A program made the position numbers and the translations under genes. Positions 1-52,039 of a stretch of DNA of 52,039 nt are shown here, one piece after another. Numbering within the stretch: position 1 is the first letter of the stretch; each line of letters starts with the position of its first letter. The stretch comes from a bacterium (lineage in GTDB: Bacteria > Patescibacteriota > Minisyncoccia > Phycocordibacterales > CAIZLB01). Location of the stretch: assembly GCA_037142735.1 (NCBI GenBank), contig JBAXAB010000004.1, forward strand, positions 1-52,039, in the 5' to 3' direction. Below the pieces are notes generated by a model that worked only from the letters and a program-made list of their open reading frames with translations, ran no database searches and was not told where the DNA came from.

Positions 1-23
1 TTTGGGGTTGGGTTTGAATGCAT
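1..23 (-). CDS. Probable 5' end of a gene running off the window (MHSNPTP...)
   Basis: ATG at 23-21 lies 6 nt downstream of TATAAT (35-30), the same near-leaderless layout as many genes here; only 7 codons are visible. Confidence 0.35.
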
Positions 24-64
24 TCTTAGATTATATACTATTAGTTGGGATTTTCCATTGTTGG

Positions 65-91
65 CAGTTATCCGGAAAATCCGGATAACTG
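65..91. repeat. Perfect 12-bp inverted repeat (hairpin or operator)
   Basis: CAGTTATCCGGA-aaa-TCCGGATAACTG; no U-tract on either side. Confidence 0.7.
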
Positions 92-142
92 AATCTTCTC
101 TTAAAATGTGGGGTCATTGTATCTCTTTGGTAAGGTTCGGTC

Positions 143-174
143 AAAAAAAATACCACCCTACGGTGGTATTTTTT
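143..174 (-). terminator. Intrinsic terminator
   Basis: TACCACC/GGTGGTA stem flanked by A8 and T6 tracts; 8 U on the minus strand. Confidence 0.8.
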
Positions 175-235
175 ATCATGCCTGCCTTCGGCTTAGGAAT
201 TCCGTAGCTGAACAGGGCTTTCGCCCACAGGCATA
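143..235 (-). ncRNA. Putative structured small RNA (three-way junction plus terminator)
   Basis: ATGCCTG/CAGGCAT closing stem, GGGC-GAAA-GCCC hairpin, second hairpin with palindromic GGAATTCC apex; upstream TTGTTT-16-(TGa)TATATT promoter at 268-241. Confidence 0.5.
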
Positions 236-296
236 GAGCAAATATATCATTTCGTATAAGAAAAACAACTTCCTAAATACAAACTTTATTGTAAAA

Positions 297-1271
297 TTAC
301 CCCTCATCCTCCGCCTCCCCCACCTCCCCATTAAAATTCTGCAATGCATCCATAATCGGACCAAATTCCCCCAACATTACCCTTTCAATGCTGTGCCATG
401 ACTGTTTTATTCGGTGATCGGTAATACGGTCTTGTAAGAAGTTATATGTACGGATTTTTTCAGACCTATCTCCTGTCCCAATCTGATCTTTTCGGTTTTG
501 AGCGTATTTTTTAGCCTCTTCCTCTTCTTTTAGTTGTTGTAATTTTGCCATCAAAATTTGCATAGCTTGTTCACGGTTTTTAAGCTGACTTCTTGCGCTT
601 GTAGAACGAACATCAATTCCTGTTGGCTTGTGGATAAGTCTAACTGCCGTTTCCACCTTGTTTACGTTCTGTCCTCCTGCTCCACCTGAACGTGAGAATT
701 CCATTTCGATGTCTCCGGGGTTAACTTCGACGGTAATTTTTTTCTTCAAAGGTAAAACTCCAACAGTTACAGTCGAAGTGTGGATACGGCCTGATTTTTC
801 AGTGGCAGGGACGCGCTGTACGCGATGCACTCCTGTTTCATACCGCATGTATTTGTAAATTTGTTTTCCTTTCAGTTCAAAAGAAGCCAGTTTGTACCCG
901 CCCGATTCACTTTCTGAAATATCAATAGCCTCTGATTGCCATCCGCGGGTTGCGATAAACTTTAAATACATATTACAAAGTTCTTCAGCAAAAAGAGAGG
1001 CCTCTTCACCGCCGGTTCCAGGGCGTACTTCTAAAATTACTTCGGATGGAAACTCATCTTCTTCTTTATCCCTGTCTAGAATTCCTTGAATTTTTCCTCT
1101 AATGTCTTCAATTTGTACATCAAGATTTTTTGCATCCTCTTCGGCCATTTCTTTCATTGTTGGATCAGATTCACCCATAGCCAAAACCTCTCGTTTTTCT
1201 TTTTCGAGTCTTTCATATTCTGTGGCGAGATAGTTGGTCTCGTGATTTTTTTTGAGTGCTTCTATGTCCAT
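297..1271 (-). CDS. prfA: Peptide chain release factor 1
   Basis: [11 protein letters not shown] (GGQ), RF1-type PAT tripeptide in [26 protein letters not shown]. Confidence 0.97.
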
Positions 1272-1297
1272 GCGATTAATATATTATGTAAGTATAA

Positions 1298-1338
1298 AAG
1301 AAAAAACCACTATTGAATATCAATAGTGGTTTTTTCTT
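1298..1338 (-). terminator. Intrinsic terminator after rpmE
   Basis: 19-bp perfect inverted repeat AAGAAAAAACCACTATTGA/TCAATAGTGGTTTTTTCTT. Confidence 0.85.
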
Positions 1339-1346
1339 AAATTACG

Positions 1347-1574
1347 TTATTTTGTCTTTTTAACCACCTTCTTAGTACTTGCAGCACGAGCCTTGAATTT
1401 TTCTACTCGTCCAGCTGTATCCAATACCTTTTCCTGACCTGTATAGAATGGGTGGCAATTTGAGCAAATTTCAACATTCACAGCTTTCTTGACTGATCCC
1501 ATCTGGTAGACCGCTCCACATGCACATGTGAAAACTGCTTCTTTGTTATATTCTGGGTGTATATTGGCTTTCAT
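1347..1574 (-). CDS. rpmE: 50S ribosomal protein L31 (Zn-binding type)
   Basis: [13 protein letters not shown]...[16 protein letters not shown]. Confidence 0.97.
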
Positions 1575-1597
1575 AGTCCTAGGATATTACCAGAAGA

Positions 1598-2968
1598 TTA
1601 GGAATTCTGCAATATATCAATATTAGCCTGTAAAGTACCCGCCCTGTCCATAACCTGGTTACCATAGAAAGTATTTGAACCGCTACATGAGTGTCCTGAA
1701 TAGTACTTACACGCTGCATTTTTTTCACTTGCTGCTGTTCCGTTCCCAGCACCAAGGTCTCCCAAATACATAGCCGAGGCCATAATTGCATCTTGTGGAT
1801 TCCACGGATCAGCACTCGATTCACCCAAAGCACTTGCTACACGATTGTTAAATAGAACCCAGGTCGAAGGAATAAATTGGGCAGGTCCCATGGCTCCTCC
1901 GTATCCAACATCGAGTGGACATGAAACTGGCTGCTTTAACGGATCACGTCCGACCGCAGCGGTAATCTGAAGGAATGGTGCAATGTCTCGACTAGGTTTC
2001 ATCAAATTTGATATTGGATTTCCACTTTTTATCTTAATACCCGCTCCTGTTGTGGTATCAGTCAATCGACACGCGCCCACGTTTGCACCAAGGTTACTTT
2101 CCTGTTGAATAATGGCAAGCAGGAAGGCGGGTCGCACACCTGTAGATTGCATTGCCTTCTTGGCATATACCAATGCATCTCCGAACTTAATAGCCGGAGT
2201 GTCTCGAAGGGCAAACAAAGCATTTCGAATTTGAGTGGCTCGTGCCTGCTTATCATAAATTTCAGACTTGTATTGTGATTGTTGGGCTTTGTTTAAACTC
2301 AAGAGTTTCTTTTTTTGACCTTCAGAAGCCTGAATCGCCTTCTGCTCTTCTTCGACGTTTACTTTGGTAAAAATTTCTTCTTGGCGCTTGTCGTCTAATT
2401 CTTGCTTGACCTCCTCATTCTGAGCCTTAGCTGTTGTGATTTCATCTAACAAAACTTTCAAATCTTTCTTGATATTTGAGTAGTTCCCAATATCAACAAA
2501 GAAATCTGACATTTTTTGACCGCTCAAAACCGCTTCGATAGTTGAAAAATTGTCTAAGGCTTGGGTGCGTTGCAAAATACGAGCCATGGATTCTTTACTC
2601 TTGGAAATACGCTCGCTTAAAGCCTCGATGGTATTTTTTTTAACCTCAATATCCTTACCTAGGTTTTGAATTGAAATTTCATGCGCCCGAATCTTGAGTT
2701 TCGCTTGTTTAATCTGAGCGTCTAATATAGAAATGTCGTAGGCGTAACTACTAGCCTCTCCTTGTTTTTGTTTAAGGATGGTCTGCTGTTCTTGAATTTG
2801 CTGTTCAATCTGCGCCAATTCATTTCGAAGTGCTTTTTCTTGATCTGGAGTAAGGGCCGGGTTAACTGCGTCTTGTGCATATACGATAGAATTGGCAGGA
2901 GAAACCATTGATAGAGCCAATATAAGGACCAAAAGAGCTTTTAAAAAGCAACGCAAAATATACCTCAT
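1598..2968 (-). CDS. Exported lytic murein transglycosylase with long N-terminal coiled coil
   Basis: Signal peptide/anchor, ~220-aa Q/E/K-rich heptads, then AIIQQES (catalytic Glu), GAMGPAQFIPSTW, DPWNPQDAIMASAMYL. Confidence 0.85.
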   Translation of the reverse strand: MRYILRCFLKALLVLILALSMVSPANSIVYAQDAVNPALTPDQEKALRNELAQIEQQIQEQQTILKQKQGEASSYAYDISILDAQIKQAKLKIRAHEISIQNLGKDIEVKKNTIEALSERISKSKESMARILQRTQALDNFSTIEAVLSGQKMSDFFVDIGNYSNIKKDLKVLLDEITTAKAQNEEVKQELDDKRQEEIFTKVNVEEEQKAIQASEGQKKKLLSLNKAQQSQYKSEIYDKQARATQIRNALFALRDTPAIKFGDALVYAKKAMQSTGVRPAFLLAIIQQESNLGANVGACRLTDTTTGAGIKIKSGNPISNLMKPSRDIAPFLQITAAVGRDPLKQPVSCPLDVGYGGAMGPAQFIPSTWVLFNNRVASALGESSADPWNPQDAIMASAMYLGDLGAGNGTAASEKNAACKYYSGHSCSGSNTFYGNQVMDRAGTLQANIDILQNS

Positions 2969-2999
2969 GTATTTAGCTCATTATAGCATTTTTCCCAGA

Positions 3000-3038
3000 A
3001 AACAAAAAAACTGCCCCAGAAGGGCAGTTTTTTTGTTT
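3000..3038 (-). terminator. Intrinsic terminator after rplY
   Basis: AAACAAAAAAACTGCCC/GGGCAGTTTTTTTGTTT inverted repeat. Confidence 0.85.
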
Positions 3039-3049
3039 CGTATAAAATA

Positions 3050-3706
3050 TTATTTCTTTGCTTCGTCTGCAGGAGCCTCTCCTTCTTCTTCTTTCTTTCC
3101 TTTCTTTTCTGATAGTTCGATAGCGGAAAGGTCAACTGGTGCAGCAACCTCTTCTACTTCTTCCTTAGCAGCAGCAACAATTGCGATAATTTCATCAGCA
3201 TCTGTCTTTAATTCAACACCTGATGGTAAATCAAGATCACTGGCCTTGATTTGAGACTCAAGATCAACTAGTTTAGAAATATCAACCTTGATTTCGTGTG
3301 GAAGATCTTTTGGCATAGCCTCGATTTCTACTTCGTGAAGAACCTTCACAAGTAAGGCTCCGAAAGTCTTGACTGCTGCGGCTTCACCAACGTATTCAAG
3401 TGGAACATGGAGAGTAATCTTTTTACCTTTTTCAAGTACCAAAAAGTCAATATGGCGGATTTTACCAGACACAGGATCAAGATCCATATCATGAACCAAT
3501 GTTTCGTGTTCTGTTCCATCAAGGTTTGCGACAATAACGGTTGATTCACCGGCCTGGCGGAAAGCCTTGATAAATTCGATTTCATTTACAGTAACAGATG
3601 TTGAAGGGTTTTTAGGGCCATACATAACAGCTGGAATTGTTCCAGTTCTTCGAAGTGATCCTAATTTGGCACCAGGTGCGCGTTTTTCTAAGGCAATTGA
3701 TATCAT
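3050..3706 (-). CDS. rplY: 50S ribosomal protein L25/Ctc (long form)
   Basis: LRRTGTIPAVMYG, HIDFL, PKDLPHEIKVDIS, acidic tail. Confidence 0.95.
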   Translation of the reverse strand: MISIALEKRAPGAKLGSLRRTGTIPAVMYGPKNPSTSVTVNEIEFIKAFRQAGESTVIVANLDGTEHETLVHDMDLDPVSGKIRHIDFLVLEKGKKITLHVPLEYVGEAAAVKTFGALLVKVLHEVEIEAMPKDLPHEIKVDISKLVDLESQIKASDLDLPSGVELKTDADEIIAIVAAAKEEVEEVAAPVDLSAIELSEKKGKKEEEGEAPADEAKK

Positions 3707-3765
3707 AGTTCTGAAAGTATATATATATTTAACAAGAAATCAAGTACCCTCCTGTAAGGAAACCT

Positions 3766-4656
3766 TTACTTGATACGATTCATTATCTTTAGCTTTTCCT
3801 CAACGACCTTCTGCACTGCCTCAATAGATGTGGCCATTATTTTGTATGGGGCCACTTCATCCGGGTTTTTAGCAAGAGTATCTCTGACGGCATTACGAAA
3901 AGCGATGCGCAATTCTGTATTATAGTGAACAATAGTCATTCCGTTTTCGGACGCAGATTCTAGATCTGAAGAACTGATACCCGAAGCGCCATGAAGCACC
4001 ATCGGCATATTTGTCGCCTCTGAAATCTCCTTAATTCTTTTAATATTCAAAGCAGGGTTCACTCCACTACGTAAAATTCCGTGAACATTTCCGACTGCAG
4101 GTGCAAGCATGTCAACACCGGTAGCATCTACAAAAGCCTTAGCTTCTGCCACAGATGAAACTGTCACGCCTTCAGGGATAGCGTCTAAAATTTTTGATGA
4201 AGTACCAATATAGCCAATCTCACCTTCAATCACCACATCCCGTCCTGTAGTTTCTCGAATCAATTTTGCATATTCAACTGACTGTTTTGCAATTATGATA
4301 TTTTGATCCATTGGAAGTTTTGCACCATCTATAATTGCAGAATCAAACCCTGCATCAATAGCCTCTTTGACGCGTTCGAAAGAATACGTGTGATCAGCGT
4401 TGAGGAAAATTGGGTGATTATTGTATTGATCTCGATAAGCTTGGACCAAAGCAACTGTCTGTTTTACTCCTACGAAATCTCTTTCGCCTTCTGACACTCC
4501 GATAATAACTGGGACGTTTAATTTAATTGCTGCCTGAACAATACCCCTCAGGCCTTCAAGGTTTGAAATATTAAAATGACCAATTGAAATCTTTTTAGCT
4601 CGTGCATTTTCGATAGTCTGTCTGTATGTGAGTCCGTTTGAAAATAATTTATTCAT
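3766..4656 (-). CDS. fba: Class II fructose-bisphosphate aldolase
   Basis: FLNADH, EGEIG, VDMLAPAVGNVHG, VLHGASG, NTELR; start moved to 4656 (TGCTACAAT just upstream). Confidence 0.92.
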   Translation of the reverse strand: MNKLFSNGLTYRQTIENARAKKISIGHFNISNLEGLRGIVQAAIKLNVPVIIGVSEGERDFVGVKQTVALVQAYRDQYNNHPIFLNADHTYSFERVKEAIDAGFDSAIIDGAKLPMDQNIIIAKQSVEYAKLIRETTGRDVVIEGEIGYIGTSSKILDAIPEGVTVSSVAEAKAFVDATGVDMLAPAVGNVHGILRSGVNPALNIKRIKEISEATNMPMVLHGASGISSSDLESASENGMTIVHYNTELRIAFRNAVRDTLAKNPDEVAPYKIMATSIEAVQKVVEEKLKIMNRIK

Positions 4657-4691
4657 GGATATATTGTAGCAATATTTTAGATAAAGTTCGA

Positions 4692-4717
4692 CCCCGGGCA
4701 CGCGAACGCGCCCGGGG
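4692..4717 (-). terminator. GC-rich hairpin ending the orphan gene transcript
   Basis: Minus strand CCCCGGGCGCG-TTCG-CGTGCCCGGGG (UUCG loop, G-U pair); weak U-tract. Confidence 0.6.
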
Positions 4718-4748
4718 CCAGAATACTATAGGTGGTGTTTTTAGAAGA

Positions 4749-5363
4749 CTACACTTTTCGCTTCCTTTCGTCCTTGAGGATGAGCTCGCATGTGACGAAT
4801 CCACAGGCGTCGTTCACCCTGACGGTGTCAAGGAGACCGAGGTCCCTGACCACTGTAGGTTTTTCTCCGCCTTCACCGAGGCAAATCTTCATGCAGTGGC
4901 AGCCGTCTTCGAAGCGGCACAGTGCAAGATGATTTGGATTGAGTTTTGTACCCGATTCAATGCGCAGGCGTTGAATGAAGTGCTTGTTCCCAACGATGAC
5001 TGCAAACTCTAGGCAGCCCATCGTGATCGTGTCGAGGTTCATCGTTTCGCTCACGGCACGAAGCCCGTTGACGATACAATCCCTGTTGAGATCGAGATCG
5101 TTTGGTGTGCGGCGCGCAATCGCAGCCAGCGAAATTCTGGTCCTGAACCTGTTTGCTGCCGCGAAACCTGCCAAACTTGGTGGCAGCTCAACGTGCTCGA
5201 AACAGAGCGCGGTCGGATCATCAATCTCCAACTGAAAGAGGCTCTTGACAAAAAGTGGCGGTGGGCCAAATCTTGATTGAGGAACTCTTGCTACTTGTAA
5301 GGCGCCCATGCCGACTCGGCGAAGGCCCTCTACCCCATCTCTAACTACGACGAACTTTGCCAT
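4749..5363 (-). CDS. Hypothetical protein, GC-rich orphan (~204 aa, MAKFVVVRDG...)
   Basis: Open frame with own promoter and 3' hairpin; sampled line 5041-5100 is 32/60 GC, above the flanks; no family recognised. Confidence 0.65.
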   Translation of the reverse strand: MAKFVVVRDGVEGLRRVGMGALQVARVPQSRFGPPPLFVKSLFQLEIDDPTALCFEHVELPPSLAGFAAANRFRTRISLAAIARRTPNDLDLNRDCIVNGLRAVSETMNLDTITMGCLEFAVIVGNKHFIQRLRIESGTKLNPNHLALCRFEDGCHCMKICLGEGGEKPTVVRDLGLLDTVRVNDACGFVTCELILKDERKRKV

Positions 5364-5429
5364 ATTTGCGTTTTGTTTGATGTTTTCTTTTCTGTTTTTT
5401 GATCGTCGCCAGCAGAGATACCACTTAGC

Positions 5430-5559
5430 ACCCCCTTGAAACGACGCATCTGTTGCCTTTAAAAAGCAAAAAATGTGTCGTTTCAAGGAGTTAACCACAC
5501 CTAAAAATTTACAAAGAACTTGACCGGTAAATATTACAACCATACTTGGTTCTCGTCAA
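5430..5559 (-). promoter_or_regulatory. Sigma70 promoter, boxA-like motif and long leader hairpin
   Basis: TTGACG-17-TAATAT (5559-5531); GTTCTTTGTAAA (5519-5508); 16-bp near-perfect inverted repeat CCTTGAAACGAC(A/G)CAT at ~5434-5488. Confidence 0.6.
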
Positions 5560-5596
5560 GTGTGTTTTATAACCCCTGGTTGATACAATAATGTGC

Positions 5597-6598
5597 ATGA
5601 AAAATGACTTACAAAAACTAGACTTTGTGGCAATTGGCGACATTGTTATTGACTCTTTTATTCGACTGACTCATGGACACATTACTAATGACTCTTCCGG
5701 TAAAAAAGAACTCTGCATGCCGTATGGAGAAAAAATTCCATTTGAATTCGCAGAAGAAGTTCCTGCAGTTGGAAATAGTGCCAACGCATCAGTGTCTGCT
5801 GCACGATTAGGCCTTTCTTCTGGATTGGTGGTTAATATTGGTGACGACCAGCATGGGCAAGAATGTATTGATAGATTAAAACAGGAAAAAGTAGAGACTG
5901 AATTTGTGAATATAAACAAAGGCCTAAAGACAAACTACCACTATGTACTGTGGTTTGAAAAAGACCGTACCATTTTAATTAAACATGAAGACTACCCCCT
6001 TTCACTGCCTAATATTGGCTCTCCTAAAATGCTATACCTTAGTTCTCTCAGTGAAAAATCCCTACCTTTCCACGATCAAATTGCAGATTACTTAGATGCT
6101 CATCCTGAGATTAGATTGGTTTTCCAACCAGGAACATATCAAATCAAATTTGGTGCTACAGCATTGAAACGAATCTATAAACATACTGAATTATTTTTCT
6201 GCAACGTCGAAGAAGCTCAGATTATCCTAGGGACGGAAAGTCACGACCTACCTACCCTTCTTGCAGGTATTAAGACATTGGGCCCAAAAATACCTGTTAT
6301 TACTGATGGCTCTAATGGTTCATATACCTATATAGATGGAAAAGTAGTTCACCTAGCAATGTATCCAGATGTAAAACCTGCGTACGAGAGAACTGGGGCA
6401 GGAGATGCTTTTGCCTCTACTTTTTCAATTGCAATTTTGAAAGGGCTTGATGTTGGAACGGCCATGAAGCAGGGATCTATCAATTCAATGAGTGTTTGTG
6501 AATACGTAGGCGCACAAAAAGGCCTTCTGAATGAAGAGGACTTGATGAATTTTATGAAGAATCAGCCTGAAGGATGGAATCCGAAAAATATTGGTTAA
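5597..6598 (+). CDS. PfkB/ribokinase-family carbohydrate kinase
   Basis: GNSANASVSAARLG, FCNVEEA, ITDGSNG, ERTGAGDAFAS anion-hole motif. Confidence 0.92.
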   Translation: MKNDLQKLDFVAIGDIVIDSFIRLTHGHITNDSSGKKELCMPYGEKIPFEFAEEVPAVGNSANASVSAARLGLSSGLVVNIGDDQHGQECIDRLKQEKVETEFVNINKGLKTNYHYVLWFEKDRTILIKHEDYPLSLPNIGSPKMLYLSSLSEKSLPFHDQIADYLDAHPEIRLVFQPGTYQIKFGATALKRIYKHTELFFCNVEEAQIILGTESHDLPTLLAGIKTLGPKIPVITDGSNGSYTYIDGKVVHLAMYPDVKPAYERTGAGDAFASTFSIAILKGLDVGTAMKQGSINSMSVCEYVGAQKGLLNEEDLMNFMKNQPEGWNPKNIG

Positions 6599-6612
6599 AC
6601 TTCTGAATAGCT

Positions 6613-6658
6613 CAGTAAACAAAAAAGGTCTCTATTTAGAGACCTTTTTTGTTTACTG
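6613..6658. terminator. Bidirectional terminator between convergent pfkB-family and pilin genes
   Basis: 21-bp perfect inverted repeat CAGTAAACAAAAAAGGTCTCT/AGAGACCTTTTTTGTTTACTG. Confidence 0.88.
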
Positions 6659-6681
6659 GACCCAACAGATGTTTTTATTGT

Positions 6682-7236
6682 TTATTTATTAGAACCTAGA
6701 CAATAGTTAAGATTGAACCCACTTTTTTGTTCCGGGAAGTTTGTTACGGGAAGTTCTAGTTTAGTACAAATTGCATAGTCTTTTGGATCGTTTGTTACGA
6801 CAAGAGTAGTGGTAGCAAAATACGCACCTCTCTCAAAGTAGTAGAAAAATCCATCTTGCTCAGTACCAGAAGTGAGTGCTAGCGTATTAGTAGGATCTTC
6901 TGGGACCTTAGATATATATTTCGGCGCAAGTAATGATTTAATATACACACCTGCGTATGTACCTGAACCAGGACCAGGCGCGTTATTTAATTCTCCATAC
7001 CAAGTAGTACCTCCGAAACCAGCAGGTGGAGGATTACCACCATTATCAGACATATATAATTCGATAGCATTTCTCACCTGTCTTAAGTCTGAAATTCTTT
7101 TTGCGTCTCTCCCTCTTGCACGAGCAACAGCAAGACTAGAAAGAACGATACTTGATAGCAATGCGATGATGGCAACAACGAAAAGTAATTCTAGTAGAGT
7201 AAATCCGGTTTTTTTATTATAAATATTTTTTTTCAT
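6682..7236 (-). CDS. Type IV pilin / GspG-like prepilin
   Basis: Basic leader then G|FTLLELLFVVAIIALLSSIV; ARARGRDAKRISDL; PKYISKVPEDP; C-terminal Cys pair. Confidence 0.9.
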   Translation of the reverse strand: MKKNIYNKKTGFTLLELLFVVAIIALLSSIVLSSLAVARARGRDAKRISDLRQVRNAIELYMSDNGGNPPPAGFGGTTWYGELNNAPGPGSGTYAGVYIKSLLAPKYISKVPEDPTNTLALTSGTEQDGFFYYFERGAYFATTTLVVTNDPKDYAICTKLELPVTNFPEQKSGFNLNYCLGSNK

Positions 7237-7256
7237 TTTTTTTAAAGTATTAATTG

Positions 7257-7520
7257 CTACCATTTCCCTTCCTCCTCAATAATTAATGGAATTGGTTTTT
7301 TAAATTGTTGTGCTTTTTTTACCTCAGTCTTTGAAAAAAGGTAAAAAGCCAAAATTATACACGCAAGAGATACAAGTATGAGCAGAGCAATACCGGTTTT
7401 TGCACTTTTAATAAGATTATTTTTAATAAGAAATTTAACTAAAGGTGATTCTCTTTTATCGCCAAAGGATCCTCTTGAAAGAGGAGACATATCTTGGTTA
7501 TCAAATTCTACAGATGACAT
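7257..7520 (-). CDS. Small single-pass membrane protein
   Basis: One hydrophobic helix; start moved to MSSVEF (TATAAT just upstream). Confidence 0.7.
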   Translation of the reverse strand: MSSVEFDNQDMSPLSRGSFGDKRESPLVKFLIKNNLIKSAKTGIALLILVSLACIILAFYLFSKTEVKKAQQFKKPIPLIIEEEGKW

Positions 7521-7538
7521 TGTTTTATTATACATCCT

Positions 7539-8546
7539 CTATTTTCGCTTTACAACCTCTTCTATGGCTTTCAAGATATATGCCTCCCCCATGCCATAAT
7601 GTTCTATCAGTTCATCAGGTGTGCCCGATTGACCAAATTTATCATGAACACCTATAAATTCCATAGGAACTGGATGTGCCATATTAGTGGTCAAAAACTC
7701 TGCCACGGCACTACCCATTCCGCCTGCAACTTGATGCTCTTCAACTGTGACGATTGCGCCTGTTTCCTCTGCCAGTCTTTTTACCGCTTCACCATCTAAA
7801 GGCTTAATAGTTGATAGATTCAAAACCGTTACTGCAACACCTTTCTTTTCAAGTTGCCTGGCAACCATAATAGCTTTATATACGAGTGCACCCGTAGCAA
7901 TTATTCCGACATCGGCACGCTCTTTTTTAAGTAGAGCCTTGTTTGCCTCATAAAAAATCTGCGCCTTCCCTATTTCAAATGGAGTTTCTTCACTTGTAAT
8001 TACTGGAGTTTTTTCTCGGGCCAACCTTAAATACACAGGTGTCTTCTGACCTGACTCTGCAACAGCCATTGTGGCTTTGCGCGCCTCGATGGCATCACAT
8101 GGTGAAATAACAGTCATATTTGGAATCACACGAGTAATAGCGATGTCTTCAATGGCTTGGTGGGTTCCTCCGTCAGGACCCACAGAAACACCCGCGTGAG
8201 AGCCCGCAATAATAACCTTACGATCGTTATAACAAATTGTAGTACGAATTTGTTCCCAATTTCTACCTGGACTAAACATGGCGTACGAACTAATGAATGG
8301 AATTTTACCCATCGCTGACATTCCCGAAGCAACAGAAGCGAGGTTTTGTTCACCAATTCCGATCTCGACAAATCTTTCTGGAAATTTGTTTTTAAATAAA
8401 TTCATCATGGTTGAATCAGTAAGATCAGCACATAAGCCAACTACATTTTTATTTTTTTCCGCTGCCAAGACAAGTCCTTCTCCAAAACCTTTACGGATTG
8501 GAACTTGTTCAATATCTTTATCAAAAATTTTTGGGTTTAGTTTCAT
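7539..8546 (-). CDS. Transketolase, C-terminal (pyrimidine-binding) subunit
   Basis: EIGIGEQN, GPDGGTHQAIED, TIKPLD, VTVEEH. Confidence 0.95.
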   Translation of the reverse strand: MKLNPKIFDKDIEQVPIRKGFGEGLVLAAEKNKNVVGLCADLTDSTMMNLFKNKFPERFVEIGIGEQNLASVASGMSAMGKIPFISSYAMFSPGRNWEQIRTTICYNDRKVIIAGSHAGVSVGPDGGTHQAIEDIAITRVIPNMTVISPCDAIEARKATMAVAESGQKTPVYLRLAREKTPVITSEETPFEIGKAQIFYEANKALLKKERADVGIIATGALVYKAIMVARQLEKKGVAVTVLNLSTIKPLDGEAVKRLAEETGAIVTVEEHQVAGGMGSAVAEFLTTNMAHPVPMEFIGVHDKFGQSGTPDELIEHYGMGEAYILKAIEEVVKRK

Positions 8547-8552
8547 TTGATT

Positions 8553-9449
8553 TTATTGGTGCTCACCGACAATTCGGCCATGAAGAGTCCTCAGTTCTTC
8601 AAGGGCGACTTCACCTTGCTTAGACTTATCAGGTGCACCACTCATATTTGAAATTCCTGGCGGCGCACCATGCCACTCGTAACGGCCTTCCATGTAGGAC
8701 ACTCCACGTCCTGGTACGGTATGAGCAATAATAACCGAAGGTCTATCAAAAATAGACTTAGCAGTTTCGATGGCTCCCACAATCGCCCGAACATCATGTC
8801 CGTCAATTTCTTGAACATGCCAATTGAAAGCTTTCCATTTATCATACAAAGGTGATAGTGGCATCACATCGTCCGTAAAACCATCTATTTGGATATTGTT
8901 TCTATCAACAATTGCAATAAGGTTACCAAGCTTTTCCTTGGCTGCCAACATAATCGCTTCCCAATTTTGTCCTTCATTTAATTCACCATCTCCTAAGAAA
9001 CAATATATAAATCTTTTGGTCACTCGCCCAAAATCCATTTTGTCAGCAATAGACATGCCAACAGCTTGAGATAAACCTGCACCGAGTGGGCCAGAACTTG
9101 TTTCGAGCATGGGTAAAAATTCTCGATGAGGATGACCTTGTAACCGTGACCCGAACTTACGTAAAGTTTTTAATTCTGAAACCGGAAAATAGCCACTGTG
9201 AGCCATGGTCGCATACAACACTGGACAAATGTGACCATTCGACAGAACAACCCTATCGCGCTCCGGCCAAGTTGGTTCATCAGACTTGTGACGAAGTTTA
9301 TGAAAATATAATGTGGCAAAAATATCCGACATATCCAAAGGACCAGCCGAGTGGCCAGACTTTGCCTCTAAGAGCATTTCAATAATTGATTGCCGAATGC
9401 GATTCGCTTTTTCTTCTATAAAAACAACTTGATTATCAGTGATCGACAT
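8553..9449 (-). CDS. Transketolase, N-terminal (TPP-binding) subunit
   Basis: SGHSAG, RDRVVLSNGH, LQGHP, GDGELNEG...NN TPP motif. Confidence 0.95.
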   Translation of the reverse strand: MSITDNQVVFIEEKANRIRQSIIEMLLEAKSGHSAGPLDMSDIFATLYFHKLRHKSDEPTWPERDRVVLSNGHICPVLYATMAHSGYFPVSELKTLRKFGSRLQGHPHREFLPMLETSSGPLGAGLSQAVGMSIADKMDFGRVTKRFIYCFLGDGELNEGQNWEAIMLAAKEKLGNLIAIVDRNNIQIDGFTDDVMPLSPLYDKWKAFNWHVQEIDGHDVRAIVGAIETAKSIFDRPSVIIAHTVPGRGVSYMEGRYEWHGAPPGISNMSGAPDKSKQGEVALEELRTLHGRIVGEHQ

Positions 9450-9475
9450 ACCCACACATTATATCCTATCTTTAT

Positions 9476-10282
9476 CTATCGAAACAATGCTTTTAGTGTA
9501 TCAATCTCGACACTTGGTATATCGTGTTTAAAAATAGTTGAACCAATCACCAATCGATCGGTGCCCGCTTCAAATAATTTTAATGCATTTTTTTCATTAA
9601 TGCCGCCGTCTACGCTGATTTCTTTTTTATTCGGCAATGTCGCAATGTATTCTCTTAACTCTGCAATTCTCTCATATGCACGCTCGTCAAATTTGGCGCC
9701 TTGAAAACCAATATGAGGAATAGACATAACTTGGACGAAATTAAACTTCTCAACAAGAGGTTTGATAACTTCAAGCGGAGTATCCAACGTGACAGAAATT
9801 CCAACTTGATAAAAATCATCTTCGTTCTCCGGATCAAATCCATGATCTGTCTTTAACCTCTCAAGCATAGCCGCAAAACGAGCGAGACCCCTCTCATCGA
9901 AATTTGCATTGACCAAAGACGATGTATCATCACCCTTACTTGCCTTCCCAAAATGGGGAAAAAAACTTTCGATCTGGACCGTGATGCGATATGCTCCGGC
10001 CACAATCCATTCAAAAATATCTTTTTCAGGATGGGCCGTCATGAGATGAACTTCATAATCAACATCTTCCCATTGTGGAAAACCCATCTCACCAGTAATG
10101 ATCTGACTAAAAATTTTATCGTCTAACCACGGCCATGAAGTGTTTCCGACAAAAATACCATCACACACATCGATGTGTACATATCTAACATGCCCTGCTA
10201 CTTGGGCCACTTTATCTTCCAATTCATAAAAATCAACTGGGATGATAGCCGGCACGATTTCTGGTGTGAGTGTATCAGACAT
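9476..10282 (-). CDS. rpe: Ribulose-phosphate 3-epimerase (with internal insertion)
   Basis: HIDVCDGIFV, EVHLM, VMS..GFQG, SVDGGIN, VIGSTIF. Confidence 0.88.
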   Translation of the reverse strand: MSDTLTPEIVPAIIPVDFYELEDKVAQVAGHVRYVHIDVCDGIFVGNTSWPWLDDKIFSQIITGEMGFPQWEDVDYEVHLMTAHPEKDIFEWIVAGAYRITVQIESFFPHFGKASKGDDTSSLVNANFDERGLARFAAMLERLKTDHGFDPENEDDFYQVGISVTLDTPLEVIKPLVEKFNFVQVMSIPHIGFQGAKFDERAYERIAELREYIATLPNKKEISVDGGINEKNALKLFEAGTDRLVIGSTIFKHDIPSVEIDTLKALFR

Positions 10283-10294
10283 ATTTTAAATTTA

Positions 10295-10759
10295 TTACCA
10301 GCTTAAAGTATCAATTTCTTTGATTCTGCGCACGTGTCTTTCATCGTTAGAGAATGGAGTATTCAACCACACGTCAACCGCTTTAATCATTTCATCGTGA
10401 GTGACAAATCGCGCGCCGATTGAAAGAACATTTGAATCGTTATGTTGTCGAGAAAGTTTAATAATCTCCATCGTCTTTCCATTATCTGTTTCTCCATAAT
10501 AAACTGCCGCTCGTACACCAGGAAAACGATTCGCGGTGACTGCTTCACCTTGGCCCGAACCACCAAATATTACAGCCTTACTGTGTGGATCAGCGGACAC
10601 GGAACGTGTTGCCATCACAATATATGGAACATAGTCGTCACCTGGAACCAATTTATCAGCTCCACAATCGTGCACCTCATGACCAGCATTTGCCAAATAT
10701 TTCTTTAAAATCTCTTTGTGTTCGAATCCTGCATGATCAGTGGCTAAAAATATTTTCAT
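10295..10759 (-). CDS. rpiB: Ribose-5-phosphate isomerase B (RpiB/LacA/LacB)
   Basis: ATDHAG, DDY, GGSGQGE..ANR, SRQHNDSNVL, RHVRR. Confidence 0.93.
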   Translation of the reverse strand: MKIFLATDHAGFEHKEILKKYLANAGHEVHDCGADKLVPGDDYVPYIVMATRSVSADPHSKAVIFGGSGQGEAVTANRFPGVRAAVYYGETDNGKTMEIIKLSRQHNDSNVLSIGARFVTHDEMIKAVDVWLNTPFSNDERHVRRIKEIDTLSW

Positions 10760-10833
10760 ATGTTTTCTATGGTTTATTTTTTTAAAGGAGATACATCATA
10801 CACCAAATTTCCTTTGTTCAAGTGTGGATAAAT

Positions 10834-11853
10834 TTACTTAATAGATTTACCTGCAGTCACCACGTGTCGAACGAGGGTGTGAGTGTAGCCCATTTCGTTG
10901 TCATACCACGCCAACACTTTGACGAGGTTACCATCAGCTACGCGTGTAAATGACAAGTCTCCGATTGAAGCATGTGTATTTCCGACAATGTCACTTGAAA
11001 CAAGAGGCTCTTCTGTGACAGTGAAAATTCCTGCCCACTTTGGGTCTTGCGCGGCTTTTTTCAAAATATCATTAATCTCTTGTGCTGTTGTTGGGCGCTT
11101 TGAAATAAAAGTTATGTCTACAATCGATCCAACAGGCACAGGAACTCGGATTGAAATACCGTCAAATTTTCCAGCGAGTTGCGGAAGAACTTTTGTCACC
11201 GCAACTGCAGCACCAGTTGATGACGGCACAATGTTTTGCGCAGCGGCACGACCCTCTCGGAAATCTTTTTTAGATGGACCGTCAACAATTGTCTGGCTCG
11301 CTGTGTATGCGTGCACAGTATTTAACAATGCTTTTTCGATTCCAACAGTTTCATCCAAAATCGCCATCAATGGACTTCCTGCATTTGTTGTACATGATGC
11401 GTTAGATGACACAACTGCGCCGGCAAGTGCATCCTCGTTCAACACCATCAAAACCGTCGCCTCAGTCGCATCCTTTGGATCTTCTTTTACTGGACCTGTG
11501 ATTACCACCTTCTTGGCACCAGCTGTAATATGAGCGCGAGCTTTTTCAAAGCTTGCGAATAGTCCAGTTGACTCAACCACGATATCAATTTTCATTGAAG
11601 CCCATGGTAAAGTCGCAGGATCCTTAACAGATGTGTAAGCAACAGTTTTTCCATTGATCACTAAATTTGAACCATCAATTTTTACTTCCAATCCGCTGTC
11701 TTTGTATACAGTGTCGTGCTTTAACAAATATGCAATGTTATTAATATCTCCAATGTCGTTAATTGCAACAATTTCAATTCCCGGATTTGTAATTGCTAAT
11801 TTCAAAAATGCTCGTCCAATTCGTCCTGCTCCGTTAATGGCTACTCGTATCAT
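10834..11853 (-). CDS. gap: Type I glyceraldehyde-3-phosphate dehydrogenase
   Basis: INGAGRIGR, SNASCTTN, RVP, WYDNEMGY. Confidence 0.97.
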   Translation of the reverse strand: MIRVAINGAGRIGRAFLKLAITNPGIEIVAINDIGDINNIAYLLKHDTVYKDSGLEVKIDGSNLVINGKTVAYTSVKDPATLPWASMKIDIVVESTGLFASFEKARAHITAGAKKVVITGPVKEDPKDATEATVLMVLNEDALAGAVVSSNASCTTNAGSPLMAILDETVGIEKALLNTVHAYTASQTIVDGPSKKDFREGRAAAQNIVPSSTGAAVAVTKVLPQLAGKFDGISIRVPVPVGSIVDITFISKRPTTAQEINDILKKAAQDPKWAGIFTVTEEPLVSSDIVGNTHASIGDLSFTRVADGNLVKVLAWYDNEMGYTHTLVRHVVTAGKSIK

Positions 11854-11923
11854 GGTTTGTGTGTAAAATTAATACTTAATAAGAATAAGCCAATTTTACC
11901 TCAAAAACCTTTTAATTGCACAC

Positions 11924-13363
11924 TTACTCACTTAGGAGCTTTTTCACGGCTTCTTGGGCAATCTGTGGGTTTACAGCGCCTTTGGTTAGTTTCATAATCT
12001 GACCAATAAAAAATTGAAGGGCAACTTGTTTTCCAGCTTTAAAATCTGCAACCACATTAGGATTTGCTGACATTAATTCACGAATCATTTTATCCAAAGC
12101 TTCTGGATCATTCTTCTGAATCATGCCATTCTTTTCAGCAATTACTTTAGGGGAGCCTTCTGAACCATCCCAAATCATTGCGAGAATGTCTTTGGCGGAA
12201 CGAGATGACAGTTCTCCTGCTTTAATCATCGTGATAAGTTCAGAGAAGTTTTTTGTACTAATCACAATACCTTTATCAGTAAACTTCTTAACAAACCCGG
12301 CGATATCACTAGTCGTATAGTTAATTGCAAGCTTTATCAAATCAGCATCATTACCTAAAACACCAACAGCCTCTTCAAAGAATTTTCTAAAGTCTTCATC
12401 TTGGACAAACATTTCTGCATCTTCATCTTTCATGCCAAAAACAGATTTGTATCGAGCACGTTTTTCCCAAGGTAATTCGGGCAATTGTTTTTTAATAACA
12501 TCCGCTGCAAATTCCGGAATCTCTGAGATAAAAAGTTTCGGTAAATCCGGATCTGGGAAATATCTATAGTCATGCGAATCTTCTTTGATACGCTGTGAAA
12601 AAGTCTTGCCCGTGCTTTCATCAAAACCTCGAGTTTCCTGAACAACCTTTTCTCCTCTTTCAATTAAATCAATATGTCGTTCGATTTCATAGGCAATAGA
12701 TCGTTCTACAGATTTAAATGAATTTAGATTTTTAACCTCTACTTTTGTACCGAACTTATCCGTATCAGATACAGAAATATTGGCTTCTACTCGCATCTCC
12801 CCTTTTTCCATATTCGCTTCGCCTGCACCTACGTACCTTAATAACAATTGCAACTCTTTAGCAAATCTTGAGGCTGTTTCAGCATCATGAATGACAGGCT
12901 CAGTGACTAATTCCATCAAAGGTAAACTTGATCGATTAAAATCAACCAAGCTGAAATCCCCCTTATCATGACTTGATTTGGCAGTGTCTTCTTCTAGATG
13001 AATTCGGGTTAATTCAACACCAGCAAGCTTTCCACCAGTAATCAACGGGTGCGCATACTGACTAATCTGGTATGCCTTTGGGATATCAGGGTAGAAATAA
13101 TTTTTTCTATCCCATTCTGTAAAATCTGCAATCTTTGCACCAACTGCATGACCAATTTTGATCACATGCTCAACCGCTTTTTTATTAATCACAGGCAAAG
13201 TCCCTGGGTGACCCATACAAATTGGGCATACGTTTACATTTGGTTTTTCCTCGTCTGGATCGTTCTTGCAAGCACAAAACATCTTCGAAGCAGTCTTTAA
13301 TTCAGCGTGTATTTCCAAGCCAATAGTTGTGGTATAGGTTTTTCCGGATGGAGCGGTAGTCAT
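11924..13363 (-). CDS. gatB: Asp-tRNA(Asn)/Glu-tRNA(Gln) amidotransferase subunit B
   Basis: IGLEIHAEL, PGTLP, RKNYFYPD, HLEED, EVKNLNSF, DYRYFPDPD. Confidence 0.97.
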   Translation of the reverse strand: MTTAPSGKTYTTTIGLEIHAELKTASKMFCACKNDPDEEKPNVNVCPICMGHPGTLPVINKKAVEHVIKIGHAVGAKIADFTEWDRKNYFYPDIPKAYQISQYAHPLITGGKLAGVELTRIHLEEDTAKSSHDKGDFSLVDFNRSSLPLMELVTEPVIHDAETASRFAKELQLLLRYVGAGEANMEKGEMRVEANISVSDTDKFGTKVEVKNLNSFKSVERSIAYEIERHIDLIERGEKVVQETRGFDESTGKTFSQRIKEDSHDYRYFPDPDLPKLFISEIPEFAADVIKKQLPELPWEKRARYKSVFGMKDEDAEMFVQDEDFRKFFEEAVGVLGNDADLIKLAINYTTSDIAGFVKKFTDKGIVISTKNFSELITMIKAGELSSRSAKDILAMIWDGSEGSPKVIAEKNGMIQKNDPEALDKMIRELMSANPNVVADFKAGKQVALQFFIGQIMKLTKGAVNPQIAQEAVKKLLSE

Positions 13364-13379
13364 ACTTAATAAATATAGA

Positions 13380-14360
13380 TTATTTTAACAATTTAACAAG
13401 TGAATCACTAAATTTTTTGGTCAAATCAACATCGTACACTGAAATAACAAAAATCTTTTTACTTCTCCATTCTTCGTGGTCGGTCAAAGATTGATCAATC
13501 TTTTTCTGAGTTTCTTCAGGACCCAAAATATCATTTTTGGTTACCACAATGATTTCTTCTTTATCTAAAAGCTCCTTATCGAAATCTGCCAATTCGTCTC
13601 GGATCACTTTGTATGTAGCGAAAAGATCTTCGTTTTCACTTGAGATACAGTGAATGAGCATCTGAGTTCTGCGAATATGACGAAGGAATTTGTGTCCTAG
13701 ACCCTTTCCAGTTGAAGCTCCTTCGATAAGACCAGGAATGTCCGCAAGAATGTGACCGTACAGATCACCAAGATTTGGTTCCAGTGTAGTGAACTGATAC
13801 GCGCCAATTTTTGCACCTGCATTTGTAATCGCATTCAATAGAGACGTTTTCCCAGCATTTGGTAAACCAATAAGTCCAGCTGAGGCAATAATTTCTACTT
13901 CGATTGAAAAAGTTCCTTCGCCTCCTTCACGACCCTTAGTCGATTCTTCTGGTTTGGTATTGGTCGAAGCTTTAAAGTGTTCGTTTCCATAACCACCCTT
14001 TCCGCCTCGTAATAGCTGAGCTGTCTGACCCTCTTCGTCTAATTTATAGACTTCACCAGTGTCATTATTTGTAATGATGCTACCTATTGGGAAATCAATG
14101 AATAAGTCTTCACCTTGTCTACCCTTCTTGCTGCGATTTTCTCCAGGCTGCCCATTTTCAGCAAGCATCTCTTTAATATGAGTGTATTTTCCAAGTAAAA
14201 AAGTGTTGCGTACTGCTCGCGCGACAACATCTCCACCATTTCCTCCGTCTCCTCCTGCGGGACCTGAGTATTCTTTAAATTTTTCACTGAGCCAGCGGAC
14301 CACTCCGTCCCCTCCTCGTCCGGCCTTTAATCTTAATGTGAGTTCGTCTACGAAATGCAT
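13380..14360 (-). CDS. obg: GTPase Obg/CgtA (no C-terminal extension)
   Basis: Gly-rich Obg fold, GLPNAGKT, YQFTTLEPNLG, DIPGLIEGA, TKND. Confidence 0.96.
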   Translation of the reverse strand: MHFVDELTLRLKAGRGGDGVVRWLSEKFKEYSGPAGGDGGNGGDVVARAVRNTFLLGKYTHIKEMLAENGQPGENRSKKGRQGEDLFIDFPIGSIITNNDTGEVYKLDEEGQTAQLLRGGKGGYGNEHFKASTNTKPEESTKGREGGEGTFSIEVEIIASAGLIGLPNAGKTSLLNAITNAGAKIGAYQFTTLEPNLGDLYGHILADIPGLIEGASTGKGLGHKFLRHIRRTQMLIHCISSENEDLFATYKVIRDELADFDKELLDKEEIIVVTKNDILGPEETQKKIDQSLTDHEEWRSKKIFVISVYDVDLTKKFSDSLVKLLK

Positions 14361-14417
14361 AATGTAGAGACTATAGCACAAATACTCAATTCTGCGGAAT
14401 CTTTGATTAAAGCGTGA

Positions 14418-15395
14418 CTACTCTTTTACTGGTAAAAACCCAGCTTCCTTAAACATTCCATTCACAAAGGCGATAGCACCCTCTTTGCTTTTGGCTACTG
14501 CAAGAAAAAGTCCTTTATGACAAAATACAGCATCTGACACACCCGAGACTTTAGCTAAATCTTCGTTACTTAATCCCGCCCACGTTTTTGGAAAATAAAT
14601 TCTTGATGCAAATTGACCCGAAGTTACACGAATGGCTTTAGCGGACCAATTCCCTCGCGCATCTGGGTACACCATGACCAACGGCTCTTTCATTTTTGAA
14701 AAACCGTAGCCTAAATATTGAGAAAGTATAATTACACGCCTATCTTTGGATTCCTTAAAACATTTCTCCGCAATTTTTTCTACTTGAATATAACCTTTTG
14801 CTTCATTAATAGACTGAAGAATTATGTGCTTAGCAAATGGGATCAAATTAAAAAATCCTCGGTCAAATTCTCCAGCTTCTTCGTTCACAGTCACTGATTT
14901 TGAAGGGTCCCTTCTTGAACATTCATTCTCCACAACATCACGAATTGTAAACGGGCGAACATCTTCGATGGTCTGACGATAAAGGTCCACCCCATTATCT
15001 TCAGCATCAATTGGAACCACCAGTTTTTCCTCTACTCTTTCCGCGACTTTTTGCGACCCGCACAGTTCTTTTCCATACTTTTTCCAGAATAATCCAAAGG
15101 CTGCATACTTCATACCATTTGCATGCGTAACTGAAACTTCCTGATGATGGTCAAATCTATCTTTTTTAGGATTGTAAACTCTGCCAATATCGAGAAGTAT
15201 GTCAGCCTCTGCCCACACTTTTGGATTTAGTGATCTTTTAATTTTAATCTGGCTCTTTGTGCACCCCTTTTTTTCCAAAAGTAAAACAGCACACGCTGTC
15301 CCAAATACATCATCCACGTGAAAATTGGCAGAATGAGTCACGATCAACTTTCCCGTCTTTTTCTTGGCAGACTTAGGCAACTTTTTCTTTGACAT
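14418..15395 (-). CDS. MYG1-family metal-dependent hydrolase/exonuclease
   Basis: VTHSANFHVDD, DIGRVYNP..RFDHHQ, IDAEDNG, FPKTWAGL, AVFCH. Confidence 0.88.
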   Translation of the reverse strand: MSKKKLPKSAKKKTGKLIVTHSANFHVDDVFGTACAVLLLEKKGCTKSQIKIKRSLNPKVWAEADILLDIGRVYNPKKDRFDHHQEVSVTHANGMKYAAFGLFWKKYGKELCGSQKVAERVEEKLVVPIDAEDNGVDLYRQTIEDVRPFTIRDVVENECSRRDPSKSVTVNEEAGEFDRGFFNLIPFAKHIILQSINEAKGYIQVEKIAEKCFKESKDRRVIILSQYLGYGFSKMKEPLVMVYPDARGNWSAKAIRVTSGQFASRIYFPKTWAGLSNEDLAKVSGVSDAVFCHKGLFLAVAKSKEGAIAFVNGMFKEAGFLPVKE

Positions 15396-16404
15396 ATTCT
15401 TGATAGACACGGATAAGGGTAAATAGGAAAGCAAGGATAGCAGGACCTAGTATCAAGCCTCCAGGACCCAGGGTGATAATTCCCCCTAAAATTGAAAACA
15501 AAATAAGGAGAGGGTGGATATTTGAACCCCGCTGGATCATGCGAGGACCCAAGAAGGTGTCATTATATGTGAACAGAATTGGGCAATAAATCATAAAACC
15601 AATCCAAGCATACGGGAAGTTTCCTCCAAAAATAAATAGATAGACTGTCGCAGGCACCCACACAATACTGGGCCCTGCTCCCGGAAATAATGCGAGCAAC
15701 GCAACAATGATTGCGCACAGAGCGACATTAGGTACACCAAAGATTAAGAATCCAATAGCAACAACCAAGGCTTGAAGGGCTGCAACAATGAGAGATCCTA
15801 GAACAATCGAATTTACTGATGTGTTGAATGAATCCATGACCCTTTCGTCGTCTTTGCGTGGAAGTGGTGACAAATCAATAACATGTTCTTTGAATTTCTC
15901 TCCATCACGTAAAAAGTAGTATAGGGCCAGTAGAGCCAAAAACAATTTAGCTACAAAAGAAACTGTGCCTGCAAAGAAACTTCCGAGATTATTAATTACA
16001 TAAAGCGCACCTTCTCCAATTTTAGCTCTCGCATCAAAAGTAAATTGTGGGAATACTCGCTGAGCGTATAATTCTACAAAATTATTAATTTTTTCAAACG
16101 AGACAACACTGTGATTGGCCAATGCGAGGTAAAAATTTTCAGTTTCAATAAAGACACTCTGAAGAATAAAGACGAGAGGCAAGATGACGGCGAAAATAAA
16201 TAAGACCAGAGTTACAGTGGCAGCCAACGTCTTGCGATCCTTAAACTTTAATAAGAAAAATCTATACACTGGACCCAAAATAATAGCCAAGATACCAGCG
16301 ATCGCCAGTACCCCTACAAATGGCCACAATACGTAGAGGGCCACGGCAGACACGACTAAAATGATGGTGGTAAAGTAGGTTAAATTGACGCCTTGTGGTT
16401 TCAT
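15373..16404 (-). CDS. AI-2E (PerM/UPF0118) family transporter
   Basis: Multi-TM; YYFLRDG, IHPLLILFSILGG...GLILGP. Confidence 0.9.
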   Translation of the reverse strand: MKPQGVNLTYFTTIILVVSAVALYVLWPFVGVLAIAGILAIILGPVYRFFLLKFKDRKTLAATVTLVLFIFAVILPLVFILQSVFIETENFYLALANHSVVSFEKINNFVELYAQRVFPQFTFDARAKIGEGALYVINNLGSFFAGTVSFVAKLFLALLALYYFLRDGEKFKEHVIDLSPLPRKDDERVMDSFNTSVNSIVLGSLIVAALQALVVAIGFLIFGVPNVALCAIIVALLALFPGAGPSIVWVPATVYLFIFGGNFPYAWIGFMIYCPILFTYNDTFLGPRMIQRGSNIHPLLILFSILGGIITLGPGGLILGPAILAFLFTLIRVYQEYVKEKVA

Positions 16405-16458
16405 ATGCCTATACTATAATACATTTCATAACATTTATTAAGTAATTTAAAAAGACAT

Positions 16459-17040
16459 ATGATCAAGAAAGGAATATTCGGTATATTGGCTTTAGCCTTA
16501 GTTCTCAGTGCCACTGTCGCATTTGCGGAAAATACAGGCAATGCAAGTAGCACACGCTCACTACAAAGACTGGAGAACAGAATCCAGACGAGAACTGAAA
16601 ATCGTGAGAATTCAAGCACTACACACTTAGATGCATCCTCAACTCACCCACTTCTCCGGGACAGAGAAAATAATGGCTCTACAACAAAAATGGTTGAGGC
16701 TAATTGCGCTAAAGCGGCGGTCACAGTCCGAAAAACTTCTCTTGTAGCTACCTATGCTACTTTTACAACCGCTCTGAACTCGGCTCTTTCAACTCGTGAA
16801 GATGCGGTAAAAGCCTCGTTTGATCAAACCACAAAGAGTGCCCGTGAAGACGCACGCAAAACTGCAAGATCAAACTACAAGAAATCTGTAAAAAGTGCCT
16901 ACGGAACATTACGATCAAGTGAAAAGTCTGCTCTGGTAACATACACAGCGAGTATCAAGGCTTGCGGTGGAAATAATGCAGAAGCAAGTTCAGAGTCTTC
17001 TGATGGATCTATCGACTCTTCGATTTCAACTAAAAAATAA
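16459..17040 (+). CDS. Secreted Ser/Thr/Ala/Lys-rich hypothetical protein
   Basis: Signal peptide ending AFA, low-complexity linker, helical domain bracketed by two Cys; own terminator. Confidence 0.8.
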   Translation: MIKKGIFGILALALVLSATVAFAENTGNASSTRSLQRLENRIQTRTENRENSSTTHLDASSTHPLLRDRENNGSTTKMVEANCAKAAVTVRKTSLVATYATFTTALNSALSTREDAVKASFDQTTKSAREDARKTARSNYKKSVKSAYGTLRSSEKSALVTYTASIKACGGNNAEASSESSDGSIDSSISTKK

Positions 17041-17053
17041 CTTCTACTTTTTA

Positions 17054-17091
17054 GCAATAAAAAAACTCCTTCAAAGGAGTTTTTTTATTGC
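17054..17091. terminator. Bidirectional terminator
   Basis: GCAATAAAAAAACTCCT/AGGAGTTTTTTTATTGC perfect inverted repeat between convergent genes. Confidence 0.88.
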
Positions 17092-17096
17092 CTTAT

Positions 17097-18284
17097 CTAA
17101 TTAAAGTTTTTCTTTAACTTCAAAATATTTCTCTCAATAAAGTGGTAGGAAACCATAGCTAAAATTACAGTAATGACGAGTGTCGCACCGAATATAACTA
17201 TCAATTGGGTAGTTGAGGAGTATATTATTTGATAACCCCCTTGATAGAACATAGTAAGAACCAAGACCAATACAATCATGTGGTAGCAATAGAGACCGTA
17301 TGATATTCGCCCAAGATATACAAACATTTTTTGAATAGGGTGACGACCTGTAATAAAACTATCCCGAAGTCCCGCTAATCGTGCAATAATAAATGCGAAT
17401 AATACCGCAAAGATTAAAGGCTCGACAGAAATTAGAAGTTTTTTGAGCCACTCTATCTGAACATCGTAAATAGATGAACGGGACAAAATCAAGATGCACA
17501 AACTCGAATAATAAAGAAAAAAAGCCTTCGCATGACTGAGATTCCTTGCCCAGGTTGTCAGACGACTTTTTTCAAAGAAAAGCCATGCCACCCCACAACC
17601 AATTGCAATATCTGACATGACTGAAAATGTTGAGTATTTAACTGTATTGTAGTCATTCGCGTATACAAAACGATAGACAGTCGACACGATGATTACTCCG
17701 GTGAGGATAAGGGGTATGTATTTTTGTTTGATATTTTTTATTATAAGTGACCACAGCAGATAAAACTGTTCTTCTACTGAAATCGACCACAAGACTGCCA
17801 ATGTGACCGAAGGGGGTGTATTTAAAAACATATTAAAGTTACCAATAAAAAATACGTACCATGGATAATTATGAAGTCCTGAGAAAATATCAAATGGCAT
17901 CGAGTTCCCTACACCAATCAATTTAACAAAATATGGGAGAACACCGACCGCGATTATAAGTGTAAAAAAATACACAGGCCAAATTCGGAGCAGTCGGCGC
18001 ATGTAAAACTTTTTGATATTTATTTCTCCTTTCTTATTTTTTTCACTCATAAGTAAATATGTAATGAGAAATCCACTGAGCACAAAAAAGAACGTTACCC
18101 CCAAATCTCCATGGGCCAAAAAAACTTCCCGAAACTCATTCCACTTTGGAGAATTATTTTGATAACCAAAAAAGAGCGACGCGTGAGAAACAAATACCAA
18201 CATGAATGCCAAAAAACGAAGAATGTCCAGTGAAGGAAAATATGCATATTTCTGGTGAGTAAGAACCTTGGGTATCTCTGACAT
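17097..18284 (-). CDS. Acyltransferase family 3 (OafA/YrhL-like O-acetyltransferase)
   Basis: LDILRFLA..H, GVTFFFVLSGFLI, FYMRRLLRIWP, WSISVEEQFY, LGRISYGLY.YH. Confidence 0.93.
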   Translation of the reverse strand: MSEIPKVLTHQKYAYFPSLDILRFLAFMLVFVSHASLFFGYQNNSPKWNEFREVFLAHGDLGVTFFFVLSGFLITYLLMSEKNKKGEINIKKFYMRRLLRIWPVYFFTLIIAVGVLPYFVKLIGVGNSMPFDIFSGLHNYPWYVFFIGNFNMFLNTPPSVTLAVLWSISVEEQFYLLWSLIIKNIKQKYIPLILTGVIIVSTVYRFVYANDYNTVKYSTFSVMSDIAIGCGVAWLFFEKSRLTTWARNLSHAKAFFLYYSSLCILILSRSSIYDVQIEWLKKLLISVEPLIFAVLFAFIIARLAGLRDSFITGRHPIQKMFVYLGRISYGLYCYHMIVLVLVLTMFYQGGYQIIYSSTTQLIVIFGATLVITVILAMVSYHFIERNILKLKKNFN

Positions 18285-18419
18285 AGTGTATATATGCATT
18301 TCACATTTTTACTGAAATACATACAAAGTGTATCGCAAGGTAGGCCAAAAAGGAATTGTAGGTAGTAATTTGTCTAAAAACTGATAGACTAAACCCTATT
18401 ATATTAAAGCTCTGAGCCG

Positions 18420-19145
18420 ATGATTTCATTTATAATCCCGACCAAAAACGAAAAGAAGATTATTGCGACAACCCTAGAAAAAATCTTAAAATACACCGGT
18501 CCGAAAGAGATTATTGTTTCCGATGGAAACAGTACAGATGGAACAATCGAGATTATCAAAAAGTACACGGACAAAATGCTCATTTATTCTGGAAAAGAAA
18601 AGCGCCAAAATATTAGCCAAGGAAAAAATGACGGGGCAAAGATTGCTACTGGTGACTACTTGGTTTTCATGGATGCTGACACTTCAGTAGAAAATCCAGA
18701 CGCTTTCTTTACTAAAGCCATTTCGGAATTTAAAAAGGATCCCAAATTAGGAGCCCTGACGGTAAACATAAAAGTATTAAAAGAATTCGAAACTATCGGA
18801 GATAAAATTGTTTTCGGAATGATGAATTGGATGAACCGTTTTTACAATAATGTATGCGGCATTGGTGCTTCAACTGGTGAATTTCAAATGGTCAAACGAG
18901 ACATTTTTAACAAAGTTAACGGCTTCAACGAAGCATTTGCTGCGGGTGAAGATTACGATTTATTTCGTCGCATCTCAAAGCTGTACAGCACAAGAGCTGA
19001 TCCATCATTAACTTCTTATCACACAGGTAGACGTGCGCATGCAATTGGCTGGCCAAAGCTTCTTTCACAGTGGTTCATGAACTTCATCTACACTCTTTTC
19101 TTAAATAAGTCTGCTAGTTCCGAATGGGGTGGAGATATACGATAA
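18420..19145 (+). CDS. Glycosyltransferase family 2
   Basis: ISFIIPTKNE, VSDGNSTD, FMDADT, GFNE..GEDYD. Confidence 0.92.
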   Translation: MISFIIPTKNEKKIIATTLEKILKYTGPKEIIVSDGNSTDGTIEIIKKYTDKMLIYSGKEKRQNISQGKNDGAKIATGDYLVFMDADTSVENPDAFFTKAISEFKKDPKLGALTVNIKVLKEFETIGDKIVFGMMNWMNRFYNNVCGIGASTGEFQMVKRDIFNKVNGFNEAFAAGEDYDLFRRISKLYSTRADPSLTSYHTGRRAHAIGWPKLLSQWFMNFIYTLFLNKSASSEWGGDIR

Positions 19146-19153
19146 AGATACTC

Positions 19154-21517
19154 TTATCTGTTGGCTAATTTTGAAAACTTCTTAGCAAGGAAGTACTGAA
19201 TGATAGCGTAGACTATAATAACGGATGACAGCACATACAGAGTGTGCGCTGAAAAATTTTTTATATTAAAAAAGTCTTTCACTATAAAAATATTCAAGAG
19301 CACAACAAGAAATATAGTTTCCAGAGTGGCCAACAATACAAACTGCCATCTTTGTAGAGCAGTGGTGAGACCGCTGTACACTCGAGGGGTAAAAATAAAG
19401 AAGAGAAATCCAAGAATAATAAAGCAGAGCAGCACGGTACTGGTTCCCACCTGTGCCTGTGGATAACGAACACCTATATCCATCACATCAATCCAGAAAG
19501 CGAAAATCACTACAACAGCCTGAAAGATGGCCGAAACAAAAGCAAATGGCAATACCCTTTTCAAAAAATCTTTTTTGGGTTTAAACACATGTTGATGAAC
19601 TGGTCGAATAATCCAATAGAAAATTAAAAATCCTGGGAACCCAACGGTGAAGTAATTTATAAATGTAATATTTAATGGCGTCAGTGGGAATGAATACCCG
19701 AATCCGGTTAACACCAAAAACAAGAGAAGCCCGATAAAAGCCTGATTAAAGAATATGCTGGCGCAAATTTCTATATTCTCAATAATATTCTCTGCTAACA
19801 CCACACCACCTGGTAAATCCAAAAAATTATTCTTAGTTAAAATCATTGAGGCAACCTGTCTGGTAGCCTGCGCCCCATCAAACATGGCAATACCGAGGTC
19901 AGCTTTTTTAATAGCCAAAGCATCGTTCGCACCATCTCCGATCATGGCGGTGAAACCAACCGTCTTTAAAGCTTCGATAATTCTTTCTTTTTGATCTGGT
20001 TTAATTCTGGCAAAAATTGAGTACTGTGAGATTTTTTCTGTAAAATCTTCTTTACTCCACTTTTCTAATTCATCCCCATTTACATATTTATCTGTATTCT
20101 GAATACCTGCTGCCATAGCTACTGATCGTACTGTGTCCGCACTATCACCTGATATGACCCGAATGGCCACTCCTCGACTTTGAAAAAACTGAATTGCTTC
20201 CTGTATACCCTCTCTTAAATCATTCTTGATGACACACAAAGCAATAATTTCTAGCTGGGTTGTTTTCAAATCATTGGGAATTTTATCAGCATTGTATCCA
20301 GCAAAACAAACCAGTCTTTTTCCACTATTTAATTCTTTATCAATTAAGTCTTTTAACCAAACCTTTTCTTCTGGGAGAGAGCAATGAGACAACAGCACAT
20401 CTGGAGCGCCTGCAATAATAACGTAATTCTGATCACCCTTCTTTGTTAAAACTGCCCCAAATTGTCTGGCTGATGAAAATGATATATTGTCGGAAACAAT
20501 AGATGGGGGTTGGCCTGTTATATTATCCTTAAGAACCATCATAGTTTGGGAGGTATCTCCGCTACCTTCAAGATACGTACTGATAGCAAAATCAGAAAAT
20601 CCTTCTTGGAGCCCCTTCGCTTGATGGATTGATTCTAGGGACAAATTGTTATCAGTTAACGTCCCTGTCTTATCAATGCATAAGTTTCTGATTCTTCCGA
20701 CTTTTTCTACAGCATTAATTTCCTGGACCAATACCCCTCTCTTATGCAAATGGGCAGCGCCATAAGAAAATAACAAAGTAATAATGACAACCATTCCTTG
20801 TGGTAAGAGAGCGCTAGTCAGCGCGCCGACGTTTTGAATAATCTGAATGGTCGGCGCGCCAATCAAAAATCCACGTATAACCACAAAAGCAATTATCCCC
20901 AACAAACCATAGCCTGTATACTTAATAATCGTATTGATTGAGCGTTGAATTGGACTGATACTTGGCGCATACTTTTTAATCGTCTTCGTCATCTCGGCTA
21001 TCTTACTTTCAGTAAAAACTTTCTCAGCTATCATGACACCCAAGCCCGATGTAACAATACTTCCAGCTGAAATCTCTTCACCAATATTGCGTGAAATAGA
21101 CACAGATTCACCAGTAATCAAAGCCTCGTTTACTTCAAAACCTTTTGATGACTTCAATCGACCATCACAAGGTATTTGATCCCCAGATTTTAATTTTACA
21201 GTATCACCTACCAACACATTTTCAGCCAACACTATTGATTCGGTACCATCCGCTGAAACTCTAATCACCCGAAGAGCTGTCTGGAGTTGAAGTTTTTCTA
21301 AAGCAAGCCATGAGCGAATTTCTTGAGCTATACCGATCAGCATATTTAAAACCGTAATGACTCCAAGAAAAATTCCCTCGCGAGCACTACCAAACACTAT
21401 AAGCAATGCCACCACCGCGAAAATTATCCCGTTAATAAGAAGGAACGCATTTCGAAAAACTATTGTGGCAATAGCAGATATTTTTAGTCTTATTGATTCT
21501 GAGATTGGTCGGGGCAC
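19154..21517 (-). CDS. P-type ATPase (HAD-IC, CtpE-like) with atypical TM4
   Basis: ITGES, DKTGTLT, VISGD, MIGDGANDALA; GTG start; PQGM in place of PEGL. Confidence 0.92.
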   Translation of the reverse strand: MPRPISESIRLKISAIATIVFRNAFLLINGIIFAVVALLIVFGSAREGIFLGVITVLNMLIGIAQEIRSWLALEKLQLQTALRVIRVSADGTESIVLAENVLVGDTVKLKSGDQIPCDGRLKSSKGFEVNEALITGESVSISRNIGEEISAGSIVTSGLGVMIAEKVFTESKIAEMTKTIKKYAPSISPIQRSINTIIKYTGYGLLGIIAFVVIRGFLIGAPTIQIIQNVGALTSALLPQGMVVIITLLFSYGAAHLHKRGVLVQEINAVEKVGRIRNLCIDKTGTLTDNNLSLESIHQAKGLQEGFSDFAISTYLEGSGDTSQTMMVLKDNITGQPPSIVSDNISFSSARQFGAVLTKKGDQNYVIIAGAPDVLLSHCSLPEEKVWLKDLIDKELNSGKRLVCFAGYNADKIPNDLKTTQLEIIALCVIKNDLREGIQEAIQFFQSRGVAIRVISGDSADTVRSVAMAAGIQNTDKYVNGDELEKWSKEDFTEKISQYSIFARIKPDQKERIIEALKTVGFTAMIGDGANDALAIKKADLGIAMFDGAQATRQVASMILTKNNFLDLPGGVVLAENIIENIEICASIFFNQAFIGLLLFLVLTGFGYSFPLTPLNITFINYFTVGFPGFLIFYWIIRPVHQHVFKPKKDFLKRVLPFAFVSAIFQAVVVIFAFWIDVMDIGVRYPQAQVGTSTVLLCFIILGFLFFIFTPRVYSGLTTALQRWQFVLLATLETIFLVVLLNIFIVKDFFNIKNFSAHTLYVLSSVIIVYAIIQYFLAKKFSKLANR

Positions 21518-21540
21518 AATTTTTTTATTATAATATGGTT

Positions 21541-22473
21541 TTACTTTAAAAAAGTACTGAGGCCGTCAACAAGTGATGTGGTGGCTTCAAATTTCAAAAA
21601 CTTACGAGCTTTTGAAACATCTGCGAGACTTACTTTTATATCTCCAACCCGTGTCGGTCCGTATGTTGGTTTTATTTTCTTGTTCATCACCTCGCATATA
21701 GTTAACCATAGCCTTTTAATAGTAGTGGGCTTGCCGGTCGCAATATTAAAAACTTCATGCTTTTTATTCTTATCCATTTTTATTTCAGAGGCCAAGCGTA
21801 ACGCCCTCGCCACATCTTTTACATAAATAAAATCCCTCACTGTGTCTCCTTTGCCATTAATAACAGGCTGCTGATTTGAATATGCCTTATCCATAAAAGA
21901 TCTAACAACCGCCGAATAATCTCCTGCGGGAAACTGCCTTGGCCCATAGACGTTAAAAAATCTCATAGCCACGCTTTCGATCTCGAAAGCGGAAGAATAC
22001 AGCTTGCCATATTCTTCTATTTGTATTTTATGCAAAGCATAGGGCGAAAGTGCCGATGTCGGATGATCCTCGCGTATGACTTTAGATTTTGGCTTGCCAT
22101 ACACTGATGCAGAGGAAGCACTTACTACTCTTTTTGCCTTAGCATGTATAGCAGCCATGTACACTTTATGTCCGCCGCTTACATTGACGTCGTAGGCTAC
22201 CGCCGGATGGTTAAAACTTTGAGGCACCGAAACAAAACCGGCTAAATGAACTATGATGTCTCCTTCTTTAAAAACACTTGCGAGAAGCTTTTCATCTCGG
22301 ATGTCACCATTTATAAATTCAATGCGGTGTATTACATGTTGTAGGTTCTCCTTGAAATTTGGGCGTAGATTATCTATGACAACAACTTCATACCCATGGT
22401 TCAAAAATTCATCGACTGTGTGCGACCCTATGAATCCCGCTCCGCCGGTAATTACAACTCGCTTCTTAGTCAT
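21541..22473 (-). CDS. NAD-dependent nucleotide-sugar epimerase/dehydratase (SDR)
   Basis: TGGAGFIGSH, ASSASVYG, YALHK (YxxxK), RFFNVYGPRQ, RDFIYV. Confidence 0.93.
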   Translation of the reverse strand: MTKKRVVITGGAGFIGSHTVDEFLNHGYEVVVIDNLRPNFKENLQHVIHRIEFINGDIRDEKLLASVFKEGDIIVHLAGFVSVPQSFNHPAVAYDVNVSGGHKVYMAAIHAKAKRVVSASSASVYGKPKSKVIREDHPTSALSPYALHKIQIEEYGKLYSSAFEIESVAMRFFNVYGPRQFPAGDYSAVVRSFMDKAYSNQQPVINGKGDTVRDFIYVKDVARALRLASEIKMDKNKKHEVFNIATGKPTTIKRLWLTICEVMNKKIKPTYGPTRVGDIKVSLADVSKARKFLKFEATTSLVDGLSTFLK

Positions 22474-25023
22474 TTAGTTTGATGCTCCGTGGCACTTTTT
22501 ATATTTTTTCCCGCTTCCACATGGACACAAGTCATTACGTCCTACCTTTTCTCCCTTTTGATTTTTCATAGCTGGGGCAGCCGCTTTTGCGGTAGAGATG
22601 TTTCCTGAGATTTCACCAGTGACAGAATTGTATGAATTTGCATCCGGCTTTAATTCGATAGTTCGAACGTTTTCGCCAACACCCACCTCTGCTGTCACAT
22701 TTTCGAGAGACCTAATCACTTCAGAATCCACAGCTATTTCCATTTGTTTAAACAATCTCAAACCCTCTCTCTTGTATTCAACTAATGGATCACGCTGACC
22801 GTACGCACGTAGGCCAACACTTGATCTCATATAATCCATAATTTCCAAGTGATCCACCCAGAATAAATCTACTGATTGCAGGATCACTCCTCGGACAGTA
22901 TTAATGAACGCGCTTTCCCCCATCAGATTTCTTTTTTCCTGAATCTTGTGTCGAGCTTCGAGTGGAGCGTGCTCTACCAATCTTTCAAATTCCTCTGAAA
23001 CGATCGACGTGTCCCCTGTAAGTACCCGTCTTCGTCTTTCATAGACACGCTTTCTCTGTTGATTAAGCACATCATCGTATTCAAGAACATGTCGTCTAGA
23101 ATCAAAATGGATTCCTTCGATACGTGATTGTGCACTTTCAAGTGAGCGCGATACGATTCTATTTGTAATCGGTTCATCTTCTGCAATACCTAAACGGCCC
23201 ATCATTTTTTTGATAGTATCGCTGGCAAATACTCGCATAAGGTTGTCATCGAATGAAACATAAAATTGACTCGCTCCGGGATCACCCTGTCGGCCTGATC
23301 GTCCTCTTAACTGGTTATCGATGCGTCGTGCTTCGTGACGCTCTGTTCCTAATACAAATAATCCACCAAGAGATTTTACCTCTTCGTATTGCTCTTTGGT
23401 TGCAGGAACGCCTCCTAATTTAATATCGACTCCGCGACCTGCCATGTTGGTCGCAATTGTCACAGAACCCTTTCTTCCTGCCTGAGCGACAATTTCCCCT
23501 TCCTTTTCAGCAAATTCTGGTTTCGCATTTAAGACTGTATGAGGAATACCTGCTTTTTTTAAATATTCTGCCAATAATTCATTTTTTTCTATCGACGCAG
23601 TACCCACCAGAACTGGTTGCCCTTTCGCATTCAATTCTTTGATCGTGCGGGCAATGGCTTTAAATTTTCCTTGTTCATTCTGGAAAATCAAATCTCCATG
23701 GTCAATACGAGATATTTTACGATGAGTCGGAACTTCGATCACATCAATACCATACACTTTTAAAAATTCTTCGGAACTTGTCATTGCAGTTCCTGTCATA
23801 CCTGCCAATTTTGGATACAATCGGAAATAGTTTTGATAAGTAATAGAAGCATAGGCACGAGTTTCTTGGTTGATTTTCACACCTTCCTTTGCCTCGATTG
23901 CTTGGTGTAGACCCTCGCTCCAACGTCGTCCAGGCTGTAATCGTCCAGTTGATGGGTCAACGATGATGACTTGATTATCCTTCACAACGTATTCAACATC
24001 CTTTATATAAAGCGCTTTGGCCTTTACTGCGTTTTCCAAATGGTGCACAAATTTAATACCTCCTTCACTGTAAATATTTCCCATACCCAATTCTTTTTCC
24101 GCCAAGTCGATTCCAGCCGTTGTAAGCGCGATGCTTCGGAATTTTTCATCTAATGTATAGTGTTCATCTTTTGACATTCTTCGCGCAATTTTTGAAAAAG
24201 TATTATAGAAGTCATCAGAATCGGCAAATGGAATAGCAATAATCAAAGGAGTACGGGACTCGTCAATTAAAATCGAGTCAACTTCATCGACGATTGCATA
24301 ATAAAAATCTCGCTGACGTAGACCTTGCGTATTTTTCTCCAAATTGTCTCTCAAGTAGTCAAACCCGAACTGACTGTTTGTTCCATAAGTTACGTCCGCC
24401 GCATATGCATCCCTTCTGTCGCATGGTTTTAAAAATTCATACTTGACCTTGAAAGATCCGGCGTCATTTGTTTCTATTTCAAATTTTTCTTTATCAACAT
24501 GTGTTGGATCAAATAGAAAAGAAGAGTCATCATTTACCACACCAACAGTTAATCCAAGGAAAGAATAAATTTCACTCATCCACACTGCGTCACGTCGCGC
24601 CAAATAATCGTTCACTGTAATGACGTGCACACCACGTTGAGACAGCGCATTCAAATAAACCGCCAAGGTCGCCATCAAAGTTTTTCCTTCTCCGGTTTTC
24701 ATTTCTGCAATATTTCCATCATGGAGAATCATTCCTCCAATCAATTGCACATCATAGTGGCGTTGATTGCGCACACGATGTGAAGTTTCCCGGACCACTG
24801 CGAATGCTTCAGGCAAAACAGCAGACAAAGCCTCTTGCAAAGTTTTCCCCTGCGATTCTAAATGAGCAATTTTTTCCCTTAATTCAGGTGTTTTTGCCTT
24901 TAATTCCTCATTTGTAAGCAGTTTTAAATGTTCCTCTAAACCATTGATTTCCTCAACATTTTTCTTGTATTTCTTGATAAATCGGGACGAATGCGTACCT
25001 ATAATCTTTGATATGATCGACAT
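22474..25023 (-). CDS. secA: Preprotein translocase ATPase SecA
   Basis: MKTGEGKT, VDEVDSILIDESRTP, GRSGRQGDPG, C-terminal SEC-C CPCGSGKKYKKCHG. Confidence 0.98.
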   Translation of the reverse strand: MSIISKIIGTHSSRFIKKYKKNVEEINGLEEHLKLLTNEELKAKTPELREKIAHLESQGKTLQEALSAVLPEAFAVVRETSHRVRNQRHYDVQLIGGMILHDGNIAEMKTGEGKTLMATLAVYLNALSQRGVHVITVNDYLARRDAVWMSEIYSFLGLTVGVVNDDSSFLFDPTHVDKEKFEIETNDAGSFKVKYEFLKPCDRRDAYAADVTYGTNSQFGFDYLRDNLEKNTQGLRQRDFYYAIVDEVDSILIDESRTPLIIAIPFADSDDFYNTFSKIARRMSKDEHYTLDEKFRSIALTTAGIDLAEKELGMGNIYSEGGIKFVHHLENAVKAKALYIKDVEYVVKDNQVIIVDPSTGRLQPGRRWSEGLHQAIEAKEGVKINQETRAYASITYQNYFRLYPKLAGMTGTAMTSSEEFLKVYGIDVIEVPTHRKISRIDHGDLIFQNEQGKFKAIARTIKELNAKGQPVLVGTASIEKNELLAEYLKKAGIPHTVLNAKPEFAEKEGEIVAQAGRKGSVTIATNMAGRGVDIKLGGVPATKEQYEEVKSLGGLFVLGTERHEARRIDNQLRGRSGRQGDPGASQFYVSFDDNLMRVFASDTIKKMMGRLGIAEDEPITNRIVSRSLESAQSRIEGIHFDSRRHVLEYDDVLNQQRKRVYERRRRVLTGDTSIVSEEFERLVEHAPLEARHKIQEKRNLMGESAFINTVRGVILQSVDLFWVDHLEIMDYMRSSVGLRAYGQRDPLVEYKREGLRLFKQMEIAVDSEVIRSLENVTAEVGVGENVRTIELKPDANSYNSVTGEISGNISTAKAAAPAMKNQKGEKVGRNDLCPCGSGKKYKKCHGASN

Positions 25024-25055
25024 AGTGTGACTACTATACCATAGAGGGGTTAAAC

Positions 25056-25087
25056 ACAAAAACACCACAGTTAAGTGGTGTTTTTGT
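25056..25087 (-). terminator. Terminator of the small basic protein gene
   Basis: ACAAAAACACCAC/GTGGTGTTTTTGT inverted repeat. Confidence 0.8.
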
Positions 25088-25109
25088 TAAGTGAGAAGAA
25101 AATAATTAA

Positions 25110-25199
25110 TTATTTTCTCTTTCCTTTCTTTGAAGCTTTCTTCTTCTTAGCTGCTGGCTTTCGCTTTGCAACTTTCTTAGCCTTCTTTTTTGCTGCCAT
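25110..25199 (-). CDS. 29-aa Lys/Ala-rich basic protein MAAKKKAKKVAKRKPAAKKKKASKKGKRK (absent from ORF track)
   Basis: Hand translation ATG 25199 to TAA 25110; 15 Lys plus 2 Arg with mixed synonymous codons; dedicated terminator and structured leader. Confidence 0.8.
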   Translation of the reverse strand: MAAKKKAKKVAKRKPAAKKKKASKKGKRK

Positions 25200-25403
25200 G
25201 ATATTTTTTGTAAATTAAAAGATCTCTTAATTCGCGTTTCCGTGCTGATCGACTTTAATTACAAAATAAATTTTTTGTGTACCAGACGAAAACTCGTAAT
25301 GTAATTATCGTTCATAATGATGTTGACCGCAATGTTTTCTGACAACATTATGTGGATAAGTGTTAACGATTATTATTTCTGATTTTTTGCGAATTAAAAA
25401 TAA

Positions 25404-25440
25404 AAAAAATATCTCTACATTTTTTGCAGAGATATTTTTT
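25404..25440 (-). terminator. Terminator after ligase-TPR gene
   Basis: AAAAAATATCTCT/AGAGATATTTTTT inverted repeat with T-tract. Confidence 0.7.
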
Positions 25441-25464
25441 TGTTAGAAAAAATTTTTACTTTTT

Positions 25465-27756
25465 TTATTCTGTTGGATCCTGACCGTTCTGAATCATCTT
25501 GATGTATTTATCCGCCTGAACTTTAAAGCCAGGTTCAATTTGTGCAGCTTGACGCAATTCGTTGATAGCACTGTTAAACTTTTTAGCTTTTAAATAAAGT
25601 GCAGCCATAGACACATGTAATTGTGCATTATTTGGATCTGCATCAATTTTCTTCTGTGCTAATTTTTCAATTATGTCGAATCGTCCAACATCGAGGTAAG
25701 CGCTTACGAGGGCACTATCAGATTCAGCAGGAGTGCCAGCTACTAAAGCAATCGCATCATCAACTTTTCCTGAATACACCAAACCAATAGCATAGAATAC
25801 TCTCGCACTATCATATGTTTTATCAAGTTCGTAGGCTCTCTTGAATAAATCAGAGGCCTTTTGATATTCCTTTTTCGTAACGTACACAATACCTTCCTGA
25901 ATAATGAATTGCTGCTTTGTTGGAGATAAATCTACAGCCTTCTGAAACTCATCAATCGAACCCTTTGTATCATTTACATTAGAAAGATATAGACCGAAGA
26001 AATAATGATATCTTGGATCACCTGGAAATTTTTCAAACTGTTGAGCGTACTGCTCGCGAGTTAATGAATCAAATTCTGTTTTTATTTCAGGAGAAGTAGA
26101 TGTTGATGCAATGATAGCAGAAGTAACTTCTACTAATCTTTCTCTTGTTTCCGCTACACCGAGCGTCACATTTGAATCAAAAATGCTCTTAAAGTATCCA
26201 AATACTTCTTGAGGATCCGGACCAACAACTTTTCCGTTTGCATCGTAGTGATTATTCATCGCTTGCATTGCCTTGATCAAGTCGCTCGAGTTTTTATATG
26301 GTTTGTAGTTTACATCGTACAAAGCAAAGAAAAGAAGGACAGCAACTAACAGGACGACAAACAGTCGAGACTCTTCTTTCGGAACAAGAGGCGCATACGT
26401 TGTGGCCGTGTGACCTTGGACTGATTTATGAGCAGCCACATTTCGCTCGTGAAAGTAAGCCAATAAAATAAAGAAGATCAAATAACTTGTTAAGTTATCG
26501 AAGACGAAAAAGTTGTGAACAAAATACGCAAGAAGTAATCCTGTGATAGTGGCTCGTTCAATCAATGGCCACTTATGTCCCTTGGTAGGATCTGGATGCT
26601 TTGACCACAAGACCATAATCAGTGCCACGAATAGCGCCAGGTACCCAGCAAGACCCAAAAAGCCGCCTGCAATTAACCAGTCAAAGAACACATTGTGAGT
26701 ACGATCAAACCATTGCTCCTGTGAGTATGCAGCTGGATTGTAATACTTTCCAAAAACATAACCAAAATTGTCCTGTCCCCATCCTAGTACAGGCTTCTCC
26801 TGTACCCCCTTCCACGCCATTGGCCATAAGAGGCCAGCTCGAGAATAACCCTCCTTTTCAACTACACCGGACAGATTCCATGTCACCAGAGAACTGTAAC
26901 GATCAAGAAGTGGATACTGTTTTGCAAAATCAGTACCCCGAATAGCCCCCAAAAAAGCCAATCCAATAAGTGCAATGGCTAAAATCCCAATTCCAAGGTT
27001 TCTAATTTTTTTATTATTTTTTTCCCATACGGCCAAAATAAAAGCTGTTAACAAAACCCCAAGAACAAGACCTACCATCGCTCCTCGAGTTCCTGTCTTA
27101 AACAAAATGACAGCATTGAAAATGATTACCAGTGCATACCCGAACACCCTCGAAAGAATGTCTTTGATATTTTTTCGAGCAAAATGTGAGAAAAGGAAAA
27201 ACCCTGCCATAAAAATATGAAGAAGTGCGTAGACTCCTAAATAGCTGGAGTTTCCAAGGGAACCCTGTATACGTCCACCGCTAATTGTATTGATCTTGTC
27301 TGGAGATAAGTCATTAAGCGCATTCAATCCAATAACAATCGAGGCAAACATTGATCCGTGCATTAAATACACCCACAAGCGTCTTGTGTTAAAGACAGAT
27401 GATGTAACCAAAAATAGAAGCCCCAAGTGAATCAACGTCACATACCCTTCCATTCTTTCAAAGTTACTCCAAAAGCTTTTAGCCGGGGCAACACTGAGTA
27501 CCGTAGCCAGGGCCATGATGATAAGAAACGCTCCTAAAGCATATGCAATTGGAGACTTCTTTGGAAGAAATGATCTGTCGTAGCACACCAATATAATATA
27601 GAGAGCAGTAATAATTTCAATAATTGATCGGAAATAAAAGGCTTTACCCGTAATATACGGAAAAAATAAGTTTGTGCTCACTATAATAGGCATAATAAGG
27701 AGTGCAAACACCAATCCAATGATGGAATACTTAAGATATCGTGAAGTTTTAGTCAT
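25465..27756 (-). CDS. O-antigen ligase / O-oligosaccharyltransferase (Wzy_C) with C-terminal TPRs
   Basis: ~12 TM, GSLGNSSYLG, TGTRGA, LGWGQDNF, DRTHN..D; TPR-like repeats (FQKAVDLSP, FKRAYELD, QAAQIEP). Confidence 0.88.
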   Translation of the reverse strand: MTKTSRYLKYSIIGLVFALLIMPIIVSTNLFFPYITGKAFYFRSIIEIITALYIILVCYDRSFLPKKSPIAYALGAFLIIMALATVLSVAPAKSFWSNFERMEGYVTLIHLGLLFLVTSSVFNTRRLWVYLMHGSMFASIVIGLNALNDLSPDKINTISGGRIQGSLGNSSYLGVYALLHIFMAGFFLFSHFARKNIKDILSRVFGYALVIIFNAVILFKTGTRGAMVGLVLGVLLTAFILAVWEKNNKKIRNLGIGILAIALIGLAFLGAIRGTDFAKQYPLLDRYSSLVTWNLSGVVEKEGYSRAGLLWPMAWKGVQEKPVLGWGQDNFGYVFGKYYNPAAYSQEQWFDRTHNVFFDWLIAGGFLGLAGYLALFVALIMVLWSKHPDPTKGHKWPLIERATITGLLLAYFVHNFFVFDNLTSYLIFFILLAYFHERNVAAHKSVQGHTATTYAPLVPKEESRLFVVLLVAVLLFFALYDVNYKPYKNSSDLIKAMQAMNNHYDANGKVVGPDPQEVFGYFKSIFDSNVTLGVAETRERLVEVTSAIIASTSTSPEIKTEFDSLTREQYAQQFEKFPGDPRYHYFFGLYLSNVNDTKGSIDEFQKAVDLSPTKQQFIIQEGIVYVTKKEYQKASDLFKRAYELDKTYDSARVFYAIGLVYSGKVDDAIALVAGTPAESDSALVSAYLDVGRFDIIEKLAQKKIDADPNNAQLHVSMAALYLKAKKFNSAINELRQAAQIEPGFKVQADKYIKMIQNGQDPTE

Positions 27757-27879
27757 GTGTATAATTCGGAAACGTTACTTAATTAATAATGGTAATGAAA
27801 AAAGTATAACACATCTATTACCTAGATTGAATCAAGCTCACAGGTGGTAAAATAACCTTTCTTTGTTATAATCCAACCC

Positions 27880-28650
27880 ATGCAATCACAAGACTTTTCC
27901 CCCATCATCAAGACAACTGAACCAGAGTGGATCGATGCGCAAAAATACGAACAACATACTTGGGTTATTAATAATAAAAGAAATTCCTTCCCAAAATTAG
28001 TTCTTAAATTTTTAAGAGCATTAAAAAAACCAAAATACTTTTTTCAACTACTGCAATTTAAGGATTTTTACTGTGGTGATGATTGGAATTTCTGGTGGAT
28101 GGAAAAATTTAATCACTACAAGGACCTTCCTTCTCATTTTAACAAAGCCTTAGAGGTAGGCAGTGGCCCCTATTCAAACATTAGGTTAATTTCTAAACTC
28201 AAGAACATTAAAGAAATTGTGTGCACAGATCCTTTGATGGATATCTACAAGGATTTCAAAATGACATGGGTTAGTAGTATGGCTAAAAAATCCAAGATCA
28301 AAGCCTTGAGCGGCATGTGCGAAAAGATTGATTTTCCTGATGGAGATTTTGATTTGGTAGTTTGTAATAATGTATTGGACCATGTACTCGATGCAGAAAA
28401 AGGCTTACTTGAAATGCACCGCGTGCTACAAACTGGTGGATATTTTGTTTTTGCTCAAGATCTAACCGACAAAAAAGGTATTGAGGATGAAGAGAAGAGA
28501 GAGGGTCATCCTATCCGTCTTGATCATAATTTTCTCGACAACCTATTAGGAGACAAATACGAACCTGTGTTCAAAAAAATCTTATCAAGAGAAGAAAGTC
28601 GGGTTCCGGAATATTATGGAACGTATTTATTAATCGGAAAGAAAAAGTAA
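27880..28650 (+). CDS. Class I SAM-dependent methyltransferase
   Basis: LEVGSGP motif I, FPDGDFDLVVCNNVLDHV, EMHRVLQTGG. Confidence 0.88.
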   Translation: MQSQDFSPIIKTTEPEWIDAQKYEQHTWVINNKRNSFPKLVLKFLRALKKPKYFFQLLQFKDFYCGDDWNFWWMEKFNHYKDLPSHFNKALEVGSGPYSNIRLISKLKNIKEIVCTDPLMDIYKDFKMTWVSSMAKKSKIKALSGMCEKIDFPDGDFDLVVCNNVLDHVLDAEKGLLEMHRVLQTGGYFVFAQDLTDKKGIEDEEKREGHPIRLDHNFLDNLLGDKYEPVFKKILSREESRVPEYYGTYLLIGKKK

Positions 28651-28662
28651 TATATCTTTAGA

Positions 28663-29547
28663 ATGTCATCTGAAAAAACAAAATGCATAATCACATCTGC
28701 ATCTAATAAGTTTTTCCCATCACTTATCAATATGCTTGGATCAATGGAAATTAATTTTCCACAACATCCAGATGTCTATGTATATGACCTTGGGCTTTTT
28801 TACACACTTAGAAAAGAGCTGGGAAGTATTCCTTGGGTACATGTGCTTGATATACCGCATTTCGCCCCACACTGGAGGGCATGCTACACATGGAAGACAT
28901 ATATATTGAACAATCCGCTAGCAGACTTGAACTTTTACATGGATGCAGGATGTGAAGTATTGAGACCACTTGATCCCCTATTTGAAAAAATCGACAACAA
29001 TGGGTACATAGCTGTTAGTCAGGGTAAAGAAGTTACGATGAAAGATGTAACTCCGATGTCATATTTCAAAATGTATGAATTGGATGAAAAGTTCAAAGAT
29101 GCAGAAATTATTGCCGCTGGTTTATTTGGATTCAAGAAGGACTCAATTGCAACAACCGTCACTCAAAAATTATATGAGGCAGGTGTTAAAGGTCTGTGCT
29201 TGGGCTACTCGATCAAAGATCAGTGGAAAAATAAAGGTGTTAATAAAACAGATGTCGTACCTGACTGTACGATATTTAGACATGACACCACAATGATTAG
29301 TGTTATTTTGTATAAGTACGTACCTAACTTAATCATAGAACCGATCGAGAGCTTTTCTGGTAGCCTTGTTGGTAAAGAATATGGACAGTATTTGTGGAAT
29401 TACAGATTAAATTTTTCTAAGCTTAAACTCACGAACACAACACTGCTACACAAAAAATTTAGTCTGTTTGCTTCAATAAATAGAATATTTATAAAAATAT
29501 TTTTAGTCTTAAAAGCTATAAATAGGATGATCAAGAGACTGCCGTAA
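28663..29547 (+). CDS. Putative GT-A glycosyltransferase-like protein (DUF1647-like)
   Basis: VYVYDLGL, YTWK, YMDAG, RHDT motifs; glycan-cluster context. Confidence 0.55.
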   Translation: MSSEKTKCIITSASNKFFPSLINMLGSMEINFPQHPDVYVYDLGLFYTLRKELGSIPWVHVLDIPHFAPHWRACYTWKTYILNNPLADLNFYMDAGCEVLRPLDPLFEKIDNNGYIAVSQGKEVTMKDVTPMSYFKMYELDEKFKDAEIIAAGLFGFKKDSIATTVTQKLYEAGVKGLCLGYSIKDQWKNKGVNKTDVVPDCTIFRHDTTMISVILYKYVPNLIIEPIESFSGSLVGKEYGQYLWNYRLNFSKLKLTNTTLLHKKFSLFASINRIFIKIFLVLKAINRMIKRLP

Positions 29548-29549
29548 AA

Positions 29550-29951
29550 CTAAGCTTGTTTTTTAAATACAAATATTTTTATTCCGACAAAATTTGTGAC
29601 CGTGGAAACTCCAATCGAAAGCACGTTACCTATCAATGGACTAATTATAAAACTTTCTACAAAGATTCGTAGACAAACAAGACTCAACAGTAGAGAAAAA
29701 ACACAAACCGCAGCATAAAGCCAGAATTCCTTATGTCTATTTTTATTTGCATGAGCAAAGGTATAAGCACGATTCAAGCTGTAACTAATAAAAATTCCCA
29801 CAACAAATCCTAATGAGCTTGCTACTATATAATAAACTCCTAAAAAATAATTAACTATGAAGAAGACACTGTAATTAACAATCGTACTTATAATGCCAAC
29901 AAGTGCGAAATTTCTGAATTCAAGAAAATTTTGTTTATCAAGTTTTATCAT
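29550..29951 (-). CDS. GtrA-family lipid-linked sugar flippase
   Basis: 133 aa, 4 TM, FALVGIISTIVNY, SYSLNRAYTF, NFVGIKIFVF. Confidence 0.9.
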   Translation of the reverse strand: MIKLDKQNFLEFRNFALVGIISTIVNYSVFFIVNYFLGVYYIVASSLGFVVGIFISYSLNRAYTFAHANKNRHKEFWLYAAVCVFSLLLSLVCLRIFVESFIISPLIGNVLSIGVSTVTNFVGIKIFVFKKQA

Positions 29952-30042
29952 AATGTTACCTACACTAAATATTGTATAAAATTATAACATACAACAACCT
30001 AGACATTCTGATATAGTGCGGTAGTATTTTAAGAAAAACAAC

Positions 30043-30651
30043 ATGCTCATCATTATCCATCGTGTTAATAAAATAGTTGATCTAGAAAATATTCCTAAAA
30101 ACTTTGGCGTTGAAATAGACGTTCGCGCCTTTGGTAATAAACTAGTACTTAATCATGAACCTTACGAATCTGGTGATCTACTGGACGATTACCTTAAAAA
30201 ATACAACCACTCATTTATCATATTTAATATTAAAGAAGCAGGTATCGAAAAACGAGTTATAGAATTAGCCAAGAAGTACCGTGTAGAGGAATACTTTTTA
30301 CTTGATGTAGAACCCTATTGGATTCACCACGCCACAAATGATGGTTTTAAAAAAATTGCTATAAGATACTCAGAAAACGAACCCATTGAAATGGCTTTGA
30401 AATACAAAAAGAAGGCAGACTGGTTGTGGATTGATATTCCAACAAAGCTTCCTATTTCACCAAAAACAATAAAGCAAATGAAGGGTTATAAGACTTGTCT
30501 AGTCTGCCCTGAGAGATGGGGAAGACCTTCTGAAATACTAAAATATATTAATAATATTAAAAAATTAAAATTTAATCTTGATGCAGTCATGACATCTTTA
30601 AAACACAGCGGGGACTGGCAAAATCTCCTTGATTACTATAATAAGGTATAA
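30043..30651 (+). CDS. PI-PLC/GDPD-superfamily phosphodiesterase-like protein
   Basis: IIHRVN, GVEIDVR, LVLNHEP, FNIKEAG, AIRYSENE, WLWID, CLVCPE. Confidence 0.75.
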   Translation: MLIIIHRVNKIVDLENIPKNFGVEIDVRAFGNKLVLNHEPYESGDLLDDYLKKYNHSFIIFNIKEAGIEKRVIELAKKYRVEEYFLLDVEPYWIHHATNDGFKKIAIRYSENEPIEMALKYKKKADWLWIDIPTKLPISPKTIKQMKGYKTCLVCPERWGRPSEILKYINNIKKLKFNLDAVMTSLKHSGDWQNLLDYYNKV

Positions 30652-30662
30652 TTTATTTTGAC

Positions 30663-31433
30663 ATGCAGATAATAATACCAATGGCTGGGCTGGGTGAGAG
30701 ATTCAAGTTTGCAGGATACAAAGATCCCAAGCCACTTATACAAATAGACGGCAAACCTGTGATAGAACACATAGTGGATATGTTTTCACCAGAAGATACA
30801 TTTATATTTATATGCAACGAGAATCATTTAAAAAACACCAACCTTAAAAAGGAACTTGAACGTATTAGACCCGGTTCAAAAATTACATCTATACCGGAGC
30901 ACTACTTGGGTCCAGTGTACACGACACTTCAAGCCAAAGAGTACATTAATGACCACGAACCAGTTCTTCTGTGCTATTGCGATGTAAATATTCATTGGGA
31001 TTTTGAAACCTTCAAGAAACATGTGTTCAAGCATGCGGTGGACTCTGCCCTCATAGCTTTCAAAGGTTTCCACCCCCCGCTTCTGCAGGAAGGATTTTAC
31101 GCAACCGCACGAGTGGATGCCGATAATAAATTACTAGAGGTTAGAGAAAAATATTCTTTTACACCAAACAAAATGGATTCTTGGACTTCAGCAGGTATGC
31201 ATTATTTTTCTACTGGCGAACTAGTTAAAAAATATTTTAATAAAATGATAGAACGCGAAATGTTATGCAACAATGAATACTATATAAGTCTCAGTCATAA
31301 TCTTTTAATTGAAGACGGTCTAAAAAATATTCTTTATCCTGTAGAATATTTTATATCTTGGGGAAAACCAGCTGACGTGAGAGAATACCAATACTGGTCA
31401 AATCATTTTAATAAAAAAATAGGGAAAAAATAA
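30663..31433 (+). CDS. Sugar-phosphate nucleotidyltransferase-like protein (BcbE-like), copy 1
   Basis: IIIPMAGLGERF..GY..PKPLI, YCD, VREK, EYY, WGKP. Confidence 0.82.
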   Translation: MQIIIPMAGLGERFKFAGYKDPKPLIQIDGKPVIEHIVDMFSPEDTFIFICNENHLKNTNLKKELERIRPGSKITSIPEHYLGPVYTTLQAKEYINDHEPVLLCYCDVNIHWDFETFKKHVFKHAVDSALIAFKGFHPPLLQEGFYATARVDADNKLLEVREKYSFTPNKMDSWTSAGMHYFSTGELVKKYFNKMIEREMLCNNEYYISLSHNLLIEDGLKNILYPVEYFISWGKPADVREYQYWSNHFNKKIGKK

Positions 31434-32201
31434 ATGCGGACAAATCTACTATTACTTGCAGGTCGTGGAAAACGATTTGCTGAGGCTGGATATGAACTTC
31501 CTAAACCACTCATTGATGTGGACGGATTACCTATGGTTGTGAGAGCTGCCTACTCTCTTCCGAAAGCTGATAAATTAATTTTTGTTGTTTCTGGAGATTA
31601 CGTAGAAAATAACGAAATAGATAAGGTATTAAAGACTCACTTCCCTAAATCTGAAATAATAGTACAAACATCAGAATTAAAGGGCCAGGCTGACAGCGTA
31701 TTGCAAGCTGAAAAGTTCATAGAACCCGATTCAATATTGACCGTCGCGAGTTGTGACGCAGGACCTATATACGATAAGGAGAAATTCGAATCAGAACTTT
31801 TGTCTACTGAGAATGACGCCTTAGTTTGGTCATTCAAACATTATCCACCGATGCAAACACAACCCACTTCATATGGATGGATCGTTGCAGATGAAAACAG
31901 TTTTGTAAGGAAGATTCAATACAAGATTCCAATTTCAGAAAAACCCTTAGAAGACCCTGCTGTTGTTGGATGGTTTACATATAAAAAGGCAAAGGTATGT
32001 TTTGATGCGATAAAAGAAATGATAGAAAAAAATATAAAATCTAGCTCTGAATTTTCACTTGATGAATGTACGAATATTTTAGTACAAAATAAAACCAGAG
32101 TAAAAACATTTGAAATAGAAACTTTCTTATCTTGGGGAACGCCAACAGAGTTAAGGACTTATCAATACTGGCAAGGATATTTTAACAAGAAAAAATCCTA
32201 A
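31434..32201 (+). CDS. Sugar-phosphate nucleotidyltransferase-like protein (BcbE-like), copy 2
   Basis: LLLAGRGKRF..GY..PKPLI, SCD, WGTP; abuts copy 1 (TAAATG). Confidence 0.82.
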   Translation: MRTNLLLLAGRGKRFAEAGYELPKPLIDVDGLPMVVRAAYSLPKADKLIFVVSGDYVENNEIDKVLKTHFPKSEIIVQTSELKGQADSVLQAEKFIEPDSILTVASCDAGPIYDKEKFESELLSTENDALVWSFKHYPPMQTQPTSYGWIVADENSFVRKIQYKIPISEKPLEDPAVVGWFTYKKAKVCFDAIKEMIEKNIKSSSEFSLDECTNILVQNKTRVKTFEIETFLSWGTPTELRTYQYWQGYFNKKKS

Positions 32202-32216
32202 TCTATTCGAGTGAAC

Positions 32217-33989
32217 ATGAATGTACTAATTAAATCTATTAATTACTTAAAAAAAGAGACCTCTGTTGTTTTATTTTTTGTAGTACTTATTTCTAGTTGG
32301 GCCGCACACATTTCATTTCGAAACGAGCACTTTCAAGAGGGAGATTCTTCTGGTACGTACACAGTTATGTATGATTTCCCTGCTGCTACACTGCGTACAA
32401 CAGCTTTGATATATCCTGCAGGTAATTTTTTATCCCTAGATCAAGCACAGTCAATACTTAAAGATCCAAGAGTTCAAGCGGTCCGTAATAAATACCTATC
32501 AAGCTTTAGTGACGAGTTTCTCCTGAACCAATTAACCAAAAGTTCCGCAATTGCAACCTTTCGTTATGGACTAATCCAGGCAGTATCAATACTTCATCTA
32601 CCCTTTCCAATTCAAAGTTTTTTTGCCACCGGACTGGGGTCAACTTATTCTTCAGGAGTCGGATTCATATATGGACTGATAGGTGGAAAGAATGGAACGT
32701 ATGCCGATTTTATGTCACACACAATGATTATTTCAATTACCCTATTCCACATGGCGATCTTGTTATTGTTTTTAATAAACAGAAAATTAGGGGTGAGGAC
32801 TTACATTAATGTTGCCATCAGTACCGTCGCCTTATTTTCAATAAGCTTATATTCGTCTGGAATTCACATTGGAAGCACTGTGTGGAATTTCACTACCGAA
32901 CTGTTCTGGATATGGTATTTAATCAAAAATATTAATAGTCCTAAACTGCTCAGAAAAATGTCTTGGTGTAGTGGAATCTTGGTATTTTTTAATTACCTGA
33001 TTTTATTTTTCTGGCTATCATTCATAGTCACTTTATTAATCGAAAAAGTGAAGAAGGAAAGGCAAGCTAATCCCAACAGCACAAACCTTAGAAAAGTACT
33101 TGGATACTCATGGGAAATAGTAAAACAACAAAAAGGAGCAATAATGCTTATTGGACTTTGTGGCATTTTATTTTTCCAACCAGGTCAAGGATTTAGAGGA
33201 GCGGTACATCTAATAGACCTACCTGCCAACATCTACTACATAGTATTAAATTTTTTCAGTTGGTACACGCACAGTACATTATTTGATATATTTCAATTTA
33301 TTTTCGGAGTTTTATTTATTGCTTCTGGTGTTTTCTTTTTGATCAATAGAAAATGTAGCGAAAGTTCAAGAGAGTTATGGTTAGCAAGGCAAATCTTTAT
33401 CTGTCTTATTTTTACTTATATATTTCTTGTCTGTGTGCAAACACTTAGCTTTACACCCACAAGACATATATTATTTCTATTCCCCATAATCTTCATAACA
33501 GCAGGAATAGGGCTAGAATTTTTAATAAGAAAAATAAATAGCCAAATTTCCAAATCAATTCAAATAATATTCTTAGCCAGCTTGTCCTTACTTGGGTTCT
33601 GCATGATAAAAATTAGACAGGAAGACTCTTATGATCGAACGCGTGAGATTCAAATAGATAAAGATGTCGCTATGATTGGAATTTACGACTCTTCTTATAA
33701 TATATATTATGAGAATTTGCATTCAGGAGTACCTGTCACATTCATTAACCCGAAGACATTCAAAGTTGGAGAAACTTACTTATATGTCAGTCAGTCAGAC
33801 CCACTTGAGGTAGCCTACAAAGAATGGCAAGTGACATACGATATTGAAATCGAAAAAATTTGGGAAAAGAGCGATATAACAGAGGCATATTTTGTAGCAC
33901 ACAACCCAGACTTCAAAAACTCTAGATATAGCCGGCCAAACAACTTTTACCAGACAAAATTTAAAGTGATAAGTATTAAACAAAAATAA
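32217..33989 (+). CDS. Polytopic membrane protein, putative GT-C glycosyltransferase (GtrC-like)
   Basis: ~10-12 TM, acidic QEGDS after TM1, large first loop, PTRHILFLFP, soluble C-terminal domain; flanked by GtrA and a polyprenol-P GT2. Confidence 0.6.
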   Translation: MNVLIKSINYLKKETSVVLFFVVLISSWAAHISFRNEHFQEGDSSGTYTVMYDFPAATLRTTALIYPAGNFLSLDQAQSILKDPRVQAVRNKYLSSFSDEFLLNQLTKSSAIATFRYGLIQAVSILHLPFPIQSFFATGLGSTYSSGVGFIYGLIGGKNGTYADFMSHTMIISITLFHMAILLLFLINRKLGVRTYINVAISTVALFSISLYSSGIHIGSTVWNFTTELFWIWYLIKNINSPKLLRKMSWCSGILVFFNYLILFFWLSFIVTLLIEKVKKERQANPNSTNLRKVLGYSWEIVKQQKGAIMLIGLCGILFFQPGQGFRGAVHLIDLPANIYYIVLNFFSWYTHSTLFDIFQFIFGVLFIASGVFFLINRKCSESSRELWLARQIFICLIFTYIFLVCVQTLSFTPTRHILFLFPIIFITAGIGLEFLIRKINSQISKSIQIIFLASLSLLGFCMIKIRQEDSYDRTREIQIDKDVAMIGIYDSSYNIYYENLHSGVPVTFINPKTFKVGETYLYVSQSDPLEVAYKEWQVTYDIEIEKIWEKSDITEAYFVAHNPDFKNSRYSRPNNFYQTKFKVISIKQK

Positions 33990-33996
33990 ATAATTT

Positions 33997-34707
33997 ATGA
34001 AATTATCGATTGTGGTCCCCTTTTACAATGAAGAAAAGAACGTACACCTTGTTCTTGATGCTTTTTCAAAGTTTTATACAAAATATGATTTTGAACTAAT
34101 TTGTGTAAACGATGGCTCAAAAGATGCAACTGCGCAAATATTCGAGGAAGAACGCAGCAAAAACAAGTATCCCTTTGCTAAATTTATTTCATACACCCCG
34201 AACGGTGGGTACGGGAACGCAATAATGACAGGGGTGCGAACAACTGACGGTGAAGTAGTCTCCTGGACACATAGTGACATGCAAACAGATCCAGCAGATG
34301 TGTTTAAAGCATTCGATATGTTTCAAAGACTTAATAATGAAAAAGTAATTGTAAAAGGTGTCCGGATCAAAAGACCATTACCTCAAATTATTTTAAGCTA
34401 CGGCATGGCCGTAATAGCAAGTGTAATTTTAAGAAAATGTATGTATGAAATTAACGCCCAACCAAAATTGTTCCATCGTAATTTTATACCAAAATTAGAC
34501 AATGCTCCGAAGGATTTTTCTTTAGATCTATATCTAATTAACCTGGCAAAACAACTGAATTATGAAGTCCGGACAATTCCTGTGGAATTTAAAAATAGAC
34601 TGCATGGTTCATCAAGTTGGGGAGGTAGTTTTAAAAACAGAATAAAAACAATCTGGAGAACAATCAAGTATGTCTGGGGCTTAAAATCACAAAAACAGAA
34701 GAACTAA
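33997..34707 (+). CDS. GT2, polyprenol-phosphate glycosyltransferase-like (DPM1/GtrB type)
   Basis: LSIVVPFYNEE, VNDGSKD, GYGNA, THSDMQTDP, FKNRLHGSSSW. Confidence 0.8.
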   Translation: MKLSIVVPFYNEEKNVHLVLDAFSKFYTKYDFELICVNDGSKDATAQIFEEERSKNKYPFAKFISYTPNGGYGNAIMTGVRTTDGEVVSWTHSDMQTDPADVFKAFDMFQRLNNEKVIVKGVRIKRPLPQIILSYGMAVIASVILRKCMYEINAQPKLFHRNFIPKLDNAPKDFSLDLYLINLAKQLNYEVRTIPVEFKNRLHGSSSWGGSFKNRIKTIWRTIKYVWGLKSQKQKN

Positions 34708-34795
34708 TCGCACCCTGCTAAGACTTAGACCCCCCCTGTCCTATAGGTATATATTAGTACACGTTCCCAGCCAACTATGCTAGTATTTCTACTAC

Positions 34796-36088
34796 ATGAG
34801 TGCACTTTCCCTTACCTACATAAAAGAAAAATGGGCCCACGCTGGTTTCCAGAAATACTTCCAAAATATGAGTTGGATTTTTGGAGCAAGAATTTTAAGC
34901 ATTCTTATTTCACTAGTTGCAACCTCGGTCATTGCCAGAGGACTGGGTCCAAGTAATTACGGTGAACTAAGCTACGCAACAAGTTTCGTAGGTTTATTTT
35001 CTTTTTTATATTCACTTGGAATTGACGGTATCTTATATAGAGAGCTTATAAACCGCCCCGACAAAAAAAGAGAACTTCTTGGTTCTGCTTTTGCTATAAA
35101 AATTGCAACTGGTATCTTAACTGCACTTGTTATCATAGTCTCTGCTTTCTTCCTGTCAGTTCATGATATTTCATTCGTATTGATATTAGTCCTTTCATCT
35201 ACATTTATTTTAAACTCGCTTCAGATAATAAATTACGAATTCCAATCGAGGGTAGAGTCTAAGTATCCGGCCATCGCTGCAATTATTATTGCAGTAATTC
35301 TGAACGCTCTAAAGATTTTGGTGATTGCAAGCGGCAAAGGAGTTCTCTATCTAGCACTTATTTTGGTTTTAGAACCAATCCTCTATGGTGCTTTTTACTG
35401 GTATATTTACGAAAAACAAATTGGAGAAAAAATTTCTAATTGGAAATTTGATAGACAAATTAGCCTTTCTTTAATACGAGATTCGTGGCCCCTTATTTTT
35501 ACAGGTATCTTTGCCATGATATATGCACGAATTGATCAGATTTTTATTAAGCACATGATTAATTCAGCATCTGTTGGTATATATGATTCGGCTGTTAGAC
35601 TGACTGAAGTATGGTATCTCATACCAAACATAATTGTTTCAGCATTCTTCCCGGCCATAATTAATGCCAAAAATACATCAAAAGCTTTGTACCAAAGTCG
35701 ACTTTCTAGATTAACTAAACTTTTAATTCTGTTGTCTGTTTTCATAGCCCTTCCCATTAGTCTTTTAGCTCCCATGATAATTAATATATTGTACGGAGCA
35801 AAATTCATACTGGCTGCCGGAATACTTCAAATATACATATGGTCAATAGTCGGAACATTCTTGATAAACCTCGCAACACAATATTTGATAGCAGAAAACA
35901 AAAAGAAGTCCCTCGTGTTATTAAATGTAATTCCCATGATAGTTAATGTCGTGCTAAACATTATCTGGATACCCCTATACGGAATTACTGGCGCTGCCTA
36001 TGCTACCCTCATTTCATACTCATTAGGACCAATCTATATGTTATTTTCGAATTATTTTACAAGTAGAATTCCTCAAACGAATGAGTAG
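34796..36088 (+). CDS. wzx: Wzx-type oligosaccharide flippase
   Basis: IARGLGPSNYG, IYARIDQIFI, VGIYDSAVRL, LNIIWIPLYGITGAAYAT; ~12 TM. Confidence 0.9.
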   Translation: MSALSLTYIKEKWAHAGFQKYFQNMSWIFGARILSILISLVATSVIARGLGPSNYGELSYATSFVGLFSFLYSLGIDGILYRELINRPDKKRELLGSAFAIKIATGILTALVIIVSAFFLSVHDISFVLILVLSSTFILNSLQIINYEFQSRVESKYPAIAAIIIAVILNALKILVIASGKGVLYLALILVLEPILYGAFYWYIYEKQIGEKISNWKFDRQISLSLIRDSWPLIFTGIFAMIYARIDQIFIKHMINSASVGIYDSAVRLTEVWYLIPNIIVSAFFPAIINAKNTSKALYQSRLSRLTKLLILLSVFIALPISLLAPMIINILYGAKFILAAGILQIYIWSIVGTFLINLATQYLIAENKKKSLVLLNVIPMIVNVVLNIIWIPLYGITGAAYATLISYSLGPIYMLFSNYFTSRIPQTNE

Positions 36089-36890
36089 CCAAAACGCACA
36101 TCAACTTGTTTCCATTGCCATCGCTACATATAACGGGGGGTCTTTCTTAACAGAACAACTCGATTCATTATTGAACCAAAGTTATAAAAATATCGAGATC
36201 GTGATAAGTGATGACAAAAGCACCGACAATACCCTATCCATTCTTGATGAATATGCCCGTAAAGATCCACGAATTACATATTCGATAAATCCATCACCCA
36301 GTGGATTTAAAAATAATTTTAATAGAGCAATCTCTTTGTGCAAAGGAGAAATTATATTTTTATGTGATCAAGATGATATATGGTTTGAAAATAAAATTGA
36401 AGAGCATATACAATGTTATAAAAACCCTAACATACAGTGGGTTTATAATGAGGTCGCATTAGTTGATGAACATAAAAAACCAATTGGAGAATATCCTTCA
36501 AATTACTATACCGGCCTGTCATTTTTCTATATGACGGGTGGTAGGTGCATCCTAGGTTGTGCAACATCGTACAGATCCAATCTTTTAACAAAGGTGCTCC
36601 CGATAAACGATTTGGCACCTGGTCATGACTCTTACATACAAATGGCAATATACCCCACTAAATCTTTCTATATTCATAAAAAGTTACAAGAATATCGACA
36701 ACACAAACGAAGTGTCACCACTGGAATTCAGGAGAGCCCGACCGACATCAATTTGAATATTAAAAAAAGTATTGCATATGTCAAAAATCTTTCTTTTGAC
36801 AATAAATTAGCTATTACTAAAAGAATTTACTTGTTTTTCTTGTATTGTCTAAAACTATTGAAATATAGTATAAAGAAACATACTATCTAA
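36081..36890 (+). CDS. Glycosyltransferase family 2
   Basis: VSIAIATYNG, SDDKSTD, LCDQDDIW, HD, YRQH. Confidence 0.92.
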   Translation: MSSQNAHQLVSIAIATYNGGSFLTEQLDSLLNQSYKNIEIVISDDKSTDNTLSILDEYARKDPRITYSINPSPSGFKNNFNRAISLCKGEIIFLCDQDDIWFENKIEEHIQCYKNPNIQWVYNEVALVDEHKKPIGEYPSNYYTGLSFFYMTGGRCILGCATSYRSNLLTKVLPINDLAPGHDSYIQMAIYPTKSFYIHKKLQEYRQHKRSVTTGIQESPTDINLNIKKSIAYVKNLSFDNKLAITKRIYLFFLYCLKLLKYSIKKHTI

Positions 36891-36894
36891 CACC

Positions 36895-37794
36895 ATGAAG
36901 GCAACATTCGAGAAAATATACCACTGGCTATACTACAAGCTAATCTTTAGCATCAAAGTATGGCTCAAAAGAAGGTTGGTGCAGGGATTGAAATTGAACC
37001 GCCCTGTGAGCTACCCCTTTATTACAGGGGATGGTTTTCGTTCTTTTGCACAGCATATTTTTGATGATATTTCTGATTTTGACCCAAAGAAAGTTCTCCA
37101 TGGAGACATTGTGTTCGCTAGAATAGACATGCTTCACGATTTTTTTAAAAAAATTGATCCACAAATTGAGAATAGATACATCCTCGTTTCTCACAATGCT
37201 GACTACAGTATTTCACATGAATTTGATGAATATAACAAAGACAAAATTATCCACTGGTTTGGACAAAATATGTTAACTCGGTTTCCAAACACCACCCCAA
37301 TCCCTATTGGAATTACAAACTTTAGATACCTTGAAGAAATTCATCTTTTAGAGAAGGCCCTTTCATCTGGTAGTATCAAAAAAAATAAAATAGTTGTAGC
37401 CTTTAGACCAATCAGGGAAAGATTAAATATAAAGAATAAATTACTTACATTTAAAAACATTGACGACTCAGGAGAACTTGGAAAGTCCGATTACTTTCAA
37501 AAAATATTTGATTACAAATTTGTGGCATCACCAGAGGGTAACGGACCTGACTGCCATAGAACGTGGGAGTCCATGTACCTACGATCTATCCCTATCGTCA
37601 TCCGCAACACATATACTGAATATTTTGAGAAAATAGGCTTACCCATAATGCTTATTGAGAACTGGGATGAGCTTTCCAATTTAGACGAGGCGGCACTAGA
37701 AGCAAAATATGAGGAATTAAAACCACGATTCTCTTCACCTGCCCTCTCTCTCGATTACTGGCAAAAAACAGTGAACGAATATAAGCTTAAATAG
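36895..37794 (+). CDS. Exostosin/GT47-like glycosyltransferase
   Basis: LVSHNAD, PIPIG, KFVASPEGNGPDCHRTWESMYLRSIPIV. Confidence 0.65.
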   Translation: MKATFEKIYHWLYYKLIFSIKVWLKRRLVQGLKLNRPVSYPFITGDGFRSFAQHIFDDISDFDPKKVLHGDIVFARIDMLHDFFKKIDPQIENRYILVSHNADYSISHEFDEYNKDKIIHWFGQNMLTRFPNTTPIPIGITNFRYLEEIHLLEKALSSGSIKKNKIVVAFRPIRERLNIKNKLLTFKNIDDSGELGKSDYFQKIFDYKFVASPEGNGPDCHRTWESMYLRSIPIVIRNTYTEYFEKIGLPIMLIENWDELSNLDEAALEAKYEELKPRFSSPALSLDYWQKTVNEYKLK

Positions 37795-37800
37795 TAAATC

Positions 37801-38751
37801 ATGAAAACTATAGTTTTAATTCCTACCAAGAATGAAGAATGGATCCTAGAGGACACCCTGAAAAATACATCGCCCTATGTTGACCTTATTATCATAGCCG
37901 ACCAAAATTCGACAGACCGAACAATCGAGATCTGCAGCAAATTTAATAATGTACAAGTAATCAAGAACAACGAAGAGGGTCATAGTAATAAAGTGCGCTG
38001 GCTATTACTAGAAGAAGCCCGCAAACACGGTTTAGCCAATCTTATAATTTGCATTGACGCAGATGAGATGATTTCTCCAAAGGGCATTGAAGAAATGAAA
38101 AACCTAATATTAGAAGGCAAAGCCAGTCGCGGTGATGTTTTTAAATTTAAATGGATTCAGTTATGGAAAAGTAATCACGAATACCGTGACGATGGCGTAT
38201 GGAAAAATAATTACAAAAATATTGCTTTCATTGATAACCCAGGTTTAAATGAATACCACAAAGAATTTATCTTAAATGATCATACCTCCAGGGTACCGGA
38301 CACAGGTATTAAAAATACAATCTCAATATCATATCCCCTCCTCCATTTTCATTTCGTAGCTTGGAAAAGAAACCAATTAAAACAGGCCTGGTATCGCTGC
38401 ACTGAATTAATCGCTGGGAAAAGAAACGCAAAAAGAATCAACAATACATACCGCGTCACTTTAATGCCAGAAAATTTAAAGACATACGCACTGAATAAAG
38501 AATGGACGGAGGGTTTAACCTTACCCGAAAACCTTAAGGATGTTTCCAGCGATTGGCACCTTAAAGCCGTACTAGGTTTTTTTGATAAGTACGGGATTAC
38601 CTTTTTTGAGGAACTACAAATTTGGCAGGTGCCAGAACTTCATGACGAATTCATACAACGAGTTGGCCGTGAACCTGTGAGTAAGACGTATCCGAAATGG
38701 CTTACATATGTTAATGAAATTAAAAACTTTATAAAGAATATAAGGTCGTAA
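37801..38751 (+). CDS. Glycosyltransferase family 2
   Basis: PTKNEE, ADQNSTD, IDADE, LLHF. Confidence 0.85.
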   Translation: MKTIVLIPTKNEEWILEDTLKNTSPYVDLIIIADQNSTDRTIEICSKFNNVQVIKNNEEGHSNKVRWLLLEEARKHGLANLIICIDADEMISPKGIEEMKNLILEGKASRGDVFKFKWIQLWKSNHEYRDDGVWKNNYKNIAFIDNPGLNEYHKEFILNDHTSRVPDTGIKNTISISYPLLHFHFVAWKRNQLKQAWYRCTELIAGKRNAKRINNTYRVTLMPENLKTYALNKEWTEGLTLPENLKDVSSDWHLKAVLGFFDKYGITFFEELQIWQVPELHDEFIQRVGREPVSKTYPKWLTYVNEIKNFIKNIRS

Positions 38752-38769
38752 GTTTTTAATTCCCCTCTC

Positions 38770-39690
38770 ATGCAAAAAATCATTCAAAAATTAAGAGAAA
38801 TAATTCCGCTTAGTCTAAGGACTCGCATAGGACCATATGTGGCCTATGTAGTTTATATTATCAACGTCTACATATTGGTTAATAGAAAAAGACCAAAAGT
38901 TCTATCCTTAGACCAAACTCTTGATAAGGTCAAAAGTATGGAACTATCGGTAATACGCTTTGGGGATGGTGAAATGTCACTTATAAACAATCACGATCTC
39001 GCATTCCAAAAAAGTGACCCAGAACTAGCCAAAAAAATGACAAAGGTCTTACAGGCTAGACATGACAAATTATTAATTTGTATACCAGGTATATGGGAAA
39101 AAATACACGGATTCAGCAAACGCTCATTTTGGTTTACTCTTCATCATCTATTTAAATATGGAAGTGCTTGGAAAAAAATACTTTCAAGTGATTACGTATA
39201 TGGTGATGCTTTTATCACACGACCGTATTTAAACTATAAAAAGACACCTGCGAGCGAGCGAATTTTTAATAAAATGATTTCTTTGTGGGAACATAAAGAT
39301 GTAGTCCTCATTGAAGGGTCTCAAAGTCGCCTTGGGATAGGAAACGATCTTTTTGCTAACACAAAGTCACTACAAAGAATTTTATGCCCATCAGAGAATG
39401 CATTTTCAAAATATTCTGAGATAAAAAATGTCGCAATGAAAACACCTAATGACAAGCTCGTTCTATTATCACTGGGCCCAACGGCCAAAATTCTAGCGTA
39501 TGACTTATTCTTGGCAGGATACAGAGTTTTAGACATTGGGCATATAGATATGGAATATGAAATGTACCTTCGTAAAAAGCCTGGTATAGTTAAAGTAAAG
39601 TACAAGTATTTCAATGAAATTGAGGAGCGTAACCCTGATGATTGCACAGACCCCGCCTACCTTAGTCAAATAGTGGCCAGAATAGATTAA
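38770..39690 (+). CDS. GT-D fold glycosyltransferase (DUF1792/SP_1767 family)
   Basis: SVIRFGDGE, FITRPY, SRLGIGNDLF, LGPTAKILAYDL, LDIGHIDMEYE. Confidence 0.88.
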   Translation: MQKIIQKLREIIPLSLRTRIGPYVAYVVYIINVYILVNRKRPKVLSLDQTLDKVKSMELSVIRFGDGEMSLINNHDLAFQKSDPELAKKMTKVLQARHDKLLICIPGIWEKIHGFSKRSFWFTLHHLFKYGSAWKKILSSDYVYGDAFITRPYLNYKKTPASERIFNKMISLWEHKDVVLIEGSQSRLGIGNDLFANTKSLQRILCPSENAFSKYSEIKNVAMKTPNDKLVLLSLGPTAKILAYDLFLAGYRVLDIGHIDMEYEMYLRKKPGIVKVKYKYFNEIEERNPDDCTDPAYLSQIVARID

Positions 39691-39700
39691 GTTTAAACAT

Positions 39701-40756
39701 ATGAAAAAGATAAAAATAAAAATTTGTAATTATGATCCGAATGACAAGTGCTCCTATGGTCATTATTTTTTGCAGATTCTCAAGAGACATTACGAGGTTG
39801 AACTTTCTGAGAATCCAGACTACTTATTTTATAACGAATCTACCTACGAACATTTAAAATACGACTGTATCAAAATATTTTATACTGGAGAAAACATCAC
39901 ACCAAACTTTAACTTATGTGACTATGCAATAGGTTTTGATTACATGGAATTTGAAGACAGATACTACCGCCTCCCTATTTATCTTGTTGCCAATTTTTAT
40001 CGACCAGGTGAAATAAGCCAACAGAACAATGCAAAGTTTACCGATCAGCTATCTTTCACTCACAATGACTTATCTCACAAGACCGATTTTTGTAGTTTTG
40101 TATATTCAAACTATCTCGGAGACTCTACCAGAGAAGAGTTTTTTACTAAATTGAGCATGTATAAAAAAGTAAACGCCGGGGGTGCTTATTTAAACAACGT
40201 TGGAGGAAGAGTGGAAAACAAATTAGATTTTGAAACAAAGCACAAATTTTCCATCGCATTTGAAAATTCATCTAGAAATGGTTACACCACTGAAAAACTA
40301 CCCACCGCCCTCATGGCTAAGACTATTCCCATTTATTGGGGTAATCCACTCATTAATGAAGAATTCAACGAAGAGAGATTTGTCAATTGTCATGCGTACA
40401 AAAATTTTGATGAAGTAGTGGAAAGGATCAAAGAAATCGACAACGATGACGATGTGTACCTAAAAATGATTAACCAACCCGTTAGCACTACTTATGATTT
40501 TGATGAAATCCAGACAGGCTTTGAAAGCTTTTTGAAAAAGATTATAGACCAACCAATTCAACTTGCACAGCGCCGAACTATAAACCCAATGAGAAAAAGA
40601 GAACTCGAAAAAAACGAGGGCGTTGTGGCAAGGTACGCACGACGAAAGTCTTTATCCACAAAAGTTCTGGCAACAATGTACCAACCATTTAAGAAATCTA
40701 AATTGCTTGATCGTTTAAAACAAAAGTACCTAAAATATAAATCTTTAAAAAAATAA
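39701..40756 (+). CDS. GT10 alpha-1,3/4-fucosyltransferase-like
   Basis: FYTGEN..PNFNLCDYAIGFD, FCSFVYSN, KFSIAFENS...GYTTEKL, IPIYWG. Confidence 0.9.
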   Translation: MKKIKIKICNYDPNDKCSYGHYFLQILKRHYEVELSENPDYLFYNESTYEHLKYDCIKIFYTGENITPNFNLCDYAIGFDYMEFEDRYYRLPIYLVANFYRPGEISQQNNAKFTDQLSFTHNDLSHKTDFCSFVYSNYLGDSTREEFFTKLSMYKKVNAGGAYLNNVGGRVENKLDFETKHKFSIAFENSSRNGYTTEKLPTALMAKTIPIYWGNPLINEEFNEERFVNCHAYKNFDEVVERIKEIDNDDDVYLKMINQPVSTTYDFDEIQTGFESFLKKIIDQPIQLAQRRTINPMRKRELEKNEGVVARYARRKSLSTKVLATMYQPFKKSKLLDRLKQKYLKYKSLKK

Positions 40757-40757
40757 C

Positions 40758-41735
40758 ATGCCTCTCATCCTTCTCACTGAATCACCCGTGTTCTGTTTTT
40801 CGAAAGAAACACTAAAAAATATATTACGAAAAATTATGGGTAAAAACAGAGGTCCCCAGGCGGTCACCGCAAGTTTAACTCGAGGCCTTACACAGCTAGG
40901 AATTGCTTTTGAGCTCAACCCACCTATCAACACATTCGTTCATCCAGTGGAAATAGTCCATGTTATTTCTGGCATAGAGACATTACGTTGGGCCATCGAG
41001 CAAAAAAAACTTGGTCGCATTAAAAAACTAGTCGCTGGTCCAACTATTGTAGTATCCCCACTTGATCACGACGCAATTCTTGCCAGCCAAGAGATCGATA
41101 CAATACTTTGCCCATCCCAATGGGTTAAGGACTACTATGAAAGTAAAATTCCCGAATGCAGAGACAAGATACGTGTGTGGTACGCAGGTGTTGAAATTCC
41201 GGAAGATTACAAAAAAGAAGCGAGCCTAGGTGATGGTCGCGACAAAAAATGTTTAATTTACATAAAAAATGATAGCTACACCAATACAGATGAGCTTATA
41301 AAAAGCTGTACTGCATTAGGAATAAAGACTAACACTATCAATTATGGTGGATTCGGAAGAAATCAATATTTTAGAGATCTGTTAAATTCTGATTTTTTAA
41401 TTTACGTTGGCAAGACAGAAAGCCAAGGCCTCGCTCTACACGAAGCATGGGCACGAAACATCCCTACCCTCGTGCTTAATGTTGAGAAGTGGAAATATAA
41501 AAATGATGAATGGTCAGACCCATTAATCTCAGCGCCGTATTTGGACCAGACTACTGGTATGTTTTTTAAAGAATCTGACAACCTAAAGGATACATTGTTG
41601 GAATTTATTGGTAATTCTCGACAGTTTACCCCAAGAGACACCTCTATTCGATTATTTTCTGACGAGGAAACCACTAAAAAATACTTGAAAATAATCTCTA
41701 CACACCAATTAACCTCGAGCCTAGAAGTGTTATAA
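40758..41735 (+). CDS. GT-B glycosyltransferase (GT4-like)
   Basis: LCPSQWV, TESQGLALHEAWARNIP (Ex7E). Confidence 0.75.
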   Translation: MPLILLTESPVFCFSKETLKNILRKIMGKNRGPQAVTASLTRGLTQLGIAFELNPPINTFVHPVEIVHVISGIETLRWAIEQKKLGRIKKLVAGPTIVVSPLDHDAILASQEIDTILCPSQWVKDYYESKIPECRDKIRVWYAGVEIPEDYKKEASLGDGRDKKCLIYIKNDSYTNTDELIKSCTALGIKTNTINYGGFGRNQYFRDLLNSDFLIYVGKTESQGLALHEAWARNIPTLVLNVEKWKYKNDEWSDPLISAPYLDQTTGMFFKESDNLKDTLLEFIGNSRQFTPRDTSIRLFSDEETTKKYLKIISTHQLTSSLEVL

Positions 41736-41745
41736 TTAAAAGTAC

Positions 41746-42624
41746 ATGATAATCATTCGCTTAAAGGGAGGCCTAGGCAATCAAATGTTTCAATATGCTT
41801 TTGGACGCGCTTTATCTATGAGAAGGAACGAGCCAATTCTCCTCGATACCTCTGGATTTGGAAAAGAACCCTCAATAGACACCCCGCGAGAATACGCATT
41901 GGGTGCATATAATATTCAGGAACAGTTTGCAAACCTTTTGGTCACAGCACCCTTCAACACGAAAAGAGCGAGCTTCTTTAGAAAAATTAAAAGAAGACTT
42001 CTACGCCTAAATGATTTTACGTACCACTCTTCCCTCGCGCATTCGAGGGCTACTTTCTTTGAGGGTTTTTGGAATAATGAAAAATATTTCAAAGAGTTTA
42101 GTAAAACTATACGACATGAATTTACTTTAAAAAACAATCTTACTGCTGCGGCTGAAAAAATTGTTACACAAATGATTCAAGAGAACAAAGAAGGTATCCA
42201 AACCGTTTCCCTCCATGTACGACGAGGTGATTATATTTCAAACCCTTATGCAAGAGCAGAGCATAATATAGTGACATTAGAATATTATGAAAAAGCACTT
42301 TTCTATTTAGCTTCAAAAATAAAGAAGGACAACATAAAAATCTATATATTTTCTGATGATGTACCTTGGGTGAAACACAATCTTAAGATGCCAGATTATG
42401 CCGTTGAATATGTAAACTTGGAAGCTGGAGCACTTCGGGACGCAGAGGAAATGCACCTTATGAGCCTCTGTTCTAACAACATAATCGCAAATTCCACATA
42501 CAGCTGGTGGGGTGCTTGGCTAAACCGTAATCCTTCAAAAATCGTCATCGCACCATTGCAGTGGATTAGAAATCCATATATAAATACACATGATGTCTGT
42601 CCTCCAGAATGGATTCGACTATAA
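41746..42624 (+). CDS. GT11 alpha-1,2-fucosyltransferase-like
   Basis: GGLGNQMFQYA, LHVRRGDY, IFSDD, IIANSTYSWWGAWL. Confidence 0.93.
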   Translation: MIIIRLKGGLGNQMFQYAFGRALSMRRNEPILLDTSGFGKEPSIDTPREYALGAYNIQEQFANLLVTAPFNTKRASFFRKIKRRLLRLNDFTYHSSLAHSRATFFEGFWNNEKYFKEFSKTIRHEFTLKNNLTAAAEKIVTQMIQENKEGIQTVSLHVRRGDYISNPYARAEHNIVTLEYYEKALFYLASKIKKDNIKIYIFSDDVPWVKHNLKMPDYAVEYVNLEAGALRDAEEMHLMSLCSNNIIANSTYSWWGAWLNRNPSKIVIAPLQWIRNPYINTHDVCPPEWIRL

Positions 42625-42631
42625 CAAAAAA

Positions 42632-43408
42632 ATGATCAGCATTATTATTACAACAAAAAACGGAAGCGCATTTATTGAAAACGCCATCAAGAGCATTCAG
42701 GCTCAAACTGAAAAAGATTTTGAATTGATCATTATTTCTGATGGCTCGACCGATAACACAGAAAAAATAGTCACAACAATAGCCGGAACTGATTCACGGA
42801 TAAAGCTAATTCATCTTGATCAATGCGTTGGACCAGGTAAGGCTCGAGCCTTGGCAATCGAAAAATCGCAGGGTGAATTCATCGCAATCTTGGACGATGA
42901 TGACGTGTGGATATCGAATCAAAAACTTGCTATTCAAAAGACTTTTTTAATCGATAACCCAGGCTATGTATTAGTTGGGTCCGATCATGTTCAGCTTGTC
43001 GATGAACATAAAAAACCTTTATATGTGTTCGAATCAGAAAAAAATAGCGCTGATATCAACCAACATTTTTTACTGCACAACCCTTTCGTGACCTCGTCGG
43101 TCATGTTTAGAAAAGATGCATACATCAGGGCCGGTGGATTTTCAGATCTTCGCCTCGCTGAAGAGTACGAATTGTGGCTCAAAATGGGGACTCTGGGAAA
43201 TGTAGCGAATTTACAAAAATGTGAAGTTCAATACATGCAAAGAGCAAGCGGTCTGACATTATCTCGCAAACAAGATATGAATAAAATTGTGTTACATCTA
43301 GTAAAACGTCATAAATATGACTACCCGCTTTATCATCTGGCTTTATTAAAATGCTACCTCAGAATTATACTTGGCTGGTTAAAACTGAGAATAAGATCAC
43401 CCCTTTAA
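42632..43408 (+). CDS. Glycosyltransferase family 2
   Basis: ISIIITTKNG, SDGSTD, ILDDDDVW, SSVMFRK, AEEYELW. Confidence 0.9.
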   Translation: MISIIITTKNGSAFIENAIKSIQAQTEKDFELIIISDGSTDNTEKIVTTIAGTDSRIKLIHLDQCVGPGKARALAIEKSQGEFIAILDDDDVWISNQKLAIQKTFLIDNPGYVLVGSDHVQLVDEHKKPLYVFESEKNSADINQHFLLHNPFVTSSVMFRKDAYIRAGGFSDLRLAEEYELWLKMGTLGNVANLQKCEVQYMQRASGLTLSRKQDMNKIVLHLVKRHKYDYPLYHLALLKCYLRIILGWLKLRIRSPL

Positions 43409-45385
43409 AATATCGTTAAGAACGTCTTCTGGAACTTCTCTAATTTTATTAGGAATATGGGCAACAACAGACTGACCAACTGGATTAGCTTTGGGTTGCG
43501 GAGGTGGGACATCCACAGCTGGTTTTGGTGCCGTGTTTTCAACATCAACAACAGGGGCGGGTTTTTTAGAATCTGCAATCAAATCACGTAGGGCATTCAA
43601 TTGTTCAGGTTTAGCAGACTTCTCATTTTTGTCATTTTTTAAAGTGTCGTTGTGGAGATAACTAAGAGAAATAACCTGACGTAAATCAGTTTCGCTTTCT
43701 TTACGTTTTGTATCATCTGCAATTTTAATTTCTTCTTTTACAGCTTTTTCCCTTTCTAAGGTTGCCTTACGAATCGCGTCAGCAAGGACCATTTTATTTC
43801 CATCTTTTTGAGGATCTCTGGGTGATGGATTATGTGGACGAGCAGTCGGTTCACCTTGCAAACCTTTGAATAATTCGACACTTCTAGCAGGTCGTCGATT
43901 TTCTTCACGAACTTGATGAGCGTGTGGGGCCTGTGATGAAGCTACTAGACGATCGCGATCTTTATTACTGAAACCAGCACTGGCCACACTAGGTCGTGAA
44001 GGTGCAGACGCAGTAACTGCTCCAGCATATCCAGATGGTTTAACAGGTTTTGCATCTTTGTTTTGAACAAGTGTCGGAGCGTCATTAAATCTCTGTAAAT
44101 GCCAACCTTTTATTTCCTCCTCAACCATCGCACGAGGTCGAGCAAATTGTTCACGTGAAGTCGCAATAATTTTATCTTTGTAATTTATTTCCGGTTTTTT
44201 AGCGTCGGGTAGTCCACGAGCAGAAAAAGGGCGAGAGCTTACTCCATCAATCATTAATTTTAAGTACATTTGGTACTTACCTAAATTCACCAAATCCTCC
44301 TGAGTAAACGTTGGGGTAAATTCCTTCTCAAGCACCTCCCCATCAGTGGCACCTACACGGAAAGTAATCATGGTACCAACGTTTCCAAAAACTGCTGCAC
44401 GAACCTCATCTGGCATCTGTTCAATGTATTGGTGAGCGATTGTGAGACTTAATTTATATTTTCTAGCTTCAGATAAAATATCCGCAAATGATTCATTGGC
44501 AAATGATTGAAATTCATCCACATATAAATAAAATGGAGCCGCCTCCTTCATGTCCTTCTCGGATAGATCTGCACGCGACATGGCTGCTAGATAAATTTTA
44601 GTTACCAGCATACTTCCTATCAAGTTTGCATTGGCCTCACCCACTCGCCCTTTCGACAAGTTAATGATTAAAATCTTTCTTTCATCCATCATTTTTCTGA
44701 TATCAAAAGTAGATTTGGTTTGTCCAATAATATTTCGGATAATCGGATTTGCTACGAATTGTCCGACTTTGTTTTGGATTGCAGGAGCGGCCTCAGCCGC
44801 AAACTTGTCTGTATATTTTGCATATTCATCAACCCAGAAAGACCTCACCGATGGATCTGTGATGTTTGCCACCACTTTGTTTCTAAATTCCTTGTCTGCT
44901 AGCATACGGTTCACTCCAAGAAGAGTCGATCCAGGAAATTCCAACAACGCCAACATGATGTTGTTCAAAATATATTCCATTCGGGCACTCCACGCATCAA
45001 CCCAAATCTTTTTGAAGGCACTCATTAATCCATTGGCTACAAGGTGCCTACGATCTGCGCCTACGTCCTCCATCACGTTAAAGGCCACTGGGTACTCCAT
45101 ATCAAATGGAGCGAAATACACCACGTCTTTGATGCGATGTTCTGGAATATAATCGAGAAGAAGTTCTGCTGACTTTCCGTGTGGATCTATAAAGGCAACA
45201 CCCTCACCATTTTGAATATCCTGGATCGCCATGTTTTCGAGAAGCGTAGACTTTCCCATACCTGTCTTTCCAATAGCATATATATGCTTGAGACGATCGT
45301 GCATTTTGATACCAAATCGTAACTGCCTGTTTCTGGCATCCGTCTCACCGAAATATGTTACGCGATTTTCATCATGAGAACTCAT
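43397..45385 (-). CDS. VirD4/TraG-like P-loop ATPase (T4SS coupling-protein-like) with low-complexity tail
   Basis: GKTGMGKS (Walker A), FIDPHG, LYVDEFQ (Walker B), LSEARKY, AHQY. Confidence 0.85.
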   Translation of the reverse strand: MSSHDENRVTYFGETDARNRQLRFGIKMHDRLKHIYAIGKTGMGKSTLLENMAIQDIQNGEGVAFIDPHGKSAELLLDYIPEHRIKDVVYFAPFDMEYPVAFNVMEDVGADRRHLVANGLMSAFKKIWVDAWSARMEYILNNIMLALLEFPGSTLLGVNRMLADKEFRNKVVANITDPSVRSFWVDEYAKYTDKFAAEAAPAIQNKVGQFVANPIIRNIIGQTKSTFDIRKMMDERKILIINLSKGRVGEANANLIGSMLVTKIYLAAMSRADLSEKDMKEAAPFYLYVDEFQSFANESFADILSEARKYKLSLTIAHQYIEQMPDEVRAAVFGNVGTMITFRVGATDGEVLEKEFTPTFTQEDLVNLGKYQMYLKLMIDGVSSRPFSARGLPDAKKPEINYKDKIIATSREQFARPRAMVEEEIKGWHLQRFNDAPTLVQNKDAKPVKPSGYAGAVTASAPSRPSVASAGFSNKDRDRLVASSQAPHAHQVREENRRPARSVELFKGLQGEPTARPHNPSPRDPQKDGNKMVLADAIRKATLEREKAVKEEIKIADDTKRKESETDLRQVISLSYLHNDTLKNDKNEKSAKPEQLNALRDLIADSKKPAPVVDVENTAPKPAVDVPPPQPKANPVGQSVVAHIPNKIREVPEDVLNDILKG

Positions 45386-45529
45386 TGATGATTATTATAC
45401 TCCATTATTTTATTGGGGGCTACGCGATTTTAATTGATTTTAACCAGACACCCCACCTTTTCTCCATTTAGCTATTTATTACTCTTTAAATGAACTTATA
45501 AGGCCTTTTAACCTTACCTATAGGCAAAG

Positions 45530-46273
45530 TTACTGTGGCCACACAATACACACAAATTCCCCTTTAGTCTTGACTGGGTTTGCGTGGAGGTGTTCTAACA
45601 GATGTTGAGGGGTATCGCACATGAGTTCTTCATACATTTTGGTAATTTCACGCGCAATGGAGATTTTTCTTTCAGATTGTGAGGCCGTTTCGAAGTGTTT
45701 TGCAAGAGATTCCAACGTTTTTAGAATTCGATGAGTTGATTCATAAAAAACAACGGCACGCTCTGATTCGACCATTTCTTTAAATAAAGTCTCCCTCCCC
45801 TTTTTGTGTGGGATAAAGCCAGTAAAGAGAAAATCCGATGTGGTAATCCCAGCAATTGAAAAAGCTGCTGTTAAAGCACTTGGTCCAGGGACAGCCTCAA
45901 TTTTAATAGGTGCCGCAATCTCGGTATTTTTGAGATTGATTCGACTAACGAGGAGCGCTCCCGGGTCAGAAATACCCGGAGTGCCGGCATCGGTCACAAT
46001 AGCCATATTTTTACCTTCTGATAGCAAATTAATAATTGCATCGATTTTTTGATCTGTACTATGTGTATGGAAGCTTTCTGTTTTAGTTCCAATTTCATAG
46101 TGACTTAGCAACTTCCTGGTTGTTCGAGTATCTTCGCACAAAATAACATCAACTGATTTTAAAATACGCAAAGCTCGAAGAGTAATGTCCTCGAGATTTC
46201 CGATAGGAGTTCCAACTACATACAAAACTCCCCCAACATTTGTATTTTCGATTTGAGATTCTTTAGAGCTCAT
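45530..46273 (-). CDS. rsmI: 16S rRNA (cytidine1402-2'-O)-methyltransferase
   Basis: LYVVGTPIGNLEDIT.RA, CEDTR, DAGTPGISDPG, AREITK.YEE, KGEFV. Confidence 0.96.
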   Translation of the reverse strand: MSSKESQIENTNVGGVLYVVGTPIGNLEDITLRALRILKSVDVILCEDTRTTRKLLSHYEIGTKTESFHTHSTDQKIDAIINLLSEGKNMAIVTDAGTPGISDPGALLVSRINLKNTEIAAPIKIEAVPGPSALTAAFSIAGITTSDFLFTGFIPHKKGRETLFKEMVESERAVVFYESTHRILKTLESLAKHFETASQSERKISIAREITKMYEELMCDTPQHLLEHLHANPVKTKGEFVCIVWPQ

Positions 46274-46276
46274 AAA

Positions 46277-47065
46277 TTAATAATCGGCTTGAATACTATT
46301 AAATCCGTTTTTAGTAATAATAATGTGATCGAGGACGTGGACTCCGACAATTTTTCCAGCCTGGATTAATTGTTTCGTCACTTCTATATCAGCTTGGCTT
46401 GGTTCGGCAATTCCTGAGGGATGATTATGCGCCAAAATTAAAGCTACAGCATTGTGTTCGAGAGCAGGTCGAAAGACTTCTCGAGGATGGGTCAGATTGC
46501 TGTTTACAGTACCAATGGCAATAACCTCGTCGTGAATAACACGATTATGACTGTCTAGATAAATTCCGCGCATCTGCTCTTTTGGTAAGTTGTGCATGTC
46601 ATGTAGATATTCATAGGTCTCGTTTGCATTTCTGAGGACAGTAAGGCCACTTTCATTCCTCTGATATAAACGTCGCCCCAATTCACCAATAGCTACAACT
46701 TGAGTAGCTTTAACAATTGGGATATCCAGTTCTAAAGAAAGTTTTTTAGCATCAATGTGGTTCAAGAGCGCACTTGTACCGTACTCACGAACGATTCTCT
46801 GGGACATTTCCAACACACCTTCCTTGGTCGTGCCTGAATTTAAAATAACCGCCAAAAGTTCTGCCATAGACAGAGCGGCTGGACCACCTGTTAAGATCTT
46901 TTCTCTGGGCTTGTCCTCACGAGGCAAATCACGAACCCTTAGGACATATCTGTCCTGATCGAGAGACCAAGAATCTGCCATTGGTGTGGCAAAATCAGGA
47001 GACATGACCAAATCACTTTCTTTTAATTTGTAAGGTGAAAGCAGGGCAATTGATGTCTTTTTCAT
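46277..47065 (-). CDS. radC: RadC-family JAB-domain protein
   Basis: PREK, ELLAVIL, HPREVF, AHNHPSG..EPS.AD, LDHIII. Confidence 0.94.
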   Translation of the reverse strand: MKKTSIALLSPYKLKESDLVMSPDFATPMADSWSLDQDRYVLRVRDLPREDKPREKILTGGPAALSMAELLAVILNSGTTKEGVLEMSQRIVREYGTSALLNHIDAKKLSLELDIPIVKATQVVAIGELGRRLYQRNESGLTVLRNANETYEYLHDMHNLPKEQMRGIYLDSHNRVIHDEVIAIGTVNSNLTHPREVFRPALEHNAVALILAHNHPSGIAEPSQADIEVTKQLIQAGKIVGVHVLDHIIITKNGFNSIQADY

Positions 47066-47108
47066 GCCCGAAGTATATACCAAGCAGGCTTAAAATAAAA
47101 TGAAGGAT

Positions 47109-47822
47109 TTAGGCTTTCTCAACAGAAATATCTGTGAAAATAAGAGGCTCCTTCATCTCATTTAGGATGCGAGCTGGGGTCGTATACATACTTCCTTCCT
47201 TAGCAACCGTCAGAGAGAGGGCTTCCGCTTTTTCAACACCCACAATATACACAAGCGGAAAATCAACAGATTTCATAAAAGGAAAAGTAACTGTTGTCCT
47301 CTCTGTGTGAAGATCACTTTGCGCAATCAAATCTGTTGCGAGGATATCTGGATTATTGAACTTACTATCAAATTCAACATTCGATACTACATTCGGAATA
47401 ATTCCTGCAATATGCCCGTCCTTCCCCACCCCAAACAAAGCAATAATTTTTCCGTGCGGAAAATCTCTCTTCCATTCCTTAAGATTTTTAGCAAACCTCT
47501 CTGAGTGTTCTTTGTGATGCTCTCCACTAAAGATCTGGGTATCTATGCAGTAAGCGCCAGCTTCGATTAATGAATTGTAGAATGATGTAGCCTGAAGGGC
47601 TGCGAAATTATTTGCTTCGATATCATCTGTGTATCGGTCGTCCGTAACAGTTACTGTTACTTGATCAGTCAATAAATCTACATCAATAAGTGAAACTACA
47701 CCCAGAGAAGATCCCCCGGCCAACATCAAAAGCACAGGTTGACTAGCATGTGTCGCCAATAGACTATTTATATACGCACCAGCATTTCCTTTTGGATCGT
47801 CGCTTGTTTGAATGCGTAACAT
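47109..47822 (-). CDS. pgl: 6-phosphogluconolactonase-like (NagB/Pgl fold)
   Basis: LMLAGGSS, TDDRY, GVGKDGHIAGI, ERTTVT, GVEK. Confidence 0.72.
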   Translation of the reverse strand: MLRIQTSDDPKGNAGAYINSLLATHASQPVLLMLAGGSSLGVVSLIDVDLLTDQVTVTVTDDRYTDDIEANNFAALQATSFYNSLIEAGAYCIDTQIFSGEHHKEHSERFAKNLKEWKRDFPHGKIIALFGVGKDGHIAGIIPNVVSNVEFDSKFNNPDILATDLIAQSDLHTERTTVTFPFMKSVDFPLVYIVGVEKAEALSLTVAKEGSMYTTPARILNEMKEPLIFTDISVEKA

Positions 47823-47839
47823 ATATATATTAAGAGGGT

Positions 47840-49258
47840 TTAGATAATCTCTACTGACATAAGGTTTGTCTCGCTTGTCCTGTTAAATGGCACGCCACTT
47901 AAGACTACAATTTCATCACCTTTTTTCACAATCTTCATCTTTTGAAGAATTGGCTTCATCATTTTAAGACCTTCTTCGAAAGTCTTCACGCGAGGAACTA
48001 GAACTGGGTAACACGCATACAACGCACATACTTGATTGTAAGTTGTTTGATTTGGAGTCATCACAATAATTGGATGAGCTGGGTGGTGACGAGACACGAA
48101 TCGTGCAGCGTGACCAAAATCAGTCAGGGCAACGATAGCAGTCGCTTCTATTCGGTCGGCAGTTTTTGCAGCAGCAGAGGCAATCGCTTCGCTCACGTTC
48201 TCGTGATCACCTCGATCACCTGTCACCATGAATTTGTGATATGGATCGTTTTCCACCTTTAAAGCAACTCGTGTAATCATTTCAACAGCAGCAATTGGGA
48301 ATTTTCCAAGAGTCGTCTCTTCTGACAACATGATAGCGTCCGCGCCATCAAGCATACCGTTTGCAATATCTGATACTTCGGCTCGTGTTGGCACCGGGCT
48401 TGAAATCATTGATTCCAAAACCTGAGTGGCAAGGATTACTGGCTTTCCTGCGGCCTTACACTTTTCAATCATCATTTTCTGAACGATTGGAACATTTTCA
48501 TAACCGATTTCAACCGCAAGGTCTCCTCGTGCAACCATGATCATGTCTGACAATTCGATGATGTCATCGATGTGCTCAACTGCTTCCTGAGTTTCAATCT
48601 TAGAGCAAATTAATGCTTTTGATTTAGCCTTATTCAAAATATCTCGCAATTCTTTAACGTCATCTGGTGTTCGCACGAATGAGAAGGCAATAATATCCGC
48701 TTTATTCTTGATACCAAAAATAACATCTTTTTTGTCCTTGTCAGTAAGAGAGCTCACTTTTAAATATGCACCTGGTAAGTTCACACCTCTCTTTCCCTTT
48801 GTCTCACCTCCGACAATGATTTTACATTTAATGTCAGTGCCCTTGATTTCCACTACTTCGAATTTCTTTTTACCATCATCAACCATGATCATGTTTCCTA
48901 CTTTTAATTCCTTGTGAAGAGTTGGGTAGTTTATTGAAACTCTTTTCTCATCACCAACAATATTGTCCGGAGTAAGTGTAATAAAGTCCCCTGCCTTTAG
49001 ATTTACTCGTTCCTGATAGAATGCACCGATTCGGAATTTTGGTCCTGATAAGTCCTGTAAAATCGCTGCAGGAATTCCAGTTTTCTTCATAGCCTTTTTC
49101 AAGTTATCAAACTTGTGCTGGTGTTCTGCGAAATCTCCATGAGAGAAGTTCATTCTCATTACGTTCATACCGGCTTTTAACATTTTTTCTAACTGTTCTT
49201 GTGATTCTGTTGCCGGACCGATAGTTGCTACGATTTTTGTTTTCTTACCTATGTGCAT
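47840..49258 (-). CDS. pyk: Pyruvate kinase
   Basis: KTKIVATIGPA, RMNFSHG, DLSGPK, KIET, MVARGDL, ATQVLESM, DAIMLSEET. Confidence 0.98.
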   Translation of the reverse strand: MHIGKKTKIVATIGPATESQEQLEKMLKAGMNVMRMNFSHGDFAEHQHKFDNLKKAMKKTGIPAAILQDLSGPKFRIGAFYQERVNLKAGDFITLTPDNIVGDEKRVSINYPTLHKELKVGNMIMVDDGKKKFEVVEIKGTDIKCKIIVGGETKGKRGVNLPGAYLKVSSLTDKDKKDVIFGIKNKADIIAFSFVRTPDDVKELRDILNKAKSKALICSKIETQEAVEHIDDIIELSDMIMVARGDLAVEIGYENVPIVQKMMIEKCKAAGKPVILATQVLESMISSPVPTRAEVSDIANGMLDGADAIMLSEETTLGKFPIAAVEMITRVALKVENDPYHKFMVTGDRGDHENVSEAIASAAAKTADRIEATAIVALTDFGHAARFVSRHHPAHPIIVMTPNQTTYNQVCALYACYPVLVPRVKTFEEGLKMMKPILQKMKIVKKGDEIVVLSGVPFNRTSETNLMSVEII

Positions 49259-49341
49259 TGTATTCTGATGATTTATTTTATTAATATTATGCGAGAATCG
49301 AAATACCACCTGGATGACCAGGCAATTAAAATCGAACTGCG

Positions 49342-49414
49342 TGCGCGTGCCAAGATTCGAACTTGGGACCTAACGAGTATCAGTCGTTTGCTCTACCAAC
49401 TGAGCTACACGCGC
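49342..49414 (-). tRNA. tRNA-Ile(GAU), CCA not encoded
   Basis: GCGCGTG/CACGCGC acceptor, GCTC-AGTTGGTA-GAGC D arm, AACGA-CT GAT AC-TCGTT anticodon arm, CCAAG-TTCGAAT-CTTGG T arm, A73. Confidence 0.95.
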
Positions 49415-49482
49415 ACGCAATCAAATTTCGCCTATATAGAGTAACAAAATATGGCTGAAAATCAAGGGTAGTAGCCCGAAAT

Positions 49483-49510
49483 TTGACATTATTCCACCCC
49501 CACCTATAAT
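49483..49510 (+). promoter_or_regulatory. Consensus sigma70 promoter (sRNA unit 1)
   Basis: TTGACA-16-TATAAT, perfect hexamers; no ORF downstream. Confidence 0.8.
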
Positions 49511-49516
49511 TACCCC

Positions 49517-49569
49517 ATTACGGCCTTCGGGCTCCGAGATTGCCACCCTGCAGGGTGGCTTTCGTTTTT
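49517..49569 (+). ncRNA. Putative ~50-nt small RNA (unit 1)
   Basis: GCC-TTCG-GGC (cUUCGg) hairpin then GCCACCC-TGCA-GGGTGGC followed by TTTCGTTTTT. Confidence 0.6.
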
Positions 49570-49579
49570 ATATCAACAC

Positions 49580-49607
49580 TTGACTTGATATTCAGATTAA
49601 TTATAAT
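49580..49607 (+). promoter_or_regulatory. Near-consensus sigma70 promoter (sRNA unit 2)
   Basis: TTGACT-16-TATAAT. Confidence 0.72.
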
Positions 49608-49613
49608 TGTGCC

Positions 49614-49676
49614 AATAGAGGGGTTGCCTCTCTTGCTCGAAAGAGCCGATAGCCCCGAAAGGGGCTATTATATTTT
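49614..49676 (+). ncRNA. Putative ~60-nt small RNA (unit 2), ending over the toxin stop codon
   Basis: AGAGG/CCTCT, GCTC-GAAA-GAGC and ATAGCCCC-GAAA-GGGGCTAT hairpins, then T-rich tail. Confidence 0.55.
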
Positions 49677-50057
49677 GTACAAACCAAGAAGACAATCTAA
49701 TACTTTTGTATAATCTCTCTCCACTACACGTCCTATCTTTTTTGTTAACCTCCTCTTGTCAAAGTTTCGTATTTGAGAAACCAACGCAGTACCTAACTTA
49801 TAATTAAATCTTATTATACAGGAGTACTTTCCGTTTTTAAGTTTTGATGTGAGAGGAATCCCAATAAAACCTTCTCCAATTTCTGCGTTTATGATTAGGA
49901 CAGGTCTTGTGTAGTCATCTCCCTTTCCATATATTTCTGTTCCAACATTCATTCCAACGCTACACCACCAAACTTCTTTTTCTTTAGGGTGATTATATTT
50001 TTTATTTGAATCGATCGATATTTTCTTCTTATTCCACTTATCAAAATCTTTCTCCAT
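49668..50057 (-). CDS. PemK/MazF-family endoribonuclease toxin (orphan)
   Basis: EVWWCSVGMNVGTEIYGK..RPVLII, IPLTS, SQIRNFDKRRL..IG; start moved to MEKDFDKW. Confidence 0.88.
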   Translation of the reverse strand: MEKDFDKWNKKKISIDSNKKYNHPKEKEVWWCSVGMNVGTEIYGKGDDYTRPVLIINAEIGEGFIGIPLTSKLKNGKYSCIIRFNYKLGTALVSQIRNFDKRRLTKKIGRVVERDYTKVLDCLLGLYKI

Positions 50058-50104
50058 AATAACCGACCATACTAAAGTCACATTAAGAAAAAGTGAAGTA
50101 ATTA

Positions 50105-50386
50105 TCAAAAAAGCCAAGTAACCAAATTGGCGACAACTGACCCTCCTATCGCCAGCCACCAAGGGATTTTAAGGAGGTATTTATAGATAACTGACTCAAC
50201 GACAATAACCCCCACTTCTATGTGCCATAGAGGGTAATGATAGATTAAAAGCAACCTAGATCCTATTGGATGGGTAATCAAATTCACCGCCAAAATAGCA
50301 AAAGCTGCCCTCGGCCACTGTTTATAAAAAACAAAACCCAGAATAAAAAATTCAATAAGAATGGTGCGGAATAAGAGTATCGTCAT
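50105..50386 (-). CDS. Small polytopic membrane protein
   Basis: 93 aa, 3-4 hydrophobic segments with embedded E, N, H (TILIE, NLITHP, HIE..VVE); directly abuts the upstream gene. Confidence 0.7.
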   Translation of the reverse strand: MTILLFRTILIEFFILGFVFYKQWPRAAFAILAVNLITHPIGSRLLLIYHYPLWHIEVGVIVVESVIYKYLLKIPWWLAIGGSVVANLVTWLF

Positions 50387-51799
50387 CTATTTCTTTTTGC
50401 GACGGAGCCTAGTCGCTAATTCAATAATTATCAACCCCATAACAGCAAACCCGACAATGAAGTACCATAGACTTTCAGCGGTATAAACCGGTTCGCCATC
50501 TAGTGAAATAATTTGTGGACGACCAATTGGAGGAGGTGTCGGCACCGGTCCGCTTCCTCCATAATACACTTGCCCTTGAACAAGCATATTCTTTTCAGAA
50601 TCAGGTGCCTGATCAGCATTAATTCCTCTTTGATGTTCCATATTGTCATAATCCTTTGACCATTTTTTCTCATCAAGCATTACCGATAATTCATAAGGCA
50701 AGAAAGAAATATCTTTTGAAATCAAGTAATTTCTGCCACCAACCGTAGTTGTCGCTATACCATCCATTTCTAAATGAATTCCTAAATGCCTATCAGGACT
50801 TTGTGTAAGAGTTGAATTCAAATTATCAATCGTCTTGTTGTATTGGCTTACGCATCCAAAATCGTCTACTGTCAGCATGTTCATGTCTTTTTCGCTTCCA
50901 GACTTCAATTTGGCTATATATTCAGGATAGTATTGGAATATTCGTCTCGAGTAACCTGTCCCATTCCAGGACAATCCAACAATCCTTTCAGTGATCTTAT
51001 CAATGCTTGTTGAGGGACAAGTTTTAGCTAATGACGAATTCAACAGATCATCTGCTGGATAGTAGTAATCAATTTTTAAGAAAGTTGAAGACCCATTATT
51101 TAATTTATACGCAGATGTCACATACCGAACATTGTCATTATTTTTTTCTATAGGTTCAATATCCCTAATCGAATCATCTGGATCTGGAATACTTGTCAAC
51201 AAATACACAGTTGAAGTAATTCCATTATAACCCTGGCATCTCGACTGCCATTCTTTGCTCTTTATCGTGCTACATTGAGCGACCAAATTCGTGCGAACAT
51301 AAGAAGGAAAATTTAATCCTAGATAACCCTCTACTGGGTCAACCGCAACGTCAATATGAGAACCTACCAATTCTGTACTGTCAAAAAAATCAGTCGTCAG
51401 GATTTTAGCGTTAGGATCTAAATCATTCAGGTTGTCCTGCACTGTCTCTTTCTTTACCAAGAAAAATTCATATATAGCGGGATATGGACCCTTTTCGTGC
51501 AAAGCTATAAATTTGTTATAACTTTCGACCTCTCTTTCTTGTGATGCAAAACAATGCCCTACTGTAACCTTTTTCCAAGGAAGCCTGTATTGATTTTCCT
51601 GTGACTTGGTGTAGTCATAGTAAACTTCAAATCCTTTATCGTTTAGAGATTTTAACAATGTCGGATCAAATTCCGTACAACTTGCAGATGGATAAGTTAT
51701 TTTAAATTTTCCTGCTGGAGAAAAATCATCCGCACTTGCTGTTGGGACTAGAACAAACCAAGCCAGTAATAAAAAAAATCCTAAGAGTTTTATTTTCAT
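50387..51799 (-). CDS. Exported Cys-containing surface protein with C-terminal membrane anchor
   Basis: Signal peptide (..ASA|D), several Cys, PVPTPPP linker, C-terminal TM and RLRRKKK. Confidence 0.8.
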   Translation of the reverse strand: MKIKLLGFFLLLAWFVLVPTASADDFSPAGKFKITYPSASCTEFDPTLLKSLNDKGFEVYYDYTKSQENQYRLPWKKVTVGHCFASQEREVESYNKFIALHEKGPYPAIYEFFLVKKETVQDNLNDLDPNAKILTTDFFDSTELVGSHIDVAVDPVEGYLGLNFPSYVRTNLVAQCSTIKSKEWQSRCQGYNGITSTVYLLTSIPDPDDSIRDIEPIEKNNDNVRYVTSAYKLNNGSSTFLKIDYYYPADDLLNSSLAKTCPSTSIDKITERIVGLSWNGTGYSRRIFQYYPEYIAKLKSGSEKDMNMLTVDDFGCVSQYNKTIDNLNSTLTQSPDRHLGIHLEMDGIATTTVGGRNYLISKDISFLPYELSVMLDEKKWSKDYDNMEHQRGINADQAPDSEKNMLVQGQVYYGGSGPVPTPPPIGRPQIISLDGEPVYTAESLWYFIVGFAVMGLIIIELATRLRRKKK

Positions 51800-51832
51800 A
51801 TAGATGAATAATAACTCAGATTTTTATTTAAA

Positions 51833-51950
51833 ACAAAAAAACACACTATTTGTGCCTAGAAGGAGTTCAGCAGAAAACCCTCGAGCCACAAATAGTGTGT
51901 TCTTTATCTTTAAAACCTCAATAATGTATAGAATATGCAAACCTTGTAAA
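51833..51950 (-). ncRNA. Putative small RNA/attenuator: promoter, long stem-loop, U-tract
   Basis: 15-bp perfect inverted repeat 51840-51854/51887-51901 enclosing an inner hairpin; minus-strand U-tract; TTTACA-16-TACATT at 51950-51923. Confidence 0.45.
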
Positions 51951-52039
51951 ATATCTTGTAAAGTTAAAGTGAAACAATTTTTCCATTCGACCAACTATTT
52001 TGTTCTAGTTGGGGCTGGGCTTTGCCAACTGTCAGAATC

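Follow-up and report, generated by a model that had tools for sequence, protein, structure and literature searches.

A PemK/MazF-family toxin gene faced by convergent structured RNAs: a candidate RNA-antitoxin module in a Patescibacteriota genome

A toxin gene of the PemK/MazF family in a Patescibacteriota genome is faced, on the opposite strand, by two small structured RNA genes with promoters of their own, and the same pairing recurs at the 3' ends of related toxin genes in other bacteria. We refer to the whole stretch analyzed, 52,039 nt of GenBank contig JBAXAB010000004.1, as “the window”. It is highly probable, in our judgment, that toxin and RNA form a toxin-antitoxin module with an RNA antitoxin of some kind. 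Our preferred view of its mode of action, i.e., that the RNA acts directly on the toxin protein in a type III-like manner, is held tentatively, at a little less than an even chance. The first-pass annotation had proposed an undescribed MazF module under RNA control, possibly anti-phage. The core of that proposal is well supported: the toxin is without an adjacent protein antitoxin and is partnered by self-promoted, structured RNAs that are conserved and covary. As discussed below, “undescribed” is too strong a term, and we found nothing in support of “anti-phage”.

The toxin gene and the two RNA genes of the window

The toxin ORF (49668-50057, minus strand) encodes a protein of 129 aa that matches the Pfam PemK_toxin profile (PF02452) with 48.3 bits (E 1.3e-12; cut-off 23.1). 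An AlphaFold (AF2) model of the protein (pLDDT 83, pTM 0.80) finds as its best Foldseek matches in the PDB only MazF, EndoA and MoxT structures, including Bacillus subtilis YdcE/EndoA and Staphylococcus aureus MazF (probability 1.0, TM(query) 0.62-0.70), which places it in the MazF/Kid SH3-like barrel fold. R51 is kept in all 30 sequences of the toxin alignment, and position 70, in a PLTS motif, is T or S in the rows inspected. These positions align with the RPVLV (GVRPVLV) and ITAQ motifs of B. subtilis EndoA, whose Arg and Thr residues we take to be catalytic, and from its sequence the window toxin looks catalytically intact. It also carries an N-terminal extension that is absent from canonical MazF, consisting of a helix (residues 5-16) with the motif KDFDKWN.

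A weak candidate promoter for the toxin (TTCACT-17-TAGTAT; 50069..50097, minus strand) can be read from the sequence; it scores 8/12, is unlisted by the promoter scan, and its -10 box stops 11 nt ahead of the ATG. Among related loci, 27 of 75 have a -10 box of at least 5/6 ending 5-10 nt ahead of the toxin ATG. Alternatively, the toxin may be co-transcribed with the two genes upstream of it, a hydrophobic 93-aa ORF (50105-50386, minus strand) and, beyond this, a 470-aa ORF on the same strand, neither of which has a match in Pfam, NCBIfam or PADLOC. Downstream of the toxin is a gene for tRNA-Ile (49341-49414, minus strand).

The first-pass annotation described two promoter-hairpin-terminator units facing the toxin on the plus strand, the second of them ending on the toxin stop codon, and closer analysis bears this out. 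Unit 1 has a promoter that is consensus at all 12 positions (TTGACA-16-TATAAT; 49483..49510), followed by an RNA (49517..49572) with a cUUCGg hairpin (49522-49533), a CCGAGA linker, and a terminator hairpin (about 49535-49564, with its stem at 49542-49559) that runs into a U tract, the tail being TTTCGTTTTT. This RNA sits 97-155 nt past the toxin stop, with no overlap with the toxin ORF. Its predicted fold has an energy of -22.6 kcal/mol (z -3.56), equaled by 1 of 200 shuffles. Unit 2 has a promoter matching the consensus at 11 of 12 positions (TTGACT-16-TATAAT; 49580..49607) and an RNA (49614..49680) comprising hairpin 1 (49617-49633), a GNRA-capped hairpin 2 (49635-49646), a CCGAU linker, and terminator hairpin 3 (49648-49669). 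Hairpin 3 reaches two bases into the toxin stop codon (49668-49670), over which the U-rich tail, ATATTTTGTA, extends. The unit 2 fold is the more stable of the two (-29.6 kcal/mol, z -4.68), with 0 of 200 shuffles equally good. Both units are present as described, but the annotation's treatment of them as equals needs amending. Unit 1 is the widespread, ancestral type, whereas unit 2 is a three-hairpin derivative limited to the closest toxin clade; the two RNA genes of the window are tandem paralogs. In most distant relatives, it is the unit 1 RNA type that is found directly at the toxin stop.

The region from 49000 to 50600 contains five promoter-like sites, with no excess over shuffled sequence (mean 4.7), and the two unit promoters are exceptional in score and position, not in number. 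The case that the arrangement is more than chance is built on comparative counts across loci and not on the window promoter count. Among the 14 loci with a unit 2-type RNA, seven have a promoter scoring at least 9/12 in the scan (the window, L002, L003, L009, L010, L011 and L013) and the other seven score below this; judged by eye, a promoter-like site is present at the same position in related loci. A 57-aa plus-strand ORF across both units (49540-49713) was considered and rejected: its start codon is TTG, and sequence change across the region follows paired stems instead of codons.

On the toxin strand, none of the hairpins is followed by a U tract, as the annotation had stated for the window, and the same is true of most related loci. 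The toxin mRNA therefore probably reads into the RNA gene, becoming complementary to the RNA.

Recurrence of the toxin-RNA pair and the search for a protein partner

The first-pass annotation suggested looking for recurring promoter-hairpin units beside toxin homologs, and for covariation within them; both were found. We searched with a strict descriptor that combines a promoter, a small hairpin, a linker and a GC hairpin. Among 80 toxin loci, it matched the strand opposite the toxin 3' end at 60/80 and the same strand at 1/80, compared with 2/320 random windows. A relaxed descriptor gave 59/80, 4/80 and 14/320, respectively, and all 21 loci that it missed carry variant forms recognizable by eye. 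Since the descriptors were composed after inspection of the data, a separate, evenly drawn phylum sample was added as a check; in this sample, the strict counts were 19/24 on the opposite strand, 1/24 on the same strand, and 2/96 in random windows. Where the ORF is unextended, most loci have 1-13 nt between the end of the long hairpin and the toxin stop. In 22 of the 58 loci that were parsed, this hairpin lacks a clear U tract on the RNA strand.

Because a single model for all RNA classes failed, with MAFFT misaligning the variable long hairpin and RNAalifold retaining just a 3-bp small hairpin, we built class-specific covariance models (R1 for the unit 1 type, R2 for the unit 2 type) and counted the other RNA classes by descriptor. 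Unit 1 reaches 54.2 bits (E 1.9e-17) with R1, of which it is one of the 20 seeds. R1 has 28 matches with E<1e-8, comprising its 20 seeds and eight new matches, and every one of them is located at the 3' end of a toxin gene. Of the three R1 matches that the phylum sample yields outside this genome, just one is adjacent to a toxin; a second is an RNA-like unit standing as an orphan ~950 nt away from another pair, and the third looks spurious. Unit 2 scores 91.1 bits with R2, and the genome holds no second strong match to that model. The two RNAs are not copies of a REP or other dispersed palindromic repeat, as each model has a single strong match in the 730-kb genome (R1, 54 bits; R2, 91 bits), with the rest at ≤26 bits.

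The stems of the RNA units covary. In an alignment of 14 unit 2 sequences, 98.9% of cells are paired and 10 of 20 pairs show compensatory change, a level reached by 0 of 500 shuffles. The folded strand is the one opposite the toxin. GNRA or UUCG loops are readable solely on that strand, and the long hairpins of 58 loci have 25 G-U pairs on the RNA strand versus four on the toxin strand (binomial p 1e-4), a signal that is inflated by relatedness among the loci and by a hairpin search that permitted G-U pairs on the RNA strand. An Rfam covariance search gave no relevant match for the window region at E<=10 or for the RNAs of 10 related loci at E<=1; a weak rnk_pseudo match at L052 reached 28.8 bits, short of the gathering score of 55, and reflects likeness to a terminator. 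Public sequencing runs containing the stretch are mostly DNA metagenomes, and the four that were examined (three RNA by guess, one RNA) hold contigs from relatives over tRNA or toxin parts.

The toxin family has members in CPR bacteria, in metagenome-assembled genomes labeled Rickettsiales and Bdellovibrionales, and in Campylobacterota plasmids and prophages. Like addiction modules, the toxin-RNA pair is distributed patchily, in multiple copies, and on plasmids or prophages. Nothing was found in support of the suggested anti-phage role: there was no PADLOC match, which sets aside membership of a known defense system, and a viral origin was likewise set aside, as no relative was found in IMG/VR by the pattern used. 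The 730-kb genome itself encodes four such toxins, each with its own distinct RNA, along with one ordinary mazEF operon that serves as an internal control.

We also looked for a protein partner. No mazE or pemI gene lies upstream of the window toxin, and no type II antitoxin of the MazE/PemI, AbrB or RHH kind is adjacent to it. Among 688 ORFs at the 80 toxin loci, there is no recurring neighbor protein, the commonest family being present at 6/80 loci and ~600 aa long, and no small-ORF family recurs next to the toxin. The annotation's remark that no antitoxin-like ORF flanks the toxin thus holds, both for the neighbors in the window, which lack Pfam matches, and across the family.

How the RNA might act

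The partner of the toxin is a short structured RNA, predicted to be strongly and separately transcribed, in which a 5' leader precedes a small GC hairpin and a short linker connects this to a long GC hairpin. Its gene converges on the toxin gene and ends at the toxin stop codon. In the mechanism that we tentatively prefer, direct action on the protein, the folded RNA would bind the toxin dimer, probably in or beside the RNA-binding groove, and keep it inactive; if RNA synthesis stopped or the RNA decayed, the stable toxin would be released and would cut cellular RNA. The genes, the promoters, the covarying RNA structure and its strand, the association with the toxin, and the want of a recurring protein partner are all observed; toxicity, neutralization and binding mode are what we infer. 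It counts against the proposal that a 5' hairpin followed by a terminator is also the minimal form of any stable small RNA.

That the RNA works instead by antisense, in the manner of type I systems, is possible, if somewhat doubtful. The toxin mRNA, having no terminator, would read through the RNA gene, the small RNA would pair with this 3' extension, and the duplex would be cut (e.g., by RNase III), leading to decay of the mRNA, as with B. subtilis txpA/RatA or bsrG/SR4; in addition, where the RNA terminator is weak, transcription may continue antisense into the toxin gene. The layout of the loci argues for this mechanism: the genes are convergent, nearly every locus places the 3' end of the RNA on the stop codon, the toxin strand has no U tract after the hairpin, and the RNA strand lacks a clear one in the 22 loci noted above. 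The constant position beside the stop codon counts against direct binding, since an RNA directed at a protein needs no such place, which is typical of cis-antisense RNAs. A second point against direct binding is that citing papers class the probable characterized relative, CjrA of plasmid pVir (see below), among type I antitoxins that act in antisense.

Several observations favor direct binding over antisense. First, sequence and shape features of the RNA are kept between toxins that are 37-47% identical, and cis-antisense complementarity does not demand conservation of motifs and structure across distant toxins. Second, two paralogs in the same genome (C12 and C18) and the loci L027, L039, L049 and L053 have a bidirectional terminator between the toxin and the RNA core. 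In C12 and C18, this is the third hairpin, which would stop the toxin mRNA ahead of the RNA core, and the long hairpin is retained in loci where the third hairpin acts as terminator. Third, unit 1, with its perfect promoter, lies 97-155 nt past the toxin ORF, beyond even the unit 2 promoter. Fourth, tandem second RNA copies recur elsewhere, at L015 and L051 (R1 matches) and at L050 (by eye); the distal tandem copies of other loci have weaker promoters, which we count against the proposal, together with the orphan RNA-like unit. Fifth, predicted pairing with the toxin 5' region (-12.46 versus -12.54 kcal/mol; median rank 28/57) or with the toxin CDS (-22.91 versus -22.68) gives cognate RNA cores no advantage over non-cognate ones, so there is no sign of cognate-specific pairing elsewhere in the toxin mRNA; a 5' pairing element like that of the par system was rejected on the same grounds. 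Sixth, the loops are closed tetraloops, which are poor as kissing loops. Seventh, each of the four paralogous pairs in the genome has a distinct RNA. Lastly, the toxin appears to be an intact nuclease, with R51 aligned to the EndoA Arg, and it is a soluble RNase of 129 aa, not a small membrane peptide.

It is unlikely that the RNAs are not antitoxins at all, being instead small RNAs for another target that travel with the toxin, nuclease substrates or guides, or, by virtue of a strong promoter and terminator, roadblocks that shield downstream genes from transcription running on out of the toxin gene. In line with this idea, polymerase sitting on a consensus promoter is known to act as a transcriptional roadblock, and one orphan RNA-like unit has no adjoining toxin. 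However, the association with the toxin is near-universal and strand-specific across phyla, each paralog has its own RNA variant, the stems covary, which an insulator would not need, and four un-neutralized, intact MazF-type nucleases would be hard to keep in a 730-kb genome.

Least probable of all is that a protein neutralizes the toxin after all (a MazE from another locus, an unrecognized small protein, or the N-terminal extension of the toxin) or that the protein is non-toxic. In favor of this idea are the sole MazE gene of the genome (contig 1:1097-1231), the extra N-terminal helix, and a 62-aa same-strand ORF after the toxin copy on a Nitratiruptor plasmid. Against it, the MazE gene is directly upstream of its own canonical 108-aa MazF in the separate mazEF operon, the 62-aa ORF has no Pfam match, no small-ORF family recurs at the 80 loci, and the residues aligned with the MazF catalytic Arg and Thr are retained.

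Relation to known toxin-antitoxin systems

The textbook example of a type II toxin is MazF, with the MazE protein regarded as its antidote. The window toxin shares its family, its fold, and the aligned catalytic Arg and Thr/Ser with canonical mazEF/pemIK systems, but differs in having no upstream mazE/pemI gene and in its extra N-terminal helix. A bolder extension of the direct-binding view, which is conceivable and could easily be wrong, is that in a MazF-fold subfamily marked by an N-terminal FDxWN helix, MazE has been replaced by a ~50-nt, two-hairpin RNA that blocks the toxin. Type III would gain a fourth family, distinct in architecture, whose convergent, self-promoted, single-unit RNAs co-diversify with their toxins. 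If true, this would let four pairs live side by side, insulated from one another, in a single 730-kb genome, and the RNA would be the first known to inhibit a genuine MazF.

More generally, a large MazF branch dependent on a conserved small RNA would blur the borders between types I, II and III, and would account for many “orphan” PemK/MazF annotations; Rfam would gain an RNA family that it lacks. To our knowledge, almost no small RNAs are known in candidate-phyla bacteria, which would gain a clear small-RNA gene with recognizable sigma-70-type promoters. Four divergent pairs in a minimal genome would also be a natural system in which to study how RNA-protein (or RNA-RNA) specificity is insulated.

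ToxN of type III systems is reported to have a Kid/MazF fold; the window toxin differs from ToxN/AbiQ-type toxins in matching Pfam PemK alone and in having MazF proteins as its best structural matches. As far as the consulted parts of the type III literature go (ToxIN, CptIN, TenpIN; PMC5086642, PMC3401426), these systems have an endoribonuclease toxin restrained by a small structured RNA, as we propose here, and can have tandem RNA units, as in the window. The type III antitoxin is encoded as tandem identical repeats ahead of the toxin gene, sharing its strand and operon but set off from it by a terminator, and the toxin excises the units. By contrast, the RNA genes of the window are downstream and convergent, have a promoter and terminator each, and differ from one another.

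Type I systems with convergent genes that overlap at their 3' ends include B. subtilis txpA/RatA and bsrG/SR4 and Enterococcus faecalis par, where RNA I and RNA II share a bidirectional terminator. The window pair resembles these in its convergent small RNA with its own promoter and its overlap with the toxin 3' end, and some related loci have a shared bidirectional terminator. The RNA 3' end covers the stop codon, and overlap with the toxin mRNA is probable; in some loci the bidirectional terminator would confine it to that hairpin. Type I toxins are small, hydrophobic membrane peptides, whereas the window toxin has a MazF fold, and the RNA fold of the window family is conserved across phyla.

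A cis-regulatory RNA motif in Rfam, RF02913 “pemK”, is named after its association with pemK; no match to it was found in the window region (E<=10) or in the RNAs of 10 related loci (E<=1). The motif is absent from the main text of Weinberg et al. 2017. Full-text literature searches turned up nothing on a MazF/PemK family that has a conserved RNA as its partner, citations of CjrA excepted.

CjrA is an RNA antitoxin paired with the protein toxin CjpT on the Campylobacter jejuni plasmid pVir (Shen et al. 2016, Mol Microbiol 101:909), and citing papers describe it as acting by type I antisense. The plasmid (NC_008770.1) has one PemK/MazF-family gene (30634-31038), with no antitoxin annotated beside it. 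Its product shares 39% identity with the window toxin across 102 residues, among them an N-terminal FDEWN motif. Just downstream, on the opposite strand, are a promoter (TTGATT-17-TATAAT), hairpins, and a terminator (CCCCG..CGGGG) right after the stop codon, and the layout is convergent, as in the window. We infer that this gene is probably cjpT and the facing RNA cjrA. Models R1 and R2 have no match in the pVir RNA, the likeness to the window RNAs being one of architecture alone. CjrA/CjpT is reported as a single type I plasmid-stability system, whereas the window family is widespread and has a conserved RNA fold. With a toxin 39% identical and the same layout already at hand in what is probably this published pair, “undescribed” was too strong a term for the module. 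If the pVir pair does belong to the family, a cultivable organism that carries it is already available.

The toxin and the RNA units facing it

The window's toxin gene (49668–50057, minus strand) encodes a 129-aa protein matching Pfam PemK_toxin (E 1.3e-12). Searched against the PDB, a profile built from 30 family members retrieves Bacillus subtilis EndoA and Staphylococcus aureus MazF (E ~1e-8), and MazF structures are the first matches of an AlphaFold model of the toxin (pLDDT 83). The invariant R51 corresponds in the alignment to the Arg of the EndoA GVRPVLV motif; position 70, in a PLTS motif, is T or S in every alignment row read and lies opposite the Thr of ITAQ. Unlike canonical MazF, the family has an additional N-terminal helix (residues 5–16) with the motif KDFDxWN, in which W8 is invariant.

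All neighboring genes are on the minus strand. Upstream of the toxin are a hydrophobic 93-aa ORF (50105–50386) and then a 470-aa ORF (50387–51799) with a signal-like segment at its N-terminus and a hydrophobic anchor at its C-terminus; neither has a match in Pfam, NCBIfam or PADLOC. On the other side, ~250 nt without genes separate the toxin from tRNA-Ile(GAU) (49341–49414), beyond which lies a 489-aa ORF (47840–49309) that, judged by eye, is presumably a pyruvate kinase. The toxin itself has only a weak candidate promoter.

The two convergent promoter–hairpin units that the first-pass annotation placed in the gap past the toxin are indeed present. The unit 1 promoter (49483–49510, plus strand; 12/12 match to consensus) is followed by a cUUCGg hairpin and a terminator. 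The unit 2 promoter (49580–49607, plus strand; 11/12) is followed by three hairpins, the third of which ends on the toxin stop codon. Both units fold better than shuffled sequences (z −3.56 and −4.68, respectively). However, the region contains 5 promoter-like sites versus a shuffle mean of 4.7, so the window's arrangement, taken alone, could be due to chance.

Recurrence and structure of the RNA units

A scan of species-representative genomes yielded 346 stretches encoding relatives, from which 79 loci were kept. Pacebacteria, Nomurabacteria and Kaiserbacteria are among the source names of relatives. In the closest clade (the window's locus and L001–L014; toxins 55–71% identical), a three-hairpin unit 2 directly follows the stop codon. 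A promoter-like site is visible by eye at the equivalent opposite-strand position, scoring at least 9/12 in the scan for only 7 of 14 loci. In more distant relatives (37–47% identical), the element at the toxin 3′ end is of the unit 1 type: a promoter (mostly TTGACA or TTGACT, a 16–17 nt spacer and TAnnnT), then a 7–10 nt leader, a GC hairpin of 3–5 bp, a short linker (CCGAG, CCGAU, CGA or beginning CACA) and a long C-rich/G-rich hairpin. Unit 2 comprises the unit 1-type core (small GNRA hairpin, CCGAU, terminator) plus one additional 5′ hairpin. Both types occur in tandem in the window, L001, L005, L007 and L008.

Recurrence of such units beside homologous toxins, which the first-pass annotation had proposed as a check, was found. 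A strict descriptor (promoter of at least 9/12, small hairpin, linker, hairpin of at least 6 bp) hits the opposite strand at the toxin 3′ end in 60 of 80 loci, versus 1/80 on the same strand and 2/320 random windows, although kinship among loci means that such counts overstate independent support. A promoter-free descriptor gives 59/80, 4/80 and 14/320, respectively, and all 21 misses show an RNA by eye in a variant geometry (11 of unit 2 type, 10 with bulged, longer or AU-rich stems). The descriptors were composed after the data had been seen; a phylum sample of 151 genomes (150 evenly drawn, plus the window's genome) served as a check on them. There, a broadened descriptor hits 19/24 opposite strands, 1/24 same strands and 2/96 random windows. 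The five misses are two loci with an RNA visible by eye (L100 and L104), one cut by a contig end, one toxin fragment, and L107, which has a full-length toxin and no RNA visible at the locus.

An RNA model of the unit 1 class (R1), built from 20 seeds, scores below E 1e-8 at 28 sites in the 80 sources, every one at a toxin 3′ end. Second tandem copies account for some of the eight that were not seeds, and others adjoin additional toxin paralogues in L017 and L034. Among the three matches in the phylum sample outside the window's genome, only one lies directly at a toxin; of the other two, one is an orphan unit and the other is probably spurious. The orphan (G069 contig 1:255122–255180; L097:1501–1559) has a hairpin, a CUCGA linker, a GC hairpin and a U tract with no adjoining toxin gene. 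It lies ~950 nt from another toxin–RNA pair, and may be an antitoxin remaining after loss of its toxin.

The units also covary, as the first-pass annotation had suggested examining. For unit 2 (14 sequences, MAFFT alignment), 98.9% of cells are paired and 10 of 20 pairs have changed on both sides, a level reached in 0/500 shuffles; sliding the partners lowers pairing to 44–56%. Compensatory changes stand out in L010, L011 and L013. In the 20 sequences of the unit 1 class, pairing extends to 94.4% of cells, and 7/11 pairs are compensatory. The small hairpin exchanges GC, CG, AU and GU pairs across classes (38 sequences). On the RNA strand, the long hairpins of 58 loci contain 25 G-U pairs, versus 4 A-C pairs (G-U on the toxin strand), a count somewhat biased by how hairpins were found. 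Only when read on the RNA strand do the loops conform to GNRA or UUCG.

Several toxin ORFs run across the complement of the RNA gene without a stop, with tails ending AGSSGAEANV (L015, L034, L035, L054, L055 and L057) or GIGG/KSQ (L018, L040, L044 and L078). These predicted tails of 10–17 residues owe their apparent conservation solely to that of the RNA.

The window's genome (730,536 bp) encodes five PemK-domain proteins: four toxins of the N-extended subfamily, and the MazF of a canonical mazE–mazF operon on contig 1, which has no extension. Besides the window, these loci (L081–L083, L122 and L123) are at contig 1:1097–1629, contig 18:4454–4837, contig 2:68619–68999 and contig 12:3286–3666. 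Each N-extended toxin has its own convergent promoter and RNA, with the RNA class differing between toxins; the contig 12 and 18 genes share a bidirectional terminator with their RNAs.

In a set of 688 ORFs lying up to 450 nt from the toxins, no neighboring protein family reaches more than 6 of the 80 loci; the most frequent is an uncharacterised protein of ~600 aa. A ~570–620-aa protein with a CxxC...CPxC zinc-ribbon-like start and no Pfam match adjoins the module in five loci (L024:3485–5359; L040:1069–2847 and 3447–5222; L044:1059–2849; L056:966–2729; L062:3550–5250). On a Nitratiruptor plasmid (L093:1601–1789), a 62-aa toxin-strand ORF follows the toxin–RNA pair; its start is ribbon-helix-helix-like by eye, and it has no Pfam match.

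Distribution and a relative on pVir

The toxin family is patchy and often multi-copy, being present in 16/151 sampled phylum genomes (the window's included) with up to five copies. Outside CPR, MAGs with labels such as Rickettsiales and Bdellovibrionales also contain it. Plasmid records with matches number 108 (Burkholderia 54, Campylobacter 38, Helicobacter 8), and there are 14 such phage records, Campylobacter CJIE4 prophages among them; a pattern search of IMG/VR gave none. The Burkholderia matches are the most distant (32% identity). By analogy, this distribution behaves like that of mobile addiction modules. The anti-phage role initially raised as possible gained nothing: there was no PADLOC match, and nothing points specifically to phage defence. 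On a Campylobacter coli plasmid (NZ_CP149885.1; L092:1120–1578), a toxin copy is disrupted, having both a frameshift and a stop, and its annotation begins only at an internal start. In several loci, tRNA genes lie a few hundred to ~1700 nt from the module (the window, the L005 and L012 flanks, L020:5092–5165), which may reflect insertion near tRNA genes.

A PemK-family gene on plasmid pVir of C. jejuni 81-176 encodes 134 aa and is 39% identical to the window toxin, FDEWN motif included. On the opposite strand of its downstream flank are TTGATT-17-TATAAT, hairpins, and a terminator immediately past the stop codon. R1 and the unit 2 model, R2, match neither the pVir nor the Nitratiruptor RNAs. 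In the study by Shen and colleagues, the partner of the small RNA CjrA is reportedly a protein toxin, CjpT. We infer that the pVir gene and its facing RNA are the CjpT/CjrA pair. If so, the module is not wholly undescribed, contrary to what was first proposed: its kind was already known from one plasmid, and the novelty lies in how widespread it is, in the RNA fold and in the CPR members. Passages in papers citing Shen et al. 2016 describe CjrA as an antisense small RNA that serves as antitoxin in a type I system of pVir.

Proposed mechanisms: direct inhibition or antisense action

We lean tentatively toward the RNA acting on the toxin protein itself, which it would inhibit directly. Antisense action at the 3′ end of the toxin mRNA also fits and is only slightly less likely. 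It is favored by the RNA always abutting the stop codon, with the long hairpin 1–13 nt from the stop in most loci with an unextended ORF, by the want of a U tract on the toxin strand, and by the type I label that those passages give CjrA. However, RNA shape and motifs are kept across very divergent toxins, and the long hairpin is retained where a separate hairpin terminates transcription, both of which argue for direct inhibition. In the contig 12 and 18 paralogues, that hairpin is a bidirectional terminator, at which the toxin mRNA would stop short of the RNA core. Also favoring direct inhibition are the window's intact unit 1, which has a perfect promoter and lies 97–155 nt beyond the toxin ORF, closed tetraloops, and the recurrence of tandem copies elsewhere (L015, L051, and L050 by eye). 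We found no cognate-specific pairing between the RNA and the rest of the toxin mRNA, a further point for direct inhibition. Counting against our reading are the weaker promoters of distal tandem copies in other loci, the two R1 matches away from toxins in the phylum sample, and the toxin of L107 with no visible RNA.

In 27/75 loci, the 70 nt preceding the ATG contain a −10 box, often TGnTAnAAT, whose end lies 5–10 nt before the ATG (peak 6 nt); other windows average 4.0 loci. Judged from this placement, many CPR toxin mRNAs appear leaderless, making control through the 5′ UTR unlikely at such loci.
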